Translations under genes and position numbers: made by a program
Source: Candidatus Annandia pinicola
GTDB taxonomy: Bacteria > Pseudomonadota > Gammaproteobacteria > Enterobacterales > Enterobacteriaceae_A
Length of the DNA stretch: 32,000 nt
NCBI RefSeq assembly: GCF_020541245.1
Contig: NZ_CP045876.1
Location: 240,001 to 272,000, forward strand
Direction: 5' to 3'
Notes under the pieces: generated by a model
Databases searched by the model: none
What the model saw: only the letters and a program-made list of their open reading frames with translations
Told to the model about the DNA's origin: nothing
Part shown: piece after piece, positions 1 through 32,000 of the stretch
Layout of the letters: every line of letters starts with the position of its first letter
How positions within the stretch are numbered: the first letter of the stretch is position 1

Positions 1-545
1 TATTAAATTATAGGTATATTAAAGAAAAAGTTATGGTAATAGGTATGATATTATTTTTAAAATTTATTAATACTAAAAAAAAAAAAAAAATTTGTATATG
101 TGTATTAAATGATAACAATAATCAAATAGAAATAATATTATTTTCAAATTTAGTTAATAAATATAATGATATTTTATTAAAAAACAATATTATAATTGTT
201 AAAGGAATTATACAACATGATATATTTAAAAATAGAAATAAAATAATAGCATATAATTTAATTAATATTAATAGTTTAAAAAAATATAAATTGTTTTCTT
301 TAAATTTATATTTTATGAAATATCATATTAACAATATTTTTATTAAAAAAATATATAAATTATTAAATTTATGTTCATATGGATTAATAAAAGTTAATTT
401 ATTTTATAAAAAAAATAAAAAAATTGTAAAATTATTAAATAATAATTTTATTTATATTAAGTTTGATTTTAATTTTATTAAAAAAATACGTTTATTGTTT
501 GGATTAAATAAAATTAAATTTAATTTTATATCAAAAAAAAAATAA
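1..545 (+). CDS. dnaE: DNA polymerase III alpha subunit, C-terminal fragment (5' end lies outside the window)
   Basis: Frame 3 is open from base 3. The translation ICICVLNDNNNQIEIILFSNLVNKYNDILLKNNIIIVKG aligns with the E. coli DnaE OB-fold/C-terminal block [39 protein letters not shown]. The stop is TAA at 543-545. The ATG at 33 in the ORF track is internal. Confidence 0.85.
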   Translation, partial: LNYRYIKEKVMVIGMILFLKFINTKKKKKICICVLNDNNNQIEIILFSNLVNKYNDILLKNNIIIVKGIIQHDIFKNRNKIIAYNLININSLKKYKLFSLNLYFMKYHINNIFIKKIYKLLNLCSYGLIKVNLFYKKNKKIVKLLNNNFIYIKFDFNFIKKIRLLFGLNKIKFNFISKKK

Positions 546-661
546 TTAATATTTTATTGATAAAAAATTTAAAAAAACAAATATAATTAAATATTAAATA
601 TAATAAAAATTTTTAAATTATATTAATAAACACAAAATATTATAAAAATAATTAAAAAAAT

Positions 662-1573
662 ATGATTTATAATAATAAAAATTTTTTAATTGCATATAGT
701 GGTGGTATAGATTCTACTTTTTTACTTTATAAATTTGCAAATTTAAGAAAATATTATAATATTAATATTAGAGCAATTTATATAAATCATAAATTACATA
801 GTAATTCTGATATTTGGATTTATCATTGTAAAGAACAATGTGATATTTGGAGAATACCTTTAATAATTGAAAAAATAAATATAATTGATATTAATAGTAA
901 TATTGAAAATAATGCTAGAAAATTAAGATATAAAGCTATAAAAAAACATATATTACCAAATGAAATTTTATTAACAGCACATCATATGGATGATCAATGT
1001 GAAACCTTTATATTATCATTAAAACGTGGTAGTGGTCCACAAGGTTTATCTTCTATAAGATTTAAAAGAAACTTTTTTAATACAAAAATAATAAGACCTT
1101 TATTAAATTATACTAAAAAAAAAATTAAAATATTATCTAAAAAAAATGATTTAACTTGGATAGATGATTCTAGTAATTTAAATAATAATTTTGACAGAAA
1201 TTTTTTGAGAAATAAAATATTACCATTAATAAATAAAAAATGGCCTTTTTTTACTAAAAATGTTAATAAAAGCGCAAAATTATGTAATGATCAAGAAAAT
1301 CTATTAAATAGATTATCTGCTAATGATTTTAATAGAATATCTTTAAAAAAAAATATGTTAAATATTTATAATTTAAAAAAAAAAAATAAAAAATATTCTT
1401 TTTATTTATTAAAAAAATGGATTCAAAATAATACTAATTTTATTCCATCATATAAAATAATTAAAAGTATTTATAAAGAAATAATTAACCCTAATTTAAA
1501 TACTAATCCAAAATTTATTATTAATAAACATATAATAAAAAAATATAAAAATAATATTTATATTATAATTTAA
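662..1573 (+). CDS. tilS: tRNA(Ile)-lysidine synthase, short form lacking the C-terminal domain
   Basis: 303-aa ORF. It has the PP-loop motif SGGIDS (LIAYSGGIDSTFLLYKF). The blocks HHMDDQCETFILSLKRGSGPQGL and WIDDSSNLNNNFDRNFLRNKILP are collinear with E. coli TilS. The ORF ends near the equivalent of E. coli residue ~310 of 432. Confidence 0.9.
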   Translation: MIYNNKNFLIAYSGGIDSTFLLYKFANLRKYYNINIRAIYINHKLHSNSDIWIYHCKEQCDIWRIPLIIEKINIIDINSNIENNARKLRYKAIKKHILPNEILLTAHHMDDQCETFILSLKRGSGPQGLSSIRFKRNFFNTKIIRPLLNYTKKKIKILSKKNDLTWIDDSSNLNNNFDRNFLRNKILPLINKKWPFFTKNVNKSAKLCNDQENLLNRLSANDFNRISLKKNMLNIYNLKKKNKKYSFYLLKKWIQNNTNFIPSYKIIKSIYKEIINPNLNTNPKFIINKHIIKKYKNNIYIII

Positions 1574-1578
1574 AATAT

Positions 1579-3285
1579 TTATATATTTAAAAAAAAATTT
1601 AAAATATCTTTAATATAAATTATTTTTTTTTCATTACTAATTCTATTTATATATTCAATTTTTTTTTTTTTTATATTATAATTATTTATTATTATAATAT
1701 AAGGTATACCTATCAATTTAATATCTTTTATCATAACCATAGGACTTTCTTTTCTATCATCAAATATAACTTCTAATTTATATTTTTTTAATAAAATATA
1801 TAATAATTTTGATATTTTTTTTACTTTAGAATAATTATGCATATTTATAGGTATTATAGCAATTTTAAATGGTGATATAGAAATTGGCCATATAATTCCA
1901 TCTTTGTCATAGTTTTGTTCGATAATAGCAGATATTATACGTGTAACACCTATACCGTAACAACCCATAATTAAATTTTCTTTTTTTCCTAATTTATTTT
2001 GAAAATTACTTTTCATTATTTTAGAATATTTATTGCCTAACATAAATATATGTCCTATTTCTATACTATTTTTTATATAAATAATTTCTTTATTATCCAA
2101 ATGTATATCTCCTTCAACTACATTTCTAATATTTTTAAAAATAGGTAAAGGTAAATCTCTTTTCCAATTAATGCCTATTAAAAATTTATTTTTAATATTA
2201 GAACCAGATATAAAGTCATTAATTTTTAAAAGAGTAAAATCTGCTATAATAGGTATTTTTAATCCTAAGGGTCCTAAAAATATTGATTTAACACCTAAAT
2301 AATTATATATTTCTTCATCATTTAAAATATATAATGGTGAAAATATACTATTAATTTTTTCTGTTTTTATTATATTTAAACTATGATCACTTCTTATTAA
2401 TATTGCTATTAAAGGTTTTTTTTTTTTAGAACCTTTAACAATAAAAATTTTTATTATTTTTTTAATTGATACATTAATTTTATAAGATAATTCATTAATA
2501 TTTTTAATATTATTAGTATATATATATGAAATATTTGTAAAAGGTAAACTATATTTATTTATATTTCTTATAGAATCAGTTAATTCAATACTAGAAACAT
2601 AATTTGAAGGTTTTGTTATAACAATTTTATTATCACCATTTTTTGAAAAAGCTTGAAATTCATGAGATATATTACCACCTATATTTCCTGTGCTTGCTTT
2701 AGTTTTAGTAAATTTCAAACCAATAAAATTAAATATTTTTTTATAAGTTTTATGCATTAAATAATATGTACTTTTTAAAGATTTATAATTATTATGAAAA
2801 GAATAACTATCTTTCATAATAAATTCTCTTAATCTTATAGTTCCTGATTTAGGTCTTATTTCATCTCTAAATTTTGTTTGGATTTGATATAAATGTATTG
2901 GTAATGATTTATAAGATTTAATTTCATTTTTAATTAAATGAGTAATTGTTTCTTCATTTGTAGGACTTAATATAAAAGATCTATTATTTCTATCTTTAAA
3001 TTTTATTAATTCATCACCATAATTATTTAATCTACCGCTTTTTTTCCATATATCAGAAGGTTGCATTATAGGTATTAAAATTTCTAGCGCTCCTATTTTA
3101 TTCATTTCTTCATGTATAATATTTTTTATTTTTTTTAATACAAGTAATCCTGTAGGAAGCCATGTGTATAACCCTGACGCTAATTGACGTATTAAACCAG
3201 CTTTAATCATTAATTTATGGCTAACAGTATATGTATGGGAAGGAATTTCTTTTAAAGTTGATATTAAATATTTAGTAATAAACAT
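1579..3285 (-). CDS. proS: Prolyl-tRNA synthetase
   Basis: 568 aa, close to the E. coli length. Conserved blocks are ASGLYTWLPTG, YQIQTKFRDEIRP, GCYGIGVTR and IEQNYD. A strong SD (AAGGAG) sits 6 nt upstream of the ATG on the minus strand (3292-3297). Confidence 0.95.
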   Translation of the reverse strand: MFITKYLISTLKEIPSHTYTVSHKLMIKAGLIRQLASGLYTWLPTGLLVLKKIKNIIHEEMNKIGALEILIPIMQPSDIWKKSGRLNNYGDELIKFKDRNNRSFILSPTNEETITHLIKNEIKSYKSLPIHLYQIQTKFRDEIRPKSGTIRLREFIMKDSYSFHNNYKSLKSTYYLMHKTYKKIFNFIGLKFTKTKASTGNIGGNISHEFQAFSKNGDNKIVITKPSNYVSSIELTDSIRNINKYSLPFTNISYIYTNNIKNINELSYKINVSIKKIIKIFIVKGSKKKKPLIAILIRSDHSLNIIKTEKINSIFSPLYILNDEEIYNYLGVKSIFLGPLGLKIPIIADFTLLKINDFISGSNIKNKFLIGINWKRDLPLPIFKNIRNVVEGDIHLDNKEIIYIKNSIEIGHIFMLGNKYSKIMKSNFQNKLGKKENLIMGCYGIGVTRIISAIIEQNYDKDGIIWPISISPFKIAIIPINMHNYSKVKKISKLLYILLKKYKLEVIFDDRKESPMVMIKDIKLIGIPYIIIINNYNIKKKKIEYINRISNEKKIIYIKDILNFFLNI

Positions 3286-3334
3286 ATTTAACTCCTTAAA
3301 TATAATTAAATTATAATTATTAATAAGAAAAAAA

Positions 3335-4270
3335 ATGACATTAAATAAACATATACCAGTTTTATTAAATGAAACTATTAAATCTTTAGATATTAAAAGT
3401 AATGGATTTTATATAGATTGTACTTTTGGTCAAGGAGGTCATTCTAAATTAATATTATCAAAATTAGGAATTAATGGTAAACTATATGCAATAGACTGTG
3501 ATTATAATTCTATTAAAATTGCTTCTCTTATAAAAGATAATAGAATAAAAGTTATACATGGATCTTTTGCGAATGTTGAAAAATATATTGAAAAATATAA
3601 TATATTTGGTAAAATAAATGGTATTTTATTGGATTTAGGTGTTTCTACATTACAATTAAATGATTATAAAAGAGGTTTTTCTTTTATGAAAAATGGATTG
3701 TTAGATATGAGAATGGATAACACTATTGGAATTCCTTTATATAAAATATTAAATAAAATTAATATTAATAAATTATCTTTAATATTAAAAAAATATGGTG
3801 AAGAAAAATTTTGTTATCGTATAGCAAAAGAAATTGGTGTTTATAGAAAAAAAAAAAAAATTAAAAAAACTTTTGATTTATTAAAAATATTATATAAATC
3901 AATACCAAATAAAAACAATTTTAAACATTATGCTACTAAAAGTTTTCAAGCATTAAGAATATTTATAAATGACGAGTTAAAAAATATTAAAAAAATATTA
4001 AAATTATCATTATCCTTGTTATCTTTAAACGGACGTTTATCTGTAATTAGTTTTAATTCTTTAGAAGATAGAATAGTTAAAAGATTTATGAATAAATATA
4101 GTTCAAAAATAAATATACCTAAAGGATTACCAATTAGTGAAGAACAAATTAAAAAAAAAAGTATTATAAAGTTTAAAATTTTTAAAAAAATTATTCCATC
4201 ATATAATGAAATAACAAATAATATTAAATCTAGAAGCGCAATACTTCGTGTTGCTAAAAAAATTAATTAA
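3335..4270 (+). CDS. rsmH: 16S rRNA m4C1402 methyltransferase (MraW/RsmH)
   Basis: 311 aa. It carries the MraW family blocks HIPVLLNE, DCTFGQGGHS, LLDLGVSTLQLND, RGFSF and DMRMD, plus the C-terminal NIKSRSAILRVAKK. Confidence 0.92.
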   Translation: MTLNKHIPVLLNETIKSLDIKSNGFYIDCTFGQGGHSKLILSKLGINGKLYAIDCDYNSIKIASLIKDNRIKVIHGSFANVEKYIEKYNIFGKINGILLDLGVSTLQLNDYKRGFSFMKNGLLDMRMDNTIGIPLYKILNKININKLSLILKKYGEEKFCYRIAKEIGVYRKKKKIKKTFDLLKILYKSIPNKNNFKHYATKSFQALRIFINDELKNIKKILKLSLSLLSLNGRLSVISFNSLEDRIVKRFMNKYSSKINIPKGLPISEEQIKKKSIIKFKIFKKIIPSYNEITNNIKSRSAILRVAKKIN

Positions 4271-4281
4271 TTTATTTTATA

Positions 4282-4318
4282 AATTAAAATAAATATATAA
4301 AATATATTTATTTTAATT
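4282..4318. repeat. Perfect 17-bp inverted repeat with a 3-nt spacer, all A/T, in the rsmH-secA spacer
   Basis: 4282-4298 (aattaaaataaatatat) is the exact reverse complement of 4302-4318 (atatatttattttaatt). I checked this base by base. The loop is aaa at 4299-4301. Confidence 0.8.
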
Positions 4319-4339
4319 AATATAGAGATATTATTTAAT

Positions 4340-6937
4340 ATGTTTAAAAAACTATTTATAAAATTTTTTTATAGTAGAAATACTATTGTAATAAATAAAT
4401 TAAAAAAAATTGTAGTTAATATTAATAATTTAGGAAAATATTTTTCAAAATTATCTGATAAAGAATTAAAAAAAAAAACTAAAAAATTTCGTATTATGTT
4501 AAATCAAAAAATTAATTTAAATAAATTAATACCAGAATCATTTGCTTTAGTTAAAGAAGCTTGTAAAAGAGTATTTAATATAAATTATTTTGATGTTCAA
4601 TTGATTGGTGGTATAATATTACATAAAGGTAATATAGCAGAAATATGTACGGGGGAAGGAAAAACTTTAATTTCTATATTACCAATTTATTTGAATTCTT
4701 TATTAAAAAAAGGTGTTCATGTAATAACAACTAATGAATATTTAGCAAAACGTGATTTAAAAAATAATAAACCTTTATTTGATTTTTTAGATATTAAAAT
4801 TGGTATTAATTTAAAAGGAATGGATTATCAAGAAAAAACAAAAGTATATAAATATGATGTAACATATGGTACTAGTAGTGAATTTTGTTTTGATTATTTA
4901 CGAGATAATATGTTATTTAATTTAAAAAAAAAAGTACAACGTAAATTAAATTATGTATTAATTGATGAAGTTGATTCTGTTTTAATAGATAATGGTAAAA
5001 ATCCATTAATTATATCTAGTATTGAAAATAAAAAATTAAAAATATATTCTGAAATAAACAAAATAGTTAAATTATTAAAAAATAATAGTAAATGTTATTA
5101 TTTAAATAAAAATGAAGGTCAATTATATTTAAAAAAATATGGTTTAATAGCTATAGAAAAAATTTTAATTAAAAATAAAATTATTAAAAAAAATAAATTA
5201 TATTTAAGAACACACATTTTATTTATAAACCATATTGTGCTTTCATTAAAATCTCATTTATTATTTAAAAAGAATATAGATTATATTGTAAAAAAAAAAA
5301 AAATAATTATTATAGATAAAAATACTGGTAGATTAATGTATGGAAAAAAATGGTCAGATGGTTTACATCAAGCAATAGAATCTAAAGAAAATTTAAAAGT
5401 TAATAGTGAAAATGAAATATTTAATTCAATTACTATTCAAAATTATTTTTGTTTATATAAAAAAATTTCAGGTATGACAGGAACTGCAATAACCGAATCT
5501 GAGGAATTTTATTCTATTTATAATTTAGAAACATTTTTAATACCTACACATTTTCCTATAATACGTAAAGATTTACCAGATTTACTATATATTACTAAAG
5601 AAGAAAAATATAATTCTATTGTCTTAGATATTAAAAAAAGAATAAAAAAAATGCAACCTATTTTAGTTGGTACTATATCAATAGAAGAATCAGAATTAAT
5701 TTCAAAAATATTAAATAAAGAAAAAATTAAACATCAAGTTTTAAATGCTAAATTTCATTCTAAAGAAGCTCATATAATATCAAAAGCCGGAAAACCTTGT
5801 TGTGTTACAATATCAACTAATATGGCAGGAAGAGGAACAGATATTGTATTAGGCGGTAATCTAAAAAATAAAATAATAAAATCAAATATTTTATATAATG
5901 AAGAAATAATTAAAATAAAAAATAAATGGAAAAAAAATAATAAAATAGTTTTATTATCTGGAGGTTTACATGTAATTGGTGTTAGTCATTATGAATCTAA
6001 ACGTATTGATAATCAATTAAGAGGTAGATCAGGAAGACAAGGTGATCCAGGATCTTCACGTTTTTATGTTTCATTGGAAGATCAATTAATAAATATTTTT
6101 ATATCTAAAAATATTATTAATATTTTAAAAAAAATTAATATAAAATATGGAAAACCTATAGAACATAATTTTATTAATAAAATTATATTAAATGCTCAAA
6201 ATAAAATAGAATCAAATAATTTTAATATTAGAAAAAATTTATTTAAGTATGATAATATAATTAATATTCAACGTAATATAATATATTATCAAAGAAATAA
6301 AATATTAAATATTAATAATATAGATTTTTTAGTTAAAAATTTATTTGAAGAAATTTTATCTAAAATTGTTGATAAATATATAATAAATAGTTTATTTTTT
6401 AAATCATTTGAAATAGATAAATTATGTAATATTTTATATTCTGATTTTAATTTAAAAATACCTATTTTAGGTAATTTAAAAAAAATAAAAAAAAATAAAT
6501 TATTTATTAAAAAAATAATAATACAAGAATCTATAAAATTATATTTATATAGAAGTAATAAAATTGATAATAATATTATGAATAATATAGAAAAAAATAT
6601 TATTTTAAAAAACATAGATTTATTTTGGAAAAATCATCTAATTAACTTACAAATTTTAAAAAAAAGTGTTAATTTAAAATTTTATAATCAACAAAATCCT
6701 ATTCAAGAATATAAAATTGAATCATATAAATTATTTATTAATATGATAGAATCTTTAAAATATAAAATTTTAAGTAATCTTAATATTATTCAAACTAAAA
6801 TATTAAATGAAAATATTTTAATAAAAAATAAAAAAATATATTTAAATAATAGTTTATTTAAATCAAGATTATATTCAAAATATAATTTATCATATTTTAT
6901 TAATAATATTAAAAATATTTTTTTTAGAAAAAAATAA
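4340..6937 (+). CDS. secA: Preprotein translocase ATPase SecA
   Basis: 865 aa and collinear with E. coli SecA. Matching blocks include Walker A CTGEGKTL, DEVDSVLID, TNMAGRGTDI and RIDNQLRGRSGRQGDPGSSRFY. There is no Cys-rich C-terminal tail. Confidence 0.95.
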   Translation: MFKKLFIKFFYSRNTIVINKLKKIVVNINNLGKYFSKLSDKELKKKTKKFRIMLNQKINLNKLIPESFALVKEACKRVFNINYFDVQLIGGIILHKGNIAEICTGEGKTLISILPIYLNSLLKKGVHVITTNEYLAKRDLKNNKPLFDFLDIKIGINLKGMDYQEKTKVYKYDVTYGTSSEFCFDYLRDNMLFNLKKKVQRKLNYVLIDEVDSVLIDNGKNPLIISSIENKKLKIYSEINKIVKLLKNNSKCYYLNKNEGQLYLKKYGLIAIEKILIKNKIIKKNKLYLRTHILFINHIVLSLKSHLLFKKNIDYIVKKKKIIIIDKNTGRLMYGKKWSDGLHQAIESKENLKVNSENEIFNSITIQNYFCLYKKISGMTGTAITESEEFYSIYNLETFLIPTHFPIIRKDLPDLLYITKEEKYNSIVLDIKKRIKKMQPILVGTISIEESELISKILNKEKIKHQVLNAKFHSKEAHIISKAGKPCCVTISTNMAGRGTDIVLGGNLKNKIIKSNILYNEEIIKIKNKWKKNNKIVLLSGGLHVIGVSHYESKRIDNQLRGRSGRQGDPGSSRFYVSLEDQLINIFISKNIINILKKINIKYGKPIEHNFINKIILNAQNKIESNNFNIRKNLFKYDNIINIQRNIIYYQRNKILNINNIDFLVKNLFEEILSKIVDKYIINSLFFKSFEIDKLCNILYSDFNLKIPILGNLKKIKKNKLFIKKIIIQESIKLYLYRSNKIDNNIMNNIEKNIILKNIDLFWKNHLINLQILKKSVNLKFYNQQNPIQEYKIESYKLFINMIESLKYKILSNLNIIQTKILNENILIKNKKIYLNNSLFKSRLYSKYNLSYFINNIKNIFFRKK

Positions 6938-6942
6938 ATAAC

Positions 6943-6970
6943 TTGACTATTTTTAATTTTTCTGTATCAA
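6943..6970 (+). promoter_or_regulatory. Candidate sigma-70 promoter for aceE-aceF-lpdA
   Basis: TTGACT (6943-6948), a 16-nt spacer, then TATCAA (6965-6970), about 65 nt upstream of the aceE ATG. In DNA this AT-rich such matches arise easily, so support is weak. Confidence 0.25.
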
Positions 6971-7035
6971 TTATATATAACATTTACAAATTAATATAAT
7001 TTTTTTTTTAATAAAAACTTATAAAGGAAAATAAT

Positions 7036-9681
7036 ATGTTATTAGATGATATAGATTATATAGAAACTAAAGAATGGTTAGATTCATTAAAATCAGTACT
7101 AGAAAAAGACGGAATAGATAGATGTAAATTTTTAATTTTAAAACTTTTAGGAGAAATAAAATTAAAAGAAGATATAAAAATTATTAATGATAGAAATTAT
7201 ATTAATACTATTCATTATAATGAAGAACCTAAATACCCTGGAGATATTGATATAGAAAATAGTATTTGTTCAGCAGTAAGATGGAATGCTATAATTATGG
7301 TTTTAAGAGCTTCAAATAAAAATTTGGACTTGGGTGGACATATATCTTCTTTTCAATCTTCTGCTAATATTTATGAAGTTTGTTTTAACCATTTTTTTTT
7401 AGCATCTAATAAATTTGATGGAGGTGATTTAATTTTTTTTCAAGGTCATATATCTCCTGGAATTTATTCTAGAGCATATTTAGAAGGAAGATTAACATTA
7501 GAACAAATTAATAATTTTAGACAAGAAGCTTTTTTACCTGGTTTATCATCTTACCCTCATCCTAAGTTAATGCCTAATTTTTGGCAATTTCCTACTGTAT
7601 CTATGGGTTTAGGGGCTGTAAATGCCATATATCAAGCAAAATTTTTAAAATATTTAAATAATAGAAAAATAAAAGATACTTCTAAACAAACAGTTTATGC
7701 TTTTTTAGGTGATGGAGAAATGGATGAACCAGAATCTAAGGGTTTATTAAATATTGCATCTCGTGAAAAATTAGATAATTTAATATTTGTAATAAATTGT
7801 AATTTACAAAGATTAGATGGTCCAGTTTATGGAAACGGTAAAATAATTAATGAATTAGAAGATATATTTTTAGGTTATGGTTGGGAAGTAATTAAAGTTA
7901 TATGGGGTGATAAATGGGATTTATTATTAAAAAAAGACAAAAATAATAAGTTAGTAAAATTAATGAATGAAACATTAGATGGAGATTATCAAACATTTAC
8001 TTCTAGAAGTGGCGATTACATGAGAAAAAATTTTTTTAGTAAATATAAAGAAACGGAATATTTAGTTAAGAATTTATCAGATGTGGAAATACTGTCCTTG
8101 AATAAAGGAGGGCATGATCCAAAAAAAATATATGCAGCCTTCAAAAAGGCAAAAAGTGTTAAAAAAAAACCTGTTGTAATATTAATTCATACCACTAAAG
8201 GATACGGAATGGGCAATATAGCTGAAGGTAAAAATATTGCCCACCAAATAAAAAAAATAGATATTAATTCATTAAAATATATACGTAATAATTTAAATAT
8301 ATCTATTAGTGATGATGATTTAATAAATCTTCCTTATATAAAATTTGATAAAAATTCTAAAGAATATAATTATTTACATAAACAAAGAAAAAAAATGAAT
8401 GGTTATGTTCCTTATAGAAGAATAAATTTTGATAAAAAAATAAAATTACCTAATTTAAAAGATTTTAATGATATTTTAAAAAAACAAAACAAAAAAATAT
8501 CTACTACAATATCTTTTGTAAGAATACTAAATATATTGTTAAAAAATGAAAATATTAAAAATAAAATTGTACCTATAATAGCAGATGAGGCAAGAACATT
8601 TGGTATGGAAGGATTATTTAGACAAATTGGAATATATAATTCAAATGGTCAAAAATATACATCTCAAGATTGTGAACAAATAATATTTTATAAAGAAAAT
8701 GTAAACGGTCAAATTCTTCAAGAAGGAATTAATGAATTAGGAGCTTTTTCTTCATGGTTAGCTGCAGCTACTTCATATAGTACAAATAATTTACCTATGA
8801 TACCATTTTATATATTTTATTCTATGTTTGGTTTTCAACGTATTGGTGATTTATGTTGGGCATCTGGGGACCAACAAGCTAGAGGTTTTTTAATTGGAGC
8901 TACATCAGGAAGAACAACTTTAAATGGAGAAGGTTTACAACATGAAGATGGACATAGTCATATAAATGCTTTAACTATACCTAATTGTATTTCTTATAAT
9001 CCTACTTATGCTTATGAATTAGCTGTAATTATTAATGATGGATTAAATAGAATGTATGGCCCTAAACAAGAAAATATTTATTATTATATTACTACATTGA
9101 ATGAAAATTATAAAATGCCAGAAATTCCAAAAAATTGTTTAGATGGTATATGTAAAGGAATTTATAAAATAAAAACAATAAAAGCTAGTTACAAAAAAGT
9201 ACAATTATTAGGATCTGGATCTATATTAATACAGGTACAAAAAGCTGCTAACATTTTATATAAATATTATAATATAAGTGTTGATATTTATAGTGTTACT
9301 TCTTTTAATGAATTAGCTCGTAATGGACAAGATTGTGATAGATGGAATATTTTACATCCTAATAAAGAACCTAAAATACCTTTTATAACTAAAGTTATGA
9401 ATGATTCACCATCTGTAGCAGCAACTGATTATATTAAGTTATTTGCAGAACAGGTAAGAAAATATATTCCATCAAAATCATATTATGTATTAGGTACTGA
9501 TGGTTTTGGTCTTTCTGATAGTCGTAAAAATTTAAGAAAATATTTTGAAATAGATTATAACTATATAACAGTAACAGCTTTATATGCATTATATGAAATT
9601 AATGTTATTGATAAAAATATAGTAATAGATGCTATTAAAAAATTTAAGATAGATATAAATAAAATTAATCCTAGATTATAA
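7036..9681 (+). CDS. aceE: Pyruvate dehydrogenase E1 component
   Basis: 881 aa (E. coli ~887). It has the ThDP-binding region GDGEMDEPES...NCNLQRLDGPV and end-to-end E. coli-like sequence. An AGGA SD lies upstream (7025-7028). Confidence 0.95.
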   Translation: MLLDDIDYIETKEWLDSLKSVLEKDGIDRCKFLILKLLGEIKLKEDIKIINDRNYINTIHYNEEPKYPGDIDIENSICSAVRWNAIIMVLRASNKNLDLGGHISSFQSSANIYEVCFNHFFLASNKFDGGDLIFFQGHISPGIYSRAYLEGRLTLEQINNFRQEAFLPGLSSYPHPKLMPNFWQFPTVSMGLGAVNAIYQAKFLKYLNNRKIKDTSKQTVYAFLGDGEMDEPESKGLLNIASREKLDNLIFVINCNLQRLDGPVYGNGKIINELEDIFLGYGWEVIKVIWGDKWDLLLKKDKNNKLVKLMNETLDGDYQTFTSRSGDYMRKNFFSKYKETEYLVKNLSDVEILSLNKGGHDPKKIYAAFKKAKSVKKKPVVILIHTTKGYGMGNIAEGKNIAHQIKKIDINSLKYIRNNLNISISDDDLINLPYIKFDKNSKEYNYLHKQRKKMNGYVPYRRINFDKKIKLPNLKDFNDILKKQNKKISTTISFVRILNILLKNENIKNKIVPIIADEARTFGMEGLFRQIGIYNSNGQKYTSQDCEQIIFYKENVNGQILQEGINELGAFSSWLAAATSYSTNNLPMIPFYIFYSMFGFQRIGDLCWASGDQQARGFLIGATSGRTTLNGEGLQHEDGHSHINALTIPNCISYNPTYAYELAVIINDGLNRMYGPKQENIYYYITTLNENYKMPEIPKNCLDGICKGIYKIKTIKASYKKVQLLGSGSILIQVQKAANILYKYYNISVDIYSVTSFNELARNGQDCDRWNILHPNKEPKIPFITKVMNDSPSVAATDYIKLFAEQVRKYIPSKSYYVLGTDGFGLSDSRKNLRKYFEIDYNYITVTALYALYEINVIDKNIVIDAIKKFKIDINKINPRL

Positions 9682-9704
9682 AATAAAAAAAAATAAGGAA
9701 AAAA

Positions 9705-10892
9705 ATGACTCAAAATATTAAATTGCCAGACATAGGTTTAGATGAAGTTGAAATTACTAATATATTGGTTAAAAATGGAGATATAATTAAAAAAGATCAA
9801 TCATTAATTGTCGTAGAAGGTGATAAAGTTTCAATGGAAATACCATCACCATCATCTGGAATAATTGAAAAAATATTAGTAAATATTGGAGATAAAATTA
9901 AATCTAATTCTTTAATAATAACTCTTAAAAAAAATGAAATAAAATTAAAAAATAATGAAAATAATAAAATATTATCAAAAGATATAAATAAAAAAAAAAT
10001 GTATAATTATATACATGCTTCACCTATAATTAGAAAAATTATAAGAGAACATGAAATTCCTATAAAAGATATAAAAGGTAGTGGAAGAAAAGGTAGAATT
10101 ATTAAAGAAGATTTATTAAAATATATTAATAAAGATAAAATTGTAAAAAATATAGATATAGATAAAAATAATAATAATTTTAATGAATTTGGTAAATTTG
10201 AAATTATTAGAATAAATAAAATAAAACAAATTTCTGGAAATAATTTACATCAAAATTGGTTAAACATTCCACATGTTACTCAATTTGAAGAAGCAGATAT
10301 AACAGAAACAGAAAATTTTAGAAAAAAACAAAACTTAATTTATATAAAAAAAAAAAATAATATAAAAATTACTTTATTATCATTTATTATAAAAGTTGTT
10401 TCTGAAGCATTATTAAAATATCCTAATTTTAATAGTTCAATAACTAAAGATAAAAAAAAACTAATAATAAAAAAATATGTTAATATTGGTATAGCAGTAA
10501 ATACTGAAAAAGGATTATTGGTTCCAATAATATTTAATATAAAAGATAAAAATATAATTAATATATCTAAAGAATTATTATTATTATCAAAAAAAGCCCG
10601 TAATATGAAAATCACAAAAAAAGATATTACAGGAGGATGTTTTACTATATCTAATTTAGGTGCTATAGGTGGAAATATTTTTACCCCTATTATTAATTTT
10701 CCTGAAGTTGCTATTTTAGGTATATCTAGATCAGTAATAAAACCTATATGGAATAAAGATAAATTTATTCCACGTATTATGTTACCTTTATCTTTATCTT
10801 ATGATCATAGAGTAATTGATGGAGTTTATGGTGCTAAATTTATTACATATATAAAAGAATGTTTATCTGATATTAGATTTTTATTATTATAA
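9705..10892 (+). CDS. aceF: Dihydrolipoamide acetyltransferase (PDH E2) with a single lipoyl domain
   Basis: 395 aa. It has one lipoyl-lysine motif (VEGDKVSMEIPSP), an E3-binding domain (ASPIIRKIIREHEIPIKDIKGSGRKGRI) and the catalytic DHRVIDG. An AAGGA SD lies upstream. Confidence 0.93.
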   Translation: MTQNIKLPDIGLDEVEITNILVKNGDIIKKDQSLIVVEGDKVSMEIPSPSSGIIEKILVNIGDKIKSNSLIITLKKNEIKLKNNENNKILSKDINKKKMYNYIHASPIIRKIIREHEIPIKDIKGSGRKGRIIKEDLLKYINKDKIVKNIDIDKNNNNFNEFGKFEIIRINKIKQISGNNLHQNWLNIPHVTQFEEADITETENFRKKQNLIYIKKKNNIKITLLSFIIKVVSEALLKYPNFNSSITKDKKKLIIKKYVNIGIAVNTEKGLLVPIIFNIKDKNIINISKELLLLSKKARNMKITKKDITGGCFTISNLGAIGGNIFTPIINFPEVAILGISRSVIKPIWNKDKFIPRIMLPLSLSYDHRVIDGVYGAKFITYIKECLSDIRFLLL

Positions 10893-10971
10893 AATAAATA
10901 AAATTAAATTTATATTATAATATTTATAATTGTTTAAAAATTTAATTATTAAAAAATTAATGGATTATAAT

Positions 10972-12402
10972 ATGAATAAAAATATAATAGAAACTGAAGT
11001 TGTTGTTATAGGTTCCGGACCTTCAGGATATTCAGCAGCTTTTAGATGTGCAGATTTAAATTATAAAACAATATTAATTGAAAAACATGAAAATTTAGGT
11101 GGTGTATGTTTAAATGTAGGTTGTATACCATCTAAAACTTTATTACATATTACAAAATTAATTTATAATATAAAATACTATTCTAAATATAAAATTTTTA
11201 ATAATATTAACGATAACATTTTAAATATAAAAAAATTACTTTTATTAAAAGAAAAAATAATAAATAATATATCTAAAAATATTTTTAAAATGGCAATTAA
11301 AAAAAATGTTAATATAATATACGGTAAAGCTAAATTTATAAATAATAATTCTTTAGAAGTAAAAAAAAAAAATAAAAAAACCGTTATAAAATTTAATAAT
11401 GCAATAATTGCAACAGGGTCAAAACCTATAAAATATAATAATTTAAATTATGATAATTTTATATGGAATTCTACAAGTGCTTTAAATATACCTTATATAC
11501 CAAAAAAAATGTTAATTATTGGTGGTGGTATTATTGGTTTAGAAATGGGAACAGTATATCATACATTAGGAAGTAAAGTAGATATTGCTGAAAGATCTTC
11601 ACAAATTATACCATCATTAGATAATGATGTTGTTAGTTTTTTTTTAAAAAATAATAGAAGTAAATTTAACTTTATGTTAAATACAAAAATTATTTCTATA
11701 GAAAAATTTGAAAAAGGTGTTAATGTAATTATAAATAATGAAAAAAAAATAAAAACTTTATTTTATGATAATGTTCTTATATCTATTGGTAGAAAACCAA
11801 ATATAAAAAGTTTATATATTAATAATACTAATATATTATTAAATAAAGATGGTTATATTAAAGTTAATAAACAAATGCAAACAAATGTAACTAATATATA
11901 TGCTATAGGTGATGTTGTAGGTCAACCTATGTTAGCTCATAAAGGAATTCATGAGGGTCGTATTGTAGCTGAAATAATATCTGGTAAAAAATATTATTTT
12001 GATCCTTTAGTAATACCTTATGTTTCTTATACTAATCCAGAGATATCATGGGCTGGGTTAACAGAAAAAAATGCTAAATTAAAAGGAATAAATTATGAAG
12101 TCTCTATTTTTCCATGGAAAGCATCTGGAAGAGCTATTTTATCTAATTGTGATAATGGAATGACTAAACTTATTTTTGATAAAAAAAGTAATAAAATTAT
12201 AGGAGGGGCTATAGTAGGTGAACATGCAGACGAATTAATAAGTGAAATAGTTTTAGCAATTGAAATGGGTTGCGATGCTGAAGATATTTCTCTTATAATT
12301 CACCCTCATCCTACTTTATCTGAATCTATAGGTTTATCTTCAGATATTTTTAATGGAACAATTGTAGATTTATTAAATTTAAAAAAAAATATTAATAATT
12401 AA
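10972..12402 (+). CDS. lpdA: Dihydrolipoyl dehydrogenase (E3)
   Basis: The start MNKNIIETEVVVIGSGPSGYSAAFRCADL aligns with the E. coli LpdA N-terminus. The redox-active GGVCLNVGCIPSK and C-terminal HPHPTLSE are present. The track ORF begins at a TTG at 10930, but the ATG at 10972 fits the orthologue better; 10960 is also possible. Confidence 0.92.
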   Translation: MNKNIIETEVVVIGSGPSGYSAAFRCADLNYKTILIEKHENLGGVCLNVGCIPSKTLLHITKLIYNIKYYSKYKIFNNINDNILNIKKLLLLKEKIINNISKNIFKMAIKKNVNIIYGKAKFINNNSLEVKKKNKKTVIKFNNAIIATGSKPIKYNNLNYDNFIWNSTSALNIPYIPKKMLIIGGGIIGLEMGTVYHTLGSKVDIAERSSQIIPSLDNDVVSFFLKNNRSKFNFMLNTKIISIEKFEKGVNVIINNEKKIKTLFYDNVLISIGRKPNIKSLYINNTNILLNKDGYIKVNKQMQTNVTNIYAIGDVVGQPMLAHKGIHEGRIVAEIISGKKYYFDPLVIPYVSYTNPEISWAGLTEKNAKLKGINYEVSIFPWKASGRAILSNCDNGMTKLIFDKKSNKIIGGAIVGEHADELISEIVLAIEMGCDAEDISLIIHPHPTLSESIGLSSDIFNGTIVDLLNLKKNINN

Positions 12403-12419
12403 ACATTAATATATTATTA

Positions 12420-12448
12420 GAGGATAACTTAAAAAAAATATTATCCTC
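12420..12448. terminator. Candidate bidirectional stem-loop between the convergent genes lpdA and gapA
   Basis: GAGGATAA (12420-12427) pairs with TTATCCTC (12441-12448) across a 13-nt A-rich loop. Both flanks are A/T-rich. It is one of very few G/C-containing intergenic hairpins in the window. The loop is long for a canonical intrinsic terminator. Confidence 0.4.
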
Positions 12449-12472
12449 AAAAATATATTATTTTAATTATGT

Positions 12473-13568
<1,096 letters not shown>

Positions 13569-13665
13569 ATTATATTAATTATATTTTATTAGAATTTATT
13601 TTTTTTTAAATTAATGTTAAATTTTTAATAATATTTTTATTTTAAAAATAATAAGGTAAAAAAAA

Positions 13666-13899
13666 ATGCCAATTATTAAAATTAGAGATAATGAATCATT
13701 TGAAGTATCTATGCGTCGTTTTAAACGTGCTTGTGAAAAAGCTGGGATTTTAGCTGAAGTTCGTAAAAGAGAATTTTATGAAAAGCCAACTACTAGAAGA
13801 AAAAAAGCTAAATTATTAGCAATAAAAAGATATATAAAAAAAAATTCAAAAAATAATATTAGTAAATTAAATCGTATAAATAAAAATATATATATATAA
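13666..13899 (+). CDS. rpsU: 30S ribosomal protein S21
   Basis: [49 protein letters not shown] closely matches E. coli S21. Confidence 0.96.
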
Positions 13900-13920
13900 A
13901 ATAATTTATAATATTAAAAT

Positions 13921-15666
13921 ATGAAAAAATATATTTCTAAAAAATTTATTAATAATTTAGTTTTTATAACTAATATAACGCAATTTATAAGTCAATATAT
14001 TAATCTTAAAAAAAAAAATAAGTATTATTATGCTTTATGTCCTTTTCATACAGAAAATAAACCATCTTTTATAGTAAATAATGATAAACAGTTTTATTAT
14101 TGTTTTGGTTGTAATGAACATGGTAACGTAATAGATTTTTTAATGAAATATAATGGTTTAGATTTTTTAAGATCTATTAAAGAACTAGCTTTATTTAATG
14201 GTTATAAAAATATTCCAATAAAAAAAAATAAAATAAAATATAAATATAATATCAATATTTTTTTTAAATTAATTAATAATGTTGGTAAATTTTATCATAA
14301 AAATTTATATAATAAAAATAATTATATAGCTTATAATTATTTAATTAATAGAAAATTAAAAAAAAATATAATTAATTTTTTTAAAATTGGTTTTGCTTCT
14401 AATAGTAACGATATAATTAATATTTTTAATAAAAAAAAAAATAATAATTTAGAATTATTAAAAGTTTTAGGTTTAATTACAAGATATAATAATAAATCTT
14501 TAAAAGATTTTTTTAAAAATAGAATTATTTTTCCAATTAAAAATATATCAGGACAAATTGTAGGTTTTGGTGGTAGATCTATAAATAATAATTTTCCTAA
14601 ATATATTAATACTATGGATAATTTTATTTTTAGCAAAAAAAATAATTTATATGGTTTATATGAAATGTATAAGTTATGTAAAAAAATTAAATATATTATA
14701 TTAGTAGAAGGTTATATAGATGTTTTAACTTTATTTCAACATGGTATTTATAATGTTGTTTCTACATTAGGTAATAACATTAATAAAATACAAATTAATA
14801 TATTATTCAAAAACTCTAAAAATATAGTTTGTTGTTATGATGGAGACCAATCTGGTTTAAATGCTGCTTGGAATATGTTAAAATTATCTTTACCTTATAT
14901 GAAAGATGGATATCAATTAAAATTTATGTTCTTACCTTTAAAAGAAGATCCTGATAGTATTATTAGAAAGTATGGAGTATTATATTTTAAAAAAATATTA
15001 AATAATGCAGAACCATTATCTATTTTTTTTTTTAAAATGTTAATGTTAAAAATAAATTGTAATTCTATAGAAGGTTTAACAAATATAAATATATTAGCAA
15101 TACCTTTAATAAATAAAATACCTAATAAAACATTACGTTTTAATTTACGTAATAAATTAGGTAAAATGTTAAATATTCCAGAAGAAATACTTGAATCATT
15201 GGTATCTAAAAATTTTATATATAATAATAAACGTTTTATTAAAATTAAATATAGTAATATGAAACTACTTATTTCTTTATTGATACAAAATCCAATTTTA
15301 TTTAAAGTTATACCTAATAAAATGTTACGTATTTTTAATAAATCTAAAATATTAGGTATAGATTTTTTTATAAATTTAATATATAATTATAATAAAAATA
15401 ATTATATAACAACTGGTCAATTAATAGAATTATATAGAAATACAAAATATGAAAAAACTATTAAATTATTATCTATCTGGGATAATATGATTAGTTCAGA
15501 TTTAATTAAATGTGTTTTTATTGACATTTTTTATAATTTATGTAAATATGAATTAGAAATAAAAATAGATAAATTAATATTAAAAGAAAGATTAGAAGGG
15601 TTAGATAATAAACAACGTATATTATTATGGTATTTTACTAAAAAACTATTAGAGATAAGTAAATAA
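13921..15666 (+). CDS. dnaG: DNA primase
   Basis: 581 aa, the same length as E. coli DnaG. It has the zinc-ribbon CPFHTENKPSFIVNNDKQFYYCFGCNEHGN and a TOPRIM region (ILVEGYIDVL...YDGDQSG). It sits in the conserved rpsU-dnaG-rpoD order. Confidence 0.94.
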   Translation: MKKYISKKFINNLVFITNITQFISQYINLKKKNKYYYALCPFHTENKPSFIVNNDKQFYYCFGCNEHGNVIDFLMKYNGLDFLRSIKELALFNGYKNIPIKKNKIKYKYNINIFFKLINNVGKFYHKNLYNKNNYIAYNYLINRKLKKNIINFFKIGFASNSNDIINIFNKKKNNNLELLKVLGLITRYNNKSLKDFFKNRIIFPIKNISGQIVGFGGRSINNNFPKYINTMDNFIFSKKNNLYGLYEMYKLCKKIKYIILVEGYIDVLTLFQHGIYNVVSTLGNNINKIQINILFKNSKNIVCCYDGDQSGLNAAWNMLKLSLPYMKDGYQLKFMFLPLKEDPDSIIRKYGVLYFKKILNNAEPLSIFFFKMLMLKINCNSIEGLTNINILAIPLINKIPNKTLRFNLRNKLGKMLNIPEEILESLVSKNFIYNNKRFIKIKYSNMKLLISLLIQNPILFKVIPNKMLRIFNKSKILGIDFFINLIYNYNKNNYITTGQLIELYRNTKYEKTIKLLSIWDNMISSDLIKCVFIDIFYNLCKYELEIKIDKLILKERLEGLDNKQRILLWYFTKKLLEISK

Positions 15667-15792
15667 AAAATATATATATATTTTAAATAATCATTATATT
15701 AATATCCAATTTAATTTATTTTTTTTATAATATAATAATTAAAATTAATTTAATTTATTATATTTTATTAAAAAATTAAAAATAATAAAACT

Positions 15793-17388
15793 ATGAAAAA
15801 AAAAATAATAAAAATATATAAAAAAATCATAAATAAAAAAAAAACAAAAAAAAAAAAAATACTATCTTTAAAAAAATATATTAATAATTCTAAAAAATAT
15901 ATTGATCCTATTAATTTATACATGAAAGAAATGGGGGCCATGGGATTATTAAATAGAGATGGAGAAATAAAAATATCAAAACAATTAGAAGCTGGTTATA
16001 ATAAAATTTATAATGTTTTTATTATATTTCCTAAAGTTATGATTTATTTAGTTAATAATTTTATTAGAATTAATAAAAAAAAACTTAAAATGAGTAGCTT
16101 AATATACTATTTTATAAAAAAAAAACCTAATATTTATAGAACTAAAAATAAAATTTATAAAAATGATAAATTAATTACAAATGGTAATGAAATATCAAAA
16201 AAATTTTTAAAATTAATAAGAAAATATATAAATAGTTATAGTTTAATAAAAAAAAACTTTAATATTTTTGAATATGAAGAAGAAAAAATTAGAAATTTAT
16301 CTTTTTTATTTTCAAGTTTCAAATTTTCTCAAAAACATTTAAGTTATTTAGTTAAATATATTAAAGATATTATTGAAAAAACTAAGCTACAAATATCTAT
16401 TTTAACTAATATTTGTATTGTAAAATGTAAAATGCCTAAAAGATATTTTAAAAAAATATTTGATAAAGAATATAATCATAATTGGGTAAATAAAATTAAA
16501 AAAAGAAAAACAAAATGGGCTAAAAAATTATTTAATTATTATAATGAAATAAAAAAATGTATTAATGAAATATTATCTATTGAAAAAGAAACAAAACTTA
16601 AAGCATTACAAATAATATTTATTGGTAGAAAAACTTTTATTAATAATATAAGAGTTATTATTATAAAAAATCGTATGATAGAATCAAATTTACGTTTAGT
16701 AATTTCTATTGCAAAAAAATATACAAATAAGGGTTTAAGATTTTTAGATGTTATACAAGAAGGTAATATTGGGTTAATGAAATCAGTTGATAAATTTGAA
16801 TACCGAAAAGGATATAAATTTTCTACTTATTCTACATGGTGGATTCGTCAAGCAATAACAAGAGCTATAGCTGATCAAGCTAGAACCATTAGAATACCTG
16901 TACACATGGTTGAAAACATTAATAAATTAAAAAGAATATCCAAAGCTAAATCTCAAATATTAGGTAGAAAACCATCTTTAGAAGAATTAAGTGAAGATAT
17001 GTCAATGAGTATAAAAAAAATAAAACATATATTAGAAATATCTAGAGAACCAGTTTCTATAAATGCTCCGATTTCAAATGGAGAAAATAATAATGCAGCT
17101 TTAGGTGATTTTATAAAGGATAAAACTACTAAATTACCTATAGAATCAGCTACTGAATCAAATTTAAAAGAAATAATTGAATCATTATTATTAGGATTAA
17201 CTTCAAGAGAAGCGAAAGTATTACGTATGAGATTTGGTATAGGAATGAATTGTCAATATACTTTAGAACAAGTTGGTAAACAATTTAATGTTACTAGAGA
17301 AAGAATACGTCAAATTGAAGCAAAAGCTTTAATAAAGTTAAGACATCCTAGTAGATCTTTAATATTAAAATCTTTTTTAGAAGATTAA
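15793..17388 (+). CDS. rpoD: RNA polymerase sigma-70 factor lacking region 1.1
   Basis: 531 aa. Regions 1.2 ([11 protein letters not shown]), 2 ([60 protein letters not shown]), 3 and 4 ([33 protein letters not shown]) are E. coli-like. An in-frame TAA at 15769-15771 blocks any N-terminal extension. Confidence 0.95.
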
Positions 17389-17473
17389 TATATTTTTATA
17401 AATTTTAAATTTATATTAATTTAATCATATAATAATTAATATATATTTTTAATAGGTAATAATTTTTATTATT

Positions 17474-17971
17474 ATGGAAAATTATATAGAAAATATTATA
17501 TATACAATGAGATGGTTATTAGCTCCAATATATTTAGGTTTATCTTTTGGTTTAATTGCTTTAACAATAAAATTTTTTCAAATAAATATTTATTTGATAA
17601 TTAATTCTTTTAATATTTCTGAAAATGAATTAATACTATTATTATTATCTTTGGTTGATATGACTTTAATGGGAAGTTTGTTAATTATGATAATGTTATC
17701 TGGATATGAAAATTTTATTTCTAAAATAAATATTAATAAAAACTTGAATAAATTGCGTTGGTTAGGTAAAATGGATTCTAATTCATTAAAAAATAAAGTT
17801 TCATCTTCTATTGTAGCAATATCATCTATACATTTATTAAGTATTTTTATGGAAATAAATAGTATTTATAATATTAAAATATTATTATATATAACAATAC
17901 ATATTACTTTTGTAATATCTGCTTTTATTATGGGATACTTAGATAAAACATTAAAAATAAATAATAAATAA
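17474..17971 (+). CDS. yqhA: UPF0114 family inner-membrane protein YqhA
   Basis: 165 aa. The segment [24 protein letters not shown]...[27 protein letters not shown]...[29 protein letters not shown] is collinear with E. coli YqhA (164 aa). Confidence 0.88.
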
Positions 17972-17988
17972 TAAAACTTAGGAAAAAT

Positions 17989-18315
17989 ATGAAAAATATT
18001 AGAAAAAAATTATGTGATATTATATTAAATCATGAATTTAATTGTTTAGATAACTATAAAGAACAAGAAAAAAAAGAAGAAAAAAAAGAAGATATTATTG
18101 GTCTTTTATTAAAGTTTTTAGACTATTTTAAAAAAAATAAAGAAAATAAAAATGAAGATAAGTATATTTATATTAATAAAAAATATTTAGATTACAAATT
18201 AAAATATTTTGAAACTTTTACTTTTAATATTAAACATAAAAATAGAATTATTAAATCAATTTTAAGATCAGAAAGTTTATATTATTATTATTACCATAAT
18301 ATTGATGTCATATAG
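17989..18315 (+). CDS. Hypothetical protein, 108 aa, with no family that I recognise
   Basis: It does not overlap any other gene, lies on the same strand as its neighbours, and has AGGA 7 nt upstream of the ATG. A 108-codon stop-free run is unlikely by chance at this base composition. The protein is K/E/N/Y-rich with no recognisable motif, and the stop is TAG. It could be a real orphan or a decayed gene remnant. Confidence 0.45.
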   Translation: MKNIRKKLCDIILNHEFNCLDNYKEQEKKEEKKEDIIGLLLKFLDYFKKNKENKNEDKYIYINKKYLDYKLKYFETFTFNIKHKNRIIKSILRSESLYYYYYHNIDVI

Positions 18316-18445
18316 CTTATTAAATATTCCATTAGTTATCCTTAATTAATATAAAAATAAAATTATATTATATAAAAAAAATATATAATTATTTGATAAT
18401 TTATATTATTTTAAAATAAATTAAATAATATTAGGAAATAAAATA

Positions 18446-20275
18446 TTGAATATAAAATTAAGAAATATAGCTATTATTGCTCATGTTGATCATGGTAAAA
18501 CAACTTTAGTAGATAAATTATTACAACAATCAAATACTTTTTCTAATAAAGAAGAAATAAAAGAGAGAGTAATGGATTCTAATATTTTAGAAAAAGAAAG
18601 AGGTATAACAATATTAGCTAAAAATACTGCTATTAGATGGAATAATTATCATATTAATATAGTAGATACTCCAGGTCATGCAGATTTTGGTGGTGAAGTT
18701 GAAAGAGTACTATCTATGGTAGATTCTGTATTATTAGTAGTAGATGCTACTGATGGACCTATGCCTCAAACTAGATTTGTAACAAAAAAAGCCTTTTCAC
18801 ATGGTTTAAGACCAATTGTTGTAATTAATAAAATTGATTTACCAAGTGCAAGACCAAATTGGGTATTAAATAAAATATTTGATTTATTCATTAATTTAGA
18901 TGCTACTGAATTTCAATTAGATTTTCCAGTTATATATACATCTGCATTAAAAGGTATTTCTGGTTTAAGTGAAAATAAAATATCTAATAATATGAATTGT
19001 TTATATGAAGCTATTATAAAATATACTCCTAAACCAAATTCTGATAAAAATAGTAGTTTTCAAATGCAAATTTCACAAGTTTATTATAATAATTATTTAG
19101 GTATTATAGGAATTGGTCGTATTAATAAAGGTTGTATTAGTATTAATAAACAAGTATCAGTTATTGATTATAAAAATAAAAAAAAACATAATGCTAAAAT
19201 TGAAAAAATACTTATATATTTAGGTTTAAAACAAATAGAAGTTAAATCAGCTGATGCTGGTAATATAGTAGCAATAACAGGTTTAGGAGATATAAATATA
19301 TTTGATACAATTTGTGATATTAAATGTTTAAAATCTTTACCTAAGTTAAAAGTAGATAAACCTACTATTAGTATGTTGTTTTGTGTTAACAATTCACCGA
19401 TGTCTGGAAAAGAAGGAAATAAAATTACTGCATCAAAAATATTAAAACGTTTGAAAAAAGAAATGATACATGATATTGCTTTAAATGTTAAAAATACTAA
19501 AAAAAATGATACTTTTAAAGTATCTGGAAGAGGTGAATTACATTTATCCATTTTAATAGAAAAAATGCGAAGAGAAGGTTTTGAATTATCTGTTTCTAAA
19601 CCTAAAGTTATTTTTATTAATATTAATGGTAAAATTCAAGAACCATTTGAAGAATTATTAATAGATATTGAAGAAAAACATCAAGGTTTAATTATGAAAG
19701 TTATTGGAGAAAGAAAAGGAAAACTTAAAGATTTAACATCAGATAATAAAGGTAGATTAAATATAATATATATAATACCTAGTAAAAATATTATTGGTTT
19801 TAGAAATGAATTTATAAAAATTACTTCTGGAACTGGTTTAATGTCTTCTTCTTTTAGCCATTATGGTAATGTTTGTTCTAATAGTAATAATAAAAGAAAA
19901 AATGGAGTATTAATATCAAATGGAACAGGTAAAGCAGTAGCTTTTGCTTTATTTAATTTACAAAATAGAGGAAATTTATTTATTAAACATGGTACAGAAG
20001 TATATGAAGGGCAAATAATAGGAATTCATAATCGTATAAATGATCTTACGGTAAATTGTTTAACTGGTAAAAAGTTAACAAATATGAGGGCATCTGGATC
20101 AGATGAAGCTATATCATTAATACCTCATATAAATATGAATCTTGAAAAATCTTTAGATTTTATTGAACATGATGAATTGGTAGAAGTAACACCAAATTCT
20201 ATACGTTTAAGAAAAATATATCTTACTGAACAAGAAAGAAAAAAAAATAATAAAAATACTAAAATTTATAAATAA
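18446..20275 (+). CDS. typA: Ribosome-associated translational GTPase TypA/BipA
   Basis: 609 aa. The segment LRNIAIIAHVDHGKTTLVDKLLQQS...DTPGHADFGGEVER...NKID and the rest are collinear with E. coli BipA. The start is TTG at 18446, with AGGA about 10 nt upstream. Confidence 0.95.
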   Translation: MNIKLRNIAIIAHVDHGKTTLVDKLLQQSNTFSNKEEIKERVMDSNILEKERGITILAKNTAIRWNNYHINIVDTPGHADFGGEVERVLSMVDSVLLVVDATDGPMPQTRFVTKKAFSHGLRPIVVINKIDLPSARPNWVLNKIFDLFINLDATEFQLDFPVIYTSALKGISGLSENKISNNMNCLYEAIIKYTPKPNSDKNSSFQMQISQVYYNNYLGIIGIGRINKGCISINKQVSVIDYKNKKKHNAKIEKILIYLGLKQIEVKSADAGNIVAITGLGDINIFDTICDIKCLKSLPKLKVDKPTISMLFCVNNSPMSGKEGNKITASKILKRLKKEMIHDIALNVKNTKKNDTFKVSGRGELHLSILIEKMRREGFELSVSKPKVIFININGKIQEPFEELLIDIEEKHQGLIMKVIGERKGKLKDLTSDNKGRLNIIYIIPSKNIIGFRNEFIKITSGTGLMSSSFSHYGNVCSNSNNKRKNGVLISNGTGKAVAFALFNLQNRGNLFIKHGTEVYEGQIIGIHNRINDLTVNCLTGKKLTNMRASGSDEAISLIPHINMNLEKSLDFIEHDELVEVTPNSIRLRKIYLTEQERKKNNKNTKIYK

Positions 20276-20328
20276 TATATTTTCTTTACTTTTGTTAAAT
20301 AATATAATATAATTATATGTTATATTGT

Positions 20329-20401
20329 GGCTCTTTAGCTCAGTGGTTAGAGCACGCGACTCATAATCGCTTGGTCGTTGGTTCGAATCCAACAAGAGCC
20401 A
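20329..20401 (+). tRNA. ileX: tRNA-Ile2 (anticodon CAU, the lysidine-modified ileX type), CCA not encoded
   Basis: The cloverleaf folds by hand: acceptor GGCTCTT/AAGAGCC and anticodon loop CTCATAA (CAT at 20362-20364). The D-loop AGTGGTTA, anticodon stem xGCGA/TCGCT and variable loop TGGTC match E. coli tRNA-Ile2 rather than elongator or initiator tRNA-Met. Confidence 0.8.
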
Positions 20402-20489
20402 AAATTTTATATAAATAATAAATTAATGTTATTAAGAAATATATATATTTATATAAAATATTTTTTTTAATTTACAAGGTAAAATAATA

Positions 20490-20990
20490 ATGAATAATAA
20501 AGGAATTAATAAAGTAATATTAATCGGATATTTAGGTAAAGATCCTGAAATAAGATATATGCCAAATGGAATAGCAGTAGCAAATTTAAATTTAGCTACT
20601 TCAGATAAATGGAAAGATAAAATTACTGGTGAAATTAAGGAAAAAACTGAATGGCATCGTATAGTTTTATTTGCAAAACTTGCAGAAATAGCTAGAAAAT
20701 ATTTAAAAAAAGGTTCTTATCTTTATATTGAGGGATCACTACAAACAAAAAAATGGAAAGATAAATATAATCAATATAGATATAATACAGAAATAATAGT
20801 TAATATAAATGGTACCATGAAAATATTAAATTATATTAAAGAAAATAATGATATTAAAAATAAAATTATTAATAAAATATCAAAAAATATTAATACAAAT
20901 AATAATAATTTAAATATTGTTGATGAAAGTATTAAAAAAGAATATATTAATAATGAAGATATAAATTTTGATGATGAAATTCCGTTTTAA
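20490..20990 (+). CDS. ssb: Single-stranded DNA-binding protein
   Basis: 166 aa. The OB-fold N-terminus [34 protein letters not shown]...TEWHRIVLF and the canonical acidic tip DDEIPF at the C-terminus are present. Confidence 0.95.
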
Positions 20991-21086
20991 TTTAAAAAAT
21001 TATATATATAATTAATATTTTTTTTAAAATTAATTTATTAAAAAAAATTACTATTATTATAAAATAATATTTTTTAATATAAAATT

Positions 21087-21923
21087 TTATATAAATTTTT
21101 TTATATTTATTTTTCCATCATAAACATATGATGCTGGTCCTATCATATATAAATTATTTTTTAATCCTTTATATTTAATATATAAATTTCCTCCAGGTAA
21201 ATTTACTTTAACTTTTTTATTAGATAATATTTTTTTTTTTATACCTATAGCTACTGCTGCACATGCAGCACTACCACAAGATTTAGTTTCTCCTACATCT
21301 CTTTCATAAACTCTTAATTTAATATAATTAGTTTTCTTTATTTCCATAAAACTAACATTAACTCCTTGTGGAAAACTAATATGTTTACTTATAATATATC
21401 CTAAAAAATTTACATTTATTTTTTTTAAATTATTAACTTGTATAATACAATGAGGATTTCCTAATGATAATGTATCAAATTTAATTTTTATTTTTTTTAA
21501 TTTAATATAATAATTTTTTGCAAAACATTTTATAAATGGTATAAAATTTTTATTAAAATTTGGTTTACCCATATTTACTTTTATATTATTTTTATTTATT
21601 ATTTCTAATAACATTTTTTTATTATTAGTTTTTATTTTAATTTTATTTTTATTTATCATTTTTTTTTTTTTTAGATAATATGCAAAACATCTTACTCCAT
21701 TACCACATTGTGTTACTTCATTACCATTTGAATTAAAAATTCTATAATGAAAATCATAATTTTTATTATATGGTAATTCTATAGAAAGCAATTGATCAAA
21801 ACCAATTCCTAAATATCTATTTGATAAATTAATAATTAATTGTTTAGTAAATCTAATTTTTTCAATTATATTATTTATAATAATAAAATCATTACCTAAA
21901 CCATGCATTTTAGAAAATTTCAT
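21087..21923 (-). CDS. dapF: Diaminopimelate epimerase
   Basis: 278 aa. It has MKFSKMHGLGNDFIIIN and both catalytic Cys regions (TQCGNGVRC and GETKSCGSAACA). An AGGA SD lies upstream. Confidence 0.93.
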   Translation of the reverse strand: MKFSKMHGLGNDFIIINNIIEKIRFTKQLIINLSNRYLGIGFDQLLSIELPYNKNYDFHYRIFNSNGNEVTQCGNGVRCFAYYLKKKKMINKNKIKIKTNNKKMLLEIINKNNIKVNMGKPNFNKNFIPFIKCFAKNYYIKLKKIKIKFDTLSLGNPHCIIQVNNLKKINVNFLGYIISKHISFPQGVNVSFMEIKKTNYIKLRVYERDVGETKSCGSAACAAVAIGIKKKILSNKKVKVNLPGGNLYIKYKGLKNNLYMIGPASYVYDGKINIKKFI

Positions 21924-21941
21924 TTTATTCCTTTATAAAAA

Positions 21942-22015
21942 TCGGTGAGAGAGGATTTGAACCTCTGACCAACTGGTCCCAAACCAGTTACGCTACCAAG
22001 CTGCGCCACTCACCG
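21942..22015 (-). tRNA. proM: tRNA-Pro (anticodon UGG), CCA not encoded
   Basis: The reverse complement CGGTGAGTGGCGCAGCTTGGTAGCGTAACTGGTTTGGGACCAGTTGGTCAGAGGTTCAAATCCTCTCTCACCGA folds as a cloverleaf with anticodon loop TTTGGGA. It is near-identical in layout to E. coli proM. Confidence 0.9.
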
Positions 22016-22052
22016 TTATGTAATAAAATACTATTATAGATTTTAATTATTG

Positions 22053-22126
22053 GGTGATCAATGGGAATCGAACCCATGACTACTGGAACCACAATCCAGA
22101 GCTCTGCCAACTGAGCTATGACCACC
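22053..22126 (-). tRNA. hisR: tRNA-His (anticodon GUG) with encoded G-1, CCA not fully encoded
   Basis: The reverse complement GGTGGTCATAGCTCAGTTGGCAGAGCTCTGGATTGTGGTTCCAGTAGTCATGGGTTCGATTCCCATTGATCACCC has the extra 5' G opposite C73 and anticodon loop TTGTGGT. It is E. coli hisR-like. Confidence 0.9.
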
Positions 22127-22308
22127 ATATTTAACAATTATTTTTTTTAAATAAAAATTATTTAAATAATAAAAATATTTTTCAGAAAGATGATTAATAA
22201 TTAATTTCAAAAAACAACTTATTATTATTATACATAATATCATAAAAATTTTTATTAATCAATAAAAAAAATTTTTTATACATATATTTTTTTTATTGTT
22301 TTTTTAAT

Positions 22309-23865
22309 TTAAATTATTAAATTATTTTTTAATTGACGCTTTAAATTGTTTAACAAAATTTTATTGTTTTTAGTTTTTTTTATATTTTTTAATAAAAATC
22401 TTATTGCATCAACTTTATTCATAAAACTTAATATTTTTCTTAATAGATATATTTTTTCTAATTCATTACATTTAATTAATAATTCTTCTTTCCTAGTACT
22501 TGATTTAATATAATCTATTGCCGGAAAAACTCTTTTATTAGCTATTTTTCTAGAAAGATGTAATTCCATATTTCCTGTGCCCTTAAATTCTTCGTAGATT
22601 ATTTCATCCATTTTAGAACCTGTTTTAATTAAAATAGTAGCAATAATAGTTAAACTACCTCCTTCTTGAAAATTTCTAGCTGATCCAAAAAATCTTTTAG
22701 GACGATACAAAGAATTTGAATCAACTCCTCCAGTTAAAGTTTTTCCAGAACTTGGAATTATAGAATTATAAGCTCTAGTTAATCTGGTTAAGGAATCTAA
22801 TAATATTACAACATTATTACTATTTTCAACCATTCTTTTTGCTTTTTCAATAATTATTTCTGAAATATGTATATGTTTATATGCTGGTTCATCAAAAGTA
22901 GAATATAATACCTCTCCTTTGATTAATTTTTTCATTTCAGTTACTTCTTCAGGTCTTTCATCTATTAACAATACAATTAAAAAATGATTTTTATAATTAT
23001 AAGAAATACTATCAGCAATATTTTGTAAAAGAATAGTTTTACCTGCTTTTGGGGGAGCAACAATTAAACCTCTTTGGCCATTACCTATAGGAGTTATTAA
23101 ATCTAATATACGAGAAGCTATATTATCATAAATTAGTTTTTTTCTTTTTTCTTTTTTTATTTTTTCTTTTTCTTTTTCTCTTCTTTCTTCTTCTTTTTTT
23201 TTTCTTTTTTCTCTTTCTTCTTCTGTTTCTTCTTTATTTTCTTCTATTTCTTTTTTATTTTCTTCTTTATTTTCTTCTATTTTTTCTTTATTTTCTTCTT
23301 TATTTTCTTCTATTTTTTCTTCTATTTCTTTTTTATTTTCTTCTTTATTTTCTTCTTTATTTTCTTCTATTTTTTCTTTATTTTCTTCTTTTTTTATTTC
23401 TTCTTTTATTTCTCTTTCCATATTTAAATGAAAATTAGGATATAGTGGTACTAAACTATCAAAATCAACTCTTGTAATACTTATTTTTGGTATATTAGAA
23501 TTTATAGTTATAATATCTATTAATGAGAAATAACGTTCATAAAAACCTGGTGGTATAATTTTTCCAATTATCATATCACCTGTTTTTAAACTAAATTTTT
23601 TTATTTTTCTTAATGATATATATATATCATTTATTCCTGAGTAATAATTATTGTATATAGATCTTAAAAAACCAAATTTTAGATTTACTATTTCTATAAT
23701 ACCACTACCTAACATTATAATACCAATTTTAATATTAATTTTAAGCATAAAAAAAATAATTATATACCTGGGAAATAATCTTATTGTTTTATGTTTTATA
23801 TTGATAACAACGTTTAATATTTTCTCTAATCTATTAAATTTTCTTATTCCTACAAAATTGATCAT
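22309..23865 (-). CDS. rho: Transcription termination factor Rho with a large internal E/K-rich insertion
   Basis: 518 aa versus 419 in E. coli. The NTD ([23 protein letters not shown]) and CTD ([75 protein letters not shown]) are collinear with E. coli Rho on both sides of the insertion. Confidence 0.95.
23128..23412 (-). repeat. In-frame imperfect tandem repeat inside rho (pyrimidine-rich on +, GAA/AAA/AAT-rich in the mRNA)
   Basis: Units such as tcttctttattttcttctat recur at least three times on the + strand. They encode reiterated [10 protein letters not shown]-type peptides followed by [29 protein letters not shown]. Confidence 0.9.
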
Positions 23866-23910
23866 AAAAAAAAATCTAAATTCTAAATCTAATTAAAACA
23901 TATTTACTAA

Positions 23911-24264
23911 CTAAATATTACTAAATAACTTCAAATGTTTATCAATTAAACTACAAATATTACTTTTAGTTTGAATACCATAAATTTTATATAATAATTT
24001 ATTATTCCTAAAAAAAAAAATTGTGGGTATAGTTTTAATATTATATTTTGATACAGTATCTTTATTTTCATCTATATTAATTTTATAAACTTCAATTTTT
24101 TTTATATATTTATAAGATATTTCATTTATAATAGGAGATAATAATTTGCATGGGTTACACCAGGTTGCCCAAAAATCTATTAATAATAATTTCTTAGATT
24201 TTTTTAATATTTTATCTAAATTATTATTTGTAATATTTATAATATTACTATTTTTATTAGACAT
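23911..24264 (-). CDS. trxA: Thioredoxin 1 with a variant CNPC active site
   Basis: 117 aa. LIDFWATWCNPCKLLSPIINEI aligns with E. coli [22 protein letters not shown]. The cis-Pro region IKTIPTIFFF is present. The conserved trxA-rho order is kept, and an AGGA SD lies upstream. Confidence 0.92.
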   Translation of the reverse strand: MSNKNSNIINITNNNLDKILKKSKKLLLIDFWATWCNPCKLLSPIINEISYKYIKKIEVYKINIDENKDTVSKYNIKTIPTIFFFRNNKLLYKIYGIQTKSNICSLIDKHLKLFSNI

Positions 24265-24304
24265 TATTTTATTTCCTATAAAACTAAAAATAATTTTATT
24301 CCTT

Positions 24305-25786
24305 TTACTTATTATTTTTATATATTAACTTAGTATTAATCATATATTTTCTTAATTTTACACCTACTTTTTCTATTGTATGTTGTTGTATTTTTAAATC
24401 AATATTTAATAATTTTTTATTATCAATTGATATAGGTTCTTTTTTAGAAAAACCTAAATCATATTTATTTAGTTTATTTACAAAATTTTCTAAATAAGTA
24501 ATTGCTTTATTGAAAAATAAATAATTTCCATATTCAGCTGTATCAGAAATTACTAAATTCATTTCATATAAACGTTTACGAGCAATTGTATTTGCAATTA
24601 AAGGTAATTCATGAAGAGATTCATAATAAGCAGATTCTGGTAAAATACCTGTTTCTACCATAATTTCAAAAGATAATTCTACACCTGCTTTTATTAAAGC
24701 AACCATAATTAATCCACGATCAAAATATTCTTGTTCATTAATATTTTTATCATATAATGGAGCTTTTTCAAATTCACAACAATTTGTTTTTTTACGCCAA
24801 TTTAATAAATTTACATCATTGTTATTCCAATCTTTCATCATATTTTTAGAAAAATCACCAGAAATTATATCATCCATATGTTTTTCAAATAATGGTCTTA
24901 AAATAATTTTTAATTTTAAAGATAAATCAAAAGCTCTAATTTTAGATGAATTAGATAAACGATTCATCATTAATGTAATACCACCATATTTTAAAGATTC
25001 TGTAATAGTTTCCCATCCATATTGAATTAACTTACAAGAAAATCCTTTATCAAAACCATCTTTAATTAATTTATTATATAATAATATAGAACTTGTTTGT
25101 AATAAACCACATAAAATAGTTTGTTCACCCATTAAATCAGATTTAACTTCTGCTATAAAAGATGATTCTAAAACCCCAGCTCTATGTGATCCAATAGCAT
25201 AAGCCCAAGATTTAGCAATTTCTATTCCTTTATTAAAAGGATCGTTTTCTGGATGTACCGCAATTAAAGCTGGAACTCCAAAACCTTTTTTATATTCTTC
25301 TCTTACTTCAGTTCCTGGACATTTTGGAGCAACCATAATAACAGTAATATCATTTCTTATTTTTTCACCCATTTCAACAATATTAAAACCATGAGAATAA
25401 CCTAAAATAGATTTTTTTTTCATTAATGGTTGAATTAATTTTATTATTTTACTATGTTGTTTATCAGGAGTTAAATTTATAACTATATCAGCTTCAGGTA
25501 TTAATTTTTGATAACTATCAACTAAAAATTTATTTTTAGTTGCTCTTCTCCAAGAAATATTTTTATCTTTAATAGATTTTTTTTTTAAAGCGTAGGAAAT
25601 ATTTAAACCTGAATCACGCATATTTAATCCTTGGTTTAATCCCTGTGCTCCACAACCTATAATAACTATTTTTTTATTTCTAATAAATTTACATTTTAAT
25701 GAAAATTCTTGTGAAGACATTAATCTACATTTTTTTAGATTTTTTAATTTTTTTCTAAAATTAAGTTGATTAAAATAATTATTCAT
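24305..25786 (-). CDS. ilvC: Ketol-acid reductoisomerase
   Basis: 493 aa and collinear with E. coli IlvC from [14 protein letters not shown]... through [18 protein letters not shown] and [27 protein letters not shown]. Confidence 0.96.
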
Positions 25787-25826
25787 ATTATTTAAAGATT
25801 CCTTATATTTTTTACTAATTTTTATT

Positions 25827-27659
25827 TTATAAAAATTTTCTTATTGCACCCTTATCAGCACTTGATACAAAATATGAATAATATAATAATGTTTTAGATA
25901 TTTTACGTTTACGATTTAATGGAGTATAAGATAATTTTTTTTTTTTTTTTTCTTTAATTATACGTTTTTTTAAAATATAATCTGATAATTTAACATTAAT
26001 TGACCTATTTGGTATATCAATTTTTATAATATCTTTATTTTTTATTAAAGCAATATTACCTTTATTAGCAGCTTCTGGTGAAATATGACCAATTGATAAA
26101 CCTGAAGTTCCTCCAGAAAATCTACCATCTGTAATTAATGCACAATATTTATCTATTCCCATTGATTTTAAATAAGTTGTTGGATATAACATTTCTTGCA
26201 TTCCTGGACCACCTTTAGGTCCTTCATATCTAATTACAATAACATCTCCTGGTAATATCATTCCAGAAATAATATCTTTAATTGCTAATTCTTGACTATC
26301 GTATACTTTTGCAGGACCTTCAAAATATAACATGTTTTTTTTTACACCAGCAGTTTTTACTATACAACCATTTTGAGCTATATTACCATATAATACAGCT
26401 AAACCACCATCTTGACTAAAAGAAAATTTTTTAGATCTGATACATCCATTTTTAAAATCTAAATCTAATTTTTTCCATTTATTATTTTGTGAAAAAGCTT
26501 TAATATTATGTTTACCTGATGGTTTTGCTTTATACATATTTTTTATATTTTTATCTTTTGTTACTGATATATCATATAATTTTAAGGTTTCTTTTAAACT
26601 ATATCCCAGAATATTAATTACGTTTGTGTTTAATAAATCTATTCTATTTAATTCTCCTAAAATTCTCATTACACCACCAGCTCTATGTACATCTTCCATA
26701 TAAAATTTTTTAGAACTTGGTGAAACTTTGCATAAATGAGGAACTTTTTTAGATAAAATATCAATATCTTTCATATTAAAATTTATTTTTGCTTCTTGAG
26801 CTGCTGCTAATAAATGTAATATAGTATTTGTAGAACCACCCATAGCTATATCTAATGTCATTGCATTTTTAAAAGAATTTAAATTAGCAATATTTCTAGG
26901 TAATACATAACTTTTATTATCTTCATAAAAAAATTTTGATAATTTTACTATTCTTTGCCCAGCATATATAAACATTTTTTTTCTATCAAAATGAGTTGCT
27001 AATAAAGAACCATTACCAGGTAACGATAAACCTAATGCTTCTATTAAACAATTCATAGAATTTGCTGTAAACATTCCTGAACAAGAACCACATGTAGGAC
27101 ATGCAGATTTTTCTATATCAATACTATTATATTTTTTATTTTTTTTAATTTTATTATCATACATTATAGCATCTACTAAATCTAATTTTTTTTTAAAACC
27201 ATTAATATTTAATCTCCCAGATTCCATTGGACCTCCAGATACAAATATAGTTGGAATATTTAATCTTAGAGATGCCATTAACATACCAGGAGTTATTTTA
27301 TCGCAATTAGATATACATACCATTGCATCAACACAATGAGCATTTATCATATATTCTATAGAATCAGCAATTAAATCTCTTGATGGTAAAGAATATAACA
27401 TTCCACTATGCCCCATAGCTATACCGTCATCAATAGCTATAGTATTAAATTCTTTTGCAACACCACCACAATTATTAATTTGTTGAGATACTATTAAACC
27501 TACATCACGTAAATGAATATGTCCTGGAACAAATTGAGTAAAAGAATTAACTACTGCAATTATAGGTTTATCAAAATCATTATCTTTCATTCCTGTTGCA
27601 CGCCATAAAGCTCTAGCACCTGATCCTTTTTTAGAAGTATTAGAACGATACTGTATCAT
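25827..27659 (-). CDS. ilvD: Dihydroxy-acid dehydratase
   Basis: 610 aa. It has [39 protein letters not shown] and [22 protein letters not shown], and is collinear with E. coli IlvD. Confidence 0.96.
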
Positions 27660-27726
27660 AAATATATTGATTTTTTACCTTTGATTAAAACTAAAAAAAC
27701 AAATTATATTTTTTTAAAAAGATAAA

Positions 27727-27954
27727 TTATATAAATAATATATTTATATCTATTATTTTTTTTAATTGATATTTTAATATTTTTGAATTTTTATAACTTA
27801 ATAAAATAATTTTAATATTAACTTTTTTAATATTAAAATCATATTTATAATTTAAATTAATATTTATAAAACCACGATGTCTTAAAATTCTTATAATTCT
27901 TTCTAATATTTCTGGTTTAAAACTTATTTGAATAAAAACTTTATATTTATACAT
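27727..27954 (-). CDS. ilvM: Acetolactate synthase II small subunit
   Basis: 75 aa. FKPEILERIIRILRHRGF aligns with E. coli IlvM FNPETLERVLRVVRHRGF. The start lies 4 nt after the ilvG stop, which suggests translational coupling. Confidence 0.8.
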   Translation of the reverse strand: MYKYKVFIQISFKPEILERIIRILRHRGFININLNYKYDFNIKKVNIKIILLSYKNSKILKYQLKKIIDINILFI

Positions 27955-27958
27955 TTAT

Positions 27959-29611
27959 TTAATATTCTATCATATCTGTATTACTTACACCAGGTGGTAC
28001 TAAAGGCCATACATTATCATATTTATCAATTGATACATGTAGTAAGTAAGATTTTTTAGTTTTAAAAAATATTTTTAATGATTTTTTTATTTCTTTAGTT
28101 TTACTAATATTTTTACCTTCAATATTAAATGAGTCGGCTAATTTTATAAAATCGGGATTATCATCAAGATTAGTTTCACTATATCTACTAAAAAAAAATA
28201 ATTCTTGCCATTGTCTAACCATTCCTAATCTTCTATTATCTAATAATAAAATTTTAATTGGTAAATTATATCTTTTTATAGTATTTAATTCTTGTATATT
28301 CATTATAAATGAACCATCTCCAGTTATACAAATTACTGTTTTTTTAGGTTTAGCAATTTGTGCTCCAATTGCTGATGGTATACCAAACCCCATACTGCCT
28401 AAACCACTAGAAGAAATAAATTCTTTATTATAATAGAATTCTATATGTTGAGCTACCCACATTTGATGTTGACCAACATCTGTAGTAATAATTGTATTTT
28501 TAGGTTTAATTTCTGATAATTTTTTTAATAAATAAGGAGCCCATATTTTTTTTAAATTATTTTTATAGTTATAACCATATCTTTTTTTAAGTAAAATTAT
28601 TTTATTTTGCCATTTACTAATATTAATTTTTATTGTTAACATGGGTAATATATTATTTAAATCACCACATAAATATAAATTAGCATTACGAACCTTGTTA
28701 ATTTCAGAAAAATCAATATCTAAATGAATAACATTAGCTAAATTAGCAAAATTTTTTAAATTTCCAGTTACTCTGTCATCAAATCTAGATCCAATTGCTA
28801 TTAATAAATCACATTCTTGTACTGCTAAATTAGCAGATTGATTACCATGCATTCCAATCATACCAAGATAATATTTACTATGATATGAGTTTATTACACC
28901 TATTCCTTTTAAAGTTACTACTGTAGGAATACCTGTAATTTTTATAAATTTTTTAAATGAATTAATTGCTTTAGCTATACCTATACCACCACCTGCATAT
29001 ATAATAGGTTTTTTTGATTTTTTTATTAAAAAAATTATTTTTTTTAAAATTTTTTTATTATAAAAAAAATTTTTTTTATTTTTTTTTTTTTTTTTTTTAA
29101 TATTTTTAATATTAATTTTACTTAATTGTATATCCTTAGGTATATCTATTAATATTGGACCTGGTCTACCTATTTTAGATATTTCAAATGATTTATTAAT
29201 AATTAATGACATTTTATCAATTGAATTTATTAAAAAACTATGTTTAGTACAAGATAAAGAAAGACTAATCATATCAACTTCTTGAAATGCATCACTACCT
29301 ATTAAATTAGATGAAACTTGACCTGTAATAGCTATTATAGGAACAGAATCTATAAATGCATCAGATAAACCTGTAATAAGATTTGTAGCCCCGGGTCCAG
29401 AAGTAACAATACAAACTCCTATTTTATTGGTAGATCTAGCATATCCAATTGCTGACATAATTACTCCCTGTTCATGTCTGCATAATATATGTTTAATATT
29501 GCTTTTATATATAGCATCATATACAGGCATTATTGCACCTCCAGGATAACCAAACACAACTTCTACACCTAATCTAGATAATTTATGAATAAGATATTGT
29601 GCTCCTATCAT
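27959..29611 (-). CDS. ilvG: Acetolactate synthase II large subunit
   Basis: 550 aa. The N-terminus MIGAQYLIHKLSRLGVEVVFGYPGGAIMPVYDAIY, CRHEQG, the ThDP motif GDGSFIMNIQEL, and the C-terminus LLHVSIDKYDNVWPLVPPGVSNTDMIEY match E. coli IlvG specifically, including its end LLHVSIDELENVWPLVPPGASNSEMLEK. Confidence 0.9.
   Translation of the reverse strand: MIGAQYLIHKLSRLGVEVVFGYPGGAIMPVYDAIYKSNIKHILCRHEQGVIMSAIGYARSTNKIGVCIVTSGPGATNLITGLSDAFIDSVPIIAITGQVSSNLIGSDAFQEVDMISLSLSCTKHSFLINSIDKMSLIINKSFEISKIGRPGPILIDIPKDIQLSKINIKNIKKKKKKNKKNFFYNKKILKKIIFLIKKSKKPIIYAGGGIGIAKAINSFKKFIKITGIPTVVTLKGIGVINSYHSKYYLGMIGMHGNQSANLAVQECDLLIAIGSRFDDRVTGNLKNFANLANVIHLDIDFSEINKVRNANLYLCGDLNNILPMLTIKINISKWQNKIILLKKRYGYNYKNNLKKIWAPYLLKKLSEIKPKNTIITTDVGQHQMWVAQHIEFYYNKEFISSSGLGSMGFGIPSAIGAQIAKPKKTVICITGDGSFIMNIQELNTIKRYNLPIKILLLDNRRLGMVRQWQELFFFSRYSETNLDDNPDFIKLADSFNIEGKNISKTKEIKKSLKIFFKTKKSYLLHVSIDKYDNVWPLVPPGVSNTDMIEY
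29079..29098 (-). repeat. 20-nt homopolymer (T on +, A in ilvG mRNA) encoding KKKKKKN
   Basis: I counted this directly in the sequence: t at 29079-29098, with an a at 29078 separating it from a further run of 8 T at 29070-29077. Confidence 0.95.
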
Positions 29612-29728
29612 ATTTATTTTTATAATTTTTATTCATAGTAATTTTATAATTTATAATATATTTAAAAAAAATATATTATTTTATATAACATATTTTTTTA
29701 AAAATTAAATTATATAAAATTTATAAAA

Positions 29729-29801
29729 CAGGGGTGGAGGGACTCGAACCCACAACTTTCGGTTTTGGAGACCGACGCTCTACCAATTGAACTACACCCC
29801 T
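29729..29801 (-). tRNA. trpT: tRNA-Trp (anticodon CCA), 3' CCA not encoded
   Basis: The reverse complement AGGGGTGTAGTTCAATTGGTAGAGCGTCGGTCTCCAAAACCGAAAGTTGTGGGTTCGAGTCCCTCCACCCCTG has acceptor AGGGGTG/CACCCCT and anticodon loop CTCCAAA. It is E. coli trpT-like. Confidence 0.9.
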
Positions 29802-29955
29802 TTTTATTTATAAAAATAAATTTATATTATTTTTATAATTTTATTAATACTATTTTAATTAATAAATTATAATAATTATTTTATTTTTTTTATAATTATA
29901 ATTAATAAATATTATACATTAATATTTATTTAATTTAAAGTTTTATTTAAATAAA

Positions 29956-30765
29956 TTATATGCATTTTTTTAATATTTTTATTGATAAATCTATTGATGG
30001 CATTTTATTATGCCATAAAAAAAATGAATAAGCTGCTTGAGATACTAACATTCCTAAACCATCATATATATTCATACTTTTTTTAGAACACCATTTTAAA
30101 AATGAAGTTTTATTTTTACTATACATCATATCATAACAAAATGTTTTTGAATTTATAATATTATCTGATAATTTTGGAATTTTATTATTAATACTACATG
30201 ACGTAGCATTAATAATAATATCAAATTTTTTTTTACATAAATTTATATCTTTTATATATTTTATTTTTCCTAAATTTTTAAATTCTTTAGATATATTTTT
30301 TGCTTTTTCTATAGTTCTATTTGTAATTGTAATTTTATTATGATATAATAATAATTGGGGGATTATTCCCCTAGCAGCACCACCTGCTCCTATTATTAAA
30401 ATTTTTTTTTTTGTATAACAACAAAATAATCTTTTTAAATCATTAATAAAACCTATACCATCAGTATTATCTCCTAATAAATATTTATTTTTAAACCTAG
30501 TTATAACATTAACTGATTTAGATAAAATAGCTCTTTTTGTTAATAAATCACATAAATGTAATGCTTTTTTTTTAAATGGTAATGTTATATTAGCTCCGTA
30601 ACCTCCAGAATAAAAAAAATTTTTTGAAACAGTAAAAAAATTTTTTTTTGGTATATTTACTTTAGTATAAGAATATATTATATTAGTATTATTAGAAAAT
30701 ATTTTATTTATTATAGGAGATTTACTATGATAAACAGGATTTCCAAACAAAGCAATTTTTTTCAT
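29956..30765 (-). CDS. aroE: Shikimate dehydrogenase
   Basis: 269 aa. FGNPVYHSKSPIINKIF, GANITLPFKKKA, LGDNTDGIGF, IIGAGGAARGI and GLGMLVSQAAYSFFLWH are collinear with E. coli AroE. Confidence 0.93.
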   Translation of the reverse strand: MKKIALFGNPVYHSKSPIINKIFSNNTNIIYSYTKVNIPKKNFFTVSKNFFYSGGYGANITLPFKKKALHLCDLLTKRAILSKSVNVITRFKNKYLLGDNTDGIGFINDLKRLFCCYTKKKILIIGAGGAARGIIPQLLLYHNKITITNRTIEKAKNISKEFKNLGKIKYIKDINLCKKKFDIIINATSCSINNKIPKLSDNIINSKTFCYDMMYSKNKTSFLKWCSKKSMNIYDGLGMLVSQAAYSFFLWHNKMPSIDLSIKILKKCI

Positions 30766-30910
30766 GTTATTTTAATTTCATTTTATTATTTATTTATTTA
30801 ATTTTTATATAAATAAAAAAAATATAAAAAAATATTTATTTTAATAAAATAAATAATTATTATTTTATATTTTAATTTAATAAAATTTATTTTTTAAATT
30901 AAAAAAAAAT

Positions 30911-31426
30911 ATGTTAATATCAAATTTATTATATTATCCTGATAAAAGATTACGTTTAAATTCTAAAAAAATAAAAATATTTGGTGAAAAAAACAATTAC
31001 TTAATAAAAAATATGTTAAAAATTATGTATGATAATGTAGGAATTGGTTTAGCTGCTAATCAAATAAATGTTCAAAAACAAATTATAGTAATTGATATCT
31101 CGAATGATCATAATAAACCTTTAATATTGATAAATCCTAAATTTATATATAAAAATAATTTATCACATAATCATGAAGGGTGTATTTCTATACCTAATTA
31201 TATGAATTCAATTCCAAGATTTAAAATAATAATAATAGAAGCTTATGATCAATATGGTAAATTATTTAGATTAAAAGCTTCTAATTTATTATCTTTTTGT
31301 ATTCAACATGAAATGGATCATTTAATAGGTAAGTTAATTATTGATTATTTACCATTTTATAAAATAGAAACAATTAAAAATAAATATTTAAAGTTAAAAA
31401 AAAATACTATTATTAGGAGTTTTTAA
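30911..31426 (+). CDS. def: Peptide deformylase
   Basis: 171 aa with all three PDF motifs: GIGLAANQ, EGCIS and QHEMDHL. Confidence 0.95.
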   Translation: MLISNLLYYPDKRLRLNSKKIKIFGEKNNYLIKNMLKIMYDNVGIGLAANQINVQKQIIVIDISNDHNKPLILINPKFIYKNNLSHNHEGCISIPNYMNSIPRFKIIIIEAYDQYGKLFRLKASNLLSFCIQHEMDHLIGKLIIDYLPFYKIETIKNKYLKLKKNTIIRSF

Positions 31427-32000
31427 TTGTTAAAATCATTAAAAATAATTTTTATTGGAACTTCATTTATTGCTGAAAAATATTTAAAATATCTATTTAA
31501 ATTAAAATATAAAATTATTGCTATTATTACTAAATATGATAAATTATTGGATAAAAAAAAAAAATATTCAAAAATTAAAATTTTATCTAAATATTATAAA
31601 ATACCTATTTTACAACCTAAATTTTTATTAGATATATATTATAAAATATTTTTTTTAAAACCAGATATAATTATTATTTCTTCATATGGTAATATTATAC
31701 CTAAAAAAATTTTTAATATTCCAAAATTTGGTTGTATTAATGTACATTTTTCTATTTTACCTAGATGGAGGGGTTCATCACCAATACAACATGCAATATT
31801 GTATGGAGATAAAAAAACAGGTGTTACAATTATAAAAATTAATAAATATTTAGATGAAGGAGATATTATATTTAAAAGTATTTGTATTATTAAAGATAAA
31901 GATAATATTAATAATTTATATAAAAAAATAATTTATATAGGAATTGAAAGTTTAATAATATCTTTAAATTTAATTGTAAAAAAAAAATTTTTATTAGAAA
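31427..32000 (+). CDS. fmt: Methionyl-tRNA formyltransferase, N-terminal part (3' end lies outside the window)
   Basis: This gene is absent from the ORF track because it runs off the window. I translated it by hand and the frame stays open from the TTG at 31427 to 32000. LKIIFIGTSFIAEKYL and FGCINVHFSILPRWRGSSPIQHAILYGDKKTGVTII match E. coli Fmt ([52 protein letters not shown]). AGGAG lies 7 nt upstream, and the start directly abuts the def stop. Confidence 0.88.
   Translation, partial: MLKSLKIIFIGTSFIAEKYLKYLFKLKYKIIAIITKYDKLLDKKKKYSKIKILSKYYKIPILQPKFLLDIYYKIFFLKPDIIIISSYGNIIPKKIFNIPKFGCINVHFSILPRWRGSSPIQHAILYGDKKTGVTIIKINKYLDEGDIIFKSICIIKDKDNINNLYKKIIYIGIESLIISLNLIVKKKFLLE

Follow-up and report, generated by a model that had tools for sequence, protein, structure and literature searches.

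A glutamate- and lysine-rich repeat in the connector of Rho of Candidatus Annandia pinicola, probably a tolerated expansion of an old poly(A) tract

Low-complexity regions are known from atypical forms of the transcription termination factor Rho (Type 2/NID of Actinomycetota, Bacteroidota and some Bacillota), where they precede the N-terminal domain, sit between the helix bundle and the RNA-binding domain, or trail the ATPase domain; they are common to whole phyla and several of them are functional (PMC11347177). In a survey of 2730 genomes, the stretch from the RNA-binding to the ATPase domain never carried a region of more than 25 aa (Moreira et al. 2024, PMC11347177), which makes an insertion at this site unusual. 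In E. coli Rho, the substitutions G150D and G152D in the hinge of the connector between these domains are inactivating: ring closure is blocked, termination is defective and filaments appear (Hu & Artsimovitch 2017, PMC5449661; PMC11829017). Indels in poly(A) tracts, for their part, are known from the AT-rich endosymbiont genomes of Buchnera and Blochmannia, the usual result being a 1–2-nt indel or a frameshift (PMC3268670, PMC3017870).

We analyzed a stretch of 32,000 nt from the genome of Candidatus Annandia pinicola (hereafter the window), in which rho encodes an insert of 94 aa at this connector. Like the known low-complexity regions, the insert is a large, compositionally extreme and probably non-globular in-frame segment in a protein that keeps its core domains, but it belongs to one symbiont lineage and is missing in a ~90%-identical relative. 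It also falls outside Type 2/NID, which is defined by more than 25 additional aa after the N-terminal helix bundle and before the RNA-binding domain, as it follows the RNA-binding domain (residues 54–125) and precedes residue 252, where the ATPase core begins. With the E. coli G150D and G152D mutants the locus shares the identical hinge, at the connector/alpha-6 junction, and the introduction of acidic residues. Those mutants are point substitutions with shown defects, whereas in Annandia a gene under purifying selection has lost the entire hinge and gained 94 residues. The likeness to the Buchnera and Blochmannia tracts lies in sense-strand poly(A) encoding oligo-lysine as an indel hotspot in an essential gene, in a length that varies between close relatives and in the danger that long runs pose to the reading frame; in Annandia, however, the tract appears to have given rise to a minisatellite of 282 nt, made of multiple units and coding for a peptide of mixed charge.

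The gene (22309..23865, minus strand; 518 aa) was identified as rho by its ORF, Pfam, NCBIfam and PDB matches and synteny. The product matches Pfam Rho_RNA_bind and ATP-synt_ab as well as PDB structures of Rho (E ~1e-143, phmmer), and it scores above the cut-offs of the NCBIfam Rho equivalogs NF006886 (540.7 bits, cut-off 315) and TIGR00767 (531.9, cut-off 509.45); the gene order ilvG/I-ilvD-ilvC-trxA-rho-dapF-ssb-typA is the same in the window and in A. adelgestsuga. The source of the window is borne out by its IlvC, which is 100% identical to that of Ca. Annandia pinicola. Within the primary RNA-binding OB-fold domain (residues 54–125; 23491..23706, minus strand; Pfam PF07497, E = 9e-20), the primary RNA-binding site (PBS) residues F62, F64, R66, D78, Y80, E108 and Y110, forming the C-specific pocket, are all identical. 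The RecA-type ATPase core (residues 252–456; 22498..23112, minus strand; Pfam PF00006, E = 2e-24), supported further by a residue check and dN/dS, keeps Walker A/B, catalytic E211, the Arg valve R269, the Arg finger R366, the Q-loop and the R-loop, and two residues of the NusG pocket are changed (V203F, I382L). The N-terminal helix-bundle region (residues 1–47; 23725..23865, minus strand) is diverged: it is collinear with Rho and modeled by AF2 with low-confidence helices at 4–9, 13–22 and 33–44, the basic ARMRKQD motif has turned into IRLFPRY, and Pfam gave no match to Rho_N (PF07498) in this Rho or in that of A. adelgestsuga, while other endosymbiont Rho proteins keep the domain. We conclude that the protein is a member of the Rho family, which is characterized by hexamer formation and RNA-dependent ATPase and termination activity.

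Alignment to PDB with phmmer pairs residues 27–152 with 25–150 of E. coli Rho and residues 247–510 with 155–418. Between the two stretches, in place of the G150-N-G152 hinge of the NTD-CTD connector, lies the E/K-rich insert (residues 152–245; 23131..23412, minus strand), which is delimited by the alignment gap, its composition and the lengths of homologues, with a boundary good to 1–3 residues. A preliminary description of the DNA had reported ~95 aa at 23128–23412, about three quarters E plus K by hand count and repeated in short tandem units at the DNA level, in a Rho collinear with that of E. coli on both sides and with frame and catalytic blocks intact, and our analysis bears this out: the ORF is uninterrupted and the insert contains 40 E, 29 K, 9 I, 9 N, 5 R, 1 T and 1 L, or 73.4% E+K and 78.7% E+K+R. 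E makes up 43% of the insert against 4.2% in the window's other ORFs, where K stands at 13.2%, and the chance of at least 40 E in 94 residues is ~4e-30 with those ORFs as background. Such a composition goes beyond simple AT drift and calls for a founder GAA unit and its subsequent amplification. The most charged 30-aa stretch of the insert reaches 93%, compared with at most 57% in every other ORF of the window.

All E codons in the insert are GAA and all K codons AAA, the coding strand being 76% A; within the array each amino acid has a single codon, and E, K, N and I, which vary between units, are single-base changes apart. Tandem Repeats Finder (TRF) reported periods of 45 (5.7 copies, score 284), 33 and 12 nt (24 copies), the score of 284 being the highest in the window and the runner-up scoring 105. 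The array contains exact internal duplications of 48, 42, 38 and 35 nt, with every offset divisible by 3, and with exact repeats this long it looks recent. Read out of frame, the insert has 10 stop codons in frame +1 and 8 in frame +2. The longest A run is 10 nt, as against 13 and 21–23 nt in the relatives described below. From TRF, the internal duplications and charge analysis, the proximal part is a tandem array of [14 protein letters not shown]-type units (residues 152–212; 23230..23412, minus strand) with a net charge of about −11, an NCPR of −0.18, a charge period of 3.8 aa and N at every fourth position. The distal, ER/K-like segment [33 protein letters not shown] (residues 213–245; 23131..23229, minus strand), delimited by alignment, charge analysis and AF2, has a net charge of about +5, an FCR of 0.88 and an NCPR of +0.15, and its end, IKKEKRKK, aligns with the IKKKKIKK of the A. 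adelgestsuga connector. An RNA element or an opposite-strand gene under the insert was ruled out: Rfam gave four tRNAs and nothing else, and no plus-strand ORF and no excess of promoters or terminators was found there.

Of 120 other Rho proteins from Gammaproteobacteria, 117 have a connector segment of exactly 11 aa; that of the window measures 101 aa. The preliminary description had supposed a permissive linker; this fails for other Gammaproteobacteria, in which the length is fixed at 11 aa, GNG is kept and G150D and G152D inactivate the E. coli protein, and stands for Annandia only. Its claim that the position is novel is upheld by these 120 sequences and by the survey of Moreira et al. 2024. 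A 542-aa Rho ("P0002") that seemed a second long form was rejected, since its C-terminus is duplicated and its connector, GNGSTED, is normal. Published Annandia genome papers make no mention of rho, termination or repeats, and a scan of the contig collection with Annandia-specific NTD motifs found one unrelated Ignavibacteria locus and no Annandia, whose genomes are apparently missing from that collection.

Within Annandia, we compared three lineages. A. adelgestsuga reads ME-IKKKKIKK-DITSRILDL at the insert site, encoded by ATT A13 TT A6 GAT, a segment of 12 aa. A closer Annandia is present in two independent public read sets (SRR33594955 and SRR33594997, Logan assemblies), with a dS of 0.15–0.31 to the window and a Rho identity of 87% in the NTD and 90% in the CTD. 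Its connector, ME-KKKIIRRI-K(~7)-IINEN-ITSRILDL, lies on a 21–23-nt poly(A) run in which two contigs meet; their adjacency is the parsimonious reading rather than proved, and the exact 24-nt overlap, which includes the non-A bases TAA, indicates a connector of ~23 aa without the E/K array. The run would be in frame at 20 or 23 nt and out of frame at 21 or 22 nt. The connector segment thus measures 12 aa on a 13-A run, ~23 aa on a 21–23-A run and 101 aa in the window. The insertion is lineage-specific, as the alignment proposed in the preliminary description was to reveal, given the 11 aa of most Gammaproteobacteria and the lack of the array in the two other Annandia lineages. Two features expected of a slippage-generated minisatellite are observed: near-identical units in multiples of 3, and a length that varies among relatives carrying a simple-sequence seed.

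We therefore regard the insert as probably a tolerated, lineage-specific coding minisatellite derived from an old poly-lysine/poly(A) tract, and not a new functional module; it is most likely neutral or mildly harmful, and not a spacer with adaptive value. The slippage alternative of the preliminary description is supported, since the sister lineages have poly(A)/oligo-lysine at the site and the minisatellite is in frame. In an Annandia ancestor, the Gly-Asn-Gly hinge would have been replaced by oligo-lysine on a poly(A) run, and the connector may have become permissive only there, once lysines had taken the place of the hinge. In the lineage of the window, symbiotic with Pineus similis, the A-rich tract could next have picked up some substitutions of A by G or T, yielding GAA, AAT and ATA codons, and could then have expanded to 282 nt by replication slippage or unequal recombination, in units of 12, 33 and 45 nt. 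Lengths that keep the frame would be the only ones to survive, because the other two frames are rich in stops and Rho is still needed. The translated product would be a highly charged, well-mixed polyampholyte, probably helical or extended. It would protrude at the connector/alpha-6 junction, which is exposed on the surface, and would be tolerated by a Rho with RNA-binding and ATPase machinery still under purifying selection. Any effect would be expected on how NTD occupancy is coupled to ring closure, the step governed by this hinge in E. coli.

A counterweight to this expansion reading is that the assembly of the window, on which the copy number rests, was made from short reads only. The array or its copy number could have been misbuilt by the Illumina-only pipeline (SPAdes -meta, SSPACE, GapPadder, Pilon) applied to the symbiont of P. 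similis, the true connector being short and K-rich as in the relatives. A-rich low-complexity repeats assemble poorly, the relative's Logan assemblies are interrupted at the corresponding position, and the exact Rho protein is missing in a protein collection that holds its neighbors dapF and trxA. Nevertheless, the longest exact repeat of 48 nt is far below the k-mers of up to 127 that were used, so the array is resolvable in principle; the frame is intact over 282 nt despite stop-rich alternatives, which a random misjoin would rarely achieve, and the array's edges give a plausible alignment with the connectors of the relatives. We give an assembly artefact a slim chance.

ER/K single alpha-helix (SAH) domains are found in eukaryotic myosins, caldesmon and related proteins. 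The insert resembles them in having 79% E+K+R, above the ~75% typical of their composition, in its absence of a hydrophobic seam and in an AlphaFold helix. The full-length AF2 model (pLDDT 54, pTM 0.35 overall) places helices at 154–196 and 215–246 with low to moderate confidence (pLDDT 63–79 for the second), and in a single-sequence run the insert forms one continuous helix with a pLDDT of 91.7. That run made the native loop and strand flanks helical too, which indicates that it over-predicts helix here, and AF2 is known to over-predict helices in such charged sequences. The long AF2 helices are a counterpoint to a reading of the insert as functionless. The opposite-charge i/i+3/i+4 net pair score is −0.06 per residue for the whole insert (z = −0.7 against shuffles) and +0.09 for the distal part (z = 0.4), compared with 1.35 (z = 7.0) for an E4K4 control. 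Charge peaks at a period of 3.8 aa, and power in the 6–9.5-aa band is below the shuffle mean. Unlike SAH domains, the insert thus shows no i to i+4 E–K enrichment, no 7–8-residue periodicity and neither the excess of oppositely charged i/i+3 and i/i+4 pairs nor the ~6–9-residue period that define them; it has N at every fourth proximal position and is unconserved among orthologues. The charge pattern is not optimized for a single alpha-helix. The rigid ER/K spacer of the preliminary description is not supported in the form proposed: a predicted helix, which it had named as a check, is obtained and passes a weak test, whereas the charge pattern lacks the SAH signature. A coiled coil was also rejected, the hydrophobic residues being irregularly spaced (4, 9, 15, 4, 11, 11, 29), one per ~4–29 positions, without a heptad seam.

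A broader version would have the insert act as a functional charged helical arm or spacer, composed of one long E/K helix or two and perhaps folded as an acidic–basic hairpin, that alters the coupling of the RNA-binding crown to ring closure or adds an interaction surface, and so adapts Rho to a transcriptome nearly without C-rich rut sites. Besides the AF2 helices and the kept reading frame, points in its favor are an FCR of 0.79 and a kappa of 0.07 over the whole insert, as in expanded polyampholytes, the division into an acidic proximal and a basic distal half, and the insertion at the very hinge where G150D and G152D block ring closure and give filaments; sense RNAs of the window are C-poor (C 7.9% vs. 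G 12.1%), with C reaching 20% and exceeding G in only 7 of 2679 80-nt windows. We consider such an arm improbable. The ~90%-identical relative lacks it with no compensating or accelerated change in Rho, pairing equals the shuffled expectation, the 3.8-aa period puts like charges at i and i+4, a net charge of −6 argues against RNA binding, and an array with exact 48-nt repeats is too young for its sequence to have been shaped by selection. Also unlikely is the more general proposal that the array is a selected element, either as a charged arm or hairpin of helices that sits at the hinge for ring closure and retunes Rho in a transcriptome without C-rich rut sites, or as a "slippage-proofed" stand-in for a hazardous poly(A) run of 20+ nt, whose G/T interruptions guard an essential gene from frameshifts. 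If true in either version, it would be the first functional insertion known between the RNA-binding and ATPase domains of Rho.

Selection on the rest of the protein speaks to the need for Rho. Against the closest relative, dN/dS is 0.145 for the CTD, about as low as in ilvD (0.161) and below ilvC (0.205), and 0.35 for the NTD, with neighboring genes ranging from 0.10 to 0.39; Annandia Rho is under purifying selection outside the insert. In relative-rate tests between the window and the insert-free relative with A. adelgestsuga as outgroup, unique changes numbered 5 vs. 6 in the NTD (P = 0.76) and 10 vs. 5 in the CTD (P = 0.20), so Rho evolves no faster in the insert-bearing lineage. A relative without the insert and without correlated change is the outcome that the preliminary description had tied to a neutral slippage product. 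Early pseudogenization of a Rho dispensable in a tiny, C-poor genome is very unlikely, even though the GNG hinge is gone, Rho_N is undetectable, the NusG pocket has changed, the NTD has the higher dN/dS and Rho is missing from some small AT-rich genomes (Moreira 2024, PMC11347177): the CTD is as constrained as described, all catalytic and RNA-binding residues are intact, the ORF is unbroken and scores above the curated equivalog cut-offs, and there is no rate acceleration.

The locus amounts to a natural experiment with the connector of Rho, in which the hinge was lost and 94 aa were gained under continued purifying selection, when a single Gly-to-Asp change inactivates the E. coli protein. 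This suggests that the role of the connector is context-dependent or that Rho operates in a relaxed mode in Annandia. On present evidence the insert reveals no new mechanism, but it adds a position to the atypical Rho architectures that was unseen among the 2730 genomes. The series of a 13-A run, a ~22-A run and a 282-nt array illustrates in three steps how poly(A) in tiny AT-rich genomes can grow into protein segments. The breaking up of the homopolymer by the array could itself be advantageous. Sense-strand poly(A) runs of at least 12 nt occur in 12 genes of the window, and the raw material for slippage is thus pervasive there.

We found rho as an uninterrupted 518-codon open reading frame (ORF) on the minus strand of the window (22309–23865). 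Its product exceeded both curated NCBIfam Rho equivalog thresholds, gave Pfam matches to the Rho_RNA_bind domain (residues 54–125) and the RecA-type ATPase domain (residues 252–456), and aligned to E. coli Rho structures (E ~1e-143) as two collinear pieces, residues 27–152 with E. coli 25–150 and 247–510 with 155–418. Between these pieces lie 94 residues (152–245; 23131–23412, minus strand) comprising E 40, K 29, I 9, N 9, R 5, T 1, and L 1, with E and K totaling 73.4%, Glu always encoded by GAA and Lys always by AAA. The underlying DNA forms a tandem array (periods 12, 33, and 45 nt) that far outscores every other repeat of the window in TRF (284 vs. 105 for the runner-up); perfect duplications of 48, 42, 38, and 35 nt are found inside it, every offset being divisible by three. 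Glu makes up 4.2% of the other ORFs of this ~19% G+C window, so that finding 40 Glu among 94 residues has P ~4e-30, and the most charged 30-residue stretch reaches 93% in the insert vs. at most 57% in every other ORF. The composition is not explained by chance or plain AT bias, and the E/K-rich tandem-repeat insertion reported in the preliminary description was thus borne out in every particular.

To place the insertion, we aligned the 120 best Rho homologues, spanning free-living Gammaproteobacteria and many tiny-genome symbionts (e.g., Buchnera, Purcelliella, Makana, and Dasytiphilus), and measured the segment from the conserved Glu (E. coli E148) to the Arg of the RVLDL motif. It was exactly 11 residues long in 117 of these sequences, the off-length segments having 10, 17, 12 (Candidatus Annandia adelgestsuga), and, in the window Rho, 101 residues. 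The Gly-Asn-Gly hinge (E. coli G150/G152) was present in 112 of the 121 aligned gammaproteobacterial proteins (the homologues plus the window Rho) and was gone in all three Annandia lineages (window 23131–23412; homologous site within L002 6001–7272). Changes at this site matter in E. coli: the G150D and G152D substitutions at the connector/alpha-6 junction impair termination, cause hypersensitivity to bicyclomycin, and make Rho assemble into inactive filaments, and the phage inhibitor Psu contacts residues 139–153, indicating surface exposure of the region (PMC5449661, PMC11829017). In their survey of 2730 genomes, Moreira et al. (2024, PMC11347177) report that no extra region >25 aa was seen linking the RNA-binding domain to the ATPase domain. 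The window Rho is of the same general kind as atypical Rho proteins with a low-complexity region, but the position of its insert is therefore new relative to the described types; the insertion is real and its position unprecedented. Among the 120 homologues, the only other connector length change noted, apart from the 10-residue segment, was the 17-aa N/D/S-rich connector (FNNNIDSDFNSNADLTP) of a 425-aa Logan protein (P0081). A 542-aa ENA Rho (P0002) has its last ~120 residues duplicated, probably an assembly artefact.

The origin of the insert appears ordinary when compared with its relatives. IlvC encoded in the window is 100% identical to the ketol-acid reductoisomerase of Candidatus Annandia pinicola (348,580-bp genome), and DapF, Ssb, and TrxA match proteins from that record exactly. 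The gene order ilvG/I-ilvD-ilvC-trxA-rho-dapF-ssb-typA is common to the window and A. adelgestsuga, whose 423-aa Rho has the connector RLFME-IKKKKIKK-DITSRILDL, encoded by ATT, 13 A, TT, 6 A, and GAT; the distal end of the window insert (IKKEKRKK) aligns with it. This poly(A)-encoded sequence indicates that the Annandia common ancestor already carried an oligo-lysine connector in place of the Gly hinge. By following the proteins that cluster with IlvC and DapF at 90% identity, we located a third, closely related lineage (dS 0.15–0.31 to the window; Rho identity 87% in the N-terminal and 90% in the C-terminal domain) in the Logan assemblies of SRR33594955 and SRR33594997, each with two contigs for the rho region. 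The 5' contig holds ilvD-ilvC-trxA and the initial 164–165 rho codons, ending HLNME KKK II RR I KKKKKK inside a 21-nt A run that precedes TAA; the 3' contig opens with 22 A and TAATTAATG, translating as KKKKKKK II NEN ITSRILDL, and holds the final 286 codons and dapF, plus ssb and typA in one sample. The last 24 nt of the former are identical to nucleotides 2–25 of the latter, and the break point is the same in both samples (L003 5690–5730, L004 end, L005 1–31, and L007 1–31 in the relative's contigs). Most parsimoniously, both contigs end in one poly(A) run of ~21–23 nt that varied in length and thereby broke the k = 31 graph, within a connector of ~23 residues without the E/K array. With 20 or 23 nt in the run, the joined contigs give a Rho of 443 or 444 aa, whereas the 21-nt version that was assembled is not in frame; expression in this lineage may therefore hinge on how long the run really is or on slippage by the polymerase.

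The connector segment thus forms a series of 11 (canonical), 12, ~23, and 101 aa, and across the 120 homologues, reduced endosymbionts included, and the third lineage, the large array is, as far as these sequences tell, private to the window's lineage. The raw material for such growth is plentiful: sense-strand A runs of 12–20 nt encoding oligo-lysine occur in 12 genes of the 32-kb window, including ilvG/I (29079–29098), ilvD (25935–25951), and dnaE (75–90). We consider it probable that the ancestral poly(A)/oligo-lysine connector expanded recently by slippage in the window's lineage only, and that the array is translated and tolerated by Rho; the poly(A)/oligo-lysine connectors of the two other lineages and the in-frame tandem array support the slippage origin already entertained in the preliminary description. 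We found no evidence of function for the insert and regard a selected structural role as unlikely, including the idea that a GAA/AAA array in place of a homopolymer of 20+ nt protects the frame; the longest A run is 10 nt in the window insert vs. 13 nt in A. adelgestsuga and 21–23 nt in the third lineage. Slightly less likely still is an assembly artefact in the presence or copy number of the array: this A. pinicola genome belongs to the symbiont of the adelgid Pineus similis (Dial et al. 2021, PMC8857208; the 2026 P. strobi preprint states this too), and its assembly used Illumina reads alone, but the longest exact repeat is 48 nt vs. k-mers of up to 127, and the reading frame is intact across the array. 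Poly(A) tracts do break short-read assemblies, since the relative's contig L003 likewise begins at the ilvG/I run. Neither Annandia genome paper mentions rho or its repeat. The exact 518-aa Rho was missing from a 15-billion-protein collection in which its immediate neighbors from the same record, DapF (UDG80465.1) and TrxA (UDG80467.1), were present; the entry may have been flagged as a pseudogene, annotated with another start codon, or left out of the collection.

Incipient decay of rho is highly improbable. All primary-site residues (F62, F64, R66, D78, Y80, E108, R109, and Y110) are kept, as are Walker A/B, E211/R212, R269, the Q-loop, the R-loop, and R366. In comparison with the close relative, the C-terminal domain had a dN/dS of 0.145 and the N-terminal domain one of 0.35, with seven neighboring genes at 0.10–0.39. 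A relative-rate test with A. adelgestsuga as outgroup found no acceleration in the insert-bearing lineage vs. the close relative (unique changes 5 vs. 6 in the N-terminal domain, p = 0.76; 10 vs. 5 in the C-terminal domain, p = 0.20), and no sign of change correlated with the insert was seen, the outcome that the preliminary description had tied to neutral slippage. Stop codons number 10 in frame +1 and 8 in frame +2 of the array, and with selection on an essential gene this accounts for only in-frame unit lengths being seen. Together, these observations make pseudogenization appear unlikely. Rho_N (PF07498), retained by other tiny-genome symbionts, was undetectable in both the window Rho (residues 1–47, 23725–23865) and that of A. 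adelgestsuga, and the basic ARMRKQD motif in this region has become hydrophobic.

The alternative of a rigid ER/K spacer fared less well. The full-length AlphaFold model, from a 50-sequence alignment, was poor (pLDDT 54, pTM 0.35) and gave helices at 154–196 (pLDDT 45–67) and 215–246 (63–79) with a break at 197–214. Residues 140–260 folded alone gave a single continuous helix (pLDDT 91.7), a run that over-predicts helix, as it also turned the flanks, natively loop and strand, into helix. The models thus support helical propensity, and plain disorder was not predicted, but the charge-pairing logic that defines ER/K single alpha-helices is absent: opposite-charge i/i+3 and i/i+4 pairs were no commoner than in shuffles (z = −0.7 overall; E4K4 control 7.0), also in the distal 33 residues (z = +0.4) that had been likened to this motif. 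The main charge period is 3.8 residues (EENK unit), placing like charges at i and i+4, and the 6–9.5-residue band showed no excess power. The insert is a strong, well-mixed polyampholyte (FCR 0.79, NCPR −0.06, kappa 0.07), acidic proximally and basic distally, whose net negative charge would disfavor a compensatory RNA-binding role. As both ends must rejoin within a short loop, we infer that a 14-nm rigid rod would be impossible without tearing the N-terminal crown away from the ring; a protruding flexible arm or hairpin would fit a working hexamer. The insert offers a natural test of how far the ring-closure hinge can be altered.

The expected scarcity of C-rich rut sites held up, with sense-strand C at 7.9% vs. 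G at 12.1% and just 7 of 2679 80-nt windows having C ≥ 20% with C > G; this, however, applies equally to the Annandia lineages without the insert. Elsewhere in the window, a 108-aa ORF without an NCBIfam match (17989–18315), between a TIGR00645-family gene and typA, includes the short stretch EQEKKEEKKE, where a perfect 12-nt repeat lies (18065–18092); A. adelgestsuga has a 102-aa ORF without a Pfam match in the same place. RpoD (15793–17388) matched its profile only from model position 96 onward and has a lysine-rich N terminus, which suggests loss or replacement of region 1.1; a quasi-poly(A) repeat spans 15778–15861.
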